Source: an uncultured Eubacteriales bacterium | GTDB lineage: Bacteria; Acidobacteriota; Aminicenantia; Aminicenantales; Aminicenantaceae | NCBI GenBank assembly: GCA_964584935.1 | Contig: CAZPBN010000012.1 | Location: 17,094 to 81,093 of the forward strand | Direction of reading: 5' to 3' | DNA: 64,000 nt | In this document: positions 1-64,000 of the stretch, piece by piece | Position numbering within the stretch: position 1 is the stretch's first letter | How the letters are laid out: every line of letters begins with the position of its first letter | Translations under genes and position numbers: made by a program | Notes under the pieces: model-generated | Seen by the model: only the letters and a program-made list of their open reading frames with translations | Databases searched by the model: none | What the model was told of the DNA's origin: nothing

Positions 1-204
1 GAAGAATTTATTGCAGAAACAGTTAGATATTTAAAAGAAAAAGGGATTTAAACAATGCGCCTCCAAAATTTCTAAAGGCATTATAAATAGATATAAAAAT
101 ATTTTTCTGTTTGTTCTTATTTGTGTTTCTTTTTTTATTCATTTTATTCAATCCCATTCTCAATATTGATCGAGTTTTCTTTCTTTCGTCTCCAGCTAAA
201 AAGA

Positions 205-978
205 TCAAATCATCAACAGACTCAACGCCATGATTAACATCCCCAGGACTATTCCCAATATCACAGTATGCCCATGACCAGAACGGTAAGCTGTCGGAAT
301 GATTTCATCCACAGATATATAGACCATGATACCTGCTACGAATGCCAAAAGGGACGCAATTAAAACTTCAGATAAAAAGGGCATCAATATCAAGAATCCA
401 AAAAGAGCCCCCACCGGTTCTGAAACACCGGATAAAAAAGAGTAAACAAATGCTTTGTTTCTATTTCCTGTGGCATAAAATAAAGGGATCGATACAGCAA
501 TCCCTTCAGGTATATTATGGATAGCTATAGCCATGGCAATAATCACCCCCAGCTCGACATCATTTAAGGCTGTCGCAAAGATCCCCAGTCCTTCTGGAAA
601 ATTATGAATTCCAATAGCCAAGGCAGTGAAAAAACCTGTTCTCATAAGGCTTTTATCTCCTTTAGTTTCCTTAATATCTTGTTCACCTCTGTAGTGATGA
701 GGATTTTTCTCTTCAGGAATTATTATATCAATTAAACCGATAAAACTAATTCCAATGAAAAACGCCACGATACTCCAGACTTTTCCAACATTTTCAATCG
801 ATTGAGGCAAAAGTTCCATGAACGATATGTAAATCATCACCCCGGCTGAAAATCCTAGAGAAAAGGAAAGATACCTTATCTTCGGTTTTCTAATAAAATA
901 GGCAATAGCACTCCCTATCCCCGTCGAAAGCCCGGCAAGAACAGTGAGTAATAGAGGTAAACCGATATCCCAATGCAT
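205..978 (-). CDS. zupT: ZIP family zinc/metal transporter (ZupT-like)
   Basis: 257 aa, 8 predicted TM segments, His-rich cytoplasmic loop (HHYRGEQD), ZIP signature HNxPEG twice (IHNFPEGLG, IHNIPEGIA). Confidence 0.8.
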   Translation of the reverse strand: MHWDIGLPLLLTVLAGLSTGIGSAIAYFIRKPKIRYLSFSLGFSAGVMIYISFMELLPQSIENVGKVWSIVAFFIGISFIGLIDIIIPEEKNPHHYRGEQDIKETKGDKSLMRTGFFTALAIGIHNFPEGLGIFATALNDVELGVIIAMAIAIHNIPEGIAVSIPLFYATGNRNKAFVYSFLSGVSEPVGALFGFLILMPFLSEVLIASLLAFVAGIMVYISVDEIIPTAYRSGHGHTVILGIVLGMLIMALSLLMI

Positions 979-1271
979 TAATATAATTCCTTATCCAATC
1001 TAGAACAATAGGACGATCCTTTCTTTCTTGTATGGAATGGGATATATTTGTAAATATTATGAACAAGAAATAGCTGGAGAAAGAGTGATTTTATCTCTTT
1101 TTCTTTTTTCTGTACGCCCATTAAACAATAAGCATACAGATTTGAACAAAAAATACAATGAAAAGGAGGATAAATCTCTGTTCTAATGGATTCACTCATC
1201 CTCTCAAATTCATTTCATTCCCCTTAAGCTGAAATAATCTGTATCCAAGCTCTTTTCTCTGAATGCTCTCC

Positions 1272-2753
1272 TTACGGGAAGATTCCTCTTTCTTTATAGA
1301 CCGTTTCAATGCGTGATATAGCTACCATCTGAGCCGCTGTTCGCATATCCACTTTTTTCTCTTTCGCCTTTTCACACACACGTTCATAGGCATTGACAAT
1401 GATCTTATGCAGTTTGTGATCCACTTCCTCAATATCCCAGAATTCACTGCGTTTATTCTGAAGCCACTCAAAGTAGCTAACAATCACTCCTCCGGCATTG
1501 CAGAGAATATCCGGAATAACATCTATTCCTCTGCTAACCAAAACTTTATCTCCATCCGGAGTGGTCGGGCCGTTGGCCCCTTCAGCAACGAGTTTAACCT
1601 TTAACAGTTTTGCAGTCTCTGATGTGATCTGATCTTCCAGAGCAGCCGGGATGAATATGTCCGCATCGGTGGTTAAGAAGGCCTCATGATCTATAGGACG
1701 TGCCTTAGGATAACCTTTTATAAGATTGTTGTTATTTTCCATATAATGAATCAAATCATCAGGATCAATGCCTTCCTTATTATAAATCGCTCCGGACACA
1801 TCTTCGACTGCCAAGAGATTTGATCCGTTTCTTTTCATCAATCGTGCTGACCAGGATCCAACATTCCCAAATCCTTGGATCATATAGGTCAATCCTTTCA
1901 TGTTGAATCCGCGATCCTTAACCCACTTCTCAATAAGAAAAACCAAACCTTGCCCTGTGGCTTTGTTGCGGCCTTGGGATCCACCCGCTTCGATGGGTTT
2001 CCCCGTGACCACGTGAATAGACCGATTACGTTCATTGGGAGCCACAGTTGACATATATGTGTCCATTATCCACGCCATGATCTGGGGGTTCGTATTCACA
2101 TCTGGAGCGGGAATATCATAGTCCGGACCGATATTATTTCCTAAAGAAAATGTGAACCGCCGGGTTATATTTTCTAATTCTCCATTACTGAAATCACTTG
2201 GATCAATTTGGATCCCTCCTTTGGCTCCTCCAAAAGGGATATTGGCAATGGCTGTCTTCCAAGTCATCAGAGTAGCCAGGGCTTTTATTTCGTCAACGTC
2301 AACAAGGGGATGAAATCGCAATCCGCCTTTGAATGGTCCCAGGATATTGTTATGCTGAACCCGATAGCCGGTTAACATTTTAACTGTCCCGTCATCCATT
2401 TTAACCGGAAAATGAACCACAAGTTCATTCATCGTTTCTGCCAAGATCCCACAAATATCTCTGTCAAAATGATTGTATTCCTTGATTTGTTCCAGTCGCT
2501 CGACAATATCTTTATACAAGTTTGATTTTTTTCTTTGTTTGGCTCTGTAATAGGGACATCGCCAAACGCCAGTTTCAGGTCTTGGTATATTACAAATCTC
2601 TTCTAGTTCACAAGAATTGCACAATCCTTTGAATTTTTTCCCTTCTTCAAAGCCTGGTCTCCCGTGTTGATAATACAACAGTTTCCATTCTTTGGTTGTT
2701 GACAAAGGCCTCAAACCATTGTTGTATTTACTCTCTCTTGTGTTATCTTTCAT
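1272..2753 (-). CDS. gdhA: Glutamate dehydrogenase (Glu/Leu/Phe/Val dehydrogenase family) with extra Cys4 N-terminal segment
   Basis: GPFKGGLRFHP, PFGGAKGG, GFGNVGS Rossmann motif. The longest ORF starts at GTG 2771, but ATG at 2753 is preceded by AAGGAG-N6, so the likely start is MKDNTRE. The N-terminal ~70 aa before the GDH core carries C-x2-C-x5-C-x11-C. Confidence 0.85.
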   Translation of the reverse strand: MKDNTRESKYNNGLRPLSTTKEWKLLYYQHGRPGFEEGKKFKGLCNSCELEEICNIPRPETGVWRCPYYRAKQRKKSNLYKDIVERLEQIKEYNHFDRDICGILAETMNELVVHFPVKMDDGTVKMLTGYRVQHNNILGPFKGGLRFHPLVDVDEIKALATLMTWKTAIANIPFGGAKGGIQIDPSDFSNGELENITRRFTFSLGNNIGPDYDIPAPDVNTNPQIMAWIMDTYMSTVAPNERNRSIHVVTGKPIEAGGSQGRNKATGQGLVFLIEKWVKDRGFNMKGLTYMIQGFGNVGSWSARLMKRNGSNLLAVEDVSGAIYNKEGIDPDDLIHYMENNNNLIKGYPKARPIDHEAFLTTDADIFIPAALEDQITSETAKLLKVKLVAEGANGPTTPDGDKVLVSRGIDVIPDILCNAGGVIVSYFEWLQNKRSEFWDIEEVDHKLHKIIVNAYERVCEKAKEKKVDMRTAAQMVAISRIETVYKERGIFP

Positions 2754-2782
2754 TTTTTTCTCCTTTCTCACATCTCCTTTAT

Positions 2783-2799
2783 TGCAATTTCAGTGCCAA
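2783..2799 (-). promoter_or_regulatory. Sigma54 (-24/-12) promoter for gdhA
   Basis: Minus strand reads TTGGCAC-TGAAA-TTGCA, a perfect match to TGGCAC-N5-TTGCA. It sits about 30 nt upstream of the gdhA ATG and directly downstream of a sigma54-dependent activator gene. Confidence 0.6.
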
Positions 2800-2984
2800 A
2801 TATAATATTTCATCCTTTTACTCCAATACCACTGGCGATATTATTTTTTGATTTCTTTAACTTGTTGAAAAAAAAAGAGTTATTTAACGCCCACAATGGA
2901 TAGAGCTGGGAATCCATTCACTCAGGTTTTTTTTGAATAATGAGAAAAGCGGGGAGATTTGTACCAGCGGGGAAAATTTCTCCG

Positions 2985-4352
2985 CTATGTGTGTTTCTTA
3001 TTCGAGTCTGGTATTTTTATTTTTTTTAACTTTTCACGAAGCGTTTTCCTGTCAACTCCTAGGATTTCAGCTGCTTTAGTCTTATTGTTATCCACGCTGG
3101 TTAAAACACTAAGAATATATTCAGCCTCCACTTCAGCCAAGCTTCTATGTCTTTTAATCCCACTGAGGGCCGAAAAACGCATAAGCGATGGAAGGTCAGG
3201 AACATCAATAATATTCCCTTCAGACATGACCACAAATCTTTGTACAATATTCTCCAACTCTCTAACATTTCCCGGCCAATAATAACTTTTCAAAACCTGC
3301 AAAGCACTTTCAGAAAACCGGGGGATTGACTTTCCAAACTCTTTGGCATACTTATCAGCAAAATGTTTGATCAACAACAAAATGTCTTCCTCTCTTTCTC
3401 TCAAAGGAGGAACCTCAATAGTGATCACATTCAGCCGGTAATAAAGATCCTCACGAAATGCTCCTTTATTCACATACCCCTGCAGGTCTTTGTTTGTTGC
3501 TGCAATGATCCTCACATCCACTTTCTGAGGGTACCTTTCTCCAACCATAATGACTTCCTTATCCTGGAGCACACGAAGGAGCTTGACTTGCATGGATAAA
3601 CTTGTCTCGCTTATTTCATCTAGAAAAATAGTCCCTCCATCTGCTGTCTGAAAAAACCCAGCCCTGGTTTCTGTAGCCCCTGTAAAAGCTCCTTTCACAT
3701 ACCCAAAAAGCTCACTTTCGAGTAAAGCCTCAGGGATCCCTCCGCAATTTATAGGGACAAAAGGAGACGAAGCGCGGGTGCTTTTGTAATGAATGGCTCT
3801 TGCCACCAGTTCTTTCCCAGTTCCACTCTCTCCAGTAATAAGAATCGTCGCTGAGCTTGAGCATGCTTTCTCGATAGCATTAAAAACCCTATGCATCGTT
3901 TTTGATTCTCCGATGAGCCCATAACGAGCGATAGGGACTTTATCGGTTTGCTTCTGAGTTGTTCTTCGCTCCTTGAGCTTACTGAGAACACGCTTCACAG
4001 AAGCAAAAAGTTCCTCATCAGTGAAGGGTTTCGCAAGATATTCTTCAGCTCCGGTTTTAACGGCTTCGACAGCTCCCTCAATGGAAGGATATCCTGTGAT
4101 CATGATAACTTCCGTATCTTTATAGTTTTCCTGAATATGCCGGACTAGGCTCAAACCATCTACCTTTGGCATTTTGAGATCCGTTATGACCAAATCCATT
4201 GGGGTGGATTCGAGAATCTTTATAGCCTCCACTGATCCCGGTGCAGTAAAGACATTATATCCTTTGGGCTCTAGATTTCTCCGCATCACCTCTAATATAT
4301 CCAGAGAATCATCCACAATAAGAATGCTTTCTTTTTTTGAAGGTTTTTTCAT
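2985..4352 (-). CDS. Sigma54-dependent response regulator (NtrC/AtoC family): REC + AAA+ sigma54-interaction + Fis-type HTH
   Basis: N-terminal receiver (ILIVDDS...VITDLKMP), Walker A GESGTGKE, GAFTGA sigma54-contact motif, ESELFGY, C-terminal HTH AAEILGVDRKTLREKL. Confidence 0.85.
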   Translation of the reverse strand: MKKPSKKESILIVDDSLDILEVMRRNLEPKGYNVFTAPGSVEAIKILESTPMDLVITDLKMPKVDGLSLVRHIQENYKDTEVIMITGYPSIEGAVEAVKTGAEEYLAKPFTDEELFASVKRVLSKLKERRTTQKQTDKVPIARYGLIGESKTMHRVFNAIEKACSSSATILITGESGTGKELVARAIHYKSTRASSPFVPINCGGIPEALLESELFGYVKGAFTGATETRAGFFQTADGGTIFLDEISETSLSMQVKLLRVLQDKEVIMVGERYPQKVDVRIIAATNKDLQGYVNKGAFREDLYYRLNVITIEVPPLREREEDILLLIKHFADKYAKEFGKSIPRFSESALQVLKSYYWPGNVRELENIVQRFVVMSEGNIIDVPDLPSLMRFSALSGIKRHRSLAEVEAEYILSVLTSVDNNKTKAAEILGVDRKTLREKLKKIKIPDSNKKHT

Positions 4353-4354
4353 CT

Positions 4355-6100
4355 TTACTTCTCGCTTTTTTCATTCGATTCAGGGATTGGAAGCCTTATC
4401 TCGAACCTTGTCCCCTGTCCCACCTTGCTTTTCACATCTATGGATCCTCCGTGGGAAGTAACAATTCCATGAACCACAGGCAACCCCAGCCCTGTTCCTT
4501 TTCCAATCTCCTTGGTTGTAAAAAAGGGAATAAATATCTTTTTGACAATGCCTTCCTCCATACCAACACCTGTGTCCTCCACTATAAATGAAATGGTTTT
4601 CCCTGATGATTCTGTTTTTATGGTTAATTCTCCACCATTGGGCATAGCCTGTATGGCATTGACAGCGATGTTGACAAAAACCTGTGTCATTTGAGCTGGG
4701 TCGGCAGTGATGTCTGGTATATTTTGAGAAAAGTTGCGAATAATCTTTATTCCTTCTTTGGCACATCGCGATTCAAGAAAATAAAGGCTCTCTTCAACAA
4801 TTTGACTTAAACTCACTTGAGCTTTTTGAGGAGGCATCTGACGTGCAAACAGCATCAATTTCTTAACCACTTCTCGTGCATGCAGAGAGGCTTTCATAAT
4901 TTTTTCAGTATCTTTTTTCACTTGATCGGATAAATCAGGATATTTCTGAACAAGCTGGGCAAATCCAAGAATGCTCCCTATAGGCTCATTCAATTCATGG
5001 GCTACTCCTGCAGATAATTGACCGATCGTAGCTAACCGGTCTGCATGCCTCAGCTGCTCTTGAAGTTTTTCTTTATCATGTTCTGTTTGCTTCCGTTCAA
5101 TAATCAAAGCCACCTCTTTAGCAACTGTATCAATTAAATTGCGCTCTTCTTTGAGAAAAGGGCCTTCGTCAAGCTCCGGTTTTTTTTCTGAATAAATCAC
5201 TTCAACGGTACCCCGCTCGCAATCACTAACAATAATACTCACCCTCTGTCTATGAACCCCATTTTGAAAATCATCAGTTAAGTAAGACTTTTGATCCACA
5301 GTAATTCTAGCTGAAGTGATCTCAGGATACAGCCAGGCTGGAGGAAGAAGCTGTGCAATTCCTTGAAGAATTTCTTCCAAGGAAAGGTCAGTCCGTTCCG
5401 CGAGCTTTGCAATACCATATAGACAGGTGAGTTCTTTAACCCTTTCGTTAAGCTCTACTTGAGCCCGCCGGTGAGCGGCAGCAATCCCTAAGGTCTGGAC
5501 AACATCCTCACAAAATAACACATCTTTTTTTTGGAAAGAATCAGGGGGCTTATTTTTTAATTGGAGCAATCCAATGTTTTCATTCTCCACGACAATCGGG
5601 ACCACAACTAAAGACCTGTAATTTTCAAACTTCATGGATTGGATCGAAGATACTCCCGAAATTTGTTTGGACAGAAAAGCAAGTGTTTTTTCAGTATGGT
5701 TTGTCCAAAAACTTCCATTGTCTGTTATAAAAGGCAAAGAAGAATCATATTGCTTAAGAAGAATATTCAAGCATAACTGATCCAGAGAAGAGTCTTTTTT
5801 CAATCCAGGTATATAGTGACCATTTCTATCTTTCACAACAGGAACAATTTCAAAGCGGAAAGACTGTTTTTTAGAACGCCTCATTTCACTTCGGTAATAC
5901 TTCCCCCGCTCCTTCAGCCACATCTCTACGGAATCACACCCACAAAATTCCAAGATAATTCTGGAAGTTTCTTTTAAAAAATCGATCCTCAGAAAGCCAT
6001 GAAAGGCAAGATGCATGATTTGATCTGAAACATTTCGGAAATCTTTAAGCTCATGGGGCGGGGCAAATTCTCTATTGGATTTCTTTGATGTCTTCGTCAT
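4355..6100 (-). CDS. Cytoplasmic sensor histidine kinase with N-terminal GAF-type sensor domains
   Basis: 581 aa, no TM segment, H-box HELNEPIGSILGFAQL, HATPase_c motifs (DTGVGM, GKGTGLGL). The stop is 3 nt from the regulator start, so the pair is probably an operon. Confidence 0.8.
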   Translation of the reverse strand: MTKTSKKSNREFAPPHELKDFRNVSDQIMHLAFHGFLRIDFLKETSRIILEFCGCDSVEMWLKERGKYYRSEMRRSKKQSFRFEIVPVVKDRNGHYIPGLKKDSSLDQLCLNILLKQYDSSLPFITDNGSFWTNHTEKTLAFLSKQISGVSSIQSMKFENYRSLVVVPIVVENENIGLLQLKNKPPDSFQKKDVLFCEDVVQTLGIAAAHRRAQVELNERVKELTCLYGIAKLAERTDLSLEEILQGIAQLLPPAWLYPEITSARITVDQKSYLTDDFQNGVHRQRVSIIVSDCERGTVEVIYSEKKPELDEGPFLKEERNLIDTVAKEVALIIERKQTEHDKEKLQEQLRHADRLATIGQLSAGVAHELNEPIGSILGFAQLVQKYPDLSDQVKKDTEKIMKASLHAREVVKKLMLFARQMPPQKAQVSLSQIVEESLYFLESRCAKEGIKIIRNFSQNIPDITADPAQMTQVFVNIAVNAIQAMPNGGELTIKTESSGKTISFIVEDTGVGMEEGIVKKIFIPFFTTKEIGKGTGLGLPVVHGIVTSHGGSIDVKSKVGQGTRFEIRLPIPESNEKSEK

Positions 6101-6419
6101 ATAATATTTTTATATTTTGTTTCCCTCAAATTAGCTTTTTTTCTCATTCATAACCCTCTCAACATTTCTATCTGTGATGCTATAAGAAAGCAGCTCTTCC
6201 GTCAAGACAAAATACAAAAGACAAAGAACGCAAAAAAGAACGTCAGGGAAACCGTCTTCTTGGTGTATTTGATGACAGGATCTTTTTCATTGTTGTTCGA
6301 TTTAACCATAATAACAGACCTTCAAAACAATTCTCATGGTTTTTTCTTGTCTTTTTAGTTTTTCCTGTTAAAATATTTGTGCATTTGCACGCTATTGAAG
6401 AAATTTAAGGAGTAAAAAA

Positions 6420-7295
6420 ATGGGTGATTTTTTTAAAAAAATTCTTTGGGCAACAGATTTTTCAGATGAGGCTCAAGATTCCCTTTATTATGCGGATATT
6501 TTTGCAAAAACTTTTAAAGCCAAACTCTTTGCCCTTCATGTTGTGCCGGATTTTTCACCTGCTTTATACACAGCTCCCTCAATGAAAGAACAAATTGAAA
6601 AAAGAGTCAATTCTGTTAAAAAAGAAGCGACAAAAAAACTTGAAACATTGAAGAAGTCCAAAGGGATATCTTTTGATATTTTAACCAAAAAAGGAAATGC
6701 ATCAAAAAAAATAATAGAAGCAATCGAAGAAAATGACATAGATCTGGTGGTCATGGGAAAAAAAGGTATGTCTGCATTGGAAAAAATATTCATTGGAAGT
6801 GTGGCAAATCATGTTTTAAGGGCTGTCCCCTGTCCGATATTACTCACAAAAAAGAAAACCGGAAAACCAAAATTTAAGAAATTTCTTGTTCCTACCGATT
6901 TTACGGAACAGGAAGAAGTAGAAAGAAACTATGCTTGGAAACTGGCTAAGGAATTTGATGGGGATCTGACCTTTCTTCATGTTTTGGAGCTCCATGATTA
7001 CGAATTTTCTCCCCGAGTCCTTGACGAAATGTTTGACTCTCTAATGAAAAAACTCAAGCAGAGAAGGAAAAGCGAAAAAGAAGATATAAAGATTTCAGAA
7101 GAAATTACTCGTGCGATTAATGCTTCTCTTGGAATCGTCGATTATGCTGAAACTAACAAGTATGATTTAATCATAATATCCACTTATGTTCATAGTAGAC
7201 TGGAAAAATTCTTTCTAGGAAGCACGACGGAAAAAGTAATCTCGCATTCCAATATTCCTATATTTGCCATTCCTCCTGCCGCAGGTTCTGATTAA
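6420..7295 (+). CDS. Tandem universal stress protein (two UspA domains)
   Basis: 291 aa with two UspA-like halves (ILWATDFSD...LHVVP; FLVPTDFTEQ...LHVLE). Good SD AAGGAG 8 nt upstream. Confidence 0.7.
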   Translation: MGDFFKKILWATDFSDEAQDSLYYADIFAKTFKAKLFALHVVPDFSPALYTAPSMKEQIEKRVNSVKKEATKKLETLKKSKGISFDILTKKGNASKKIIEAIEENDIDLVVMGKKGMSALEKIFIGSVANHVLRAVPCPILLTKKKTGKPKFKKFLVPTDFTEQEEVERNYAWKLAKEFDGDLTFLHVLELHDYEFSPRVLDEMFDSLMKKLKQRRKSEKEDIKISEEITRAINASLGIVDYAETNKYDLIIISTYVHSRLEKFFLGSTTEKVISHSNIPIFAIPPAAGSD

Positions 7296-7297
7296 AG

Positions 7298-8398
7298 GTG
7301 AAACAAAACCTTGAATACTGGATAGCACTCAATTTCATTCTTTCTGACTCTTATAAATTAACAAAAAAAATTGTTGACTTTTTCCCCTCTGTGGAGGATA
7401 TTTTCAAAGCGTCCAGGAATCAATTGATATCCCTGGGGCTGGAAACAAAAGCTGCTGAGAAACTCAAGTCTTCCAGGATTCTTGATGAGTCACGGAGAGA
7501 AATCGAACGATGCAATCGGTTGAATTATTCCATTCTCACTCTGGACGACGAGAATTATCCGGATTATTTAAGAGAAATCTATGATCCACCGTTCGTCCTT
7601 TATTGTGCTGGAAACAGAGAAGTATTAAACAAGCCTTCCGTTTCTATTGTGGGAGCAAGAAAACCCACACCTTACGGAAGGGCGGCGGCTGATAAGCTGG
7701 CACGTGAACTTTCTTCTCGTGGGCTTGTTATTGTGAGCGGCCTGGCAAGTGGTCTTGATTCCGTTGCCCATTGGGGTGCTCTCAAAGAAGGAAAGACAAC
7801 AGCCGTACTTGGCTCCGGGTTGGACAATATATATCCAAAGGAAAACCGGGGCCTTTTCAAAAAGATTATTGATGAGGGAGCTGTGATAACAGAATTTCCA
7901 AAAAAATCTCCTCCGTTGGGATACCATTTTCCTATGCGCAACAGAATAATAAGCGGGCTTTCCATTGCTACAGTCGTTGTGGAAGCATCTAACAGAAGCG
8001 GGTCATTGATTTCTGCCAGACTGGCTCTGGAGCAAAACAGAGAAGTTATGGCTGTTCCCGGTAATATCAATTCAAAATTAAGTGAAGGGACCAACTGGTT
8101 GATTAAAACAGGAGCCAAAACAGTAACCTGCTGGGAAGATGTTGCCGAAGAATTTCCTCTCCCTCTCAGAGAAAAACTTCTTCAAAAAAAGACAGATACA
8201 AAGAGATCCCTTCCCTCCTTAACCAGCAGAGAAAAATCCGTGTTTGAAATTTTAAAAACTGATATACAATTTCACATTGACGAAATCGTTAATGAAACAA
8301 AACTTTCCGTTTCTAAAGTGCTTTCTGTCTTAATGACTCTTGAAATAAAAGGGTTGGTTGTTCAAAGGCCAGGAAAATATTATCTCAGGAGATGGTAA
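7298..8398 (+). CDS. dprA: DNA processing protein DprA (Smf)
   Basis: Rossmann-like DprA core GARKPTPYG...IVSGLASGLDSVAHWGAL...AVLGSGLD...YPKENRGLF and a C-terminal winged-helix-like tail. Confidence 0.85.
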   Translation: MKQNLEYWIALNFILSDSYKLTKKIVDFFPSVEDIFKASRNQLISLGLETKAAEKLKSSRILDESRREIERCNRLNYSILTLDDENYPDYLREIYDPPFVLYCAGNREVLNKPSVSIVGARKPTPYGRAAADKLARELSSRGLVIVSGLASGLDSVAHWGALKEGKTTAVLGSGLDNIYPKENRGLFKKIIDEGAVITEFPKKSPPLGYHFPMRNRIISGLSIATVVVEASNRSGSLISARLALEQNREVMAVPGNINSKLSEGTNWLIKTGAKTVTCWEDVAEEFPLPLREKLLQKKTDTKRSLPSLTSREKSVFEILKTDIQFHIDEIVNETKLSVSKVLSVLMTLEIKGLVVQRPGKYYLRRW

Positions 8399-10623
8399 TG
8401 CAGAAAAATCTTGTAATTGTTGAATCACCAGCCAAAGCCAAAACCGTTAATCGTTATCTAGGCTCTGATTTTATAGTGAAAGCTTCTATTGGACACATCA
8501 GAGACCTGCCAAAAAACAAACTGGGCGTTGACATAGGAAATAATTTTAAACCGGAATATGAAATTCTTCCAGGAAAACAAAAAGTGGTCAAAGAATTAAA
8601 AGAAGCTGCAAAGAAATGTGACTCTGTTCTTCTTGCTGCCGATCCCGACAGAGAAGGAGAAGCAATCTGCTGGCATTTAAGCCATATCTTGAAAGATTCC
8701 AATAATAATATTCACAGAATTCTGTTTCATGAAATCACAAAAAATGCCCTTAAACAAGCTTTCCACAATCAGGGAGAGCTAGACAGAAATAAGTTTAATG
8801 CCCAACAAGCAAGAAGAATTCTTGACCGATTGGTCGGATACCTCATAAGCCCTTTATTATGGAAAAAAATAGGGAGAGGGCTCAGTGCAGGAAGAGTGCA
8901 GTCTATTGCTCTCCGGTTGATAAGCGAAAGAGAAAAAGAAATCAAAGACTTTGTTCCAGAAGAGTACTGGAATATCATTGCGGAACTCAAGGCCTCCAAT
9001 CCTCCTCCCTTTAAAGCAAAGTTAATCAAAATCGATAAGAAAAAAGCGAAAGTGAACAATAAAGAGAAAGCTGAACAAATTGTCTCTGAATTGAAAAAAG
9101 CTGTTTTTATTCTGGAAGACGTAAAAATTAAAGAGAAAAAGAAAAATCCAAATCCTCCTTATATAACCAGCACTCTTCAACAGGATAGTTTTCGCACCAT
9201 GCGCTTTTCTGTGAAAAAAACAATGCTCCTAGCCCAAAGGCTCTACGAAGGACTCGAAATAGGAGAAAGAGGCCAGGTGGGTTTGATCACATACATGAGA
9301 ACCGACTCAGTACGGACTTCAGACGATGCCATCAACTTATCCCGGAAATACATAAAAGAAAACTATTCAGAAAAATATCTGCCAGACAAGCCCCGTATAT
9401 ACAAGAACAAAAAAAAGAGCCAGGATGCCCATGAAGCCATTCGTCCGACCTCTCTGGATCTTTCTCCAGAAAAAATCAAGAGCTATCTTCAAAACGATGA
9501 ATACAGGCTTTATAAGCTTATTTGGAATCGGTTTATAGCATCTCAGATGAAACCAGCTCTCATTGAAGAGACAACCTTTGATATAAAAGCTTCCCAATAC
9601 CGACTTCAAACAAAAGGGGAGGTCATAAAATTCGACGGTTTTTTAGCCGCTTTCCCCAAACCGTCAACTGAGGATAATATATTACCAAAGGCACAACCTG
9701 GAGAAACATTATCTCTCCTTGATATTGAATCTGAGCAGAAATTCACCCAGCCGCCTCCTCGTTATAGTGAAGGAACGCTTGTTAAAGAATTGGAAGCCAA
9801 AGGAATTGGAAGACCCAGCACTTATGCTCCTATTATTTCGACTCTCCAGGATCGAGTTTATGTGGTTAAGGAAAAAGGAAAATTTATTCCAACTGAACTG
9901 GGGCTTTTTGTCACCGACTATTTAATAAACAATTTCCCTGATCTGATGAAATTTGAATTCACAGCCCGGTTGGAAGATGAATTGGATAAAATCAGTGAAG
10001 GAACAAAAGAATGGGTCGATTATATTGCCAGCTATCATAGTCTCCTTGAAAAAGATTTGAACCAAGCCACAAAAAAAGAAGGAGTCAAAGGGAAGGGAAT
10101 TCCTTTGGAAGAAGTCTGCCCTGTATGCGGACAGAAACTGGTGATAAAAAGCGGTCGATATGGCAAGTTTAAAGCCTGTTCCGGATATCCTGAATGCAAA
10201 TTTAAAAAAAGCATGGTTAAAAAGGAGGCAAAACCTCTGGATGAAACCTGTCCGAAATGTGGTTCTCAACTGGTTATAAGACATGGGAAATACGGGCAGT
10301 TCATTGCCTGCTCCAATTACCCTGAATGCAAGTATATAAAAAAGGAACAAACGGACACAGGAATCCCCTGTCCAAAAAATTGCGGAGGCACAATAATTCG
10401 GAAAAAAACCCGTAAGGGAAAAATATTTTACGGATGCAGCAATTATCCCTCCTGTGACTTTGCCAGCTGGGATGAGCCTATCGACCGAACCTGCCCTCTA
10501 TGCAATCAAAGACCCTTATTTAAAAAAAATCTCATCAATAAAGATTCTTATATATATTGTGCCAATAAAGATTGCGATTTTAAAGAGCCAGTGGACAAGG
10601 AAAAAATATGGAATAAAAAATGA
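8392..10623 (+). CDS. topA: DNA topoisomerase I with four C-terminal C4 zinc ribbons
   Basis: Toprim N-terminus LVIVESPAKAKTVNRYLG, catalytic region, 4x CxxC...CxxxxC zinc ribbons. Overlaps the dprA stop. Confidence 0.9.
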   Translation: MVMQKNLVIVESPAKAKTVNRYLGSDFIVKASIGHIRDLPKNKLGVDIGNNFKPEYEILPGKQKVVKELKEAAKKCDSVLLAADPDREGEAICWHLSHILKDSNNNIHRILFHEITKNALKQAFHNQGELDRNKFNAQQARRILDRLVGYLISPLLWKKIGRGLSAGRVQSIALRLISEREKEIKDFVPEEYWNIIAELKASNPPPFKAKLIKIDKKKAKVNNKEKAEQIVSELKKAVFILEDVKIKEKKKNPNPPYITSTLQQDSFRTMRFSVKKTMLLAQRLYEGLEIGERGQVGLITYMRTDSVRTSDDAINLSRKYIKENYSEKYLPDKPRIYKNKKKSQDAHEAIRPTSLDLSPEKIKSYLQNDEYRLYKLIWNRFIASQMKPALIEETTFDIKASQYRLQTKGEVIKFDGFLAAFPKPSTEDNILPKAQPGETLSLLDIESEQKFTQPPPRYSEGTLVKELEAKGIGRPSTYAPIISTLQDRVYVVKEKGKFIPTELGLFVTDYLINNFPDLMKFEFTARLEDELDKISEGTKEWVDYIASYHSLLEKDLNQATKKEGVKGKGIPLEEVCPVCGQKLVIKSGRYGKFKACSGYPECKFKKSMVKKEAKPLDETCPKCGSQLVIRHGKYGQFIACSNYPECKYIKKEQTDTGIPCPKNCGGTIIRKKTRKGKIFYGCSNYPSCDFASWDEPIDRTCPLCNQRPLFKKNLINKDSYIYCANKDCDFKEPVDKEKIWNKK

Positions 10624-11504
10624 AAAAGGAAATAGACATTTTCCTCTCCCATCTTAAATACGAAAAAAACTATTCCGACCACACCATATCCAACTATAAA
10701 AGAGATCTCACCCAGTTTCAAACATTCACAAAAGAAAAGAATTGTTCACTCAAGAAAGTGGATAATCGAGTCCTTCGTGGTTTTTTAGCTTATCTCAGTG
10801 AACAAGGAAATTACAAATCAACCATTGCAAGGAAACTGGCAGCAATCCGGTCTTTCTTCCAGTTTTGTATAAGTAAAAAATGGGCGGATGATAATCCAGC
10901 CAAAATAGTCGCTACCCCAAAACAAGAAAAAAATATTCCCTCTTTCCTTTCAGAAGAGGAAATGACAAATTTTTTGGACCTCCCCACATCAAACAAACCT
11001 TTGGATCTTAGAGACAATTCAATTCTTGAACTTCTCTATGCAACCGGAATTCGGGTGAGTGAACTTGTGGGCATCAATCTCGAAGATATCGATATGGAAC
11101 AAAGACTTATCCGGGTAAAGGGAAAAGGAAAAAAAGAAAGGATTCTCCCTTTCGGAAAGAAAGCCGAAGCCAAACTGGTTTCATACTTGCGTTCAAGACC
11201 GCTGTTAAGCAAAGGGAACATTCAAGAAAAAGCCCTGTTTTTAAACTACCGCGGTAATAGACTTTCTGGTCGCTCCATAGAAAGAATTGTCGATAAATAT
11301 ATCCGTTTTGCCGCATTGAGAAGGAAAATCAGTCCTCATTCACTGCGGCATTCATTTGCTTCTCATCTTCTAAGCAGAGGCGCTGATTTGAGATTCATCC
11401 AGGAACTATTAGGGCATGAAAGCTTGGCAACGACTCAAAAATACACCCATGTTGATTTAAAACAACTATTAAAAATCTATAAGAAAAGTCATCCGAGGTC
11501 ATAG
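10620..11504 (+). CDS. xerC: Tyrosine recombinase XerC (CodV-like)
   Basis: C-terminal catalytic motifs HSLRHSFASHLL and LLGHESLATTQKYTHV with Tyr. The smf-topA-xerC order matches the Bacillus smf-topA-...-codV arrangement. Confidence 0.8.
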   Translation: MKKEIDIFLSHLKYEKNYSDHTISNYKRDLTQFQTFTKEKNCSLKKVDNRVLRGFLAYLSEQGNYKSTIARKLAAIRSFFQFCISKKWADDNPAKIVATPKQEKNIPSFLSEEEMTNFLDLPTSNKPLDLRDNSILELLYATGIRVSELVGINLEDIDMEQRLIRVKGKGKKERILPFGKKAEAKLVSYLRSRPLLSKGNIQEKALFLNYRGNRLSGRSIERIVDKYIRFAALRRKISPHSLRHSFASHLLSRGADLRFIQELLGHESLATTQKYTHVDLKQLLKIYKKSHPRS

Positions 11505-11909
11505 TTCATACTACCGTAAGAAAGAAGACGTAAGATGTGAGATGTCATTGATAATAGTATATGAAGAATCGAAAAGAGAAAATAGAAATATGTCCTTGTC
11601 CGATTTGTTCGGGCAATCCAGCCTCTAGTTCTAAAACAGTCTATTATTGTAAACCCTCAGACGTGATGACGTCAGATGTTAATCCCTAGGGCTTTGAAAT
11701 CATTGAACAATAAAATTTAAACGATCCTGAAACTTAATTACTGTGACAAATAAAAAAGTAAACGTTTGTTGTCGGCCCATCCTTCTATTTGTCAACAACT
11801 GTTGACCCCCTTTCCATCAATGAATTTTCTAAGTTGCTGTTATCAAAGAAATTATATTATTTTCAGAATGGCATCAATATTGCAATTGGTATAAGAGAAA
11901 GGAGGTCTT

Positions 11910-12221
11910 ATGAACAATTTATTCACTAAAACACTTGCTTTAAGTCTCATTTTCTGTCTTTTGTTCTCTTCTATTATTGTCCTTCAGGTCTATTCATTTC
12001 CTGTCCCTAATGAAAAAAAGATAAATATCAATACGGCTTCTTTGACCGAACTTCAAAAGCTCCCCAGGATCGGAATCAAAATCGCCCAAAGAATTATCGA
12101 TTTCAGAAATAAGCACGGGAAATTCAAAAAGATTGAAGAAATTATGAAGGTCAAAGGTATCGGTGAGAAGACTTTTGAAAAACTGAAGGACAAGATTACG
12201 GTGGGCTCATCGAAAAAGTAA
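11910..12221 (+). CDS. comEA: ComEA-like helix-hairpin-helix DNA-binding protein (competence DNA receptor)
   Basis: 103 aa, N-terminal signal/anchor, INTASLTELQKLPRIGIKIAQRIIDFR...IGEKTFEKL HhH tandem. SD GAGAAAGGAGG upstream. Confidence 0.7.
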   Translation: MNNLFTKTLALSLIFCLLFSSIIVLQVYSFPVPNEKKININTASLTELQKLPRIGIKIAQRIIDFRNKHGKFKKIEEIMKVKGIGEKTFEKLKDKITVGSSKK

Positions 12222-12229
12222 AATTAAAT

Positions 12230-12253
12230 AAGGGGGAGTTTGAACTCCCCCTT
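12230..12253. terminator. Bidirectional rho-independent terminator between comEA and rdgB
   Basis: Perfect 9-bp GC-rich stem AAGGGGGAG / CTCCCCCTT with loop TTTGAA, T-rich flanks on both strands. The rdgB stop codon lies in the 3' arm. Confidence 0.6.
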
Positions 12254-12881
12254 ATCTTTCAATCCTTTCGTTTAAATATCCTGCTAAAAACTGTTCTAGT
12301 TGCTTTAATGCCATTCCGCGATGACTTACTCTGTTTTTTTCTTCACCTTTCATCTCACCAAATGTCTTTTTAAGGGGTTGATAATAAAAGATGGGATCAT
12401 ATCCAAATCCCGAATACCCTCTTTGTTCGGTTGTGATGAATCCTTCCACAGAGCCCTGGAATTCCTTAATAATTCTACTCTTTGTAGAGAGAACCATATA
12501 CGAAACAAATCGTGCTTTTCTTGATTCCATAGAAACATTTTTTAACAATCTCAAAACTTTTTTGATGTTCTCTCTATCTGTAGCTTTTGGACCCGCAAAT
12601 CTTGCTGAAAAAACTCCGGGAGCTCCATTCAAATAATCAATTTCCAGACCTGAATCTTCAGCTAAAGTGAGATCATCGCAAAATTTCCTGTAAAACAGGC
12701 ATTTTCCCCGTGCATTGTCTTCAAAAGTAGTCCCTTTTTCTGTGTGCTCAACTTTGTCATTTAAATCTAAAAGAGAAGATATTTCAAGGGGGAAATTATG
12801 CAAGTGTTTTTTTATTTCTTTGACTTTTCCTGAGTTCGTTGTCGATATCAGAAGTTTTCGTTTATTCAATATTGATCTCAA
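12252..12881 (-). CDS. rdgB: Non-canonical purine NTP pyrophosphatase (RdgB/Ham1, ITPase)
   Basis: LLISTTNSGKVKEIK N-terminus, FGYDPIF motif, about 200 aa. Confidence 0.8.
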   Translation of the reverse strand: MRSILNKRKLLISTTNSGKVKEIKKHLHNFPLEISSLLDLNDKVEHTEKGTTFEDNARGKCLFYRKFCDDLTLAEDSGLEIDYLNGAPGVFSARFAGPKATDRENIKKVLRLLKNVSMESRKARFVSYMVLSTKSRIIKEFQGSVEGFITTEQRGYSGFGYDPIFYYQPLKKTFGEMKGEEKNRVSHRGMALKQLEQFLAGYLNERIER

Positions 12882-13512
12882 GAATCCCCTGGAGGGCCAA
12901 CAGACTTTGGTGGAATTTTTGCGCAGTTTCTTCAGAAGAAGTAAATTTCAGATTCACAACGGTTGATTCTTTTTCTTTCTTGAGATTGAACTCACTGAAT
13001 GAAATATCTTCCAGGGTCGCCAGTTTTCTAATTTGAGGCAGAGTTTCTTTGGGGGTTCTTATTTTCAAGGAATATTTATAAGAAGCTTTTTTCAGAATCT
13101 GATTTTCAAACTTCCTAAATATAATCAATACAAGCATGATAATGCCTGTAAAGATAAGGGCTATGATATAATAACCAGATCCTATTAGGAGGCCCAATCC
13201 AGCAACAGTCCATAAAGTCGCCGCAGTGGTCAATCCAGCGATTATCATTCCCCGAGCCTGTATGATTGTCCCCCCTCCAATAAAACCGATTCCTGTGATT
13301 ATGCCAGCCGCAATTCTGGTTAAATCCCCGCTGTTCCCTTCTGCATTCTGAAGGATTAAGTTCGAGACAATCATCATCATTGTTGAGCCGACACAGATAA
13401 GAATATTCGTTCTAAATCCGGCAGGCTTATTGCTTGATTCCCTTTCCAATCCTATCAACCCTCCAAGAGCGACGGCAAGTAATAATTTTAATAATATTTC
13501 GAGGTAATTCAT
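12862..13512 (-). CDS. mgtC: MgtC/SapB family membrane protein
   Basis: LKLLLAVALGGLIGLERE signature, 4-5 TM helices plus a C-terminal soluble domain. Overlaps the rdgB start by 20 nt. Confidence 0.75.
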   Translation of the reverse strand: MNYLEILLKLLLAVALGGLIGLERESSNKPAGFRTNILICVGSTMMMIVSNLILQNAEGNSGDLTRIAAGIITGIGFIGGGTIIQARGMIIAGLTTAATLWTVAGLGLLIGSGYYIIALIFTGIIMLVLIIFRKFENQILKKASYKYSLKIRTPKETLPQIRKLATLEDISFSEFNLKKEKESTVVNLKFTSSEETAQKFHQSLLALQGILEINIE

Positions 13513-13568
13513 TGTTTAACTTTCAACGAGATGCTATCTCATTTAATCTATCATAATTTTCAATAATC

Positions 13569-14537
13569 TCAAACTAGAAAATACCCTAACAAGAAAACCA
13601 CAATGAGGAAAACAGTATAACAGGCGAATAAAGGCTTTATCAGCAGTTTCTCAGGCTCTTCCATCACAGATTTTGTGCTCAACGTTTTTTTGAAAATAAG
13701 GAAAAAATAGATAAAAACAAAAGGAGTTAGGTAAAAAAAATAATACAATTGGAACATAAGGGCAACCGCGAAATAAGTGCCAAAAAAAATAATAAGGCTC
13801 AGGATCATCCCGAGCATTAGAGAACTCTCTGAATATTTCTTATGAGAGCTTCTGTATTCTTTGGCTTTCTCCCCGAGTATTCTAAACTCAGAGTATCTTT
13901 TGGCAATCATCAAAAAACTTCCAAACGTCCACCAACCCAAAAGAAGGACTATCGGGGGAAACGACTGGGAAAAAGAAAATGTATACCATCCTATTAGAAA
14001 GCGGATAGGATTGTTCACAGATTCAGACACAGCATCCAGAAAAGGAATGTCTTTAGTTCTGATAGGCTTTACATTATAAATGAATCCTGCAATCAAAAGA
14101 CCTGATAGCGAAAGGAAAAAAGGGAGAGAGAAGAAAACATAGGCGATCAAAAGACTGGAAAAAACAATAACGACTCCCACAAAAAGGAACACATTTTTAC
14201 TTATTTCTCCTTTAACCAGAGGACGATTCTTTTTAACTGGGTGATGAATATCATAGGGAGCATCAACAATTTCATTTATTATGTAATTTGCTGTAGAAAT
14301 CGCCCAAGTAAGGAAAAAGGATACAGCAATTCTCAAAATTATTGGAATAATTCCAAGAGAGGAAAGACAATTTCTATGGAAAAAGAAAAAAGCTGCTGTC
14401 CCCACTAATATCGCCAGACTGCGGGGCCACCGCCCTAATCTCATGGCTTTAAAATAAGCAATCACGGGCTTTTCCCCTTTCTGGCATAAATTTCCATTGA
14501 ATCTCCCAGCGTCAATTTTATAGGAATTCTCCTCCAA
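13569..14537 (-). CDS. UbiA-superfamily polyprenyltransferase (DPPR-transferase-like)
   Basis: Multi-TM; Asp-rich motif NEIVDAPYDIHHP (NxxxDxxxD) followed by KKNRPLVKGE. The ORF overlaps the upstream gene by 76 nt, and an alternative start at Met32 (about 14444) removes the overlap. Confidence 0.65.
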   Translation of the reverse strand: MEENSYKIDAGRFNGNLCQKGEKPVIAYFKAMRLGRWPRSLAILVGTAAFFFFHRNCLSSLGIIPIILRIAVSFFLTWAISTANYIINEIVDAPYDIHHPVKKNRPLVKGEISKNVFLFVGVVIVFSSLLIAYVFFSLPFFLSLSGLLIAGFIYNVKPIRTKDIPFLDAVSESVNNPIRFLIGWYTFSFSQSFPPIVLLLGWWTFGSFLMIAKRYSEFRILGEKAKEYRSSHKKYSESSLMLGMILSLIIFFGTYFAVALMFQLYYFFYLTPFVFIYFFLIFKKTLSTKSVMEEPEKLLIKPLFACYTVFLIVVFLLGYFLV

Positions 14538-15385
14538 ATAGAAGTTAAGAATGAATGTTTTAAAAAGATTTTAAAATATTTTTTCCTGGAGAGGATATAA
14601 AAGACGCTGAATGTCCAGGAATAATTCTTATTCAACAAAATTGTGAATCCGGCTCGCTGAAGAATTGCGGTGATGCTTTTTCTGTTAAAATAAGCCAGAT
14701 GACCCGGCCTGAAATGCCACCATTTGCTTCCTGTGATTTTAGCCGCAAAACTATTTATATTGGGGGTCACAAGGCATAAGGTCCCTCCTGGTCTAAGGAT
14801 ATCATAAGCTTTCCTTAGGGATTTGAAAGGAAAAGGAATGTGTTCGATATAATCAATCATGGTTACCACAGAATAAAAATTTTTCTTCAAAGAAGCATCT
14901 TCGAAAGAGCCTTTTATAAGAGAGAGATTATATTTTTTGTTCGCAACTTTGACCGCCCAGGAACTGGGTTCTATTCCTTCAACTTGCCAACCTCTTTGCC
15001 TGGCATTATTCAAAAGAATCCCGGTTGCAGATCCCACATCAAAAAGAAATCTTTCTGTGGGATGCACTTTTCCTAGAAAATTTAAAATCGAAATAAAATT
15101 TTTTGATCGGCCTTCAGCTTCTTCTTCATAAAGCGGATCCACCACCTGAGAATACAGAGAGTTGATAAGCTTATTTGACGGACACGGATTGGCAAAAATA
15201 TGGCCGCAATTCTGGCATTTGCTCAAATTCCAGATCTTTCCGTATTCGCTGTCCGTGATTTTTATCTGATTTTCTTTCAGTCTATAAAAATCAAATGTTG
15301 CCTTTCTGTAAAAAATAATGGATTGACTCAAACACGCAGGGCATTCCGTCAAATATCTAAAATCATTTTCGCTTTTTATGACCAT
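14462..15385 (-). CDS. Class I SAM-dependent methyltransferase with N-terminal C4 zinc-ribbon domain
   Basis: CPAC...CQNCGH zinc ribbon; motif I LFDVGSATG; motif post-I/II LRPGGTLCLVTPN. Confidence 0.65.
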   Translation of the reverse strand: MVIKSENDFRYLTECPACLSQSIIFYRKATFDFYRLKENQIKITDSEYGKIWNLSKCQNCGHIFANPCPSNKLINSLYSQVVDPLYEEEAEGRSKNFISILNFLGKVHPTERFLFDVGSATGILLNNARQRGWQVEGIEPSSWAVKVANKKYNLSLIKGSFEDASLKKNFYSVVTMIDYIEHIPFPFKSLRKAYDILRPGGTLCLVTPNINSFAAKITGSKWWHFRPGHLAYFNRKSITAILQRAGFTILLNKNYSWTFSVFYILSRKKYFKIFLKHSFLTSIWRRIPIKLTLGDSMEIYARKGKSP

Positions 15386-15606
15386 TTCACAAATAGATTT
15401 TAGTATAAGGGAAAATCACTTATCGAACCTATCTATTTCCCTTAGGTATCATAAAATCAGCTAAGAATTCCAGAAACGCTCCCTAAGAATTTCTAACTGG
15501 AAACAAAAAGTATACTTTTTCTTTCCAAAAAAACCAATATTAAAAATTATTTGCGCTTGATGCCAGAGACTTTTTATATTTATTGACCAACTGTTTTGCA
15601 GGCTTT

Positions 15607-18483
15607 CTACATGTTTTCTTTCACAAAGTCATAAAAATCAATTTCATTAGCATCAATTCCATATTGATAGACGTAATGACTTGCCAACCATGAGGCAAAA
15701 ATAGCTTTAAGATAAGAATAAGGAACTCGATTAACGATTCTATCAAATCCAACATATTGAAGCAAAATATCAGGACAATAGTTTTCAATGACCTTTTGGA
15801 AGAGGATCTCATTTTTGACCAAATTTGATTTGGTGATGGTGTCTATAATGTTATTGATTTTCTCACTGATGCGATCAGAAAGAATAGAATAGGGTATATT
15901 CTTCATTTCGTTTTCTTTCCATATTATCTCAAATTCCATTTCAGCGTTTTTTTTAATCACTTGAATGATTTCATCTATATAATTTTTCCGAAACGATGGG
16001 ATTTCATCATCTCTGACACACATAAGGTCATCATATTCTTTATCTGATAGAGCCAAACTGGCAAACACTTCCAAAGATGAAGAAGTCACCCCTCCTTTGT
16101 TTGCAGAAGCATCTTTAAAAATGATGACTCCATATTCTTCCAGACGAAGGCGAGCCTGTTGAGTGATAAAAAGATTGGCTCCTTCAACAATATAGTTGAA
16201 GCGGGGGGTCCCTTGATCATCTACAAAATTATCCCAATTGTTTATATTAATGGAAGCAGGTCTTCCTCCACAGGGAAGAAACAGGTCTGCTTTAAAATGA
16301 GGATGAAGATGAAATTTGTTTCGGAATTCGAGCCCATTGGCTACTTTCTCCCCATCAGGAAGTTCCACATTTTTGTCTTCAATGGTAACGAGATATCCTC
16401 TGTTGGAAAGAAGAGAAGGATTGAAATGCTTCACTGCCCTCCTGGCTTTGGCAAGCCTTTTCAGTTCAGGTCTGTTGATTCCTTCTGGGTCATACAGCAC
16501 CCCGGAACCATCAATAATAGCCATTATTTTATCTTTTGATATAAGAATCTCGTTGCTCCCCAGATCCCCATCTGGACCTCCTGTCATAACCTTTGTAATG
16601 TCTTTTTCTTTAATCCCTTCTTTTTCCAAAATCTTAAGCACGTATTGATGAACAGAGTTTGTGGTCATCCCGTAATCATCATGAGGAATCCCTCCCATAT
16701 TGACGGGTTTCCCGGTAGAAAAAGCTTGCCAGTAAGGAAACTTTTTTGCTCTAGCTCTGAGAGCTGCCCATCCCATCAATTCTGCTGTCCCTTCATCTGG
16801 GCCGAGAAACAAAATGATTTCTTTCCCATAATGATCCACAATCTCTTCATCCGGTGAAAGCAGATCAAGAAGTCCATTAACATATTTCTTAAAGGAAATT
16901 TCAGCCTTGTCCTGATCTTCCCAACCCAACAAAATCGTCCCTTTGGAACCGCCTTCAGGAATATCTTTATTCTTTTTATGTTGAGTCAAAGAAAGATTAT
17001 AATTTTCATCAAAAATAAAATCCGAATTGTTCATATAATTCTGATAACTTGATGATTTCACAATTCGAATCCCTCCCCTGGCTATATCTTTGAATCGAAT
17101 ATGAAAACCTCTGAACTCAAGGGAAATGATATGGAAAAGTCCAAAAGGGACCTCCGGGTAATCAACTTTGTTTAAAAATTTCGGATCGTACATAAAGGCG
17201 ATGGAGTTCTTTCCTTTCTTAAAAAAGTTTGTCTTCAAAATGCTGTTTATAAACAATAGAATCATTAAAAATATATTTCGATCTAATTCTACTGAAATGT
17301 TCTGTAAGATTTCTGTTCTTAATTCTTCGATATCCCCATCAATATGGGATTTGTTAAGGAGGGGATTGAACTTTTTATTGAAAATCTGAAAAGCATTTTT
17401 GAGATAAATATAATAGTCAACCAACGACTTCCAAATTCGGGCAGAATCATAGGACATTTTTGAAAGACGTGTTCTCAAATTCCTGACGATTCCTATGAGC
17501 TCCGGGGAATCCTTTAACGACTCAACCAGTTTGAGATATTCTTCATTATACTCGCTTAAAAATTGATGTAAGAAACTCCATGCAGAAACTCCGAAAACCG
17601 TTTCTTGAGCAGTCAGTTTTCCACTTCTGAACAAAGAAAAAAGCGGGCTTTCTGGAATCACATAGATCAGAGTTATATCTTCAATCAAATTTTCGAATTT
17701 CTGTTTATCCTGAATGTAATCCAGGTAAAAAGTATAAACAGTTTTTCCGTTCATGAATTGCTCCACATATTTCCTATTGGATACAAGACCGTAAGAATTA
17801 ATCACATCCGATATATTGGAAAAGAAACAGGTGCTTGCCTCTTTATTAATAACAATCATGATCCGGTGTTCGTTCGTATCCAATTTTTCCGACACATCAA
17901 TCAGCGGGGTCTCCTTCCCAACCGCGTTTGCTAATACATCTTGATATCTTTGGATTGTTTCTTCTGTTGCTGACTCCAGAAAGGACTGACAGGCTACTTT
18001 TGTTAATTCGGTTTCATAAACCATTTCTTTCTTTATCCGGAACTTAGGCTTGTAAACAAGATACATCCTAAGATGTTCAATCCCTAAAGCTTTTCCTTTT
18101 GTTCTATAGGATTGAAGCCGAAATCCCGGATATTTTTTTTCAATCCTCCTCTCTACTTCCAAAGCTCTGGAGTGATGGTCATCAACCAAATACAATGCTT
18201 CATCTTCGGATTCGCTGGAAAGATCTATTTTAAATAATTTTTCTTTCTGGATGGTGGCAATGATTTCCGCAGATTTCACCGCCTCTATATGAGAAGCAAG
18301 TATTTTTAAGGGTGTGGTTTTAAAATAATATTCATTCATTCCCAGCCTGGTGCAAAACCAATCAACTTCTTTCCGAATCGTATATTTAGAAAAATGACCG
18401 TGGCTTAAAATAACGTTTTCGATCATTTCTAGCTGTTCTTCGTTTAAAAAAGATTCCTTTGCGATTTCTTTTAAGCTTTTCAT
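15607..18483 (-). CDS. Large NAD-specific glutamate dehydrogenase (about 110 kDa GDH2-like class)
   Basis: 958 aa. GDH-like catalytic segments ISLEFRGFHIRFKDIARGGIR, TGKPVNMGGIPHDDYGMTTNSVHQY and the fingerprint GGPDGDLGSNE. Much longer than hexameric GDHs. Confidence 0.6.
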   Translation of the reverse strand: MKSLKEIAKESFLNEEQLEMIENVILSHGHFSKYTIRKEVDWFCTRLGMNEYYFKTTPLKILASHIEAVKSAEIIATIQKEKLFKIDLSSESEDEALYLVDDHHSRALEVERRIEKKYPGFRLQSYRTKGKALGIEHLRMYLVYKPKFRIKKEMVYETELTKVACQSFLESATEETIQRYQDVLANAVGKETPLIDVSEKLDTNEHRIMIVINKEASTCFFSNISDVINSYGLVSNRKYVEQFMNGKTVYTFYLDYIQDKQKFENLIEDITLIYVIPESPLFSLFRSGKLTAQETVFGVSAWSFLHQFLSEYNEEYLKLVESLKDSPELIGIVRNLRTRLSKMSYDSARIWKSLVDYYIYLKNAFQIFNKKFNPLLNKSHIDGDIEELRTEILQNISVELDRNIFLMILLFINSILKTNFFKKGKNSIAFMYDPKFLNKVDYPEVPFGLFHIISLEFRGFHIRFKDIARGGIRIVKSSSYQNYMNNSDFIFDENYNLSLTQHKKNKDIPEGGSKGTILLGWEDQDKAEISFKKYVNGLLDLLSPDEEIVDHYGKEIILFLGPDEGTAELMGWAALRARAKKFPYWQAFSTGKPVNMGGIPHDDYGMTTNSVHQYVLKILEKEGIKEKDITKVMTGGPDGDLGSNEILISKDKIMAIIDGSGVLYDPEGINRPELKRLAKARRAVKHFNPSLLSNRGYLVTIEDKNVELPDGEKVANGLEFRNKFHLHPHFKADLFLPCGGRPASININNWDNFVDDQGTPRFNYIVEGANLFITQQARLRLEEYGVIIFKDASANKGGVTSSSLEVFASLALSDKEYDDLMCVRDDEIPSFRKNYIDEIIQVIKKNAEMEFEIIWKENEMKNIPYSILSDRISEKINNIIDTITKSNLVKNEILFQKVIENYCPDILLQYVGFDRIVNRVPYSYLKAIFASWLASHYVYQYGIDANEIDFYDFVKENM

Positions 18484-18665
18484 TGAAAACTCCCGTTAAA
18501 GTTTTTCTTATGATGCTTTCCCAGAGCCATTTATATAAAGAGTTCGCAGATTAATCAATTTTTCACAAAGCTCAGGTTGTATTAGCAATCTTCCCCATAA
18601 ATATAATAAGCAAAGATCAAAATTTATTCATTATCATAGCAATAAATCCAAAAAATGTGAAATGG

Positions 18666-20105
18666 TTAAATCTTCCCATTCTTATGTTTATTTTTGTAGA
18701 TTGTCACCCATTTCTCTATAATTTCTGCCAAGGTTCGTTCCACTTCGACTCCCCTTCCGTGTATGGGACGAATTTCTTCGGCAAGCTCTGTGTATCCGAG
18801 ACGATCCAGCCAGGTAGAAAAGTAATCATTATCGCTGAATTTTTGGATTTTTTCAGGCTTTATTGTTTTTAAACTATCCAGGAGCTCACGGAGAGTGAAT
18901 ATTTCTTTATCCCCTATGACCAAAGGAGTTGTTTTAACATTATCCATGGCTTTTTTAAAAATCTGTTTTAAAAAAGCCACCATCTTTTGTCCTTTATATC
19001 GAAGGGGAAGAATTTTATCAGCAAGATCTTTGAATCCATGCATATACAGCCAGGTAGAAAAATTATCCTTTCTTCCGTACTCCTCAAGAATTTGGCGAAG
19101 TTGACGCCCATAAGCCGTATCTTTTTCAGCCTTATTGAAGATGTCTATCATTTCATTGGTATTTTTAACCCGCTCCAGCTCTTTCCCTTCTTTTGAAAGA
19201 ATAACAAAATCTCCCATGCCCGTGAAATCATGAATATAATTCCTCAGGGTTTTTAAGCTGCCTGGATCTCCTTTGGGGAGGATAAAGGCTGTGGTGCGAA
19301 GGTCATCGGCTTCAGAAGCTTTAGAGGCAATTATTTTCGGGAATCGCGGGAAATATTTATCGACCAGACGAATGAAATCAGCCCCCACATCTGGTTTCAT
19401 TTCTCCGCCCCGAGGGAAATAGATGTCAGAGATAAGACACACAACATCATCCCCGTATCCTTTATTGGCATAATCGGAATCGTTGATCATTGATTCATCC
19501 CGAACGCCAAACAGAAATTCCATTGCTTGTTCAAAAGTGCGTGCGATTTGAACCGCTGCTCTCTGTCCTATAATATCATAAAGAACCGGAATAAACTGGG
19601 AAATCCAGCGGGGCTCATCATCCACCACCAGAATGATGTAACGGCGTGCCTTTGAATAGTTTTCAATATTGAGTTTATCCTGTGCACTCCTTACCACAGA
19701 AGTGATGATACGAGCAGGAGTACAATCTTTCTTATTGGAAGCAAATATCAAATCTGCTTTTTTGGTGTAAGGATATTTTTCTTCTGATACCGACGGAGGA
19801 GAACATTGAATCATATCAATGGCTGATATCAAAACAACTGCCACATCTTTATTGCGCCTGCGGATTTTTTGAGTATCCAAAAGGTTTAATCCTGTATCAT
19901 CACACACTAAGACAAACGCTTGACTTCGTTTCACCTGCTCTGCTTCGCCGGGATTGGAAAGAACACAAACTTCCACCCACGGCATTTGGTCTTCAAGAAC
20001 TTGGCCGGACTTTTTAACTTCTTCATCAGCAGACAATATCAATACTTGATTTATTTTTACCGGATTGACGACGCGGGGATAAAAGGAGTTGACTGAATTC
20101 AGCAT
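18666..20105 (-). CDS. Double receiver-domain protein (pseudo-REC + canonical REC) with duplicated C-terminal domain of unknown function
   Basis: REC2 has the acidic pocket VVDDE, phospho-acceptor LISDIYFP, IIASKAS, ILPKG. REC1 is degenerate (LILSADEE...LVCDD). The C-terminal ~190 aa contain two copies of D(N/Y)FSTWL...G(F/Y)x(D/E)LA(D/E)(K/E)IxP. Confidence 0.5.
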   Translation of the reverse strand: MLNSVNSFYPRVVNPVKINQVLILSADEEVKKSGQVLEDQMPWVEVCVLSNPGEAEQVKRSQAFVLVCDDTGLNLLDTQKIRRRNKDVAVVLISAIDMIQCSPPSVSEEKYPYTKKADLIFASNKKDCTPARIITSVVRSAQDKLNIENYSKARRYIILVVDDEPRWISQFIPVLYDIIGQRAAVQIARTFEQAMEFLFGVRDESMINDSDYANKGYGDDVVCLISDIYFPRGGEMKPDVGADFIRLVDKYFPRFPKIIASKASEADDLRTTAFILPKGDPGSLKTLRNYIHDFTGMGDFVILSKEGKELERVKNTNEMIDIFNKAEKDTAYGRQLRQILEEYGRKDNFSTWLYMHGFKDLADKILPLRYKGQKMVAFLKQIFKKAMDNVKTTPLVIGDKEIFTLRELLDSLKTIKPEKIQKFSDNDYFSTWLDRLGYTELAEEIRPIHGRGVEVERTLAEIIEKWVTIYKNKHKNGKI

Positions 20106-20113
20106 GTCTCCCC

Positions 20114-21841
20114 CTACTTCTCAGAAACGATCACACATTTCTGTTTGTTGGAATCAGCATAGATATTGACCGGTGTGGGAAATTTTCGTATAAAAATGGG
20201 ACTGTTTGTTTCAGGCGAGGAAAAGAACCAGGGATCAATATGATCCTCCAGAGGAGCAATATATCCATAAATTACCCTGTTGCTCATGAGATTTGTTAAA
20301 AAATGAGTCCCTTGGGTTCCAAACATACGGGTCCGAAGCCTTTTCTGTTCTTCATCAAATCCCCCCTGAATCATATAGAGAAAATGGCTCCCGTATATTC
20401 CCCCACCCGTGAGAGTATCATGCACTGGCTCCGATCTCGCTGCTATATCCACGCCGTATTCGAAAATAGCTGATGGCGATCCAACGTTCTCAAACTCCAC
20501 TTGAATTCCCCAATTACGGTTTTTTGTTCCCAACCTCCCCGGAACAATGATAATATAGCTCTTTCCCTGATTTTTAAGAGCACAGGAAAATTCACTCAAT
20601 TTTGCAACCACATCATCATGCATTTCTTTTTTATAGAGAAAAGGAGACACAACAACAGCACATTCAACATTTTTTTTCATGCCATGGCCCTGCAGATTCT
20701 GCAGGGAGAGATATGTTTTCTTCACTTTGTCAGGAATCCTCACCTTTTCGAATGTCATCTTTGGTAAAGGCGTTAATTGGACTACATGAAAAGTACCATT
20801 TCTTTTTATGTCTTTCAAGTGTTCCACATTAAAAACAAATTCAATTTGAAAGTGAGGCATCACCTTGGAAGTGATTGCTTCCATAATCTCGATAAGTCCG
20901 GTTCGGAATTCATACATATCATCTTGAACTAAAGCTTCGAGAGTGATCCATTTTTTTTCTCTTCCCAGTGCTTTGGTGGTATGATAATCGGCAAAACGGA
21001 TATGAAGCCTCCTCATGGTTTCCATTTCATCTCCTCTGAGGCTGGAGTTTTTTGTCATATCAATCGCATAGAAGAATTTTTGGCCTTCCCCCATGAATTT
21101 TACTGGAATAGGATTCTTGATGGTTGCCATAGAAATGACCGGAAAGTCATCTAAAACAGTCGCGTATCCATGACCAAAAGCCAACCGGGCAAATCCTTCA
21201 TTGGCTACCTGGGATTTCAAAGCATAGGGAAAAAAAGAGTTTGCTACCCCAGAGACCAGGGGGCAATAAACAGGGCCTGCCAAAGATTTCCAGCTCATTC
21301 CAGGAATGGGATTAATGACGATAGCCATTTTTTCCCGGCTGTTTGAATCCTGTTTCATTTTGAAATCGGAGTAAATGTTATCAATGGCTTGTATAAACTG
21401 ACGAAAACGTATGGATAAGTCAGGATGATTATTGGGAAGCATGAACGATGTATTCTCGCCAGCATGGACAGAAACATCATCTCGGGAAACAAAAGCTTCG
21501 TTCGTGGCAGAGGAACGAATACTTATAGGAATTTCTCCCAGTTTACTTAAAATATCTTTGATTGTCTCCAGGTCATTGTTATTAAATGTTCCTCCGTTTT
21601 TTAGATAGCGGTCATAATAAGAAGTTGTAAGAATTCTCGTTCGAAGCTGGTGCACCCGGGGAATGTGGTGTTCGTTGATTTTGATAAGACCATACCCTTT
21701 CCCTCCTGAAAATCCCTGGCCATATATTTTGACATCTCCAACTTTATCAACTATGTTTTCTCTCAGAATTTTGTTAGAGTCAGAAGCGTCATTGTTGTAT
21801 TTTTTTTGACCCATGTTCATCGATGAATCCCCGCTTATCAT
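20114..21841 (-). CDS. PEP-synthase/PPDK N-terminal nucleotide-binding (PPDK_N) domain protein lacking the PEP/pyruvate TIM-barrel domain
   Basis: SGGKGYGL; IRSSATNEA...SVHAGENTSF, which parallels VRSSATAEDLP..SFAGQ in PpsA/PPDK. 575 aa. The C-terminal ~150 aa are unassignable. 8-nt gap to the downstream REC gene. Confidence 0.55.
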   Translation of the reverse strand: MISGDSSMNMGQKKYNNDASDSNKILRENIVDKVGDVKIYGQGFSGGKGYGLIKINEHHIPRVHQLRTRILTTSYYDRYLKNGGTFNNNDLETIKDILSKLGEIPISIRSSATNEAFVSRDDVSVHAGENTSFMLPNNHPDLSIRFRQFIQAIDNIYSDFKMKQDSNSREKMAIVINPIPGMSWKSLAGPVYCPLVSGVANSFFPYALKSQVANEGFARLAFGHGYATVLDDFPVISMATIKNPIPVKFMGEGQKFFYAIDMTKNSSLRGDEMETMRRLHIRFADYHTTKALGREKKWITLEALVQDDMYEFRTGLIEIMEAITSKVMPHFQIEFVFNVEHLKDIKRNGTFHVVQLTPLPKMTFEKVRIPDKVKKTYLSLQNLQGHGMKKNVECAVVVSPFLYKKEMHDDVVAKLSEFSCALKNQGKSYIIIVPGRLGTKNRNWGIQVEFENVGSPSAIFEYGVDIAARSEPVHDTLTGGGIYGSHFLYMIQGGFDEEQKRLRTRMFGTQGTHFLTNLMSNRVIYGYIAPLEDHIDPWFFSSPETNSPIFIRKFPTPVNIYADSNKQKCVIVSEK

Positions 21842-22151
21842 TGTTGTCTTAATATATAATCCCAGCTCCTTATTTATTATAAAACAAAAATGGAAAACAG
21901 GTCATTAGGAATCCGGTAATCTCTCCAGTAATTGAACCAATTCCTTTCGTTTCAATAATCTAAATCCATTTCATAATTTATCATCAAATCGAATGACTAT
22001 GAAAAAACAGAATTTGTTCCGTTTGCTTTTAATAACTGGCAAATAAAAGAACTTGAATCAAAATTGGCCTTAACCGTGTTAAAAGAATTCAATTATAAAG
22101 GCGCTCAAGTGAAGATCTATAAGTATTGTCCCTAAGTGTCTGAGAGAATTC

Positions 22152-23129
22152 CTAATCAGAAAGTATTTTTTTCAACTCTTCTTTTAAAGGAGGAATCACT
22201 TCAAACAGATCTCCGACAATTCCAAAATCGGCTATGTTGAATATGGGAGCTTCGGGATCTTTATTCACAGCAATAATATATTTCGATGAACTCATTCCTG
22301 CTAGATGCTGGATCGCCCCTGATATTCCAAATGCCATATAAAGATCCGGAGAAACTGTCTTTCCTGTCTGCCCAACTTGATTCTGATGGTCTATCCATCC
22401 AGAATCAACCGCTGAACGGGAAGCCCCAACTGCTGAATTGGGAACAATGCCTGTGAGCTCTTTCAAAAGTTCAAAATTTTCCGCATTTTTCATCCCTCGT
22501 CCTCCTGAAACAATCACCTGTGCTTCACTAATATCAAGCTCTTCCCCTCCTTCTCTCACAACTTCCTCCACTCTAGATTTAATATCCTTCTCTGATATCT
22601 CCACTTCCTTTTTGACAACTTCTCCTTTCCTCCCTTCCTGGCTTATCAATGGAAAAATATTAGGCCTTAAACTTAAGATTTGAGGGGTGGATTGAAAAGA
22701 AATGGTCTCCAGAGCCTTTCCTGCAAAGATAGGCCTTAAAGCTTCCACTGTGCCATTCTTAACATCCATGCCTATGCAATCCGAAGCCATGCTCACTCCA
22801 ATCTTTGCTGCCAACCGGGGAGCCAAATCTTTCCCCATAGCCGTAGCAGAAAACATGATGATCTTAGGGGTTAGTTCTTTTACCAACGAATACAAAGCAT
22901 GGACAAATCCAGATGCTGAATACTCTTTTAAAAGAGTATTTTCTAAAACATAAACTTTAGAAGGAGTGTAGGAAAGAACTTCCTCAGCAAGGGTTTCCAT
23001 ATTATGACCAACCAGAACAGCATTGAGTTCTAATCCTGTCTCATCTGCTTTTCTTTTTCCTTCAGAAAGTGCTTCCAAAGACGACTTTTTTATTTTCCCT
23101 TCTCGCTCTTCTATATAAACCAAAATCAT
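22152..23129 (-). CDS. etfA: Electron transfer flavoprotein alpha subunit
   Basis: C-terminal FAD-binding signature VGQTGKTVSPDLYMAFGISGAIQHLAGM, about 325 aa. Confidence 0.85.
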   Translation of the reverse strand: MILVYIEEREGKIKKSSLEALSEGKRKADETGLELNAVLVGHNMETLAEEVLSYTPSKVYVLENTLLKEYSASGFVHALYSLVKELTPKIIMFSATAMGKDLAPRLAAKIGVSMASDCIGMDVKNGTVEALRPIFAGKALETISFQSTPQILSLRPNIFPLISQEGRKGEVVKKEVEISEKDIKSRVEEVVREGGEELDISEAQVIVSGGRGMKNAENFELLKELTGIVPNSAVGASRSAVDSGWIDHQNQVGQTGKTVSPDLYMAFGISGAIQHLAGMSSSKYIIAVNKDPEAPIFNIADFGIVGDLFEVIPPLKEELKKILSD

Positions 23130-23141
23130 TATAATCCTCCT

Positions 23142-23924
23142 TTAAATGACCTTAGCTTCCTGCCTCAGATATTCCACAAGCTTTTTTGCTGCCTCAGCAG
23201 GTTCATCTTCTATCTTTTTCCCAGCCTCTCTAGTAGGAGGACTGTCCATTTTTATAACAGATATTTGTGGTTTTATATCTTCATCGCTAAGTCCTAACTC
23301 CTCAAATGAAATAACAGGAATTTCTTTTCTCTTGGCTGCCATGATTCCCTTCAATGTTTCATAGCGTGGTTCATTCAATCCTTTTTGAGCGCTTATGACT
23401 GCTGGCAGAGGAAAAGAAACCTTTTCGCTGGCTCCTTCGATTTCCCGATAAGCCGATCCTTTTCCATCTTCTATTTCTAGTTTGGTAACCACATTGACCT
23501 GTGGGAGACTCAGCAGCTCGGCAACCATACTGGGCACCTGGGCATTATCACCTCCAACTGACTGCTTCCCAAACAAAAGCAAATCATATTGTGTAAACTT
23601 CTTCTTTAAAGCCTGTGAGATAATCTTGGCAATCCTCAAACCATCATACGTTTCAGGGGTATCATCTTTTATGAGGTAAGCTTCATCCGCCCCCATAGCA
23701 AGGCATTTTTTAAGAATAGGAATGGTGTTGTCCGCCCCAACTGAAATCACAGAAACTGTTCCTCCCTTGCTTTCTTTCAATTGAATGGCTTCTTCAACCG
23801 CGTATTCATCATAAGGATTCAAAACCAGATTAAGCCCTTCCTCTTGAATACTCGCATCCTCACGATTTACCTTTATCTTTGATTCTGTATCAGGCACCTT
23901 CTTTACAAACACAAAGATATTCAC
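23142..23924 (-). CDS. etfB: Electron transfer flavoprotein beta subunit
   Basis: MNIFVFVKKVPD...VKVNRE N-terminus, 260 aa, immediately upstream of etfA. Confidence 0.85.
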   Translation of the reverse strand: MNIFVFVKKVPDTESKIKVNREDASIQEEGLNLVLNPYDEYAVEEAIQLKESKGGTVSVISVGADNTIPILKKCLAMGADEAYLIKDDTPETYDGLRIAKIISQALKKKFTQYDLLLFGKQSVGGDNAQVPSMVAELLSLPQVNVVTKLEIEDGKGSAYREIEGASEKVSFPLPAVISAQKGLNEPRYETLKGIMAAKRKEIPVISFEELGLSDEDIKPQISVIKMDSPPTREAGKKIEDEPAEAAKKLVEYLRQEAKVI

Positions 23925-24026
23925 TTAATCCTCCTATAAAAAATCACCAGGGCAGTCTTTACGGTTTCAGATTATGTCTTTTGCCCTGTTTTTTATTGTT
24001 TTTTTTAATTCTTTTCAGTAAGAACC

Positions 24027-25307
24027 TCAGGACGGCTCCTCAAATTTTTTAAAAAGAAGAGCTCCATTGGTCCCTCCAAATCCAAATGAATTACTCAAGG
24101 CATAATTTATTTTTGCTTTACGTATCTCATTGGGAACATAATCAAGATCACATTCAGGATCTGGATGTTCATAATTAATCGTGGGAACGATCACCTCATT
24201 CTTTATACACAATACAGAAATGGCGGCTTCAGCTGCTCCGGCGGCACCCAGTAGATGCCCGGTCATGGATTTCGAAGAACTGACTGGAATTTTATAAGCT
24301 TGATCCCCAAAAAGTTTTTTAATAGCTGTTGTTTCAACCTTATCATTAAAAATCGTCGATGTTCCATGAGCATTTATGTAATCAATTTTTTCAGGTTCAA
24401 CATTCGCATCTTCGATTGCCTTTTTCATCGAGCGGACTGCCCCCGCTCCATCCACAGAAGGAGCTGTCACATGATAAGCATCTCCACTCAATCCATATCC
24501 GACAATTTCTGCATAAATATTCGCTCCTCTTTTCAAAGCTCTCTCTAATTCCTCAAGGATTAGAATCCCTGCTCCTTCTCCCATGACAAAACCATCTCTT
24601 TGGGAATCAAAAGGTCTGGACGCTTTTTCTGGTTCATTATTGCGCACAGAAATCGCACGCATGGAACAAAATCCGGCAAGCCCTAAAGGAGTTAAAGGGG
24701 CCTCTGCCCCTCCAGCAATCATAACGTCCGCATCTCCTCTGGCAATCATTCTGAAAGAATCTCCAACCGAATGGGTGCTGGTTGTACAGGCTGTGACGTT
24801 CGCACAATTAGGGCCCTTCGCTTTGTATAGAATAGAGATGTGCCCTGAAGCTTCATTGATAATTGTCGAAACGAGGAAAAATGGAGAAATGCGTCCCGGG
24901 CCTTTCTTGGAAAGCAAATCATGCTGTTTTTCAATCGCGCTGATTCCCCCAATACCGGAGCCAACATAGACACCTGTTTTTTCGCCACCGATCTCGGAAT
25001 CGTTCATTCCAGAATCTTCCACAGCTAATTTGGCAGCTGCAATGGCATACTGGATAAAGGGATCCATCTTTCTTATTTCTTTTTTATCTATGAATTGAAG
25101 TGGATCAAAATCATAAAGTTCTCCGGCAATTTGAGTGGTGTATTCTGAAACATCGAACTTGGTCATCTTTCTAATACCGCTTTTTCCCTTCCTCAGAGCA
25201 TCCCAGTTTTTTTGCTTCCCGACACCGAGAGGGGTAACAAGACCTATTCCTGTAATAACAACACGTCTTTCACAAATCTGCTTATTTGTAGAATTATAAG
25301 TCCCCAT
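24027..25307 (-). CDS. fabF: 3-oxoacyl-ACP synthase II
   Basis: RVVITGIGLVTPLG, active-site Cys region CANVTACTTSTHS, HGTSTxxND, GHLLGAAG motifs. Confidence 0.9.
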   Translation of the reverse strand: MGTYNSTNKQICERRVVITGIGLVTPLGVGKQKNWDALRKGKSGIRKMTKFDVSEYTTQIAGELYDFDPLQFIDKKEIRKMDPFIQYAIAAAKLAVEDSGMNDSEIGGEKTGVYVGSGIGGISAIEKQHDLLSKKGPGRISPFFLVSTIINEASGHISILYKAKGPNCANVTACTTSTHSVGDSFRMIARGDADVMIAGGAEAPLTPLGLAGFCSMRAISVRNNEPEKASRPFDSQRDGFVMGEGAGILILEELERALKRGANIYAEIVGYGLSGDAYHVTAPSVDGAGAVRSMKKAIEDANVEPEKIDYINAHGTSTIFNDKVETTAIKKLFGDQAYKIPVSSSKSMTGHLLGAAGAAEAAISVLCIKNEVIVPTINYEHPDPECDLDYVPNEIRKAKINYALSNSFGFGGTNGALLFKKFEEPS

Positions 25308-25318
25308 TTATACCTTTT

Positions 25319-25567
25319 TTACTTAGAGGAAATTTTCTCTAACACATAATCCATCGCTTTCCCGACAGTTGTTAGCTTTTCAGCTTCCTCATCAGGAATG
25401 TCTAAATCAAATTCATCTTCCAAAGCCATAACCAGTTCAACCGTGTCCAAAGAATCAGCCCCCAAATCATCAATAAAAGAAGCCTCTTCTGTAACCTGAT
25501 CTTCATTAATGCTTAACTTGTCTGAAACAATCTCTTTGACTTTCTTCAATAGTTCTTCTCTTTCCAT
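25319..25567 (-). CDS. acpP: Acyl carrier protein
   Basis: 82 aa, [20 protein letters not shown] phosphopantetheine site. Confidence 0.9.
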
Positions 25568-25607
25568 GGTTTCCTCCTTATTTTTTTAAATATTTTTCTC
25601 ATTATAA

Positions 25608-26348
25608 CTACATATACATTCCGCCATTGATATTTAAAACCTGGCCAGTGATATATGCAGCATCATCCGAGAGTAGAAATTTGACAGATTTGGCAACTTC
25701 TTCAACAGTCCCAAACCTCTTCATAGGAATTAAATTCAGAAACATATCTTTGACATGATCAGAAAGTTTTTCTGTCATTTCTGTGGATATGTAGCCGGGA
25801 GCTATCGCATTAACTGTTATATTACGAGTGGAAGCTTCTCTGGCTAATGATTTGGTAAGACCCAAAACCCCGGCTTTAGATGCCGAATAATTTGACTGTC
25901 CAACATTACCCATTAATCCAACAACTGAAGATATATTAACAATACGTCCATAACGATTGCCCATCATATTCCTGATAACCGCTTTTGAACAATTAAACAC
26001 TCCCTTCAAATTCACAGAAATAACAGCATCCCACTCTTCCTCTTTCATTCTCATAAACAAATTATCTCTGGTGATTCCCGCGTTATTTACCAGATGATCT
26101 ATCTTCTGATGATGATTCAATACTTTATTCACCACATCAGTAACCTGATCCATACTGGTGACATCCGCCGAATAAGAAAAAGCTTTCCCGTTCCTGTTTT
26201 TGATCGTCTCCGCTACTTTTAAAAGTGCCTCCTCCTGAATATCTATCAGGATAACATCAGCCCCTTCTTCCGCAAGTTCCGTTGCAATCTCCTTGCCGAT
26301 TCCCTGAGAGGCTCCAGTGACAATGGAAACTTTGCCAGTAAAACTCAT
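25608..26348 (-). CDS. fabG: 3-oxoacyl-ACP reductase
   Basis: VSIVTGASQGIGKEIA, NAG, YSASKAG short-chain dehydrogenase motifs. Confidence 0.9.
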   Translation of the reverse strand: MSFTGKVSIVTGASQGIGKEIATELAEEGADVILIDIQEEALLKVAETIKNRNGKAFSYSADVTSMDQVTDVVNKVLNHHQKIDHLVNNAGITRDNLFMRMKEEEWDAVISVNLKGVFNCSKAVIRNMMGNRYGRIVNISSVVGLMGNVGQSNYSASKAGVLGLTKSLAREASTRNITVNAIAPGYISTEMTEKLSDHVKDMFLNLIPMKRFGTVEEVAKSVKFLLSDDAAYITGQVLNINGGMYM

Positions 26349-26352
26349 TTTA

Positions 26353-27366
<1,014 letters not shown>

Positions 27367-27381
27367 CCATGTTCTCTCTTA

Positions 27382-27564
27382 TTAATCTTCACTTCCTTCA
27401 ATAACCTTCCTCTCCCGGTAATATCCGCATTCAGGGCAAACCCTGTGAGGCAATTTGGGGGATCCGCAATTAGGACAAAGGCTTAATGAAGGTATTGAAA
27501 GAGCATCATGTGCTCTTTTTTTCATTTTCCTTGCATGAGAATGTCGTCTTTTTGGATTAGCCAT
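27382..27564 (-). CDS. rpmF: 50S ribosomal protein L32
   Basis: MANPKRRHSHARKMKKRAH, C-terminal CPNCG...CPECG zinc ribbon. Confidence 0.85.
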   Translation of the reverse strand: MANPKRRHSHARKMKKRAHDALSIPSLSLCPNCGSPKLPHRVCPECGYYRERKVIEGSED

Positions 27565-27570
27565 TTATTA

Positions 27571-28089
27571 TCATCTCTTTATAAAATAATCCAGCCCTTT
27601 CAGCCTGGAATCAGATTTATCCCTTAAACATTTACACTCACCATTCTTTATAAGTTTTCCACATACAGGACAAATTCCCTGGCAATCTTTTGAACACAAT
27701 GGCTTTAAAGGAAATGTCAAATTTAACTGTTCAAGGACTATATCTCTAATACTGATCTCATAATTGTAATAAAAAAAGGTATTGATATCATTGCTATCTA
27801 ATTCTAATTGCTCATCTATCACTTCAAAATCTTCAGGAAGATAAACTAAATCAAAAAAAGAGTCAATAGGAAATTCAAAGGGGACCAGACACCGGCTACA
27901 GACAAAACTAATAAGCGTTTTTACAGAACCTTTTATATAGACTCGCTCCCCCTCTTTTTTTATTTCGAGGTCAGCATGAACCGGTTCAAGAAAGACAGCA
28001 TTTTCTTCCACTAGTTCAGAAGTAAGGAATTCAAAGTTCTTACACACTCGGCGTCCTTTTTCTGATAATTTTCCTACATCTATAATCAT
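27571..28089 (-). CDS. yceD: YceD/DUF177 family protein (23S rRNA accumulation protein)
   Basis: 172 aa, Cys pairs CSRC...CPVCG...CKC, conserved position upstream of rpmF-plsX. Confidence 0.75.
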   Translation of the reverse strand: MIIDVGKLSEKGRRVCKNFEFLTSELVEENAVFLEPVHADLEIKKEGERVYIKGSVKTLISFVCSRCLVPFEFPIDSFFDLVYLPEDFEVIDEQLELDSNDINTFFYYNYEISIRDIVLEQLNLTFPLKPLCSKDCQGICPVCGKLIKNGECKCLRDKSDSRLKGLDYFIKR

Positions 28090-28304
28090 TATTCCTCCAA
28101 AATTGTCATATAATTATAACATCTTACTTCCCTTTGTCAATAACATCAAATCTCTGAATTTCCCCTAAAAAATGCACTGTTTTTCGCTCAAATTAAAGTT
28201 ATTTCATTCTTTAGCGGATTTTAAATACCAAAAACCGATTATAACTAGGCTGTCTTTCTTTCAATTTTACTCTTTACCATGTATAATATTTTGGTAGAGA
28301 GAAA

Positions 28305-28577
28305 TTGTCTAAAACACATGGATTTAACTCAGAAATCAAACACAAGGGGAAACTCTATCATGTCCAGACTCAAGACAAGGGGCCTTCCGCCCAATACATC
28401 GAATCCATCATATACAGATCGGGAAAATTTCTTTCTATGAGAAAATCATATTATACTGACTTTATGAACAATCCTGATTTAAAAACTCATATAAATAGAA
28501 TGATCAGAGACCAACACTCAAAAATACTGGAGAATATTTCTCAGGGCAAAATCGATTCCTCTAACTCCCCAGATTAA
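28305..28577 (+). CDS. Hypothetical small protein (TTG start)
   Basis: 90 aa ORF with TATAAT 17 nt upstream. No recognisable domain; coding status uncertain. Confidence 0.3.
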   Translation: MSKTHGFNSEIKHKGKLYHVQTQDKGPSAQYIESIIYRSGKFLSMRKSYYTDFMNNPDLKTHINRMIRDQHSKILENISQGKIDSSNSPD

Positions 28578-28645
28578 ACAATAAACATGCAAAGCACAGT
28601 AAAACAGCTGACATGTTTGCTGTCAATTTTTAAAATTCTTTTTGA

Positions 28646-31321
28646 ATGAAAAAAAAACAGCTTTTTCTCATCGATTGCTCTTCTTTATTTTACCGCTCTT
28701 TTTATGCTATTAAGCACCTTTCCAATTCCCAGGGATTTCCCACTAATGCCATTTTTGGCTTTATCAATATGTTAAGAAAAATAAAAAAAAATGAACATCC
28801 GGATTATATGGGGCTTATCTTTGACGCCAAAGGCCCAACCGTTCGTCATAAAGAATTCAAAGACTATAAAGCTCAAAGAAAACCCATGCCTGAGGATTTG
28901 GTTGTTCAGGTCCCTGTTATTAAAAAAATAGCAAAGGCTATGAATCTTGCTTCCTTTGAATTCCAGGAATATGAGGCAGATGATGTGTTGGGAAGCCTTG
29001 CCAATAAAATTCAGGAAAAAGATCTCCATGTGGTGGTCGTCACCACGGATAAAGACCTTCTCCAGCTTGTCAATAAGACAACATCTATCTATCATCCTGT
29101 CAAGGAGGTCTATCTGGATGGAGACAAAGTCAAAGAAAACTTTGGCGTCCCCCCTTCCAAGGTTGTGGATGTGCTTGCTCTTTGGGGAGATGCTTCTGAT
29201 AACATTCCTGGAGTTCCGGGCATAGGAGAAAAAACATCCAAATCACTCATACAAGAATTTGGTTCCGTAAATAATCTCATCAATAACTTGCACAAGGTTA
29301 AAAACCTCCGTATCAAAGAAAAAATCGAACAGTCGCTTGACCAACTGAAACAGAGTTATCGACTGGTCGAAATAAGAAAAGACGTTGATATCCATTTCTC
29401 TCTTGAAGACTTCATGTTAGCTGAGCCTAACCTGAACGAATTAATCCCTCTTTTGCAGGAACTAGAATTTTCTTCACTTCTTTCAGAATACACCTCGCAA
29501 CAGGAAGAAGACAAACAAGACTATAAGACCATTCTGAATGAAGACGAGCTCAAAAAACTCATTGCCCGTATAAAAAAGGAAAAGCATGTCTCTATAGACA
29601 CAGAAACAGACAGCCCTTTTCCCACCCAGGCGCATTTAGTGGGAATCTCTTTTTCAACAAGCCCTCACCATGCCCACTATCTCCCTCTTTGCCATGATTA
29701 CCCGGGAGCTCCCCAACAGATTCCCAAGAAAAAAGCACTGGATCTCCTTAAAGAAATCCTCTCTGATCCTAAAATTAAAAAAACAGGCCACAATATCAAA
29801 TATGATGACATCGTGTTAAAGCGGGAGGGACAGGAAATTCAGGGAATTGATTCCGATACGATGCTCCTTTCCTATCTCCTTGAACCAACCTGGGGACAAC
29901 ATAACCTGGACAAACTTGCCTCCATATATCTCCATAGAAAGACCATTGCTTATGAAGATGTCACGGGAAAAGGAAAGAACCAAATCACAATCAATGCTGT
30001 GGATATAGAGAAAGTCACCCCCTACGCCTGTCAGGATGCAGATTTTGCCTATCAATTGAGTTCTCTTCTAAAGCCGAAAGTGCACAAAGCAGGGCTTGAA
30101 CCGCTTTACCGCGATATCGAACGGCCTTTAATAAAAGTCCTGGCATCTATGGAAATGGCTGGGGTGAAAATCGATAAAGACGTTCTAAAAAACATTTCTT
30201 TTGAATTAAAAGTGGAGCTCCAGCATCTCAAAAAAAAAATCTACCAGCACAGCGGAGTGGAATTCAACCTCAATTCCCCTCAGCAGTTAGGAGAAGTTCT
30301 GTTCAACAAATTGAAACTCCCAGCAACAAAAAAAACAAAGAAAACAAGACAATTTTCAACCGGCATGGATATTCTCAATGAACTTGCTCTTAGTTATCCT
30401 ATAGCCAAATATATACTAGAATACAGAAAGCTCGGAAAATTAAAATCAACCTATGCAGATTCTCTTCCCAAGTTAATCAATCCGGAAACAAACAGGATCC
30501 ACACCTCTTACAACCAAACCGTCACCGCCACGGGCAGGCTTTCCAGCAGCGATCCGAATCTTCAAAACATTCCTGTCAGAGGAAAACTGGGAGTGAGATT
30601 CAGGCAGGCCTTTATTCCTGAAAAAGGATGCTTCCTTCTTTCTGCTGATTATTCTCAGATAGAGTTGAGAGTACTTGCCCATCTTTCCAATGATCCTGCC
30701 CTCATCAAGACTTTTCTTGATGACCAAGATGTCCATAAGGAAACAGCCCAGAGAATCTTTGGAGACACTTTATTCCTCTCTGAAGAGGAACAAAGACGGA
30801 GAGCTAAAATCATCAACTTCAGTGTTATTTACGGAGCTTCTGCTTTTTCACTGGCAAGAGAGTTAGGCGTCTCCAATTCCGAGGCTCAAAAATTCATTGA
30901 TCTTTACTATGAAAAATACCCCCGGGTTAAAGAATATCTTGAAGGAAAAGTCAAGGAAGCCCAAGAGAAAGGATTTTCTGAGACCCTTTTTGGAAGGAGA
31001 CGACAAGTCCCTGAGCTCATACACAATAACAAACAAACCCATCAAGCAGGTAGGAGAATTGCCCTTAATGCTCCCATTCAAGGCACAGCCGCTGACCTCA
31101 TTAAAAAAGCGATGATCGATATCTGGGAGCACAACAGCCAGAAAAAACTTCAATCCAAAATGATCCTTCAAGTGCATGATGAACTTGTGTTTGAAGTCCC
31201 GGATAACGAGTTAGATCAACTGGAAGCCATTGTAAAGGAAGGAATGGAGAATGTTTTCCCCTTAAAAGTCCCTCTGAAAGTCAATATGAACTTTGGAATC
31301 AATTGGGCTGAAACCAAATAA
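28646..31321 (+). CDS. polA: DNA polymerase I (5'-3' exo, 3'-5' exo, polymerase domains)
   Basis: 891 aa; 5' nuclease N-terminus; Exo I VSIDTETDS; polymerase motifs A (LLSADYSQIELRVLAHLS) and C (LQVHDELVFE). Confidence 0.95.
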   Translation: MKKKQLFLIDCSSLFYRSFYAIKHLSNSQGFPTNAIFGFINMLRKIKKNEHPDYMGLIFDAKGPTVRHKEFKDYKAQRKPMPEDLVVQVPVIKKIAKAMNLASFEFQEYEADDVLGSLANKIQEKDLHVVVVTTDKDLLQLVNKTTSIYHPVKEVYLDGDKVKENFGVPPSKVVDVLALWGDASDNIPGVPGIGEKTSKSLIQEFGSVNNLINNLHKVKNLRIKEKIEQSLDQLKQSYRLVEIRKDVDIHFSLEDFMLAEPNLNELIPLLQELEFSSLLSEYTSQQEEDKQDYKTILNEDELKKLIARIKKEKHVSIDTETDSPFPTQAHLVGISFSTSPHHAHYLPLCHDYPGAPQQIPKKKALDLLKEILSDPKIKKTGHNIKYDDIVLKREGQEIQGIDSDTMLLSYLLEPTWGQHNLDKLASIYLHRKTIAYEDVTGKGKNQITINAVDIEKVTPYACQDADFAYQLSSLLKPKVHKAGLEPLYRDIERPLIKVLASMEMAGVKIDKDVLKNISFELKVELQHLKKKIYQHSGVEFNLNSPQQLGEVLFNKLKLPATKKTKKTRQFSTGMDILNELALSYPIAKYILEYRKLGKLKSTYADSLPKLINPETNRIHTSYNQTVTATGRLSSSDPNLQNIPVRGKLGVRFRQAFIPEKGCFLLSADYSQIELRVLAHLSNDPALIKTFLDDQDVHKETAQRIFGDTLFLSEEEQRRRAKIINFSVIYGASAFSLARELGVSNSEAQKFIDLYYEKYPRVKEYLEGKVKEAQEKGFSETLFGRRRQVPELIHNNKQTHQAGRRIALNAPIQGTAADLIKKAMIDIWEHNSQKKLQSKMILQVHDELVFEVPDNELDQLEAIVKEGMENVFPLKVPLKVNMNFGINWAETK

Positions 31322-31936
31322 GTGGGAACAAAGTCTCAGGTGATAAATTGTTTATTTTCACCTCTTCCTCACACTTTCTAGATTATCACCAACGATGCTG
31401 TAGGAAACAAACACCTTCTGTCAATGCGCATAAGAATTATTCCAGCTCCCTGATTGAATATGAAGAAAAGCTGCAATTGTGCTATAATAATGGGATTCCG
31501 AATATAAACTGTCCGTCAGGAGAGGCGGGCAGCCTATTTCATCGAACGGAAGGATTTTAGGATAGTCTAATGAAAACCGAAGACAAATACAAACGCAAAT
31601 CATTCTGGAAAAAGAAGAAGGACAACGAAGCACCTTCGCCCTCCAGGAGAGGCAAGGGCAGCAAAAAAAAATACAAGCCCAAGCTAAATATTCCCTCAAA
31701 AAAAAATTGAGAGGGTCAAATCTTTCTAAAAGACAAAACAGTCATTATCTTAGCCATGAAACTGTCATTAATAGAGCTCTGACTCCTTCTCTTTTCTTCA
31801 AATTATAATGAAATTAAATAAAATTGAATGTGTTTTTTATAATCCAAACAAAGGTATAATAATATATATCAGGAAAGAAAGAAAAAAATGGATATCCACA
31901 TCATAAAAGCGGGTATCAGCATCTGGATTGAATTAT

Positions 31937-33619
31937 TTATCGAACACAGGCTTTTTCCTTTAGCTCGGCAATCTTTCTAGAAATCAGTCTTTTTATTTCC
32001 TTTGCCTCGATAAATCCGATCACTCTATCATCATCAGACACAACCGGCATACATTCCAGACGGTTTTTCTCTAAAGAATCTTTCACCTCTGTCATAGGGC
32101 TATTTGGTTTTGCCACTTCGATAACAGGGTCCATCAAATCGTATGCCAATAAAAACTCATTCAGTCCTGTCAACATAAAGGTGTTTTTAATGTTATCAAC
32201 AGATATGATTCCCTTTATCTGTTTTTCTTCATTAACCACCGGGAAAGACAAATTAGGATTGTTACAGAACATTTCCAGAATCTTTGATAAGGACATATGT
32301 TGATACACAAGAGGAGGATTTTTTTCCATAATATCTTCTGCCTTACTCCTTCGAATCAAATCTTCCTCTGTGATGTTCAATCCGGCTTCCCCTGCTTTGG
32401 TGACTGCCATCTTAACAAAGTAAGGCCCTGCCATTTCAAGAATGAACACTGTGGATACAATGATGATAACCACAGCATTGCTGATCATCCCCTGAAAATT
32501 GTGGCTCACCAGAATGGACAACCCAATAGCCACGCCTGCCTGGCTGAAAAGACACAAGGGCAGATACTTTTGAACGGTTTTTGAAGCATTGGAAAGGCGC
32601 GCTCCGAAATTGGCGCCGGATATTTTCCCTGCAGTCCTTCCAATCAAATAGGCAGTTCCCAGCAAAATCATGGAAAGGCTCATATAACTCAAATTGAGCT
32701 TCGCCCCAACAAGCACAAAAAAAAGCACATATATGGGCGGAGTGAAGCCTCCGATCAATTTGAACATATCTTTGCTCTTTCGAGGGCAGGAATTAACCAC
32801 GGTCACTCCTAATGCCATGGCTGCTAACAAAATGTCCACATTGATCAATAACGAAACCCCCAAAACAAGCATGACTGTTCCAATTGAAAAGGCAAGGATC
32901 CTGTCCTCCTCGCTGTATTTTCTCAGAAGTTTGCTGAGAATAAGTCCTGATATGACCCCTATCATTATCGATCCTAAGATCTCATACACAGGAAAAAAAA
33001 TAGAATAAATGAGCCCGTTGCTCACATTCCCTACCATCGCTCCTGCTATTCCTGAAGCAATGGCAAAAAGCAAAAGAGCCAATCCATCATCCATGGCAAC
33101 AATTCCCAGAACGGTGGTGGTTAAAGGCCCTTTGCTTCTGTATTCCCACAGGACACTTGTTGTCGCTGCCGGAGCTGTGGCTGAGGCAATAGCCCCGAGT
33201 AGAAGCCCCAGCGCTAAAGCGATATTTGCCTCCATAAAAAAACTGCCCACAATTCCCACAAGCACAAAAACCAAAACAAAGGCGCTGATTCCTTCACAGA
33301 GAAGAACAGTTATGATTTGTCTCCCGTACTTTCTAAATGTTTCTTTTTTCAGTTCCCCCCCGATCATAAAACCAATGAGCCCCAGGGCAAAATAATTGAA
33401 CGGTTGGAACATTTCGATTGTCTGTTCGCCCACAATTCCAATTCCTGTTTGCCCAATTAAAATTCCCACAGTGATATAGCCCACCACCTGAGGTGTTTTT
33501 AATTTTTGAAACAGCCTGCCGCCAATCGTTCCCCCAAACAAAGCCAGTCCAAGGAGAATCAAAATATTCAGATGAATGTGGGACAATTGGGATATAAGGT
33601 CAGATATTTGATCGAACAA
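31937..33619 (-). CDS. Cation:proton antiporter (CPA family) with C-terminal tandem CBS domains
   Basis: 10-12 TM helices followed by two CBS modules (SKILEMF...FPVVNEEKQIKGIISVDNI; PVVSDDDRVIGFIEAKEI). Confidence 0.75.
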   Translation of the reverse strand: MFDQISDLISQLSHIHLNILILLGLALFGGTIGGRLFQKLKTPQVVGYITVGILIGQTGIGIVGEQTIEMFQPFNYFALGLIGFMIGGELKKETFRKYGRQIITVLLCEGISAFVLVFVLVGIVGSFFMEANIALALGLLLGAIASATAPAATTSVLWEYRSKGPLTTTVLGIVAMDDGLALLLFAIASGIAGAMVGNVSNGLIYSIFFPVYEILGSIMIGVISGLILSKLLRKYSEEDRILAFSIGTVMLVLGVSLLINVDILLAAMALGVTVVNSCPRKSKDMFKLIGGFTPPIYVLFFVLVGAKLNLSYMSLSMILLGTAYLIGRTAGKISGANFGARLSNASKTVQKYLPLCLFSQAGVAIGLSILVSHNFQGMISNAVVIIIVSTVFILEMAGPYFVKMAVTKAGEAGLNITEEDLIRRSKAEDIMEKNPPLVYQHMSLSKILEMFCNNPNLSFPVVNEEKQIKGIISVDNIKNTFMLTGLNEFLLAYDLMDPVIEVAKPNSPMTEVKDSLEKNRLECMPVVSDDDRVIGFIEAKEIKRLISRKIAELKEKACVR

Positions 33620-33942
33620 TTTTACAGTCCTGGAAATCTTGAATCATGCTTGATATAAGATTTTACAGCTTCAGGCCGGATTTAATCTCAGTTTTAAATT
33701 TTATTACATACCATAGATGAAGTCAATTCTGTATTTCTGCTGAATTCTCCCTTTTTTCTTCATAGGAGGATAACGGTAGACAGTCTCAAGTTAAGGAATT
33801 CAAAAACAAGCCGCATTTCAGGACTCATGCCTCTCCGAGGAATCGTGTCCCCTCGTTTTTCAAACGATTTTCTATCCCAAATAATCCTATTTGCAAATTC
33901 ATTTGGACTGTGTTAAGGCTTATTATTAATGACTAAGGAGGA

Positions 33943-34911
33943 TTGGATATGATTAAGGAAATCACAGCCAAAGAGCTCAATCCAGAACGTTTCATCAAAG
34001 AACAGGTGGAACAAATAAAGACCGCCGTGGGGGAAGGACAGGCAATCAATGCCTTATCCGGCGGTGTGGATTCATCCACAGTCACTATCCTGGGACATAA
34101 GGCTTTGGGAGATCGTCTCAAAACCGTTTTTGTTGACAACGGTCTCATGCGGGAAGGGGAATCCCAGAGAGTGGTTGATACTTTTAAGAAACTGGGAATT
34201 GTTGTGGATGTTGTGGACGCCCGCCAGGAATTTTTTGATGCCCTTAAAGGGATAACCGATCCTGAAGAAAAACGGGAAGCCATCACCCAGACCTTTTATA
34301 AAAAGGTCTTTGGGCGGCTGGTGAAAGAAAGCGGAGCTCAGTTTGTGCTTCAAGGAACCATTCTCACTGATGTTGACGAAACCACCGCCGGAATCAAGAG
34401 GCAGCACAATGTGTTCGAACAGATGGGCATTGATCCGCAGGAAAGCTTTGGTTATCAAATAATAGAACCCCTAATCCAGCTTCGGAAAGACGGTGTCAGA
34501 AAAGTAGGGGAAGCCCTTGGCCTGCCTGAAGAGCTTTTTGACAGGATTCCATTTCCCGGCCCAGCGCTATCAGCAAGGGTGATCGGGGAGGCAAGCCCGA
34601 AACGGATCGAGACCGTGCGCAAAGCCACAAGAGTGGTGGAACAAATCCTCAAAGACAGCGGGGCTTTCCAATATATGGCTATCCTTCACAATGATCGGGT
34701 TACAGGTATACGAGAAGGAAAAAGGGATTTTGGTCATCAGATTGAAGTGCGCTGCTGGAACAGCACAGATGCTAGAACAGCCACTCCCTCTCACCTTCCA
34801 TTTGACATCCTTGAAAATCTAGCAGCTAAAATTATCCAGGAGGTGCCCGGTATTGTCAGTGTGACCTACAATATTGCCTCCAAACCTCCCTCAACCCTTG
34901 AGGCAGTTTGA
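33943..34911 (+). CDS. guaA: GMP synthase ATP-pyrophosphatase subunit (split, archaeal-type GuaA subunit B)
   Basis: PP-loop ALSGGVDSS; C-terminal dimerisation signature IEPLIQLRKDGVRKVGEALGLPEELFDRIPFPGPALSARVIGE; 322 aa with no GATase domain. Confidence 0.75.
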   Translation: MDMIKEITAKELNPERFIKEQVEQIKTAVGEGQAINALSGGVDSSTVTILGHKALGDRLKTVFVDNGLMREGESQRVVDTFKKLGIVVDVVDARQEFFDALKGITDPEEKREAITQTFYKKVFGRLVKESGAQFVLQGTILTDVDETTAGIKRQHNVFEQMGIDPQESFGYQIIEPLIQLRKDGVRKVGEALGLPEELFDRIPFPGPALSARVIGEASPKRIETVRKATRVVEQILKDSGAFQYMAILHNDRVTGIREGKRDFGHQIEVRCWNSTDARTATPSHLPFDILENLAAKIIQEVPGIVSVTYNIASKPPSTLEAV

Positions 34912-35045
34912 TCTTTAAAGCGAGAGAATAATGGCGGCTTTCTCTTTCCAGGCAAAAATTATTTTTGACTGAATCTGTTTTTCCTTATATGATTGTTTAT
35001 AAAGAAGATAGTGGGTGAAAATGGAGCCCAGTTATCAAAAAATGA

Positions 35046-35816
35046 ATGAAAAGGTTCCTTTCAAACAAAATCATATCCTGTAAAATGCGCATCTGTTTCA
35101 GTCAACCGGCATTTATCCCCTGGTGCGGATTCTTCAGCCGCTTAATGCATTCCGATCAAATGGTTCTTCTTGATGACACTCTGCTTTCAACCGGATTTAC
35201 CTATGTGAACCGGAATCGTATCAAGGGCCCTGAAGGGGAGGTTTGGATCTCAGTGCCGGTTAAAAAAAAGGGGAAAGGACGTCAGAAGATCAAAGACCTG
35301 GAACTCTATCATAAAGATCAATGGGCGAAGGATTTCCTTCTCACTCTCTGGCATTTTTATGTCAAATCCATATACTTCCAGCCTGTCTATAAAAAAATAA
35401 AATATTCTTTGGGCACCCGGGACAGGAGTTTTTTGCATCTGATCCTCAACCTCCTCAAAGTCATAAAAAGCGAATTTTCCATCAGCCCCAACTTCACTCT
35501 TCAATCAGATCTTGGCATTAAAGGGAAAGGAATCGATCTTCTCTTATCCATCACCAAAGAACTGAATGCCTCCCAAGTGATTCTGCCTTATTTTTCCAGA
35601 AAAGCCATTGACTGGAACCAATTTGCCAGAGAAAACATTGAAGTTTTTTTTCTGCGCTACGCCCCTCCTCAATATCCTCAATTCTGGGGGAAATTCATCC
35701 GGAGACTTTCGGCTCTGGATCTTCTGCTGTGCATGGGAAAGGAAGGGAGAAAAATTTTAGATAGAGGCTCTCATTTTTATGATTCTGAAAAAAACAACTG
35801 TGATTATAAAATTTAA
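35046..35816 (+). CDS. WbqC-like family protein
   Basis: QPAFIPWCGFFSRL...VLLDDTLLSTGFTYVNRNRIKGPEGEVWISVPVKKKGKG parallels the WbqC N-terminal signature QPYFFPYIGYFQL...NRNRI...WLTVPV. The real start is probably the internal MRICFSQ (about 35085). Confidence 0.6.
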   Translation: MKRFLSNKIISCKMRICFSQPAFIPWCGFFSRLMHSDQMVLLDDTLLSTGFTYVNRNRIKGPEGEVWISVPVKKKGKGRQKIKDLELYHKDQWAKDFLLTLWHFYVKSIYFQPVYKKIKYSLGTRDRSFLHLILNLLKVIKSEFSISPNFTLQSDLGIKGKGIDLLLSITKELNASQVILPYFSRKAIDWNQFARENIEVFFLRYAPPQYPQFWGKFIRRLSALDLLLCMGKEGRKILDRGSHFYDSEKNNCDYKI

Positions 35817-35841
35817 ATCTTTCTGAAAGGAGGAAACACAA

Positions 35842-36309
35842 ATGAAACTTTACCTCGTCCGTCACGCTCAGGCTAAATCAAAGCAAGAGGACCCGGAACG
35901 CTCCCTGTCGGAACAAGGACTGTCTGAAATAAACAAAGTGGCTTCTTTTCTTTCCAGTCAATCAATGATCCAGGTCTCACATGTTTTCCACAGCGGAAAA
36001 AACAGAGCCCGCCAGACTGCAGAAGTTCTGTCTGAGCATTTGAATATCACTGACAACATCAAAAAAGACTCCAGCCTTGAACCTCTGGAAAATCCAGGCA
36101 TGTGGGCGAATCGTCTTGTTGATGAAAAAGAAAACATCATGCTGGTCGGCCATTTGCCTCACTTGAATAAACTGTGCGCCCTTTTGCTTTCCGGCGATGA
36201 AGAACATAAAATCGTTGACCTTCCTGGAGCCGGAATTATCTGTCTTCAAAGAGATGATTCAAACTCATGGATAATCCATTGGATGGTGACTCCAGAAATA
36301 GTACCTTAA
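35842..36309 (+). CDS. sixA: Phosphohistidine phosphatase SixA (histidine phosphatase superfamily)
   Basis: MKLYLVRHAQA...RSLSEQG N-terminus (RHG-type catalytic motif), 155 aa. Confidence 0.7.
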   Translation: MKLYLVRHAQAKSKQEDPERSLSEQGLSEINKVASFLSSQSMIQVSHVFHSGKNRARQTAEVLSEHLNITDNIKKDSSLEPLENPGMWANRLVDEKENIMLVGHLPHLNKLCALLLSGDEEHKIVDLPGAGIICLQRDDSNSWIIHWMVTPEIVP

Positions 36310-36339
36310 ATAAAATTGTGATTTTAAGAAGCCCCAGGT

Positions 36340-37464
36340 TCAAAGCTTCTTCTTGTAAACCCGGAACTTTTTATATACCTCGCCCCCCATTTTCTCCATG
36401 GTCGAACGCACTTTGACATTGGATTCCAATTCATGATGGGTGTCCATGAATTCAAATCCTGCTTTTTTGGCTGACATAAGCATATTCACTCCCATCAACG
36501 CATCAAGACCTTTTCCTTGATATTTTTCCTTAATCCCGCCCAGGAGCAAATCAAGCTGCTTTGTTTTTTTCGCCGCACGCAATATTTTTATAAAGCCAAA
36601 GGGAAAAAGCTTTCCCCCTGCTTCCTGAATTCCTTTTGTCATATCAGGAATGCCCACTATAAACGCAATCAATTCGTCTCCCTTTCTTACGGCTTTAACA
36701 AATCTCGGATCAATAATGGGCAAATAGCGCTTCGCCAGATCTTCCATCTCTTTTTCTTTAAGAGGTGTGTATCCGTATATATTACTGGATGTGTAACATT
36801 CATTCATGAGCTGTAAAATCGGTTTGATCCAGGGCTTCAATTCTTTTCTTTTTTGAAATTGAATAAGCTTATACTTTCCTTTATTCTCAGCCCTGTCATG
36901 AATTTTTTTAAAAAAATCAGGAATTTTTTCGGGTATATCTATTTTGTAAACATAATAATCCACATCTTTTTTATATCCTTGTTTTTCCACCATATGGGGC
37001 ATCCATGGATAATTATGGTTTGTGGCTATGGTTGCCCTGTGCTCAAACCCCTCAATTAAAAATCCTTCTGGATCCTGATCTGTAAATCCATACGGCCCAA
37101 TGATTCCTGTCATTCCCCTTTCTTTTCCCCATTGTTCAATGTAATCCAACAGCGCTTTAATAACTTCTTCTTCTTTTTCAGTTTCCAGGTATGAAAAACG
37201 GACGGTCTTGACTCCCTTGGCTTTATTGTACCTATGGTTGATGATACCCATTATCCTGCCTATAACTGTATCCTCTCTCCAGGCAAGAAGGAGAATCGTA
37301 TCACAATAAGAAAAATGATCATTTTTCTTGGGATTGAAATAATTTTTCTCATCCGAATAAATCGGAGGAACCCAAGTGGGATGATTGTCATGAAGTTTTT
37401 CAGGAAGAAAGATAAACTTTTTCAAATCTCTCTTTGTCTTAACTTCCTTTATAACAAAATCCAT
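36340..37464 (-). CDS. GNAT-fold acyltransferase-like protein, function unknown
   Basis: 374 aa, no TM. Two acyltransferase-like halves; weak resemblance only. Confidence 0.35.
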   Translation of the reverse strand: MDFVIKEVKTKRDLKKFIFLPEKLHDNHPTWVPPIYSDEKNYFNPKKNDHFSYCDTILLLAWREDTVIGRIMGIINHRYNKAKGVKTVRFSYLETEKEEEVIKALLDYIEQWGKERGMTGIIGPYGFTDQDPEGFLIEGFEHRATIATNHNYPWMPHMVEKQGYKKDVDYYVYKIDIPEKIPDFFKKIHDRAENKGKYKLIQFQKRKELKPWIKPILQLMNECYTSSNIYGYTPLKEKEMEDLAKRYLPIIDPRFVKAVRKGDELIAFIVGIPDMTKGIQEAGGKLFPFGFIKILRAAKKTKQLDLLLGGIKEKYQGKGLDALMGVNMLMSAKKAGFEFMDTHHELESNVKVRSTMEKMGGEVYKKFRVYKKKL

Positions 37465-37670
37465 TTTACTTTTATCCCCTCATTAATTGAATCAAGGGCT
37501 CTGTTCAATTTATCCTATATAATCATTAAAAAATCAAACAAAAATTTAGATTTTATAAAGATTTATCTCCAATTATTGGATTCTTTTCTCATTAGTATAA
37601 GATTTTTGTTGACAATTCCACATTTGAATTATTAAACTTTAATCTCTTTTTTAATCAACACTCGATAAAA

Positions 37671-38993
37671 ATGAAATTAAAAACTTTTACCCACGGCATT
37701 CATCCTCCTGAACACAAGCAGAGAACAGAAGAAAAAAAAATAGTTCCCTTCACATCTCCAGAGAAGGTGGTCATTCCTCTGAACCAGCACTTCGGGAAAC
37801 CGGCTGAACCAATTGTCAATAAAGGGGATGAAGTCCTTCTCGGCCAGAGAATTGGAGAAAGCACAGCTTTTTGCTCAGCCCACATACACTCCAGCGTTTC
37901 AGGAAAAGTCTTATCAGTCGATACTTATTATCATCCTGTCTGCGATTCTTCCCTTGCTGTCACCATAAAAAACGACGGAGAAGATCGCTTATCTCCTGAA
38001 CGGAAAGGATACAAAGATCCCTTTTCTTTGCCCCCTGAAAAAATCCAAAACGCTATCAAGGAAGCTGGGATCGTAGGCCTGGGAGGAGCGGCTTTCCCCA
38101 CAGCTATCAAACTGGCTCCTCCAAAAGACAAGCCCGTTGATACCCTCATCATCAACGGTTGTGAATGCGAGCCCGTGCTCACTTCTGACTATAGACTGAT
38201 GCTGGAGCATCCAGACGATATCCTTAAAGGGGCAGAGCTCGCCCGAATAGCCTCTGGCGCCAAACGGATCATTGTCGGTATTGAAGACAACAAGAAAAAA
38301 GCCTATGACCATTTAAAGGAAAAAGCCAAAACAATTCCGGCAGAGATCGCTCTCCTCAAAACAAAATATCCCCAGGGAGCAGAAAAGAATTTAATCCATG
38401 CTCTTCTTAAAAAAGAAGTTCCACGCGGAGGGCTTCCTTTTGATGTTGGAGTGGTTGTCCAAAATGTGGGAACAGCCAAATCCATTTGGGATGCCCTGAG
38501 TGAGGGGAAACCTCTCTATGAAAGAGTAATAACTGTTTCTGGAAATGGGATAAACAATCCGAAAAATATTCTGATCCGGCTAGGAACTCCTTTTCAGGAT
38601 GCCATCGATTTCTGTGAAGGAATAACCGAAGATGCCAACATTATTGTCATGGGTGGCCCTATGATGGGAATTGCCCAATGGACTCTCGAAGCACCTGTCA
38701 TCAAAGGCACCTCTGGGATTTTGGTTTGGGAAGCTGAACCTTCCAAGCAAGAATATTCTTGTATAAAATGTGGCCGTTGTGTTGAACACTGTCCTATGAG
38801 ATTGTCTCCGACCCAGCTGGCAAAATATGCCCAATTTGACAAATTAGCAGAGGCAGAAGCCTGGGGTATTCTGGACTGTGTCGAGTGTGGATGCTGTCAG
38901 TATTCCTGTCCTTCAAAAATTCCTCTTGTCCACTGGATACGCCTGGGCAAAAACAAAGTCGCCTGTTTAAAAAGGAAGAATAACGCCCGATGA
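37671..38993 (+). CDS. rnfC: Rnf complex subunit C (NADH-binding, 2x[4Fe-4S])
   Basis: RnfC N-terminal barrel sandwich, GxGGAxFP-like GLGGAAFPT, two ferredoxin motifs CIKCGRCVEHCP and CVECGCCQYSCP. Confidence 0.9.
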   Translation: MKLKTFTHGIHPPEHKQRTEEKKIVPFTSPEKVVIPLNQHFGKPAEPIVNKGDEVLLGQRIGESTAFCSAHIHSSVSGKVLSVDTYYHPVCDSSLAVTIKNDGEDRLSPERKGYKDPFSLPPEKIQNAIKEAGIVGLGGAAFPTAIKLAPPKDKPVDTLIINGCECEPVLTSDYRLMLEHPDDILKGAELARIASGAKRIIVGIEDNKKKAYDHLKEKAKTIPAEIALLKTKYPQGAEKNLIHALLKKEVPRGGLPFDVGVVVQNVGTAKSIWDALSEGKPLYERVITVSGNGINNPKNILIRLGTPFQDAIDFCEGITEDANIIVMGGPMMGIAQWTLEAPVIKGTSGILVWEAEPSKQEYSCIKCGRCVEHCPMRLSPTQLAKYAQFDKLAEAEAWGILDCVECGCCQYSCPSKIPLVHWIRLGKNKVACLKRKNNAR

Positions 38994-39952
38994 AGGAACG
39001 ATCATTATTCATCCAATCGTCCCCTTTCTTCACTGACAAAGATTCCACTCCAAAAATAATGTACACGGTGATTCTGAGTCTCGTTCCGGCAATCTTTTCA
39101 TCGATTTATTTTTTCAGGATGAAAGCTTTCTTCATTTTCATATCCAGTATCGCAGCCTGTATGATAACCGAAGCCGTGATTCTCTGGATCAGGAAGAAAC
39201 CGTTGAATTCAGTTCTGGACGGATCTGCCATCATAACAGGTCTTCTTCTGGCGATGACTCTTCCCCCTTCCCTACCCCTGGAATTTGTGGCCATTGGCGC
39301 TGTGGCTGCCATTGCCATAGGAAAACAGGTTTTCGGCGGGCTGGGGTACAACATATTCAATCCTGCGTTGGTAGGAAGAGCCTTTCTGCAAACCGCTTTT
39401 CCTGTGGCAATGACAACATGGACTCCTCCCATAACTGTTAAAGTCGACCTTTCAACCTTTGCCACTCCTCTGGCTGATTTAAAATTCGAAGGAATCCTGG
39501 CTTCTCTCAAAGACCTTTTTTGGGGGAATACAGGGGGCTGCATTGGAGAAACATCCGCTTTGGCCCTCATTCTGGGAGGCCTTTATCTTCTCTACAAACA
39601 GACCATTGACTGGCGTATTCCTGCAGGGATTATTCTTTCCTTAAGTGCTTTCACCGGGATTTTCTTCTGGCTGATCAATGACGATAAATACGCGTCTCCA
39701 GTATTTCATATACTCTCCGGGGGACTGCTCATTGGAGCTATTTTTATGGCGACTGATATGGTCACATCCCCCATAACTCCGCGCGGAAGCTGGGTTTATG
39801 CTGTGGGTATCGGAATCAATATTGGACTTATCCGTCTTTTCGGAGGGTTCCCGGAAGGAGTTATGTATTCCATTCTGTTCTGGAATACATTTGTTCCTTT
39901 GATCAACCGTTACACCCGGCCAAAAATCCTGGGAGAGAGGAGGAATTTATGA
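38990..39952 (+). CDS. rnfD: Rnf complex subunit D (NqrB/RnfD family)
   Basis: 320 aa polytopic membrane protein; FMN-attachment region SGGLLIGAIFMATDMVTSP. Confidence 0.85.
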   Translation: MKERSLFIQSSPFFTDKDSTPKIMYTVILSLVPAIFSSIYFFRMKAFFIFISSIAACMITEAVILWIRKKPLNSVLDGSAIITGLLLAMTLPPSLPLEFVAIGAVAAIAIGKQVFGGLGYNIFNPALVGRAFLQTAFPVAMTTWTPPITVKVDLSTFATPLADLKFEGILASLKDLFWGNTGGCIGETSALALILGGLYLLYKQTIDWRIPAGIILSLSAFTGIFFWLINDDKYASPVFHILSGGLLIGAIFMATDMVTSPITPRGSWVYAVGIGINIGLIRLFGGFPEGVMYSILFWNTFVPLINRYTRPKILGERRNL

Positions 39953-40554
39953 ATCTTTCTTTGAGGATGATTCTGGTCTTGACATCTGTGGGCCTTCTCT
40001 CCGGGATTCTCCTCACTGGAGTCAATCTGGCGACAAGAGAAAGAATCGAAGAAAACAAACAACAAGAAATTAAAGATGCCATCACTGACGTCGTTCCTGG
40101 CACTCAATCCAGCCCGGTCATCCATGATGAAGAAAATCTTACTGTCTACAAAGGAACGAACAAAAAAGGGGAAACGACAGGGTATGCCATCTACTCTTCG
40201 GGCACAGGCTTCCAAGACAAAATCACCATTATGCTGGGGATTGATTCGTCTCTTTCCAAAATAAACGACCTTGTTATTCTAGAACAGACAGAAACACCCG
40301 GGCTGGGAGCCAAAATTACAGATGAAAAACTTTTCTTGCGGTTCTGGAAGAATAAGGACATCCGCCAACCATTGACACTTCATGAACCGGCTGTCAACGC
40401 CCCTAATAAACTCGGCCCTTCAGAAGTTAACACAATCACGGGAGCAACCATATCCTCTGAAGCGGTCTTAAATATAGCCAATAAGTCCATAAATCAGGTG
40501 AGATCCCTGTTGGACAAAGAAAAATATAAGAGCAAGGAAAACAATGGCAACTAA
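39949..40554 (+). CDS. rnfG: Rnf complex subunit G (FMN-binding)
   Basis: N-terminal TM anchor, FMN_bind motif TITGATISSEAV. Confidence 0.85.
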   Translation: MNLSLRMILVLTSVGLLSGILLTGVNLATRERIEENKQQEIKDAITDVVPGTQSSPVIHDEENLTVYKGTNKKGETTGYAIYSSGTGFQDKITIMLGIDSSLSKINDLVILEQTETPGLGAKITDEKLFLRFWKNKDIRQPLTLHEPAVNAPNKLGPSEVNTITGATISSEAVLNIANKSINQVRSLLDKEKYKSKENNGN

Positions 40555-41155
40555 AAGTCTCAGTCAAGAATTTGTCAAAGGCTTGTGGGAGGAAAATGCT
40601 GTGTTCCGGCAACTTTTAGGAATGTGTCCCACCCTTGCTGTAACCAATGCGGTTATCAACGGGATTGCCATGGGATTAGCCACCACATTTGTTCTCGTCT
40701 TCAGCTCCCTGGTCATATCATCAATCAAAAAAATAATCCCCAATCAGGTACGCATTGCCTGTTATATTGTGATCATTGCCACTTTTGTCACCATGGCAGA
40801 CCGCTTTCTCGCTGCCTTCTTCCCTCCCATATCCAAGGCACTGGGTCCTTATGTTCCTCTTATTGTGGTGAATTGTATCATCCTGGGAAGACAGGAAGCT
40901 TTTGCTTCAAAAAATCCGGTAGGACGCTCCCTTATCGATGCTTTGGGCATGAGCACCGGCTTTATAATGGCTCTGCTCATACTAAGCTCTATAAGAGAAC
41001 TCCTGGGCACAGGTGCCATTCTGGGATATCAAATAATGGGAACCTGGTTCAAGCCCTGGACCATTATGATTCTCCCTGCAGGAGCATTTATAACCCTGGG
41101 CTTATTACTGGGACTTTTTATTTTTATTGAAAATAAAATAAATCCAAGGAGATAA
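40544..41155 (+). CDS. rnfE: Rnf complex subunit E
   Basis: 203 aa, 6 TM, RnfE/NqrD family. Confidence 0.85.
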   Translation: MATKSLSQEFVKGLWEENAVFRQLLGMCPTLAVTNAVINGIAMGLATTFVLVFSSLVISSIKKIIPNQVRIACYIVIIATFVTMADRFLAAFFPPISKALGPYVPLIVVNCIILGRQEAFASKNPVGRSLIDALGMSTGFIMALLILSSIRELLGTGAILGYQIMGTWFKPWTIMILPAGAFITLGLLLGLFIFIENKINPRR

Positions 41156-41157
41156 AT

Positions 41158-41733
41158 TTGGAACTTATCGCTATTTTCATATCCGCCATATTGATCAACA
41201 ATTTTGTTCTCCATTATTTTCTTGGAATCTGTCCCTTTCTGGGAGTATCAAAAAAAATTGACTCTGCTCTTTCCATGGGACTAGCGGTTACCTTCGTCAT
41301 GACGATCACAGCAGTGGTCTCATGGGTCATCAACAACTGGATTCTCATTCCTAAAAATCTTGACTTTTTACAGATTGTATCATTCATTCTCATCATCGCT
41401 TCTCTGGTTCAACTGGTCGAAATGTTTATCCGTAAAGCAAGCCCTCCTCTTTACCAAGCTCTGGGAATTTATCTCCCCCTCATCACAACCAACTGTTCGA
41501 TCATGGGGCTGGCTCTTCTGGCGGCTCTGAAAGAATATTCATTCTTAGAAGCTGTTGTTTTTGGAATGGGATCTGGAATTGGATTCACCCTCGCCATCGT
41601 ACTGATGGCTGGCATCAGAGAACAATTAGACCTGGCGGATGTGCCGGAGCCTCTAAAAGGCGCAGGCATTTCTCTGATTGTTGCCGGAATCATGGCTCTT
41701 GCATTCTTAGGTTTTTCAGGGATGATAAAATAA
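41158..41733 (+). CDS. rnfA: Rnf complex subunit A
   Basis: 191 aa, 6 TM, RnfA/NqrE family. Confidence 0.85.
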   Translation: MELIAIFISAILINNFVLHYFLGICPFLGVSKKIDSALSMGLAVTFVMTITAVVSWVINNWILIPKNLDFLQIVSFILIIASLVQLVEMFIRKASPPLYQALGIYLPLITTNCSIMGLALLAALKEYSFLEAVVFGMGSGIGFTLAIVLMAGIREQLDLADVPEPLKGAGISLIVAGIMALAFLGFSGMIK

Positions 41734-42569
41734 TGGATTTATTGTGGCCAATTATCACAATGGGTGCCTTGGGGCTCCTGTTCTCAACAGGTCTTGTCTT
41801 TGCCTATAAAAAGCTGAAAGTCTCTATAGATCCAAAAATAGAACAAATTTCAGAGCTGCTTCCCCAGGCTAACTGTGGAGCCTGCGGATTCAGCGGGTGC
41901 CAGGCTTTTGCCGAAGCAGTTGTCAATAATAAGGTTAATCCGAGTGAATGCCCTATTAGCGGAGATGAGACTGCTGAACAAATTGCAGATATACTGGGAG
42001 TGAAATCCGAAGAGAAAAAAGTAAAAAAAGTAGCTCGCATTCTCTGCCGGGGGACCAAAGAAGCCGCCAAAGAGAAAGGGCAATATCTAGGAGTTCCAAG
42101 CTGTGCTTCCGCGCATCTAATTGGAGGGAATAAGAGCTGTTCTTTCGGATGTTTGGGTTTCGGAGATTGTGCTCGAGCCTGCCCTTTTGATGCAATTGAG
42201 ATGAAAGATGACGGTCTCCCTCATATCATCGAAGAAAAATGCACGGCATGCGGAATTTGCGTTGAGGAATGTCCAAGAAATATCATCGAACTTTTTCCTC
42301 TTTCCCAGAATATATTCGTTTTCTGCCGATCCCACGACAATGGCAAGATCTCAAGAAAAGTCTGTAAAAACGCCTGCATTGCTTGTAATATATGTGTCAG
42401 AGCTTGTCCGGAGGCTATCGTTCTCGAAAACAATCTGGCGAAAATCACGGACGTTAAAAAAATTGATGAAGATAAAATTCCTGCCAGCCAGAAATGTCCC
42501 ACAGGAGCTATAGGACTTCTCAAAAAGGAAGACAATAAGGATAACGATAAGGATAATGATGAAAGATAA
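41733..42569 (+). CDS. rnfB: Rnf complex subunit B (polyferredoxin)
   Basis: N-terminal TM, CGACGFSGC motif, multiple CxxCxxCxxxCP ferredoxin motifs, Asp/Lys-rich tail. Confidence 0.85.
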   Translation: MDLLWPIITMGALGLLFSTGLVFAYKKLKVSIDPKIEQISELLPQANCGACGFSGCQAFAEAVVNNKVNPSECPISGDETAEQIADILGVKSEEKKVKKVARILCRGTKEAAKEKGQYLGVPSCASAHLIGGNKSCSFGCLGFGDCARACPFDAIEMKDDGLPHIIEEKCTACGICVEECPRNIIELFPLSQNIFVFCRSHDNGKISRKVCKNACIACNICVRACPEAIVLENNLAKITDVKKIDEDKIPASQKCPTGAIGLLKKEDNKDNDKDNDER

Positions 42570-42996
42570 AGCATTCGTTATAAAAACTGAAAAAAACGGC
42601 ATGGCGCAAGTCAAAGTCACTCCTTCAATCCCTTGTCAAAAATGCCGGGCAAAGGACCTATGTGTAGGAGCCAAACAACATAACGGGCTTTTGAGAGTCA
42701 AAAATCAAATCAATGCTCAAGAGGGAGATAATGTCATCATAGAAATTCCGGATACATATTACAATAAAAATCTCATCTTTCTTTTCACTTCTCTTCTTTT
42801 GGCTTCTCTCTTGGGGATGACTGCCGGGTATCTATTGTCTTCATTCATTCCCTTCTCCCCTCAGACCACAAGTGTGGCTGGGCTTTTTGTTTCAGTTGTC
42901 ATAGCTGGAGTTGTTCTTTTTCGCATACTCCGCAAGAAAAACAATTCAGATTTTTTTCCGGTTATAATAAATATACAGGGAGGTTCTCATGGATAG
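42556..42996 (+). CDS. rseC: RseC/MucC family protein (Rnf-associated, SoxR-reducing-system component-like)
   Basis: 146 aa; N-terminal Cys cluster CQKCRAKDLC followed by two TM helices; overlaps the rnfB stop. Confidence 0.65.
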   Translation: MMKDKAFVIKTEKNGMAQVKVTPSIPCQKCRAKDLCVGAKQHNGLLRVKNQINAQEGDNVIIEIPDTYYNKNLIFLFTSLLLASLLGMTAGYLLSSFIPFSPQTTSVAGLFVSVVIAGVVLFRILRKKNNSDFFPVIINIQGGSHG

Positions 42997-43720
42997 ACGC
43001 AATTTCTTTAAAAAAGTACTGGTGACACCAGCTCTGTTTCCTTTTCTTTTTGCATCCAAATCGCAAAACCACTCTTTTGATCTCTTTATCATCTCAGAAA
43101 AACCATCTTCCATTCTCATTAAACTATTGGAAGGGCTAAAAGTATACGGTATGAATCCCGGGAAGAAATTTTCTTTTTTAAATAAACATCCTAAGGAAAA
43201 ATTTCTTATAAAAACTCTCTCCGGCAAAGGATTGAAACTCACCCAGAAAAACCAATGGGCAGATTTCACTCTTAGTTTCAGCCGTTTGCAGCGTTCCTGC
43301 TTTCCTTCATTCTCATTAGTCAAAGAAGGAAACTTGTTGGATATCAGATCCAGAGATCTCTATTCCCTGTGGAAAAAAATGAGCAAGAGTCAGCCTTCAT
43401 CCATGGTCACCGTTGCGACGTTCCAATCCAATTACAAATCATTGAACCCAGGAAAAACAGCTTCTGTCTTCATAAATGGAGAAATGACAGAGAAAATAAG
43501 TTTATATAATAATGCCGTTAAAACCTATCATCTTAAAAATGGAACAATAAACGTTGTGGTTTCTGAAAGAAAAGCCTGGATATCCGATTCGTGCTGTCCC
43601 CAAAAGATTTGTTTATATTCCACACCCATATCACTGGAAGGCGAAAGAATTATCTGTGCTCCCAATCATTTCCTTATACAAATAGACTCTTCTTCTTTGA
43701 TTGACACTGTCATCGGATAA
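42989..43720 (+). CDS. Tat-signal (RRNFFKK) exported protein of unknown function, translationally coupled to rseC
   Basis: MDRRNFFKKVLVTPALFPFLFAS twin-arginine signal. C-terminal Cys motifs SDSCCPQKICL and IICAPN. No assignable domain. Confidence 0.4.
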   Translation: MDRRNFFKKVLVTPALFPFLFASKSQNHSFDLFIISEKPSSILIKLLEGLKVYGMNPGKKFSFLNKHPKEKFLIKTLSGKGLKLTQKNQWADFTLSFSRLQRSCFPSFSLVKEGNLLDIRSRDLYSLWKKMSKSQPSSMVTVATFQSNYKSLNPGKTASVFINGEMTEKISLYNNAVKTYHLKNGTINVVVSERKAWISDSCCPQKICLYSTPISLEGERIICAPNHFLIQIDSSSLIDTVIG

Positions 43721-43760
43721 AAGATCAAAAATAATAAATTTTAACTTTAAGAAGTAAAAG

Positions 43761-44870
43761 TCAAATTTTCATCGGCATTAATACATATGAGTATTCCATG
43801 TCTTCTTCTGATTCAGGCCGCATCAGGACTGCATTATTCTCATCTTTTAATTCAAATCGGACCTTATCTGATTTCACTGTTGACAAAAAATCAAGTAAGT
43901 ATTGGGAGTTAAATCCTATTTCGATGTTTTTCCCTTTATAATCGATATCGATCTTATCTCTGGCTTCACCTATCTCTGGGTTCGAGGAAAACAGCCTGAT
44001 TTTATCCTTTTCTATAAAAAATTTGACTCCTTTTGACCTTTCCGTGGAAAGTAAAGAAACTCTTCGTATAGAACTGGCAAGCTCTTCTCTGGAGAGGACT
44101 AAAGTATTGGGATTGTCTTTGGGAATGACTGTTTCATAGTTAGGAAATTTTCCTTCTATAATACGAGAAACCAGTATTCTGTTGTCCGTTTTGAAAAACA
44201 AATTGTTTTCGTCCAAATCAAACTCTATATTATCTTCTTCAAATTTTTTCAACTCATTCAATGTTTTCTTGGAAATGATCACACTGATTTCATTCTCCAA
44301 TTTCAGTTTTTCTAACATTCTTGACGTATAAGCCAATCTATGACCATCCGTGCTTATGAGTTTAACGTTGTTGTCGCTGAGACTAAGTAGAGCACCATTT
44401 AAATAATACCTGTGTTCCTGAGTTATGGCATAAAACACACCATTGATCATTTCTTTCAATTTCTCCAAGGGAAAATTTATGTTTTTTTCAAATTTAGGTA
44501 TTGGCACTTGGGGATAATCTTCTTTAGGCAAACATAGAACCTTGAATTCAGATACTCCTGACTTGATTTCCATTACTAAATCGCTTCCTTCTGTGAACGT
44601 TATTTTTTTATCATCAGGAAGGGATTTGATTATTTCAAAAAGTTTCGTTCCTGAAATGGTGGTTGCACCTGGTTCTTCAACAGACGCATCTGAAATTGTT
44701 TTGAGTCCTACTTCAAGGTCTGTTCCAATCATATTGATATAATTTTCCGATGTTTCAATCAGTATATTTGCAAGAATGGGCATTGTATTTCTCTTTTCAA
44801 CGATTCCTTGAAGTAATGATAGTTCTGTAAAAATCTTTGTTTTATCCACTGTAAATTTCATTTTATTCAC
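43761..44870 (-). CDS. dnaN: DNA polymerase III beta sliding clamp
   Basis: 369 aa, MKFTVDKTKIFTELSLLQGIVEKRNTMPILANILIE N-terminus, GTG start. Confidence 0.9.
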   Translation of the reverse strand: MNKMKFTVDKTKIFTELSLLQGIVEKRNTMPILANILIETSENYINMIGTDLEVGLKTISDASVEEPGATTISGTKLFEIIKSLPDDKKITFTEGSDLVMEIKSGVSEFKVLCLPKEDYPQVPIPKFEKNINFPLEKLKEMINGVFYAITQEHRYYLNGALLSLSDNNVKLISTDGHRLAYTSRMLEKLKLENEISVIISKKTLNELKKFEEDNIEFDLDENNLFFKTDNRILVSRIIEGKFPNYETVIPKDNPNTLVLSREELASSIRRVSLLSTERSKGVKFFIEKDKIRLFSSNPEIGEARDKIDIDYKGKNIEIGFNSQYLLDFLSTVKSDKVRFELKDENNAVLMRPESEEDMEYSYVLMPMKI

Positions 44871-44880
44871 CTTTCAACAG

Positions 44881-44940
44881 TATATTTATATATTATTATT
44901 ATTTATTAATAAAGATATAATATTAAATAAATACACTGTT
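44881..44940. other. AT-rich candidate DNA unwinding element between dnaA and dnaN
   Basis: About 60 nt at >90% AT (TATATTTATATATTATTATTATTTATTAATAAAGATATAATATTAAATAAATAC). DnaA-box-like TTATCCACT (44842-44850) and TTATTCACC (44863-44871) lie at its edge. Confidence 0.4.
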
Positions 44941-44978
44941 GATTTGTATAAAACTTTTGTAAGATATTGATTTCACTG

Positions 44979-46307
44979 TTATATACTCTCTGTCAAGTTG
45001 TTTATTTCTCTGTTAAAATTTTGATTATCACTTCTTAATTTCTCTATTTTCCTTATGCTGTGAATTACAGTGGTGTGGTGTTTTCCGCCAAATTTTTTTC
45101 CAATTTCCGGTAATGATGTTTTTGTCAATTCCTTTGAAAGATACATTGCGACCTGACGGGGGAAAGCTATTTTTGGAGAGTTGTTTTTTGATTTAAGCTG
45201 AGACAGCTTTATTTTATATTTATGACAAACTAACTTTTGTATTTTTTCCACAGTCACAACGGTTGAAGAGGATGATAACAAACTGTTCAGAGCTTCTTTT
45301 GTGATATCCATATCGATTTCTTTTCCTTTTAAGGAGGAATAAGCAATCACCCGTCTTAGATATCCTTCCAATTCCCTTATATTAGAGTGAACTTTGTCTG
45401 CAATGAATAAGGCAATACTTTCTGGTAAAGAAACTCCTTCCATCTCTGCTTTTTTATTAAGAATGGCAATTCTGGTTTCGATATCAGGCGGTTTGAGATC
45501 GGCAATTAAACCCCATTCGAAGCGGGAGCGGAATCTGTCTTCAAGATTTCGAATTTCTTTGGGTGAGCAGTCACTCGATATCACGATTTGTTTTTGGTTG
45601 TCGTAAAGATGATTGAACGTATGGAAGAATTCTTCTTTTGTTCTTTCCCTGCCAGAAAGGTAATGAATATCATCCATTAAAAGGACATCAATGGTTCTGT
45701 ATTTTTGACGAAAATCAAGAATTTTTCCGTATTGAAGATGATTGATCAAATCATTCATAAATTTCTCTGTTGTTATGTATAAGATTTTCTTCGCCGTGGA
45801 ATTCTCAAAAACACAATGCCCTATGGCATTCATTAAGTGTGTCTTTCCAAGACCAGCTCCCCCATAGATGAATAGAGGGTTGTAAGATTTTGTTGTCTTT
45901 TTTGCGACAGCTAAAGCAGCCGCATGGGCAAACTGATTGCATGAGCCCACCACAAAATTATCGAATGTGTAGTTGGGATTGAGATTTGGATTTAAAAGAG
46001 TCCCGTGCTTCACTCTTCTTTCATAGGGAGCCCGGCGGATGAACGAAGACGGGGTTTCATTATATATATATTTTATATCATAAATTTTATTGAATACTTC
46101 ACTCGAGCATTTGTTTATGAGCGATGAATAATGAAAAGAAAGCCAGTCCTTGAAGTATGAATTGGGTACTTTGACATAGAGACTGTCGGCTTCATCTCCG
46201 ATGTAACTTGTGGGTTCAAACCAGGTTTCAAAGCTTTTCCAATCGATTTTTTTCTTGATTTCATTTAAGATTTTCTGCCAAAGATTAATCTTTTCTGTAG
46301 GTTCCAT
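44979..46307 (-). CDS. dnaA: Chromosomal replication initiator DnaA
   Basis: 442 aa, Walker A GGAGLGKTHLMNAIGH, DnaA domain IV HTH at the C-terminus. Confidence 0.95.
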   Translation of the reverse strand: MEPTEKINLWQKILNEIKKKIDWKSFETWFEPTSYIGDEADSLYVKVPNSYFKDWLSFHYSSLINKCSSEVFNKIYDIKYIYNETPSSFIRRAPYERRVKHGTLLNPNLNPNYTFDNFVVGSCNQFAHAAALAVAKKTTKSYNPLFIYGGAGLGKTHLMNAIGHCVFENSTAKKILYITTEKFMNDLINHLQYGKILDFRQKYRTIDVLLMDDIHYLSGRERTKEEFFHTFNHLYDNQKQIVISSDCSPKEIRNLEDRFRSRFEWGLIADLKPPDIETRIAILNKKAEMEGVSLPESIALFIADKVHSNIRELEGYLRRVIAYSSLKGKEIDMDITKEALNSLLSSSSTVVTVEKIQKLVCHKYKIKLSQLKSKNNSPKIAFPRQVAMYLSKELTKTSLPEIGKKFGGKHHTTVIHSIRKIEKLRSDNQNFNREINNLTESI

Positions 46308-46319
46308 TTAGAGACATCA

Positions 46320-46351
46320 GTTTTCCACACACTTATCCACAGCTGTGGAAA
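46320..46351. promoter_or_regulatory. DnaA-box cluster upstream of dnaA (oriC / dnaA autoregulation)
   Basis: TTTTCCACA (46320-46328), perfect TTATCCACA (46332-46340) and inverted TGTGGAAAA (46343-46351) within 32 bp. Confidence 0.6.
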
Positions 46352-46439
46352 ACCTCCTTTAAATTGGATTTTTTGAAGACAAATCGAAGTTATAATAGCA
46401 TGCTTATTTTTGGATTTCAAGCAATTTTATATTTTTTTT

Positions 46440-49373
46440 TTAAAAGTCAAAACCGATCCATAATTTCGTCTCAAAATTATCTGTGACATCGAGGTCAAAG
46501 GGACTTGAAATATCAGAAATACCAATTCTTTTCACAAATTCAATGTGAACAGGAAACCCGAGGAAGAAGAACTGGAAACCAAAACCGTAGGAACCCAAAG
46601 CATCGAAAACGAGAAGACCTTGTTCGTAATCAAATATATAAATATGACTTCCATATCCCTTGATTTTTGCTCTTGACATATCAAAAAATATTGTTCCCCG
46701 GACAGGACCGATTTGGCCGATTAATGTGGATGCATTATTGATCACCGGAAACCTGAATTCTATATTGGCATACCAGCCTTCATTGGCAATGATGCTGTAA
46801 TAATAGGCAGAACGCACCTGGTTGTTTCCTCCATAGTAAAAAACGAATGGATTTTCTCCGAAACTGGAGAATCCTTTGAATCTCGTGGCAAAAAGAAAAT
46901 CACCGCCCAGATAGAGGTACTGTCTGAGATCTGCTTCGAGGGTTGTGTTGTCAATAAAGTTGCTGGTAATGGGAATGGACTGACGGGCAGAAAGACTGAA
47001 GGTGTTTCCTGTGAAAGGACCATATGATTTGAATCGGGTTGTTTCTCCCACAAAAGCAAGAGATGCCGCAAGGAGATTGCCATTCCAGAATTGGCCGAAA
47101 TTGGAAGTGGTGAGATAGGCAAAATCTTCTTCATAGTTGTAAAAACCCAAACCGGCTTCTAAACGGAGAAACTTGCTTAGAGGATAAAGGGCTTGCAAAA
47201 AAACTCCTGTAATTTTGCGGGTGGCAATGGCTTGGTCGTATGATAATCTGTAATATAAGGTCGGATCGAAGTAATAATATTCAGGATAGTAAAATATTGT
47301 GTAGTGAAAAGCGCTCGCCATATACTGCAACCGTCTTTTTCTATTGATAAAAGAAAAACTGTAGGAACGGAATGTCCTTACCTGGTAGGCACTCAGAGTA
47401 AAAGTGTAGTCTTGAAAAAGGTCTGAAAACGATATGGACGTTCCTCCAAAGATGGAACCGTCGGTTGTGACCAGAGCTTCAACTGGAGGTTTTGAAGTCA
47501 GGAAAAATTTTTGCATTCCCTTATAAGGGCTGATTTTCTTTTCGTTTATATCAAAAGTGAGAATGGGCTCAAATTTTTGGTATTCTTCATCTGATTCCTT
47601 TTTCTCAAATTGGATTGTTCTTTCTTCTGTTCCTTCAAATTCGCTTATGTACACTTGGAAAGCGCTTTTGTTGAAGGATGAGAATAAAATTTTTTTGGAA
47701 TCAGAAGGAAGGGGAGTGGGAAGGAAATTTCCAGTTCTGACATCAGTGTATCTGACAAGCTTTCCTGTATCTAATTCCAGAGAATATAGATTGTAAGCAT
47801 CCCTTTGGTCTCCGGAGAAATATATTTTTTTGGAGTCAGGAGAGAAACAGGGAGTTATTGAGTTATTGTCACCAAAAGTCAACTGTGTTTTTTCCCTTAA
47901 ATCATTTGCCGGGGAAAGAAAAAGCTTGTCATATTCCCCGATATGAATTGTGTAGGCAATCAGCTTGCCATCCGGTGATATTGTGGGGGCTTTTTCAAAT
48001 AAATCATCGTTGGTTAACTTTTTTGTTTTCTCTGTAGAAAGATTTATTTTAAAGATATCGTGTTTTCCTTCGTGAAAGGCAGAAAATAAAAGCTCTTTTC
48101 CTCCAGGGTAAAAACAGGGAGAGGAAGGCTGGTCAAAAGGAATCTCAATTTTTCTCATTGTCTTTCCGGTGATAGAGTCGAGAAGAATAAGAGAATGTTT
48201 TTCCCCAACTCTTCCAAAAATTGCCAAGGTATTCCCGTCATCAGACCAGGACAAATCTCTTCCTTTTGAAGGGAAAATTTCGCTTTTGATATATTCGTAT
48301 TTGAGAGTATAGCCTTTGGTTATATTCTTAATAACAGAACCGTCTTTGACGGAGAGCAAGAGAATATCGCTTTCCCCGGATTTGACATTAATGGTTATGG
48401 TTGCAAGAACTTCTCCTGAAGGAGAAAGAGTATGAGAATAATTGAAAAAGTAAGGGTTGACCGGATAATTAGGACCAATTGGGAGGCTGTAATCTTCAGG
48501 ATTGCCTCTTAAAAAAAAGTCTTTATACCGGTTTCTCAGGTATTTTTTAAATTCGTGATAAAATTGCTTGAAGTCTTTATCAAAGACGTCATTGATGATT
48601 GGCTGCTTTTTAACAATTCCAAGACGAGGAAATTTCTTCATAGAATACCAAAGGTTCCTGATATACGCTTTTCCGTATTTTTCTTCGATGAATTCATAGA
48701 TAGCATGTCCAAAATTATAAGGGATCCTGAGCATAGGATAATTAGATTTCAAGGAACCATCCTCGGTTAAAACAGGAATCCGGTCGTTAAGAACAGCATC
48801 TCTGACCACTAAAGAGTCAAGAGTATTCCAGGTTTTGCTGTTGTATTCCGAGAATCCTTCCATGATCCATAGGGGAGGTTGGGAAAGGGTGTATAATGAG
48901 TTCCCTGGGCTTCCCCATAGAAGGTCAAACTCAAAAATATGGGTTAATTCGTGTTCTATAAGATTCTGCATTTCATCGAGAGTCATATCTCCCCTGATCA
49001 CCAATCGGTGAAGAATCGGTTCAGCAAATCCTAATACGCCAGGACTGACTCGCCCCAGATTCGTTTGTTCAAAGTCCGTGGAGGTTAAATAGTAAATCAG
49101 GGGAACCCGTTGAGAAAGATGATGCCTGAGAACCTGGCTTATTTGTTGGTAGGCGCTTTCAGCCATATTGGCAATTTCTTTGAGAATTTCTGGGGTTTTG
49201 ACATAATAGTAGATGTCGAAATGCTCAGTCTTATAGTGTTCCCATTGAATATTTTTATAAATGACTTTATTTTTTCCGTAATAAGGAAAATACACAGATT
49301 GGGCAAGAACAGAAGGAATTAAAAAAGATGAGATAAGAAGAAACGTTATGAGAATTGAAATATTTTTATTCAT
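46440..49373 (-). CDS. Secreted outer-membrane protein: HExxH zincin-like N-domain + PD40/TolB-type beta-propeller + C-terminal Omp85-like beta-barrel
   Basis: Signal peptide LIPSVLAQS; HELTHIFE...EGFSEY gluzincin-like motif; five PD40-like repeats (SPSGEVLA, DDGNTLAIFG, PGGKELLF, SPDGKLIAY, SPDSKKIYF); C-terminal ~400 aa rich in amphipathic beta-strands, ending ...LWIGFDF with terminal Phe. Confidence 0.5.
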   Translation of the reverse strand: MNKNISILITFLLISSFLIPSVLAQSVYFPYYGKNKVIYKNIQWEHYKTEHFDIYYYVKTPEILKEIANMAESAYQQISQVLRHHLSQRVPLIYYLTSTDFEQTNLGRVSPGVLGFAEPILHRLVIRGDMTLDEMQNLIEHELTHIFEFDLLWGSPGNSLYTLSQPPLWIMEGFSEYNSKTWNTLDSLVVRDAVLNDRIPVLTEDGSLKSNYPMLRIPYNFGHAIYEFIEEKYGKAYIRNLWYSMKKFPRLGIVKKQPIINDVFDKDFKQFYHEFKKYLRNRYKDFFLRGNPEDYSLPIGPNYPVNPYFFNYSHTLSPSGEVLATITINVKSGESDILLLSVKDGSVIKNITKGYTLKYEYIKSEIFPSKGRDLSWSDDGNTLAIFGRVGEKHSLILLDSITGKTMRKIEIPFDQPSSPCFYPGGKELLFSAFHEGKHDIFKINLSTEKTKKLTNDDLFEKAPTISPDGKLIAYTIHIGEYDKLFLSPANDLREKTQLTFGDNNSITPCFSPDSKKIYFSGDQRDAYNLYSLELDTGKLVRYTDVRTGNFLPTPLPSDSKKILFSSFNKSAFQVYISEFEGTEERTIQFEKKESDEEYQKFEPILTFDINEKKISPYKGMQKFFLTSKPPVEALVTTDGSIFGGTSISFSDLFQDYTFTLSAYQVRTFRSYSFSFINRKRRLQYMASAFHYTIFYYPEYYYFDPTLYYRLSYDQAIATRKITGVFLQALYPLSKFLRLEAGLGFYNYEEDFAYLTTSNFGQFWNGNLLAASLAFVGETTRFKSYGPFTGNTFSLSARQSIPITSNFIDNTTLEADLRQYLYLGGDFLFATRFKGFSSFGENPFVFYYGGNNQVRSAYYYSIIANEGWYANIEFRFPVINNASTLIGQIGPVRGTIFFDMSRAKIKGYGSHIYIFDYEQGLLVFDALGSYGFGFQFFFLGFPVHIEFVKRIGISDISSPFDLDVTDNFETKLWIGFDF

Positions 49374-49385
49374 AGCGGCTCCTCG

Positions 49386-50066
49386 CTATTTTGTAATGAG
49401 GTGTCTTTGTTGAAATTTTTTTCCTTCCAGGATGTCACGAAAAAGCCTGATTTTTATCTTTCGCATAAGTTCATAGAAGGCAAAATATGATGTTTGATTG
49501 GGATTCTTGTCACTCTTTGATTCTTCAAATTTGTTATTGTAAAGAATCTTTCCAGATTGTGAGTCAATAAAGTAGACGGTTAGAGTCAGTTTGAAAAACT
49601 TTCTTTCTGCCAATCGACTCCTTTCTTCAAAAGGATCTTCAAAACGGCCTCCTTTTAAGTTTTTAATAAACTTTCTGATTTGTTTTTCATACCCAATCTT
49701 ACCCGTAAGAAAAACCGTTTTATCCTGGGGGGAAAGAGATTTCCAAAAAGTTTTGTCTTTGAACACCTCATCTTTTTCAAATTTCAGTTTATCAGAAGAA
49801 ATGTTTCCTTGAAATTGCGATCGGACCTCGGAAATGAAAAAATCCTTGGTTTTGTCATTGAGATCAAACTCTAATTTTTCATCTGGAACAATAAAATCCA
49901 GAACAACAAAATTTTTATATTGATTGATAGAGAAATTTTGTTCACCAGGGACATCGATTTTAATCTTTATATTCTGGGAAGAACAGGAAAGAAATAAAAA
50001 AACCGGAAGAAAAATAATGATGAACTTAATTTTTATCTTTATTTTTTTCATTTTTGTCCGTTTCAA
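49386..50066 (-). CDS. Putative lipoprotein
   Basis: Lipobox FLFLSC at the N-terminus; 226 aa, no known domain. Confidence 0.4.
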   Translation of the reverse strand: MKRTKMKKIKIKIKFIIIFLPVFLFLSCSSQNIKIKIDVPGEQNFSINQYKNFVVLDFIVPDEKLEFDLNDKTKDFFISEVRSQFQGNISSDKLKFEKDEVFKDKTFWKSLSPQDKTVFLTGKIGYEKQIRKFIKNLKGGRFEDPFEERSRLAERKFFKLTLTVYFIDSQSGKILYNNKFEESKSDKNPNQTSYFAFYELMRKIKIRLFRDILEGKKFQQRHLITK

Positions 50067-50400
50067 TGAGTTTTATGAGACGTTCAAAATTAGATTTGAT
50101 TAATTCATTATCCGGATCAAGTTTTAATGCAATTTCATATTCGCCTTTGGCTTTTTCCCATTGTCGTTTTACTTCATAAGCGACAGCCAAATTGTTATGT
50201 GCTGCGGCTGAGTCTGGATTGGATTCTATAATTTTTTTCCAGCGGAAGAGGGCTTCATCCCAGAGATTTTTCTGCGCTGCTTCTACTCCAAATTGAAGTT
50301 GAGATTCATAATAAGAGGAAGCACATGAAATGAAAAGGGACAGGGTAAGAAATAGAAAAATGCAATATAAAAATGCCCTTTGCTTATTCATTTTCATCAT
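50026..50400 (-). CDS. TPR-repeat lipoprotein
   Basis: Lipobox LFISCAS; TPR consensus AAAHNNLAVAYEVKRQWEKAKGEYEIALKLDPDN. Confidence 0.5.
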   Translation of the reverse strand: MMKMNKQRAFLYCIFLFLTLSLFISCASSYYESQLQFGVEAAQKNLWDEALFRWKKIIESNPDSAAAHNNLAVAYEVKRQWEKAKGEYEIALKLDPDNELIKSNFERLIKLIETDKNEKNKDKN

Positions 50401-50620
50401 ACTTAGATTACTTCTTTTTTAATCTGTCGTCAAGCATACAAATTAAATGAAAGCAATTATCATACCAAAAATAAAAAGGAATCGTTAAATCGTTATTGTT
50501 ATATGAAGAAGACAGATGTATAATCAAGAAGTCTAGTAGATTAAAATTTGTTGATTGAATGAATTTATTTTAGAATAACCGGTCTTTACAACTGGAAAAG
50601 AATCCGAACAGGAGGAATAA

Positions 50621-51544
50621 ATGGGTATTTGGATGGAAGGAAAAACCCTGGCTAATGATATAAAACAGGAAATTGAAAAAGAAGTCAGTGACTATCAGGA
50701 ACAAGGACGTGAGGCTCCTTATCTTATAGGTATTCAAGTAGGAGAGAACAAAGCATCGCAGATTTACTTGAAGTCAAAGAAAAGGAATTGCGAAAAAATA
50801 GGGATTAAGTCAGACGTTTTGAATTTTCCTGTCGATATAAAGCCGGATCATTTAAAGAAGGAAATAAGCAGGTTAAATGAAAAAGACGATGTGGATGGAA
50901 TACTTGTTCAGCTACCCTTGCCGCCGGCTTTTAATCAAAACGACATCATCATGTCTCTTTCTCCGGAAAAAGATGTGGACGGATTTCATCCTATTAACCT
51001 GGGGAATTTATTATTGAATCAAGAGGGATTCAAGCCATGTACACCACTTGGAATCATTGAACTGTTGAAATCCAATAAGATAGGAATCGAAGGGAAAAGG
51101 GTCGTTATCATTGGGCGGAGCTTGATTGTGGGAAAACCGCTTGCAGCGATGATGACCAATGAACATGGAACAGTGACTATCTGTCATTCTAGAACAAAAA
51201 ATCTGTCAGAAGTGGCTTCTGATGCTGATATTTTAGTCGCAGCGATAGGACGGACAGCCTTTGTGAATTCAGAATTTGTGAAAGAAGGAGCGACCGTTGT
51301 TGATGTGGGAATAAATTATTTATCAGATAAAGCTAAAATGGAGCAGCTCTTTGGAAAGGATGAAAAAAGAGAGAAGAAGTTGAGCAAAAAGGGATACACA
51401 TTGGTAGGGGATGTTCATCCAGAAGTTATTAAAAAAGCTGAATTCTTGACTCCTGTTCCGGGAGGAGTGGGCCCCTCAACAATAGCCATGCTTATGAAGA
51501 ACACTTTGGAAGCCTTCAAAAAAAGAAGAGGGGGCAAGGCTTAA
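50621..51544 (+). CDS. folD: Bifunctional methylene-THF dehydrogenase / methenyl-THF cyclohydrolase
   Basis: GRSLIVGKPLAAMM, PVPGGVGPSTIAMLM motifs; about 25-aa Lys/Glu-rich insertion near the C-terminus. Confidence 0.9.
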   Translation: MGIWMEGKTLANDIKQEIEKEVSDYQEQGREAPYLIGIQVGENKASQIYLKSKKRNCEKIGIKSDVLNFPVDIKPDHLKKEISRLNEKDDVDGILVQLPLPPAFNQNDIIMSLSPEKDVDGFHPINLGNLLLNQEGFKPCTPLGIIELLKSNKIGIEGKRVVIIGRSLIVGKPLAAMMTNEHGTVTICHSRTKNLSEVASDADILVAAIGRTAFVNSEFVKEGATVVDVGINYLSDKAKMEQLFGKDEKREKKLSKKGYTLVGDVHPEVIKKAEFLTPVPGGVGPSTIAMLMKNTLEAFKKRRGGKA

Positions 51545-51695
51545 AATAAAAATTGGAAGATCCATTTTGAAAGAGAGATTGTAAAATTGTCAATAAATGA
51601 TACATTGAATTTCAAATGAATTGATGGATTTTTCAAAAACTATTGGAATTTATTAGGAAATTATGGTATAAAATCTAGTTTTAGAGAGATGAACA

Positions 51696-51887
51696 ATGGC
51701 TAAAGTTTGTGAAATCTGCGGAAAAGGTCCTGTTTTTGGGCAAACGTTGAGTCATTCTCATAAGGCATCCAAGAAAAAGTGGAAGCCCAACCTGCAAAGA
51801 GCGAAAACTCAAACCAAGTCAGGTGTGAAACAAATATGGGTTTGCACAAGATGCCTCCGGTCCGGGAAAGTCGAAAAAGTTATCTAA
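51696..51887 (+). CDS. rpmB: 50S ribosomal protein L28
   Basis: 63 aa MAKVCEICGKGPVFGQTLSHSHKASKKKWKPNLQ. Confidence 0.85.
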   Translation: MAKVCEICGKGPVFGQTLSHSHKASKKKWKPNLQRAKTQTKSGVKQIWVCTRCLRSGKVEKVI

Positions 51888-51898
51888 AAGAAATATTC

Positions 51899-54052
51899 CT
51901 AAATCCTTTTTACTTTATATATATCTTTGATTCCGGAAATTTTTTTGATTATATTCTTTAGGTGCCGGTAATCCTGGATTGTCATAGAAACTCTTATGCG
52001 GGTTTTGTTATCAGAGAAAGTTGCCACATCTGCTTTGGTGATATTTCCTCCCAATTGAGCGATGACAGCTGTGAGGTTGGCTAAAATACCGGGGATATCT
52101 TTTCCCACGATTATCAGCTTCCCTTTATAGCTTCCCTCTAATGATTGATCCCATGCCACGTCAATCATGCGTTTGCTATCCAGAATCTCTTTGGAGACGA
52201 GAGGACAGCGTAAAGAATGAACGGTCACTCCTTTTCCAGAAGTGATGTAACCAATGATAGGTTCTCCTTTAATGGGAGAGCAGCATTTCGCTAGTTTCAC
52301 CAGAGAGCTCTTCATGTCTTTGACCTGTAAAGGAAGACTTCTTTTCTTGGTCACTTTTTTGACAACTTTTTTTAATTTTGTTCTTTTCTTTTTTTCCTCT
52401 TTTGCAGGGGGCGAAATTTTGTTCATGACCTTTTTATCAAGGACAATTTTTCCAAATCCGATCATTGCATAAAACTCATTCATATTTTTGGGTTTTAGAT
52501 TTGTCGCTTGTTTCAGATGATCGAGAAAATTTTCTTTTTCAAGCCATTCAGGAGGAAGAGAGTGCTGTTTTATTTTCATGCCCCATAATCTTTTTCCAAG
52601 GACGATGTTTTTCTTTTTTTCTTGGAGATTTAGCCAGCGTTTAATGTGATGTCTTGCTTTAGAGGTGAAAGCCATATTTAACCAATTCCTGCTCGGAACT
52701 GTCTCCGAGGAGGTTACGATTTCTACAATATCTCCTGATTTTAATATTGTCTTGAGAGGAACATTTTTCCCATTGATCTTTGTGTGCTTACAGTGAAGCC
52801 CAATTTCTGTATGGATTTTAAAAGCGAAATCTAATACAGAAGATCCTAAAGGAAGAGTTATCACCTGACCTTTAGGTGTGAAGACCGTTACCTCTTCCGG
52901 GATTAAATTGACTTTCAGGTTTTTGAGAAATTCTTTTGGATTTTTTTGCCCCTTGAACAATTCTGCCATCTCTCTAAGCCAATGGAGTCTGGCGTCTTCC
53001 TTTACAATATTGGAAGGATCCGGTTCCTTGTATTTCCAGTGAGCAGATATTCCCTTTTCAGCCAACTCATGCATCTCTTTTGTTCTTATTTGTATTTCTA
53101 TTGTTTGTTTTTTCCCAGTAAGAATGGTTGAGTGAAGGGACTGATAGAGGTTGGTTTTAGGCATTGATATAAGGTCACGGAATCTTTGAGGGATATGAGG
53201 CCAATTCTGATGAATGATTCCGAGGATGGAATAGCAGTTCGCTGGAGTGTCCGTAATGATTCTTAAAGCCATAAAATCATATACCTGCTCAAAATTAACA
53301 CCCCGTTTTTCCATTTTGTTGTAGATGCTGTACGGCCTTTTTATTCGGTAGGAAATTTTTGCTGGAATATGATTCTTGCTCATAAGGTCTTTAAGAATTT
53401 TTCTGATTTTCTTCAATTCCCTTTCTGTTTTTTTGTATATGGGCTCTATGAGAGAGACGATTCTAAAATAATTTTCTGGTAAAACATATCGGAAGGAAAA
53501 ATCTTCAAGTTCAGCTTTAATTCTTCCCATCCCCAGTCTGTTTGCTATGGGAGCATATATCTCCAGAGTTTCTTTGGCGATTGTTTTTTGCTTTTCCTCT
53601 GGCAGGAATTTCAGGGTTTTTAAGTTGTGGATTCTATCGGCAAGTTTTATGAAAATAACCCTTAAATCATCCGTCATGGCGAGAATTATTTTGCGTATGA
53701 TTTCTGCCTGTTTTTTCTCTGGTGAAGAGTCCTGTACAAGGCTGATCTTGGTCACTCCTTCCACTAGTTGAGTTATTTCTTTTCCGAATGCTTTCATAAG
53801 TTCAGATGATGAAGAATCGGTATCTTCCAGAATATCGTGAAGCAAGCCGGCACAAAGAGTGGTTGTGTCTAACTTCATATCAGCAAGCATATTTGTCACT
53901 TCTAAGGGGTGACTTAGATAAGGTTCTCCAGAACGGCGCACTTGCCCTTTATGGGCGTGGGCTGCGAAGACGTAGGCTTTTTGGAGCAACGTGATATCTT
54001 TTTCGCTGTAAAAAGAGGATATTTTATCCAGGATATCATTGAATCTAATCAT
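51899..54052 (-). CDS. rel: Bifunctional (p)ppGpp synthetase/hydrolase RelA/SpoT family
   Basis: 717 aa; HD domain (HDILEDTD), synthetase domain, TGS and ACT-like C-terminal domains. Confidence 0.9.
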   Translation of the reverse strand: MIRFNDILDKISSFYSEKDITLLQKAYVFAAHAHKGQVRRSGEPYLSHPLEVTNMLADMKLDTTTLCAGLLHDILEDTDSSSSELMKAFGKEITQLVEGVTKISLVQDSSPEKKQAEIIRKIILAMTDDLRVIFIKLADRIHNLKTLKFLPEEKQKTIAKETLEIYAPIANRLGMGRIKAELEDFSFRYVLPENYFRIVSLIEPIYKKTERELKKIRKILKDLMSKNHIPAKISYRIKRPYSIYNKMEKRGVNFEQVYDFMALRIITDTPANCYSILGIIHQNWPHIPQRFRDLISMPKTNLYQSLHSTILTGKKQTIEIQIRTKEMHELAEKGISAHWKYKEPDPSNIVKEDARLHWLREMAELFKGQKNPKEFLKNLKVNLIPEEVTVFTPKGQVITLPLGSSVLDFAFKIHTEIGLHCKHTKINGKNVPLKTILKSGDIVEIVTSSETVPSRNWLNMAFTSKARHHIKRWLNLQEKKKNIVLGKRLWGMKIKQHSLPPEWLEKENFLDHLKQATNLKPKNMNEFYAMIGFGKIVLDKKVMNKISPPAKEEKKKRTKLKKVVKKVTKKRSLPLQVKDMKSSLVKLAKCCSPIKGEPIIGYITSGKGVTVHSLRCPLVSKEILDSKRMIDVAWDQSLEGSYKGKLIIVGKDIPGILANLTAVIAQLGGNITKADVATFSDNKTRIRVSMTIQDYRHLKNIIKKISGIKDIYKVKRI

Positions 54053-54064
54053 AACAAATCTTGT

Positions 54065-54637
54065 TCACTTTTCTCTTCTAAGAATCCATTTTATCGCATC
54101 GAGCAAATTTGAGGCAATATATCCTGGTTCAATTCCTTCTTTTTTTAGAATTGGCAAAGATTTTGTTCCGAATCCTGTCAGGACAAGAACAGGGATGGCT
54201 TTGATGTTGAACCCGAATTGGATGTCTTCGACTTTATCTCCAATCATATAAGATTGTTCTAAATCAATATTCAAGTCTAATGATGCTCTTATAGCCATTC
54301 CAGGATTTGGTTTTCTGCATTGACAGTCTTTTTTATATAGAGGAATCTCAGAATGAATATAGTGAGGGCAGTAGTAAATCCCATCAAAAAAAGCACGGTG
54401 CTTTAAGAAGTCTGTTTTCAGTTTATTATGGATTTTATAAAGATTTTCTTCTTTGATTAGCCCCCTTCCTACTCCAGATTGATTGGTCACAATGACAGCT
54501 AATAATCCTTGTTCGTTGATTTTTTTCACAGCTTCAAAGCTGTGAGAATATATTTTTATTTGATCATAGGAGCAAGGATATCCAATATCTTCATTTATAT
54601 TCCCGTCTCTATCAAGAAATACCGCTTTTTTTTTCAT
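54065..54637 (-). CDS. gmhB: D,D-heptose 1,7-bisphosphate phosphatase (HAD family)
   Basis: AVFLDRDGNIN (DxDxT-type motif I), 190 aa, adjacent to the heptosyltransferase. Confidence 0.75.
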   Translation of the reverse strand: MKKKAVFLDRDGNINEDIGYPCSYDQIKIYSHSFEAVKKINEQGLLAVIVTNQSGVGRGLIKEENLYKIHNKLKTDFLKHRAFFDGIYYCPHYIHSEIPLYKKDCQCRKPNPGMAIRASLDLNIDLEQSYMIGDKVEDIQFGFNIKAIPVLVLTGFGTKSLPILKKEGIEPGYIASNLLDAIKWILRREK

Positions 54638-55713
54638 TCAATAAATTCTTTGCTTGCCTGATAAACTTCTTCAGCCTCAATTCGTTCCATACACCGATGG
54701 TCATAGGGACATTCCCTGTAGCTGCAAGGCCAGCAAGCAACATTTTTCTTAATTATTTTTGAGGGTTTCTGAAACGGACCTGTCACCCGGGGATCTGTGG
54801 GACCAAAAATTGATATAACTGGTGTTTTAAGAGCATTTGCCATATGCATGGGTCCGGAATCGTTGGTGATGAACAAAGAAGAATCGCTAATGATCCCGGC
54901 TAGTTGCCTGAGGCTGGTTTTTCCTATCAAGCTTATCGGTTTTTCTGGCACATATGAAATGATGGTTTCTGCTAACCAGGATTCGTTTTTTGATCCTGTG
55001 ATGATTATGGTTGCGTTTTTTCTTTGCTGCAGGAGGGTGGCTGTCTCTGCAAATTTCTTTGCAGGCCATCTTTTAGCAGATCCATAATAAGCCCCTGGGT
55101 TAAGAGTAATGAGGGGCTGTTTGCGATCAACATTCAAAGAGTCAAGGATTTTTTCAGATTCTTTTTTGTCTTCAGCCTTAAGAGGAAGAAACAGTTCTGA
55201 AGGATAAACTTTAAACCCTAATTTCTTTATGAGATCCCTATAATAATCAACCTGATGGATGAAAAGACTTTGGGTTTGGGAAGAAACTCCATTGGTTAAT
55301 AAAATGCTTCGTCCGTCCCGGCTGTATCCCCACCGTTCTGGGATTTTTGCAAGGGAAAAAAGCAGAGCAGAAGCAAATGAATTGGTCATAAGAAGGCCTG
55401 CATCGAACTTGTGTTCTTTTATTTTTTTAACTGAACTCTTCAAATCTTTTAATTTATTGGAAGGGGGGAGAAGAACAAAACCCTCAATGAAATCGAAGGA
55501 CTGGAATAATTCTCTCACCCATTCGTTGGCTGCGATCCATATTTGAGCTCCTGGGAAATTTTTACTCAGGCTTTTGATGGCAGGAACAGAAAGAATAGAG
55601 TCTCCAATCCAGTTAGGGACACGAATAATGATTTTCATGTGTCTCATTTTATTCTTTGCCTCAATAATTGTCAAAACATGCACAATAAGGAGTTCCGCTA
55701 AAAATGGCTTCAT
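54634..55713 (-). CDS. ADP-heptose:LPS heptosyltransferase (GT9)
   Basis: IIRVPNWIGDSILSVPAIKSL N-terminal GT9 signature, 359 aa. Cannot distinguish WaaC from WaaF. Confidence 0.8.
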   Translation of the reverse strand: MKPFLAELLIVHVLTIIEAKNKMRHMKIIIRVPNWIGDSILSVPAIKSLSKNFPGAQIWIAANEWVRELFQSFDFIEGFVLLPPSNKLKDLKSSVKKIKEHKFDAGLLMTNSFASALLFSLAKIPERWGYSRDGRSILLTNGVSSQTQSLFIHQVDYYRDLIKKLGFKVYPSELFLPLKAEDKKESEKILDSLNVDRKQPLITLNPGAYYGSAKRWPAKKFAETATLLQQRKNATIIITGSKNESWLAETIISYVPEKPISLIGKTSLRQLAGIISDSSLFITNDSGPMHMANALKTPVISIFGPTDPRVTGPFQKPSKIIKKNVACWPCSYRECPYDHRCMERIEAEEVYQASKEFIE

Positions 55714-55828
55714 TCCATTTCTAAATTGAAATCACTTCTTGATTTTCGAAAGCCCTCCTGAAGAAGGGATCGATTTTTTAAAAAAACTTTAGATACAAAA
55801 TGAAGATACGGGTGGCGAAGGATGAGCT

Positions 55829-56146
55829 TTACTTGTGGGAAGGCGTTGAAGATTCTTTTTCTTTTTTAATTGAATCCTTTGACTCTTTTTTCTGGTTTTT
55901 GTTGCCGTCTTCTTTTTCCGGTTTGTTTTTACGGGCATAATCAGTGATGTACCAGCCGCTTCCTTTGAATTGTATGGCAGGTGGAGAAATTATTTTTTTT
56001 AATTTGCCTCCACATTCAGGGCATTTTTTCAAAGGGAGATCGGTGGCTTTTTGTAACATTTCAAATGTCTTGTTGCATTTTGTGCATTTGTATTCATATA
56101 TTGGCATTTTGACCTTCTTTGTTATTGCAAAAATATTGACATTCAT
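55829..56146 (-). CDS. FmdB-family zinc-ribbon protein
   Basis: [16 protein letters not shown]...CPECGG; likely start at Met14 (about 56107); Lys/Glu-rich tail. Confidence 0.6.
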
Positions 56147-56362
56147 TATATCAACAAATTAGGCTGAATGAAACACTTAAATGATGGGAGGATTTTCCCA
56201 CTTTTCTTTCCTGTCAAATGACAATTGAGGAGGAGCTGAGTAACGAATTCATAAAATCCAATGATACCGGAAGAAGGCAGAATTCAGAGGGCTCTAAGAA
56301 GGGAAATAAAGGGGGAGGGGAATTAACTTTGTTTGAAGCTTTAATTCAATTTCGAACAGATT

Positions 56363-57796
56363 TTAGTGGAAGACGTCCGCTTCAAAGATGAATATATTGG
56401 CATCCTTTTTCCAGGCATCGGGCGGCAGCCCTGCTTTCAGGCAAGTCTGTTCTAAAAAGGTTTCTCTTGTCCAGTTGTTTTCGACAGGGACTTGAGGTAA
56501 AAGAAGCCCTCTCTTATCTCCTTGGGAAATAACAAGACCATGTTTTCCCACTCTGATTGTTTCTGGGTTTTTTATCTTTTTGACAGGGGAAAGGACAGAA
56601 ATTTCAATTTCCAGCTCATCCAATTCTGAAGCCGAAACAGGAGGGAATCTTGCATCTTTACATGCCGCATAAATAGCTGCCTGCAGGACTGTTTCGTAAA
56701 GAGGGGAAATAGGCTCAATAAATCCGATGCATCCTCTAAGGAGTCCATTTTTTTTTATAGTAACAAACGCTCCTCTTTTTTTTGCGAGATGAGTATTTTG
56801 AGGGTCATAATCAAGAACTGTTTTATTCTTGACATATTCATCGATGGCATGGCTAGCTAAATTTATCAGTTCCTTTTTTTCTTTTTTGGAAAGAAGGTTG
56901 CTGGGGATGCTCTTATTTTTAGTGATTGCTGCCGCAAAATAACCAACGACCTTGTCTTTTGTGCCTCCAAATTGAGAAGAGTCAGCGTAATGAAGGGTAT
57001 GAACTTTGAATTCTCCTTTTTGTTGAAGGTGAATGAGGGTGGAAAGAACAGGTCCTCCTCCGCACATAATATTTTCTCTATTGAGGACTTTGTTCAAAAG
57101 GGACTTAATTTTTATGTTTTCAATAAGAGAGATGGTTTCTAGGTCTTGTTTGTTTGCCTGTTTCTTAGGGTAAAAATGGGACATGTCTGTGGAAGCAATG
57201 ATCAATACCTTTTTTCCTTTCAGGGCTTTTGTTAATGCGAAAGCCAAAGTATTTATGACCTTTTCTGAAGGAACCCCCATTATAATAGGAACAATGTTCG
57301 CATGAGGAAGAATTTTTTGAATAAAGGGAATTTGAACTTCAATGCAATGCTCTTTCTGGTGGGCTTTGGGAATATAATTGAATCCGGAAGCAAGAGAAAA
57401 CTCCTCAGCCATTTGAGAGTCAATGTTCACAATTCCGAGAGGGGATTGATATCCTCCCTTTGGATAGATTGAGCATCCATGGAATCCATAATGGTGGGAA
57501 GGACCAATGATGACAACCGTTTCGTAATTTTTCCCCTGGACTGTTTTATAGGCAGAGGCAGCGACCATACCTGAATATTGATGTCCTGCATGAGGGATGA
57601 TGAGTGCGGATATATCTTCTAAAGAAGAGGACGGCTGTTTGGCTCTTTTAAGGAACTGGTCAATCTGTTCGGAAAGGGATTCAGCATCTGCGTCATAGAA
57701 CTTTCCTGCCCAGACAGGTTTTCGAATGCCCTGGGAAAACGCGAATTGACTCAGGAACACAAATGCAAATAAGATGACTATAGCTTTTTTTATCAT
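56363..57796 (-). CDS. Fusion of Memo-like (AmmeMemoRadiSam protein B) and AMMECR1 (protein A) domains with N-terminal signal peptide
   Basis: Signal/anchor MIKKAIVILFAFVFLSQFAFSQ; Memo motifs WAGKFY...IIPHAGHQYSG; AMMECR1 motif RGAFVTIKKNGLLRGCIGFIEP. Confidence 0.7.
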   Translation of the reverse strand: MIKKAIVILFAFVFLSQFAFSQGIRKPVWAGKFYDADAESLSEQIDQFLKRAKQPSSSLEDISALIIPHAGHQYSGMVAASAYKTVQGKNYETVVIIGPSHHYGFHGCSIYPKGGYQSPLGIVNIDSQMAEEFSLASGFNYIPKAHQKEHCIEVQIPFIQKILPHANIVPIIMGVPSEKVINTLAFALTKALKGKKVLIIASTDMSHFYPKKQANKQDLETISLIENIKIKSLLNKVLNRENIMCGGGPVLSTLIHLQQKGEFKVHTLHYADSSQFGGTKDKVVGYFAAAITKNKSIPSNLLSKKEKKELINLASHAIDEYVKNKTVLDYDPQNTHLAKKRGAFVTIKKNGLLRGCIGFIEPISPLYETVLQAAIYAACKDARFPPVSASELDELEIEISVLSPVKKIKNPETIRVGKHGLVISQGDKRGLLLPQVPVENNWTRETFLEQTCLKAGLPPDAWKKDANIFIFEADVFH

Positions 57797-57934
57797 GTCA
57801 CTCCACCTTCTTTAATTTTACCAGATAATAAAGACAAAGGTCTAGGGAGAAATTGAGAATAATCTTATTCCTGTTGGAACAGATATAAACTTGACAAAAT
57901 CGAAAAGCTTTCCTTTAATGACAATGGTGTTGTT

Positions 57935-58930
57935 ATGAAGGGCGAAGAAATATTTGAGAAATTGAATCTAAAGAAAGAAGACTTTGATGATTTGCATATC
58001 ACCAGGAATTTTTCTTCATTTGTTGCCGTGTCTCACGGTGAAATCATTCAAATGACAGATCCAATATTAACCCATTGTCCTTTATTTTCCAGGCTGTACA
58101 AAGGGAATCCGGGAGAAAAGAAAAAGGAAATTAGGAAAAGTATAAAAATGGCAGTGGAAAGTAAAATAAAAGAGTTTGGATCATTTACGGAAATACGAAA
58201 ACTTAAGCAGACTAAAATAGCTGTTCCCTATGGGGCATCAGAAATGATGATGTATGCGATTCGAAAAGGCTTTATAGAGGCAGCTCTTTCTGTGTGTGAT
58301 GGAGCCGGAAGCGTGATAACAGATTATCCGGCTTTAGTTCAGGGAATCGGAGCCCGAATGAATGGTCTGTTCTATACCACTCCTGTGAAGAAAATTATCG
58401 ATACCATTAGGAAAAACAGAGGGATTGTGGTCTTTCCAGACAACGCGGAGATTAACCAGGTTTTGGCTTTAGAGCATGCTGCTAGGCAGGGATATAAAAG
58501 AATAGCGGTTACAATCAATGGTTTTACAGATGAAGACATATCAGAAATCAAACCGATTGAAGGAAAGTACGGGATAAAAACTGTTGTGATAGTGGTTTGT
58601 ACAACGGATATATTAAAAGCGAGGACAGAACATATTGCCCGTTATGCGGATGTTGTCTGGTCATGTGCCTCTAGGAATGTGAGGGAAATCATTGGTTCAA
58701 GATCGATTCTTCAGATCACAACTGGAATTCCGGTGTTTGTTTTAACGCCCAGAGGGATGGAATTTGTTTCATCTTATAGCAATCAACCACAGGTGTTTCG
58801 TGAATTAGACCTGAATCGCCAATACTTGATCTCAGGGTATGTGAGAGGGCGACAGATTAAAATGGGACATATGTCCACGTATCTTACTGAATCCCGGCTT
58901 CCCATTCGAAGCAATAAAGAACCAAAATAA
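57935..58930 (+). CDS. Conserved hypothetical protein
   Basis: 331 aa, alpha/beta-like pattern, no recognisable motif (no CxxxCxxC); divergent from the Memo-AMMECR1 gene. Confidence 0.4.
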   Translation: MKGEEIFEKLNLKKEDFDDLHITRNFSSFVAVSHGEIIQMTDPILTHCPLFSRLYKGNPGEKKKEIRKSIKMAVESKIKEFGSFTEIRKLKQTKIAVPYGASEMMMYAIRKGFIEAALSVCDGAGSVITDYPALVQGIGARMNGLFYTTPVKKIIDTIRKNRGIVVFPDNAEINQVLALEHAARQGYKRIAVTINGFTDEDISEIKPIEGKYGIKTVVIVVCTTDILKARTEHIARYADVVWSCASRNVREIIGSRSILQITTGIPVFVLTPRGMEFVSSYSNQPQVFRELDLNRQYLISGYVRGRQIKMGHMSTYLTESRLPIRSNKEPK

Positions 58931-59419
58931 GGATTATTATGGCAAACATTTGTATAGGGCATCAAATTATGACGTTTTTATTGACTTTTTTCCTGTTTTA
59001 GATTAAAAATATAAATGGAAGGTTCAGATGAAAAAGATACTTAAGCCTCTTTTTACTATATTAATTTTTGGATCCGCTTTTTTTATTGGATACTACTTAG
59101 GTGAAGAAAAATTAAAAACCAAGATACCTGATTTTCAAGAAGATGAACGTTAGGTAAAGAGATTTTCTGATTCATTAAAAGGGGGAATTTTCTATTTTTT
59201 TTTCATATTGGGGATTTTTTTACAAAAGCTTCCCCAAAAATTACTTTAGAATCTGTATAAATTATTACTAATCAATAAGTTAGTTAAATTTTAAAGTGAA
59301 AAACTAATTTTTTGGGGCCCCCTTGACAGCTCTCCCCCCATCATGAAGCTTCCCCCCTCATTTTTAAATTTCTCTTTAAACCTTAAGACATCGTTTATAA
59401 GAGAATTTGTTCTCTAAAA

Positions 59420-59645
59420 GAATAAGGGGTGGCGCGGCGAAGGGGCTCCCCACCCGCACCACAGTTCTTTGGAGGGGGAACAGCTTCGCTTTCCCCCTTC
59501 CAACGGTCGCTCCGCTCCCTGCCTTTCCTTCTCGAGCTTCGCTCTGCGACCAAGGAGACGTACCCCCTTGGATCCTACATGGATTTGTTTATAAACAAAT
59601 CCTATTGGCGAGGACGGATGGGGAAGAGCCGTGACAGGACCCCTT
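59420..59645. ncRNA. GC-rich, hairpin-dense island (candidate structured RNA of unknown class)
   Basis: About 60% GC within >70% AT intergenic DNA. Terminal pairing AAGGGGT (59423-59429) / ACCCCTT (59638-59644). Internal hairpins GGAGGGGGAA...TTCCCCCTTCC, CCAAGG...CCTTGG, and 22-nt palindrome GGATTTGTTTATAAACAAATCC. Confidence 0.3.
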
Positions 59646-59780
59646 AATGTTTGTTGCTTCTGATGTTTATAATAGAAATTTAAAAATTGAGGGAACTTCA
59701 CTCATCTTCCCTTTGTTGACTAATGAAAGGTGTGCGTTTATAATCAAAAACAAAGCATTTATTAGATTTAGAGGAATGAA

Positions 59781-60107
59781 ATGAATTTTGGATTATATGG
59801 AATTATCATTATTTTTGCCCTTTTTTTTATCATTTTAATGGTCAATCCTAAAATATCTTGTTTTGGGAAAAAGATTAAATCCCCGTTTTATCCTCTTTTA
59901 AGAAAAAAAAAGAAAAAAAAGAAAGAGACAAAAACACAAGATTACGGATTTAAACTAGTGGATGGGGAGGTAAAGCAGCACTCGAAGAAAAAGAAGCACC
60001 CGAAAGCGAATTTAGAAAAAGTTGAAGATTATGGACTTAACCTTAATGATGACAATGAAAAAAATCTTGCCGAAAATAAAAAAAATAAAGGAAAAAGAGA
60101 TTCCTAA
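59781..60107 (+). CDS. Small membrane protein with Lys-rich tail (hypothetical)
   Basis: One TM helix then KKKKKKKETK...; SD GAGGAAT upstream; contains A9 and A8 homopolymers. Confidence 0.35.
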   Translation: MNFGLYGIIIIFALFFIILMVNPKISCFGKKIKSPFYPLLRKKKKKKKETKTQDYGFKLVDGEVKQHSKKKKHPKANLEKVEDYGLNLNDDNEKNLAENKKNKGKRDS

Positions 60108-60807
60108 GTTTTTTTTCAATAGCGTTCTATATATTTTTCTTATATCAACGGGGATTTTATTTCTTTCCAATTGCCGGCCTGCTTCCATAATTCTTTCACC
60201 TCTCCCCGATCATATAGAAAGTATGGAAGGATATGCTTCCATTAAGATTACAGGAGAAGAGAATCATACCAGGGCAAGATTTTCCTTTATTTTGGATTCT
60301 TCTCGAAAGGGGAAAATACAGGTATCAAATGTGATGGGAAAAACACTGTTTCAAATACTCATTGATAAAAATCAAGCATTTTTTGTTCTTCCTTCAAAAA
60401 GAGCATACTGGAAAGGGAAAGAAAAAGAAATTATGAGCAAATTTTTAGGATTTGAAATTGGCCTTTCAGAACTTAAAAGCTTTTTGACTGGACGTTGGGA
60501 AAGGAAAATGATAAATAATCCGGAAAGCAAGGGAATCAAAAAGTGGAAGTTGTTTACTGATGAACAAGGCAGAGCTGTAAGAGGAGAGAAAGGAAATTTG
60601 TGTTTTGAGGTGAAAGAATTTCTGAATGATACATCTATTGCCCGGATTTTTTATTTTTATTATTATAAAAATGAATACCGGTTGAAAATACTTCAAATAG
60701 ATTTCAATCAGCCAATTAAAAAAGGTGTTTTTTCTTTGGGCTATTTGAAAGGTTATGAACAAAAAAGCTGGGCTGAATTAGAAAAATTGATAGAAAATGA
60801 TAGCTAG
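60022..60807 (+). CDS. LolB-like / DUF4292-like outer-membrane lipoprotein (position conserved upstream of ispE)
   Basis: Hydrophobic N-terminus with LFLSNC lipobox-like motif; about 200 aa beta-rich body; the start is probably an internal Met. Confidence 0.4.
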   Translation: MKIMDLTLMMTMKKILPKIKKIKEKEIPKFFFNSVLYIFLISTGILFLSNCRPASIILSPLPDHIESMEGYASIKITGEENHTRARFSFILDSSRKGKIQVSNVMGKTLFQILIDKNQAFFVLPSKRAYWKGKEKEIMSKFLGFEIGLSELKSFLTGRWERKMINNPESKGIKKWKLFTDEQGRAVRGEKGNLCFEVKEFLNDTSIARIFYFYYYKNEYRLKILQIDFNQPIKKGVFSLGYLKGYEQKSWAELEKLIENDS

Positions 60808-61663
60808 ATCCTATGCGAAAATAAACCTAGGGATAGAAGTCTCAGGGATAAGGAAGGATGGCTTTCACGAAGTCAAAACTTTACTTCAGACTATAGACTT
60901 GTATGATGTTTTAAATTTTTTGCCTATAGAGAAGGATTCAATTGAATTAGCAGGAGATGATGTGTCCATATCTTGGGGAAAGGACAATCTGATATATAGG
61001 GCGGCTTCTCTTCTCAAAGAAAAACACAAGGTCTCTTTTGGGGTGAGAATCAAAGTCAAAAAAAACATTCCTTCGGGAAAAGGATTGGGAGGAGGAAGCA
61101 GCAACGCCGCAATCTCTCTTTTTGTTTTAAATGAATTGTGGGGGCTGAAACTCTCAAAGAGCGACTTGATGGGCTTAGGAAAAATTCTGGGCTCAGATAT
61201 TCCTTTTTTTCTTGAAGGAGGAGCGTGCCTTGGAGAGGGGCGTGGGGATGAGATCACTCCTTTGAATGATATGAATTTGTTTTTCTGTCTTTTAACAATG
61301 CCTGACTTTTCGATTATGACCAGGCAAGTTTATAAACGCTTTCAGTTTGACTTGACTTCAAAAGAGAAAGACAGTAAAATTATTCAGTTTCTGAATACAA
61401 AAGAAGCATTTTTTTTAGAGAACAGTTTAGAAGAAACAGTATTTAGTTTATTTCCTCAACTCAAAGCCATTAAGTGTCTTATTCAAAGTCAAGGAGCGGA
61501 TTTATCGCTGGTTACAGGAACAGGCTCAGCAGTATATGGTCTTTTTAAAGATAAGAAAAAGGCTCAAGATGCTCTCAAGGAAGTGGAAAAAAAGTATTCT
61601 TCATGCGTGGTGAAAACACTGGGCAGAGAGGAATACTGGAGGAAGGTAAAAGTTGGGGTGTAG
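60797..61663 (+). CDS. ispE: 4-diphosphocytidyl-2-C-methyl-D-erythritol kinase
   Basis: KINLGIEV, GHMP kinase motif PSGKGLGGGSSNAAI. Confidence 0.9.
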   Translation: MIARSYAKINLGIEVSGIRKDGFHEVKTLLQTIDLYDVLNFLPIEKDSIELAGDDVSISWGKDNLIYRAASLLKEKHKVSFGVRIKVKKNIPSGKGLGGGSSNAAISLFVLNELWGLKLSKSDLMGLGKILGSDIPFFLEGGACLGEGRGDEITPLNDMNLFFCLLTMPDFSIMTRQVYKRFQFDLTSKEKDSKIIQFLNTKEAFFLENSLEETVFSLFPQLKAIKCLIQSQGADLSLVTGTGSAVYGLFKDKKKAQDALKEVEKKYSSCVVKTLGREEYWRKVKVGV

Positions 61664-61725
61664 CCAAGTGGTAAGGCAGCGGACTTTGGCTCCGCTATTC
61701 GGGGGTTCGAATCCTCCCACCCCAG
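61654..61725 (+). tRNA. tRNA-Gln (anticodon UUG)
   Basis: Manual fold: acceptor TGGGGTG/CACCCCA, D-arm GCCAAGTGGTAAGGC, anticodon stem GCGGA/TCCGC with loop CTTTGGC (UUG), T-arm GGGGG-TTCGAAT-CCTCC, discriminator G, CCA not encoded. Overlaps the ispE stop by 10 nt. Close to E. coli tRNA-Gln. Confidence 0.85.
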
Positions 61726-61767
61726 TTTGAATATAAACAGCTTTTATAATGAAACTCCAGGGAAGGA

Positions 61768-62709
61768 TTGGAGGGAAAGATGAAGGTGTTTGCAGGAACA
61801 TCCAACAAGGAATTAGCCAAGGAGGTTTCAGAGTACCTGAATATAGATTTAGGAAAGTGTGTGCTTGAGCGATTCAGCGATGGAGAAATCCATTTTTATA
61901 TTGAGGAAAATGTTCGAAGAGAAGATGTTTTTGTTATCCAAACCGGTTCTTATGATGCGAATTTTCACCTTATGGAGTTATTTCTGATGATCGATGCCTT
62001 CAAGCGGGCTTCCGCGGAAAGGATTTCTGCGGTTCTTCCTTATTATAGTTATGCGAGGCAAGATTGGAAAGATCGCCCCCGCGTCCCCATTTCTGCTAGA
62101 CTCGTTGCTGATTTGATTGAAGCCACGGGAGCAGACAGAGTGTTGACAATGGATCTTCACTCTCCTCAGATTCAGGGTTTTTTTTCAATCCCGGTTGATA
62201 ACTTAATGGCAGGGCCTGTGTTGATAAAATACCTTCGTTCATTGAAATTAGAAGATTTGATTATTGTTTCTCCTGATGCAGGAGGTGTGGGGAGAGCCAG
62301 ATATTATGCAAAGCGGCTGGATGCAAAGTTGGCAATCATTGATAAACGGCGGCCATCTGTCAATGAAGCTGAAGTCCTTCATGTGGTTGGTGAAGTTAAA
62401 GGGAAAAATGCAGTTATTATTGATGATATGATAGATACAGCCGGGACTCTAGTACAGAGTGTCAAAGTTTTGAAAGAGGAAGGAGCGAGAAAAATTTATG
62501 CTGCCTGCACGCATCCTGTATTGTCCGGAAAGGCAATGGAAAGAATAGAAAATTCAGAGTTGGAAGGTCTGATAGTCACCAATACAATTCCGCTTGGTGA
62601 AGAAATAAAATCTTATAAAAATTTAACTGTTCTTTCTGTTGCGGAGCTATTTGGAGAAGCCATCAGGAGAATTCATTTAGGACATTCAGTGAGTTCTTTG
62701 TTTGAATAA
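61768..62709 (+). CDS. prs: Ribose-phosphate pyrophosphokinase
   Basis: KVFAGTSNKELAKEV, DLHSPQIQGFF, PRPP-binding VIIDDMIDTAGT. Confidence 0.95.
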   Translation: MEGKMKVFAGTSNKELAKEVSEYLNIDLGKCVLERFSDGEIHFYIEENVRREDVFVIQTGSYDANFHLMELFLMIDAFKRASAERISAVLPYYSYARQDWKDRPRVPISARLVADLIEATGADRVLTMDLHSPQIQGFFSIPVDNLMAGPVLIKYLRSLKLEDLIIVSPDAGGVGRARYYAKRLDAKLAIIDKRRPSVNEAEVLHVVGEVKGKNAVIIDDMIDTAGTLVQSVKVLKEEGARKIYAACTHPVLSGKAMERIENSELEGLIVTNTIPLGEEIKSYKNLTVLSVAELFGEAIRRIHLGHSVSSLFE

Positions 62710-62721
62710 GGAGGAAGGAAT

Positions 62722-63420
62722 ATGGCTATCACAATTAAATGCGAAAAAAGAGACACTTTCGGCAAGAACGAATCTCGACGCTTGAGAAAAGAAGATAAGA
62801 TGCCTGGCATTTTTTATGGGAGAAATGAAAAAAATATTCCTCTTATTTTGGAAAAAGAGGATATATTTAAAGTATTGAAATCTGAAACAGGAGAAAATAC
62901 TATTTTTAAAATTTCTTTTGGGGATTCCGAAAAAAAGGATGTGATGATCAGAGAATTGCAAAGAGATCCAGTCACAGAGAAAGTTTTGCATGCAGACCTT
63001 GTCCATATCGCAATGGACCAAATAATCAGTATTTCTGTTCCTGTTGTGACAGAGGGAGAGGCTATTGGAGTGAAGAGTGAAGGAGGCTTTGTAGATTTTG
63101 TAACTCGAGAAGTGGATATAGAATGCCTTCCCAAGGATATTCCGGATCATATTAAAATAGATATAACAGACCTTCATGTTAATCAATCATTTAAAGTTGG
63201 GGATATGACTCCGCCGGTGGGAGTGAAAATCACAAGTGATCCGGATGAAATATTGATAAATGTATCACTTCCTCATGAAGAAGAGATTGAAGAAGAGGAA
63301 GTTGAAGAAGAACTTCTTGAAGGAGAAGAGGGCCCTGAGGTTATAGGAAAAGAAAAAGAAAAGGTTGAAGAAGAAGAAGAAAAAGAAGAGAAAGAAGGAA
63401 AAGGCGAAGAGAAGGAGTGA
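62722..63420 (+). CDS. rplY: 50S ribosomal protein L25 / general stress protein Ctc (long form with acidic tail)
   Basis: RDTFGKNESRRLRKEDKMPGIFYG N-terminus, Glu-rich C-terminal tail. Confidence 0.85.
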   Translation: MAITIKCEKRDTFGKNESRRLRKEDKMPGIFYGRNEKNIPLILEKEDIFKVLKSETGENTIFKISFGDSEKKDVMIRELQRDPVTEKVLHADLVHIAMDQIISISVPVVTEGEAIGVKSEGGFVDFVTREVDIECLPKDIPDHIKIDITDLHVNQSFKVGDMTPPVGVKITSDPDEILINVSLPHEEEIEEEEVEEELLEGEEGPEVIGKEKEKVEEEEEKEEKEGKGEEKE

Positions 63421-63423
63421 TAT

Positions 63424-64000
63424 GTGTGGGCTGTGGTTGGATTGGGAAATCCAGGCAGGAAGTATTTACATACAAGGCATAATATAGGATTTGTTTTTAT
63501 TAAAAACTTAGCCAAGAAATGGAAAGTCAGGCTAAAAAAAAGACGGTATTCATCGAAGATAGTTGAAGTCAAACGAAAAAATGATAGAATACTCTTAGTT
63601 ATGCCTCAGACATTTATGAATCTAAGTGGAGTGGCAGTGAAACAGATCATAGAAACAAAAGGAATTTCTCCTGAAAATATGGTGATTGTTTACGATGATT
63701 TGGATCTTTACGGAGGAGAGATCAGGATAAAAAAAGGAGGAAGTGCAGGGACTCACAGGGGAATGAATTCGATTATACAGGAATTGAATAACACCAATTT
63801 TCTTCGGATTAGGATAGGGATAGGACCCATGAATCCTGGAATTGATGCCACGGATTATGTTCTGGCTCCTTTTGAAGAGGAAGAGAATATTCTTATGAAG
63901 GAAAGTATAGAAAAGGCTCTGAAAGCTCTGGAAATGATTCTGGATGGAGATGCAGAAGGAGCCATGAATGAATTTAATCAAAGAAAGAAAATTGTTGACG
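63424..64000 (+). CDS. pth: Peptidyl-tRNA hydrolase (3' end truncated by window)
   Basis: GTG start 4 nt after the rplY stop: VWAVVGLGNPGRKYLHTRHNIGF...VYDDLDL...IRIKKGGSAGTHRGMNS. Runs to the window edge (not in the ORF track). Confidence 0.85.
   Translation, partial: MWAVVGLGNPGRKYLHTRHNIGFVFIKNLAKKWKVRLKKRRYSSKIVEVKRKNDRILLVMPQTFMNLSGVAVKQIIETKGISPENMVIVYDDLDLYGGEIRIKKGGSAGTHRGMNSIIQELNNTNFLRIRIGIGPMNPGIDATDYVLAPFEEEENILMKESIEKALKALEMILDGDAEGAMNEFNQRKKIVD

Follow-up and report, generated by a model that had tools for sequence, protein, structure and literature searches.

The window, meaning the whole stretch of 64,000 nucleotides (64 kb) that was analysed, is from an Aminicenantes bacterium and carries on its minus strand a gene for a 477-aa protein in which a Memo and an AMMECR1 domain are fused. 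Conservation of both domains extends from archaea to humans, and each has a link to disease (MEMO1 with cancer cell migration, AMMECR1 with an X-linked syndrome); we know of no established reaction for either. The gene and its parts lie as follows:

56363-57796, minus strand: Memo-AMMECR1 fusion gene (ORF, 477 aa)
57801-57810, minus strand: strong Shine-Dalgarno sequence, GAAGGTGGAG, read from the sequence, 4 nt 5' of the ATG at 57796
57731-57796, minus strand: putative Sec-type signal peptide or signal anchor of n-h-c architecture, residues 1-22
56918-57730, minus strand: Memo / AmmeMemoRadiSam protein B domain, residues 23-293 (PF01875, TIGR04336, Foldseek)
56888-56917, minus strand: inter-domain linker, predicted flexible from AlphaFold confidence, residues 294-303
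56363-56887, minus strand: AMMECR1 / AmmeMemoRadiSam protein A domain, residues 304-477 plus stop codon (PF01871, TIGR04335, Foldseek)

The protein thus runs from a signal-like helix (1-22) through Memo (23-293) and the linker to AMMECR1 (304-477), with both catalytic motifs intact. An earlier, sequence-only reading had proposed a single 477-aa fusion from these motifs, and its identification holds: PHAG is found at residue 68 and LRGCIG at 353, and Pfam and NCBIfam profiles match both domains. The N-terminus, read from the translated ORF, is MIKKAIVILFAFVFLSQFAFSQ. Because GAAGGTGGAG sits 4 nt upstream, the ATG at 57796 is taken as the true start and the hydrophobic N-terminus as translated. 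That reading had named a start beyond the hydrophobic stretch as a finding that would overturn export; the sole in-frame candidate within the stretch is a GTG (V13), which has no Shine-Dalgarno. Scans around the gene returned sigma-70 promoters and terminators at the counts expected from shuffled sequence, and an Rfam search of the flanking intergenic region gave no match.

The Memo half was matched by PF01875 over residues 27-288 (E 2e-62, 211 bits against a cut-off of 27, profile positions 2-267 of 269) and by TIGR04336 (261 bits, cut-off 26). Residues H69, H100/H101, D204, H207 and C245 align with His49, His81/82, Asp189, His192 and Cys244 of human MEMO1 (metal-site residues His49, His81 and Cys244 from PMC9477392) and are invariant or nearly so among 40 aligned sequences, and this half retains the full His/His/Asp/His/Cys set of a LigB-dioxygenase-type metal site. 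The modelled domain resembles MEMO1 in Foldseek (7L5C / 3BCZ; TM 0.81, E 3e-24), and the two, 27% identical, share both the fold and the metal-site residues (3BCZ, 7KQ8, 7L5C), whereas MEMO1 is cytosolic, single-domain and eukaryotic, with neither a signal peptide nor a fused AMMECR1. MEMO1 has been studied as a copper/iron-binding signalling factor. The superfamily fold is also common to LigB-type extradiol dioxygenases such as 2-aminophenol 1,6-dioxygenase, DesB and DOPA dioxygenase (Foldseek E 1e-6 to 1e-8, TM 0.5-0.6, with a weak PF02900 match), but identity to these is only 10-17%, the host of the fusion is a likely anaerobe, and to our knowledge no ring-cleavage activity has been demonstrated for any Memo-clade protein.

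The AMMECR1 half was matched by PF01871 over residues 312-476 (E 5e-58, 196 bits, cut-off 25) and by TIGR04335 (195 bits, cut-off 99). Its LRGCIG motif occupies residues 353-358, with G355, C356 and G358 invariant in an alignment of relatives, and the half keeps the conserved cysteine. The archaeal AMMECR1 proteins PH0010 (1VAJ), MM0484 (1ZQ7) and ST0229 (1WSC) share the fold and the motif (45% identity to PH0010; TM 0.79, rmsd 1.4 A to 1VAJ in Foldseek) but are stand-alone cytoplasmic proteins of ~200 aa that lack a signal or a Memo fusion. Across the whole fusion the AlphaFold model has a mean pLDDT of 94, yet a pTM of 0.67, with pLDDT <50 at residues 296-299, and the mature protein would accordingly be two independently folded enzymes joined by a short flexible tether.

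Ahead of these folds, the protein opens with MIKK, a stretch of 16 residues that are uncharged and mostly hydrophobic, and AFS/QG (the slash marking the predicted cleavage site). Signal classes, here and in relatives, were assigned with our own rule-based scripts. A Tat signal was not found (no RR motif, no match to TIGR01409 or PF10518), nor was a lipobox (no Cys within residues 1-30). The n-h-c architecture is kept in 118 of 120 orthologues, and averaging charge and hydropathy over 110 orthologues gives the same tripartite pattern, while the signal sequence drifts faster than the mature protein (pairwise identity among clade orthologues of 0.36 versus 0.54). Together with the other export devices found in relatives, these features support the earlier suggestion that the N-terminus behaves as an export signal.

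Export-type N-termini are widespread among fusions of this kind, of which 269 were collected. They were identified in 119 of 149 diverse Memo-AMMECR1 fusions (representatives at 50% identity) and in 61 of 72 loci from named genomes, which span >15 phyla and are mostly diderm; overall, ~80-85% of diverse fusions carry Sec-type or lipoprotein signals. Lipobox-Cys lipoprotein signals account for 32-34 of the 149 (~22%), and other lineages show classical AxA/(Q or E) signals followed by acidic linkers at the same end of the protein. Judged from predicted signals, export is the norm for Memo-AMMECR1 fusions, and the exported form, which the sequence-only reading had considered unusual, is not. Two long proteins were also inspected in this collection. 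An apparent triple rSAM-Memo-AMMECR1 fusion (rSAM, radical SAM) in L053 was rejected as an artefact of longest-ORF calling, Pfam detecting no Memo in that frame, and the 400-aa N-terminus of P0240 (861 aa) has no family assignment and is not an rSAM.

The AmmeMemoRadiSam system (TIGR04335 A, TIGR04336 B, TIGR04337 rSAM) is usually described as cytoplasmic. The window protein resembles it in that A and B both score well above the curated cut-offs and that relatives have a TIGR04337 partner adjacent, and differs in that A and B are fused as B-A, a Sec signal is predicted and the rSAM is unlinked in the clade. In other lineages, a cognate TIGR04337 rSAM lies within reach of the fusion, usually adjacent, at 38 of the 72 genome loci, and all eight adjacent rSAMs tested are true family members (325-395 bits, cut-off 220). 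The premise of three separate cytoplasmic proteins, from which the sequence-only reading had started, proved incomplete: in 26 of these 38 loci the rSAM itself bears a Tat or Sec-like signal. Adjacent rSAMs have N-terminal extensions of 29-102 residues with RRxF[LI]K motifs; among 120 rSAMs collected, 58 N-termini were Tat-type and about 44 Sec-like, and TIGR01409 scored above its cut-off in three of nine tested. Among the 72 loci, none combines an exported rSAM and a fusion without a signal, ten have an export-type fusion whose rSAM partner is signal-less, and a further 25 export-type fusions in other phyla have no rSAM in the available flank. Because the partner also has its own export signal so often, the whole system appears to be extracytoplasmic in many lineages. 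Other recurrent features include a membrane-embedded spermidine-synthase-like neighbour (17 loci), a DsbD/CcdA-like neighbour in Omnitrophota and a conserved CxxCH insert in some partner rSAMs, for which no Pfam family was matched.

The accessible literature contains no description of an exported Memo, AMMECR1 or AmmeMemoRadiSam rSAM. The novelty of an exported system is limited, since some of these gene contexts may already be reported in the key comparative study, Burroughs et al. 2019 (J Biol Chem 294:10211; cited in PMC7159879).

Around the window gene itself, the neighbours, given for context only except for the last, are:

55829-56146, minus strand: FmdB-family zinc-ribbon gene (TIGR02605, E 2e-21)
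54634-55713, minus strand: GT9 heptosyltransferase II, RfaF-like (TIGR02195, 221 bits, cut-off 135)
54065-54637, minus strand: HAD-family phosphatase (PF13242, E 5e-13), overlapping the GT9 stop, with relA/spoT next
57935-58930: 331-aa DUF2099 protein, methanogenesis-marker-8-like (PF09872, E 3e-77)

Synteny places the fusion in a rigid housekeeping cluster of fmdB, heptosyltransferase, HAD phosphatase and relA across the Aminicenantes clade, with fmdB directly downstream in every clade locus compared; the position of the HAD phosphatase suggests GmhB. The sequence-only reading had named fmdB and the heptosyltransferase correctly, whereas the 331-aa protein it had called unassignable belongs to DUF2099. 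This protein was considered as a partner of the fusion and rejected, having no homologue at any other locus and being missing from syntenic Aminicenantes genomes.

As first noted from the sequence, no rSAM gene lies nearby. The 64-kb window contains no rSAM ORF with CxxxCxxC, and a translated search (tblastn) with ten TIGR04337 cores of the window and nine related loci, 218 kb in total, gave a best E of 0.13. Clade loci inspected out to +-10 kb, one of them in a complete genome, contained none either, nor does one lie within reach of the fusion in any of the ten clade members of the tree, eight of which are flanked by 5 kb or more on either side (L086 and L089 are short on one side). The nearest outgroups (P0121, P0122 and P0124) likewise have no linked rSAM. 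The missing neighbour characterises the Aminicenantes lineage and is no proof of genome-wide absence.

Two explanations of this trait were weighed. The system could be complete, its TIGR04337 rSAM (perhaps with a Tat signal) lying at another place in the genome and separated by gene-order drift alone, and we consider the case for this evenly poised: in sister lineages exported fusions are commonly linked to the rSAM (the 38 of 72 loci above), the sister group of the clade in the NJ tree (Omnitrophota plus one Nitrospiraceae locus) is mostly rSAM-linked, and AMMECR1 strongly marks an anaerobic lifestyle (3% of aerobes versus 51% of anaerobes; PMC13386939), a bias compatible with oxygen-sensitive rSAM chemistry. 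The empty 218-kb search and the ten unlinked clade members count against it, as does, with little weight, a profile search in which 7998 of 8000 candidates passed E 1e-30 and the best 120 matches listed included no Aminicenantes-labelled protein. Alternatively, the clade may have lost its rSAM, leaving an exported Memo-AMMECR1 module that works alone, as MEMO1 and AMMECR1 do in eukaryotes, which keep both proteins without an rSAM. Such a loss is possible, if short of probable; it would account for the same empty searches and has parallels in the 25 unlinked fusions of other phyla, but a gene missing from the flanks may still be present in the genome, and both domains are constrained as strongly as in rSAM-linked relatives (alignment A1).

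Taken as a whole, the evidence makes it quite likely that the window protein is a Sec-exported Aminicenantes member of a widespread family of exported Memo-AMMECR1 fusions, uncoupled from its rSAM in this clade. The Sec pathway would target the pre-protein to the outer face of the cytoplasmic membrane, where the fusion would be either freed into the periplasm by cleavage at AFS/QG or tethered through an uncleaved helix. As the Aminicenantes orthologue, it belongs to a very large family whose bacterial hosts are for the most part anaerobic and diderm. Roughly half of the other lineages encode the fusion beside its cognate rSAM, usually one with a Tat or Sec signal of its own, while in the Aminicenantes clade the gene has become uncoupled and sits in the fixed housekeeping cluster. 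With the fusion exported and the rSAM usually so, the system would act on something in the cell envelope and not in the cytoplasm; an envelope substrate is suggested by this location and by neighbours that may be mere synteny.

The predicted site in clade orthologues has A/L/S/I/T/V/G at -3, S/P/A/T/G at -1 and Q at +1 (110/110), with R at +4 in 98% and K at +5 in 83%. Pro at -1 is unfavourable for signal peptidase I, and basic residues just past a cleavage site can hinder Sec export; both count against the preferred reading, as do the ten loci at which the rSAM beside an export-type fusion has no signal. An uncleaved signal anchor (N-in, C-out), leaving both domains periplasmic but tethered to the inner membrane, would fit the Pro found at -1 in 29% of clade orthologues, a W-(S/P)-Q-G junction (W 73%, Q 100%) whose conservation greatly exceeds that of a normal c-region, a Memo domain starting just 2-3 residues past the helix, and an AlphaFold model in which residues 2-21 form one continuous 20-residue helix, alone and outside both folds. 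We nevertheless regard it as unlikely: the window protein has a canonical A-x-S site (A at -3, S at -1), classical AxA sites ahead of long linkers, or lipoboxes, which need cleavage, are common among relatives, and the Q at +1 fits the pyroglutamate 'Q-rule' of signal peptidase I substrates (PMC5837995). Least probable, and very improbable in our view, are cytoplasmic catalytic domains, with the hydrophobic segment a reverse anchor (N-out, C-in) or membrane-association helix and the rSAM cytoplasmic too: the R at +4 and K at +5 come close to balancing the N-terminal K/K, the rSAM partner has no signal at ten loci, and SAM and reductant are cytoplasmic, but lipobox-Cys and Tat signals, meaningless in such an arrangement, hold the same position in relatives and partners, an exported rSAM is never paired with a signal-less fusion among the 72 loci, and a 4-residue N-terminal segment is too short to make an N-out topology likely.

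Beyond the preferred reading of a Sec-exported, rSAM-uncoupled fusion, a broader and rather doubtful proposal would have a complete extracytoplasmic AmmeMemoRadiSam system, in which a Sec- or lipoprotein-exported fusion and a Tat-exported rSAM act on an envelope substrate and the Aminicenantes are a derived case with the rSAM uncoupled or lost. Some rSAMs of such a system would contain the CxxCH insert, and many loci would add a SpeE-like (SAM/dcSAM-binding) membrane protein or a DsbD-like electron conduit. An exported rSAM is mechanistically awkward, since neither SAM nor low-potential reductants are known to be available in the periplasm, a point that also counts against the preferred reading, and the proposal, if true, raises the puzzle of where a periplasmic radical SAM enzyme would obtain SAM and electrons. 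The window gene is in itself an unremarkable representative of an exported AmmeMemoRadiSam variant that is large and under-described, and its value lies in the family-level pattern that it exposes, not in the gene alone. Should the majority of bacterial fusions and many of the partner rSAMs be extracytoplasmic, candidate substrates would be confined to envelope molecules, for instance lipids, isoprenoids, glycans or exported proteins, and cultivable carriers (Prevotella and other Bacteroidales) would make both this and the SAM and electron questions testable.

The Gln that directly follows the predicted site in all 110 clade orthologues also resembles the substrates of the Bacteroidetes 'Q-rule' (PMC5837995, PMC10653852), a rule reported as specific to Bacteroidetes and not present in related phyla. 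Aminicenantes lie outside the Bacteroidetes and the comparison covers two window proteins, the second being another secreted protein of signal peptidase I type with a similar signal and the same Gln at +1 (VLA/QS).

The 477-aa protein encoded at window 56363..57796 (-) belongs, without standing out, to a large family of Memo-AMMECR1 fusions that databases annotate; the noteworthy point is that this family and its radical SAM partner (rSAM, TIGR04337) are predicted to be exported. In Pfam searches residues 27-288 matched Memo (E 2e-62) and residues 312-476 matched AMMECR1 (E 5e-58), scores far exceeded the curated NCBIfam cut-offs for AmmeMemoRadiSam proteins B (TIGR04336, 261 bits) and A (TIGR04335, 195 bits), and every feature tested for membership of the two families was present. 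Direct reading showed GAAGGTGGAG 4 nt upstream of the ATG at 57796, and the sole in-frame alternative start within the hydrophobic stretch is a GTG without a ribosome-binding site; the hydrophobic N-terminus, MIKKAIVILFAFVFLSQFAFS|QG (| marks the predicted cleavage site), is therefore translated. Domain searches and start-codon context thus bear out the sequence-only reading of a fusion with a hydrophobic N-terminus.

An AlphaFold2 model (input alignment of 40 sequences; mean pLDDT 94.4) comprised a lone helix (2-21), a Memo fold (23-293) and an AMMECR1 fold (304-476), the two folds being joined by a disordered linker (pLDDT <50 at 296-299). The pTM was only 0.67, so a fixed packing of the two domains is not predicted. 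In Foldseek searches the Memo half matched human MEMO1 (TM 0.81) and the AMMECR1 half matched Pyrococcus PH0010 (TM 0.79, rmsd 1.4 A), while no PDB chain spanning both halves was matched. H69, H100/H101 and C245 align with the MEMO1 metal ligands His49, His81 and Cys244 (PMC9477392), and D204 and H207 with their neighbours Asp189 and His192. Among 40 diverse fusions these metal-site equivalents are fully or almost fully invariant, as are G355, C356 and G358 in the LRGCIG motif of AMMECR1. Both halves look catalytically competent.

An exhaustive HMMER search against 1.84 billion cluster representatives yielded 20,276 matches, the best 150 of which were essentially all full-length fusions. Rule-based classification of the 149 representatives outside the Aminicenantes clade gave the following N-terminal classes.

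N-terminal classes of non-clade fusions (rule-based, n=149)
Sec-like or lipobox-like: 119
No N-terminal extension: 14
Non-hydrophobic N-terminal extension: 7
Unclassifiable: 9

Textbook signals occur among these relatives (e.g. ...FPAFA|QEEE... and ...LFLSSC|SPVGESSG...), and a lipobox cysteine is meaningful on exported proteins only. A one-genome-per-species scan yielded 80 fusion loci, 72 with a complete fusion ORF, from the Omnitrophota, Desulfobacterota, Acidobacteriota, Zixibacteria, Nitrospirota, Bacteroidota (including Prevotella), Ignavibacteria, Calditrichota, Elusimicrobia, WOR-3, KSB1, Latescibacterota, Planctomycetota, Verrucomicrobia, Fibrobacteres and others, and export-type N-termini were found in 61 of the 72. 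Judged from these N-termini, export is the predicted norm for the fusion, and the earlier view that an exported form is unusual does not hold. No description of export of any AmmeMemoRadiSam component was found in the accessible literature; Burroughs et al. 2019, reportedly the principal comparative work on the Memo superfamily, may precede us.

The signal is also maintained among the Aminicenantes orthologues. The top database match was 98% identical, and many matches, including the best, carry the label Candidatus Aminicenantes or Aminicenantaceae. The 120 matches listed are without exception two-domain proteins of ~476 aa (56-63% identity), and 118 of these carry 2-3 basic residues, 15-16 uncharged hydrophobic residues and then W-(S/P)-Q-G, which leads directly into IRKP, a Memo strand. 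Among the 110 orthologues that could be aligned, pairwise identity was 0.36 over the 21 residues preceding Q versus 0.54 over the following 60; such drift with kept physico-chemistry is a hallmark of a targeting signal. Position -3 is A/L/S/I/T/V/G, -1 is S (55%), P (29%) or else A/T/G, and +1 is Q in 110/110. Signal peptidase I disfavours Pro at -1, and R/K at +4/+5, also seen here, can hinder Sec export; because of these two features some clade members may keep the segment as an uncleaved N-terminal anchor. A second SPase-I-type secreted protein of the window (46440-49373 (-)) likewise has Gln after its predicted cleavage site, so that both such proteins do (VLA|QS and AFS|QG; n=2). The Q(+1) of these two proteins and of the 110/110 orthologues resembles the pyroglutamate 'Q-rule', reported as specific to Bacteroidetes (PMC5837995).

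In other lineages the fusion is frequently accompanied by its rSAM. A gene with the motif GCNxxCxFCQNW lay in the fetched flank at 38/72 loci; in the neighbour analysis it was mostly on the same strand (median gap 9 bp). All eight tested were TIGR04337 (325-395 bits versus a cut-off of 220), the match beginning after 29-102 additional N-terminal residues. These extensions are predicted export signals: many contain canonical twin-arginine motifs (MMDRRTFIKISS..., SRRDFFKKTAQ..., RRQFLKMSTA...), those of Bacteroidota carry KR variants (NKREFLKQG...) and those of Omnitrophota are Sec/anchor-like. TIGR01409 (TAT_signal_seq) exceeded its curated cut-off in 3/9 tested N-termini, with two more just under. 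Among 120 rSAMs listed from an independent profile search, a sample biased towards partners of exported fusions, 58 were Tat(RR), ~44 Sec/anchor-like and 11 without extension.

Signal pairing of fusion and rSAM (n=38 loci)
Both export-type: 26
Fusion export-type, rSAM without signal: 10
Neither with signal: 2
Fusion without signal, rSAM export-type: 0

This pairing predicts an extracytoplasmic location for all three components of the system in many lineages. At the ten loci with a signal-less rSAM beside an export-type fusion (L055, L059, L065 (Prevotella), L060, L012, L021, L063, L074, L076, L053), the rSAM might act before export or hitch-hike with its partner, or our start-codon choice might be wrong. 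A polytopic, ~700-aa membrane protein in which a spermidine-synthase-like domain is embedded (PF01564; NF037959, fused MFS/spermidine synthase) recurs in 17 loci (e.g. L051:7697-9838 (-)), its gene adjoining those of the exported fusion and rSAM in several phyla; in the Omnitrophota the recurrent neighbour is instead a DsbD_2/CcdA-like membrane protein (L019:11625-12278). A subset of Tat-signal rSAMs from different phyla (loci L038, L040, L050, L066 and L082; e.g. L040:8476-9714) has a ~60-aa insert between signal and core, with the conserved motif CxxCH...H-D/x-H; it matched no Pfam family and may serve to attach c-type haem.

The Aminicenantes lack this partner near the fusion. As the sequence-only reading had noted, no rSAM gene lies near the fusion in the window: no ORF >=100 aa had an appropriate CxxxCxxC radical SAM motif, ten TIGR04337 cores used in a translated search gave no match, and a complete AmmeMemoRadiSam system is accordingly absent there. 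Gene order is rigid across the window, the complete 4.4-Mb genome CP070825.1, three other Aminicenantes contigs and outgroup P0121 (49% identity), running ...prs-ispE-lolB-like, then the divergent Memo-AMMECR1, fmdB, a GT9 heptosyltransferase, a HAD phosphatase and relA/spoT, with a Tricorn-like protease and dnaA farther beyond; none has an rSAM within +-10 kb of the fusion. In 218 kb of DNA from the clade, translated searches found no rSAM, membrane SpeE-like or DsbD-like genes, and the fusions of outgroups P0122, which is surrounded by envelope-glycan genes, and P0124 are likewise orphans, with no rSAM found nearby. In a neighbour-joining tree of fusion cores, clade and outgroups together make up a single branch; no rSAM is within reach in any of its 10 members (flanks of at least 5 kb on both sides in eight, short on one side in two), and the sister branch (Omnitrophota and one Nitrospiraceae locus) is mostly rSAM-linked; uncoupling from the rSAM is thus a lineage trait of the Aminicenantes branch, in which the rSAM gene may have moved elsewhere or been lost.

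In the window protein a conserved targeting signal precedes two intact enzyme domains joined by a flexible tether, and the export-signal pattern on fusion and rSAM partner is family-wide. The fusion would most probably be translocated by Sec and then either freed through signal peptidase I cleavage at AFS|QG or stay tethered, with Q23 possibly cyclised after cleavage, like the Q-rule described for Bacteroidetes (PMC5837995). It would act on an envelope-located substrate, with metal-dependent chemistry at the Memo site and a second step contributed by the AMMECR1 cysteine. The conserved LPS-core genes beside the Aminicenantes fusions, and the glycan genes around P0122, hint at envelope glycolipids, an assignment we consider unlikely, and may equally be plain synteny. 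In a 2026 survey AMMECR1 ranked first among Pfam families as an indicator of anaerobes, with a frequency of 3% in aerobes and 51% in anaerobes (PMC13386939), which fits oxygen-sensitive chemistry.

Other features of the window
57935-58930 (+): DUF2099/methanogenesis-marker-8-like gene (PF09872, E 3e-77), divergent from the Memo-AMMECR1 gene
59781-60107 (+): small 108-aa ORF with a hydrophobic N-terminal segment and lysine-rich tail
37671-43720 (+): co-directional gene run with several membrane-protein genes

The first of these encodes the 331-aa neighbour previously called unassignable, which Pfam instead places in DUF2099; in this bacterium it scored 228.6 bits against TIGR03275, just below the cut-off of 232.7. 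It is missing at the syntenic position in other Aminicenantes loci and has a homologue in no fetched locus, which makes an insertion specific to the window likely. A GC-rich island of ~250 nt (59400-59650; 56-62% GC within a 22-30% GC intergenic region) had no Rfam match even at E<=1 and no blastn counterpart in syntenic loci; its predicted folding surpasses that of shuffled controls (z -3.4 on the - strand, -2.7 on the + strand), and it may represent a structured RNA of no known class or a mobile-element remnant. The 108-aa ORF matched no Pfam family and is conserved, in the same place, in seven Aminicenantes-clade loci. The co-directional run, in which 41436-42566 encodes the ferredoxin-type Cys cluster CKNACIAC, looks like a putative Rnf-type electron-transport operon.

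Follow-up and report, generated by a model that had tools for sequence, protein, structure and literature searches.

A short block of GC-rich, hairpin-dense DNA lies in an AT-rich spacer of a contig from an uncultured Aminicenantaceae bacterium, between a gene for a 41-aa membrane peptide (59028-59153) and a gene for a 108-aa Lys-rich membrane protein (59781-60107; all positions refer to the window, that is, the whole 64-kb stretch of DNA that was analysed). A sequence-only reading had proposed this island as a candidate structured RNA. Is it a cellular RNA gene that belongs to this spacer, or did it reach the spacer in some other way, and does its capacity to fold matter to RNA or to DNA? The gene order at the locus is Memo/AMMECR1 (minus strand), DUF2099 (57935-58930), the 41-aa peptide gene, the island and the 108-aa protein gene, followed by a LolB-like gene, ispE, tRNA-Gln and prs. 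A near-consensus promoter (TTGACT-17-TATAAT, 59716-59744) that lies between the island and the 108-aa gene belongs to the latter.

Composition, folding and coding potential of the island

The island proper (59424-59645) is bounded by AAGGGGT at 59424-59430 and its complement ACCCCTT at 59639-59645, as read directly from the sequence. Its composition sets it sharply apart from its surroundings: 100-nt bins across 59400-59550 have a GC content of 0.56-0.62 versus 0.22-0.30 in the flanks, and the bin 59401-59600 (GC 0.545) ranks first among the 200-nt bins of the 64-kb window, the average of which is ~0.38 (the conserved core described below has a GC content of 0.55-0.62). Within the island are a 22-nt perfect palindrome, GGATTTGTTTATAAACAAATCC, at 59581-59602 and a 9-mer, AGCTTCGCT, that occurs twice (59482-59490 and 59535-59543), and upstream of it lie a GGGGCCCCC palindrome (59314-59322) and two C6 tracts (59334-59339 and 59352-59357). 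Both strands fold better than shuffled sequence. The plus strand reaches -95.6 kcal/mol (z = -4.0) and the minus strand -101.1 kcal/mol (z = -3.3), and in neither case was any of 200 dinucleotide shuffles as good.

The island is non-coding. Its overlapping ORFs of 95, 75 and 72 aa gave no Pfam match, and they are not conserved as proteins, their sole database ‘homologues’ being spurious ORFs on other copies of the repeat described below. A small peptide following an SD-like GGGGGG box (17 aa here, 21 aa in the copy at locus L010) was considered as well and rejected, as it is not conserved.

Known RNA families did not match the island either. When Rfam 15 (4227 families) was run at gathering thresholds on the whole window, the sole match was the tRNA-Gln at 61654-61725, which was also all that ARAGORN found in the window (no tmRNA). 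No family reached its gathering threshold on the island, including 6S, SRP, RNase P, tmRNA, HEARO, IS605-orfB and Acido-1, and permissive filters (E<=10) applied to 59150-59800 returned only noise of 7-19 bits on it. Twelve other copies of the element, searched at E<=1, gave no match on the element itself; a mir-515 match in L012 falls on an adjacent long hairpin and is spurious.

On these points the sequence-only reading is borne out. The discrete GC-rich block in AT-rich DNA that it described is the top 200-nt GC bin of the window, and the pairing ends, the 22-nt palindrome, the repeated 9-mer, the upstream palindrome and the C tracts are all present, at most 1 nt from where it had placed them. 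Its hairpins correspond to folding beyond that of shuffles on both strands, the ORFs that it considered typical of non-coding DNA are indeed such, and its failure to match tmRNA, RNase P, SRP or 6S is confirmed by Rfam and ARAGORN.

The spacer in related genomes

Orthologous sites were located by anchoring synteny on the LolB-like gene; the DUF2099 gene did not serve as an anchor, its closest homologues (63-65% identity) lying in different contexts. The closest relative available (L007), with a LolB-like protein 92% identical and flanks ~97% identical to those of the window, has both the 41-aa and the 108-aa genes, separated by a spacer of 217 nt versus 627 nt here. Identity to the window ends at 59217 and starts again at ~59665, so to speak around the island, which is absent from the L007 spacer. 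What is left there is a diverged relic of the right repeat of the element (similarity score 34 versus 14.1 +/- 2.7 in shuffles), and the left part of the element finds no similarity above shuffles in it (18 versus 16.7 +/- 3.0). Because it retains a repeat relic, L007 is a deletion derivative rather than a clean empty site or the counterpart of a fresh insertion.

Two more distant syntenic loci, one in a complete Aminicenantes genome (L008) and one in L009, both keep the two small genes and their promoters. Neither has a trace of the island by sequence comparison or by the covariance model R1 (see below), which gave no match on the relatives' syntenic loci.

The assembly of the source sample itself breaks at the island: its Logan contigs stop at 59280 and restart at 59660. 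Assuming k = 31, these breaks would fit a repeat of ~59251-59689, and they provide indirect evidence for further copies in the window's own genome. Within the 64-kb window, neither a repeat search nor model R1 found a second copy.

A multi-copy family in Aminicenantes

The spurious 95-aa ORF on the minus strand has two database relatives, in L010 and L011, both of which are Aminicenantaceae-type MAGs. The genes around the two copies that these ORFs mark are unrelated: the L010 copy has a YHS-domain gene on one side and an acyl-CoA dehydrogenase gene on the other, and the L011 copy lies upstream of a metallophosphoesterase gene. By BLASTN, the L010 locus is 85% identical over 451 nt to the minus strand of the window, corresponding to 59257-59704, a match that takes in the AT-rich flanks and the flanking inverted repeat. 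The whole repeated unit, common to the window and to L010 in a different gene context of another Aminicenantaceae genome, is ~460 nt long (59245-59705, minus strand).

Copies beyond these three were sought with two independent patterns. The first, an exact 24-nt pattern taken from a block that is invariant among the window, L010 and L011 copies, occurs at 69 loci in a species-representative genome collection; with the exception of one ‘Bacterium isolate’ and L038, all of these bear either an Aminicenantes name or a placeholder. BLAST finds the same core at all 69 loci. Six MAGs hold between 6 and 10 copies of the pattern each, 10 being the maximum, and many of the 69 loci are only tens of bases away from where a contig stops. 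The second pattern, from a different part of the element, was found in at least 120 metagenome contigs and had no matches in a viral contig collection. The covariance model R1 was built from 48 diverse copies and matches the window copy, itself one of the training rows, with 139.7 bits (E = 1.6e-47) from end to end (model positions 1-169, 59467-59626 on the minus strand). It gave 117 matches in 100 metagenome loci, and its matches elsewhere have a GC content of 0.52-0.72.

The copies have no common genomic setting. No recurrent neighbouring protein family was found beside 71 copies, nor subsequently beside 169, and the few flank proteins that are shared are ABC ATPases, epimerases, SDRs, TPR proteins, peptidases and transporters. 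Orientation relative to the neighbouring genes is random, with 16 upstream genes on the same strand and 13 on the opposite one, and 27 and 28 downstream genes respectively. Our search of the literature on Aminicenantes repeats or MITEs found nothing.

Ends of the element and traces of insertion

In the window copy the island is enclosed by imperfect terminal inverted repeats of ~27-30 bp, and the unit that these delimit measures ~357 bp from end to end (59344-59700). On the 5' side in RNA sense is AGAAATTTAAAAATTGAGGGAACTTCA (59674-59700), which is kept in L010 and is the repeat that survives as a relic in L007; on the 3' side is TGAAGCTTCCCCCCTCATTTTTAAATTTCT (59344-59373), inverted with respect to the former and likewise kept in L010. 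Outside the left inverted repeat lies an AT-rich extension (59245-59343) that contains the GGGGCCCCC palindrome, a TTGACA and a third repeat-like stretch (59297-59320), and since this extension is homologous to L010, it travels with the unit. The window subtype may be nested or composite, as suggested by the homology to L010 for ~90 nt beyond the left repeat, which is known from these two copies only. No target-site duplication is recognisable at the window copy, the flanking 8-mers of which are CCCCATCA and CTCATCTT.

Duplications are found elsewhere in the family. A subfamily represented by L030, L087, L135, L186 and L021 is ~490 bp long (487-511 bp), with terminal inverted repeats GGTTCTYTTCCATTTTGTGTGGGTAA and the ends GGTTCTYTTCCATTTTGTGTGGG at both termini. 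Scored by anchoring on the known terminal motif, the 8-mers just outside the termini are identical in three of six independent insertions (L030, AATTTATT; L041, ACCAAGAA; L087, TTTAAAAT) and agree at six of eight bases in a fourth (L135); overall, 37 of 48 bases match, whereas displaced controls give 14 of 48. The ends of this subfamily, together with a perfect duplication, ACCAAGAA, are also present in a 310-bp derivative that has no core, so that insertion does not require the core. When inverted repeats and duplications were surveyed automatically, internal inverted repeats were picked over the true termini, which made that survey uninformative.

The ends are spelled differently in other subfamilies: GGAAGCATCTCC...GGAGATGCTTCC in L157, ATTTCC..CGTGAT in the subfamily of the JBKHJA MAG and TGAAGYTTCCC..TTTTTAAATTTCT in the window and L010. 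From short similarities, we read these subfamilies as belonging to one repeat family. No transposase with such ends was found in ~1.4 Mb of copy-bearing loci (~170 copies), and a search for long-spaced inverted-repeat pairs that would mark an autonomous element gave MITE-sized pairs only in the loci examined.

Prokaryotic MITEs are typically <500 bp, have no coding capacity, and carry terminal inverted repeats of ~4-30 bp and flanking direct repeats that decay with age; they occupy several unrelated and mostly intergenic sites per genome, are polymorphic in presence at orthologous sites and depend on a related autonomous insertion sequence for their transposase; an AT-rich composition is typical of them, not a requirement (PMC10969869). 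The window copy is non-coding and measures ~357 or ~460 bp, depending on which ends are taken (relatives 487-511 bp). Inverted repeats are present in the window, L010, the ~490-bp subfamily and L157, and up to 10 exact-pattern matches per MAG occur in unrelated contexts. AT-richness does not apply, the core being the most GC-rich segment of the window. In size, inverted repeats, predicted structured transcripts and, through the ~490-bp subfamily, direct repeats the family fits the definition of a MITE (PMC10969869), and we call it MITE-like.

A conserved core with covarying helices

The core of the element (59467-59626, minus strand; ~160 nt) is more conserved across species than are the termini and arms, which diverge between subfamilies. 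Its order in RNA sense is P1, UGGGG, P2, UCGCAG, P3, GAGAAGGGGAGGCAGRGAG, P4, CGANCGU, P5. Around it, the closing stem AAGGGGU...ACCCCUU that bounds the island is found together with the module in L010, L157, L093 and L062 also, and in L093 both of its sides have changed, to GAUGGGU...ACCCAUC.

P1 is the 22-nt palindrome (59581-59602), a hairpin read by eye whose position is occupied in other copies by unrelated hairpins, e.g. CUGAUUUGUGG...CCACAAAUCAG, AACAUCGUU...AACGAUGUU and GUCCGGC...GCCGGAC. Both P1 and P4, an optional hairpin, were judged by eye because MAFFT misaligns them, and P1 was for this reason left out of the pair statistics. P2 (59550-59571) reads CCAAGGGGG-UACG-UCUCCUUGG here and CCARGGGGG-loop-CCCCYUGG in the family; 96-97% of the cells of its nine pairs are paired, A-U and G-C replace each other in both directions, and G-U pairs are frequent on the minus strand. 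P3 (59534-59544, GAGCGAAGCUC) is 10-24 nt long in other copies, and one of its pairs (113/132 in alignment A4) is GC in 27 rows, AU in 16 and CG in two, the corresponding pair in alignment A5 being GC in 67, AU in 32 and CG in five. The purine-rich joint that lies between P3 and P4 (59515-59533, GAGAAGGAAAGGCAGGGAG; family consensus as given above) hardly varies among 43 genome copies, which had been chosen by another part of the element, and the window joint deviates from the consensus, with GGAAAGG versus GGGGAGG. P5 is a long hairpin (59469-59503, UUGGAAGGGGGAAAGCGAAGCUGUUCCCCCUCCAA; family form YGGAAGGGGG...CCCCCUCCR) whose outer pair exchanges UA and CG in 19 of 43 rows and in 14 of 106 in a larger alignment; in metagenome copies chosen without regard to P5, its distal pairs differ too, and do so with compensation. 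The invariant joints of the core are GGUCGCAG, GAGAAGGGGAGGCAG and CGUYGGAAGGGGG. A helix GGUCGC/GCGACC that would enclose P3-P4 was dropped, its partner position varying without compensation.

Compensatory substitutions, more numerous than chance would give, maintain the core helices. In alignment A4 (48 diverse copies), 97.4% of cells form standard pairs and both sides have changed in 14 pairs, compared with 5.9 +/- 1.4 in shuffles (none of 500 as high) and 0-9 in controls with slid partners. In A5 (113 distinct metagenome copies), which was fitted to model R1, both-side changes occur in 20 of 31 pairs, compared with 8.9 +/- 1.6 in shuffles (none of 500) and 5-10 in slid-partner controls; the cells counted in these tests come from related sequences and are not independent events. 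None of 500 shuffles reached the observed value on any of all five measures.

RNA-level or DNA-level structure

The hairpins could matter at the DNA level only, as cruciforms or single-strand DNA or as palindromic protein sites in transposition or replication, as in REP- or IS200/IS605-like elements, with no functional RNA. We think this unlikely, though far from negligible. The element clearly is a DNA repeat with inverted repeats, the sequence of P5 is conserved on both arms as would suit a palindromic binding site, and GCGAAGC, an unusually stable DNA mini-hairpin, is present twice in the island. A scan for sigma-70 promoters and terminators found none on the minus strand next to the island, and, as seen above, both strands beat their shuffles.

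What speaks for RNA is asymmetry between the strands. A constraint at the DNA level should be strand-symmetric, and a wobble asymmetry therefore favours an RNA-level fold, here on the minus strand. In the minus-strand reading of the covarying helices P2, P3 and P5, 37 cells are GU or UG versus nine that are AC or CA (~4:1), and the folding energy of the core is on average 9.3 kcal/mol lower in sense than in antisense, the sense being the better of the two in 96 of 101 distinct copies, on a sense strand that is G-rich, which by itself favours both G-U pairing and lower folding energy. These patterns are supportive of an RNA-level fold on the minus strand of the window rather than decisive. In addition, the invariant joints would be purine-rich single strands, not palindromes, and the core-less derivative with its perfect duplication argues against a role of the core in insertion. 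A 3' hairpin, GGUGCGGGUGGGGAGCCCCUUCGCCGCGCCACC followed by CCUUAUUCUUUU (59428-59460, minus strand), is terminator-like and kept in L010; it fails the criteria of the terminator scan, and no U-tract follows it in L157 and L093. In other subfamilies, TATAAT-like boxes are found 10-25 nt upstream of the closing stem. The minus strand is thus the probable RNA sense strand, and the core may be transcribed and may have a function as RNA.

These results divide the proposal of the sequence-only reading into two. The candidate structured RNA stands as a structured non-coding nucleic acid with compensatory changes (20 of 31 pairs versus 8.9 in shuffles; the reading had suggested a test for covariation), and falls as a discrete cellular RNA gene in a conserved spacer, being absent from the nearest relative and from two syntenic genomes and multi-copy elsewhere. 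It is rather the reading's own alternative, a repeat or mobile element, that holds, with many copies per genome in unrelated contexts. Finally, the strand that it had described (plus) gives way to the minus strand as the probable RNA sense.

A probable mobile element with a structured core

We consider it likely that a non-autonomous MITE-like element, from a multi-copy family of Aminicenantes (candidate phylum OP8), has a copy here and that the island is the GC-rich core of this copy. Multi-copy status, unrelated contexts, absence at orthologous sites, inverted repeats, the 8-bp duplications of a subfamily and covariation were all observed directly. A transposase whose gene lies elsewhere probably mobilises the family in trans, presumably an enzyme of the DDE type that makes 8-bp staggered cuts, and selection would act on the internal ~160-nt module, with its five helices P1-P5 and invariant joints. 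Our working guess is that the element would yield a stable, probably protein-binding small RNA, to the benefit of the spread or control of the element itself rather than of the host.

A further step is a tentative one: the core might represent an undescribed class of functional structured RNA that has spread through Aminicenantes as MITE cargo. Such an RNA could be protein-binding or catalytic and needed by the element, for instance in transposase control or in the processing of read-through transcripts; alternatively, it could have been co-opted by the host as a dispersed regulatory RNA family. If true, the family would correspond, in bacteria, to a SINE whose core is a functional RNA, and would offer a tractable example of how a bacterial MITE disperses such an RNA.

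Could the copies instead be a family of host small-RNA genes, multiplied by duplication or recombination, each of them an independent regulatory RNA gene and none transposable? The greater conservation of the core than of the ends, its compensatory changes, the -10-like boxes just upstream of the closing stem in several subfamilies and the hairpin with U-rich tail in the window and L010 would all agree with this. However, such genes would hardly have perfect 8-bp direct repeats exactly outside their termini in several independent copies, or a core-less derivative with the same ends and duplication. Copies that break assemblies in many MAGs, the loss of the copy in L007 with neighbouring genes unchanged and random orientation towards the neighbours also argue against it, and we regard it as improbable.

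The core might also be an orphan guide-type RNA, separated from its protein gene. IS110 bridge RNAs and TnpB/IscB omega RNAs are of similar size, have multi-helix folds and are linked to mobile elements, and the family resembles them in its ~160-220 nt, its multi-helix fold, its copy number and its association with a mobile element. Yet no recombinase or nuclease gene adjoins any of ~170 copies, the variable parts are compensating helices rather than loops capable of guiding, and the HEARO and IS605-orfB models of Rfam do not match. The inverted repeats and 8-bp duplication also point elsewhere: these are marks of cut-and-paste or nick-and-paste transposases, not of IS110 or IS200/IS605. This makes a guide RNA very improbable. 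A single-copy housekeeping or regulatory RNA (a divergent 6S, SRP, RNase P or riboswitch leader) missed by Rfam in a deep lineage is scarcely credible, in spite of a GC-rich structured island in an AT-rich spacer, of the kind by which structured RNAs of AT-rich genomes have been found, with folding z of -3.3 to -4.0, given that the element is multi-copy, absent from syntenic relatives and not associated with any downstream gene, with no Rfam match even at E<=10.

The MITE-like family is a new and abundant one, of which at least 190 copies were found, in a phylum that is uncultured. It accounts for the GC island and, in MAGs of Aminicenantes, for one class of contig breaks and of spurious ‘hypothetical proteins’, and its copies are markers for strain-level variation as well as a route to its transposase. 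It is unusual in that an internal RNA-like fold, rather than the transposon ends, is apparently under selection.

Comparison with known elements

The Correia elements of Neisseria, QMITE1/2 of Coxiella, BOX, RUP and SPRITE of pneumococci and ERIC of enterobacteria resemble the present family in being ~<=500 bp, non-coding and intergenic, with terminal inverted repeats of ~25-30 bp, direct repeats (here in relatives of the window copy) and many copies per genome; in both, transcripts are predicted to form very stable stem-loops, some copies have promoter-like boxes and there are derivatives that arose by deletion, and the direct repeats of MITEs fade as copies age (PMC10969869). Those MITEs are typically AT-rich with conserved inverted repeats, whereas here a GC-rich core is more conserved than the ends and, unlike theirs, combines five helices that show compensatory changes with joints that are single-stranded and invariant. 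We found no sequence similarity to any of these elements, and no Rfam match.

A conserved RNA fold inside a transposable element is also known from the IS110 bridge RNA, omega RNA/HEARO, the 5' UTR RNA of IS200 and RNA-OUT of IS10. These RNAs adjoin or lie within a transposase gene and act on it or with its product, whereas the present element has no accompanying protein gene and no guide-like variable loops. Acido-1 and Acido-Lenti-1 of Rfam are likewise lineage-restricted structured motifs with covariation support and no assigned function; they match neither the window copy nor 12 other copies.

As to parentage, IS6, ISL3, IS1595 and IS1 are candidates, as they have 8-bp duplications and ends that start with GG, and one subfamily here has an 8-bp duplication and ends that start with GGTTCT. 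The end of IS257/IS431, GGTTCTGTTGCAAAGTT, would share its first six bases with this subfamily.

Derivatives and arrangement of element copies

The structured core is not present in every member of the family. At two loci (L041, 2806-3115; L180, 7661-7970) we found a 310-bp derivative of the element in which both terminal repeats are kept and the entire core is missing. Because this derivative also retains a perfect 8-bp duplication, ACCAAGAA, along with its ends, either insertion does not require the core or the core was lost later by deletion.

Copies also occur in tandem or as close pairs, being 410 nt apart in L142 (764-1345) and 640 nt apart in L146 (4280-5087), while contig JAUWYH010000002.1 carries copies at both of its ends in inverted orientation. 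These arrangements, seen across L142, L146, L162, L169 and L014/L032, suggest clustering or nested insertion. A single diverged copy lies on a 13-kb contig (L038, DDKQ01000082.1, 4684-4873) from a MAG that carries the name Candidatus Subteraquimicrobium carltonvillense (Actinomycetota); either the contig belongs to Aminicenantes and was mis-binned, or the element has been transferred beyond the phylum. At another family locus, L012, a long near-perfect hairpin (791-889) adjoins the P1 side of the element; its Rfam matches to mir-515 and mir-1994, on both strands, are spurious.

Sequences flanking the element

In both the window (59699-59721) and L010 (about 5900-5945), a copy between unrelated genes in another Aminicenantaceae-type MAG, an outward-facing −35-like TTGAC(T/A) motif lies 15-20 nt outside the element, at the end closest to the neighbouring gene, and is preceded by a CATCTT motif that is similar in the two. 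The same promoter is present without the element in the syntenic loci L008 and L009. The element may prefer promoter-proximal target sites, or the association may be a coincidence.

Outside the left terminal repeat of the window copy is a third repeat-like stretch, AAGTGAAAAACTAATTTTTT (59297-59320), followed by a palindrome, GGGGCCCCC (59314-59322), and a TTGACA. This region is conserved in L010 and may be what is left of a second element.

Neighbouring genes

Two tiny membrane-protein genes (window 59028-59153 and 59781-60107), each preceded by a TTGACT-type promoter, keep their order upstream of a LolB-like gene and ispE across the Aminicenantes relatives (L007, L008 and L009). The first encodes a product of 41-44 aa. 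The second encodes one of 108-132 aa whose tail is Lys-rich and which matches nothing in Pfam; about 60 nt (60046-60107) are shared by the 108-aa and LolB-like ORFs.

Further upstream, Memo/AMMECR1 and the 41-aa gene are separated by a DUF2099 ('methanogenesis marker 8') gene (57935-58930); L008 and L009 have no DUF2099 gene at this position. Its nearest homologues are only 63-65% identical and occur in unrelated gene contexts. The spacer at this position appears to be a rearrangement hot spot, since L007, the closest relative available, departs from the window at ~58963, just 5' of the 41-aa gene's promoter. At the other side of the region, a few hundred bases 3' of prs, the repeat scan recorded a run of GAAGAA-type repeats with a 15-nt period (63274-63399, family D1).
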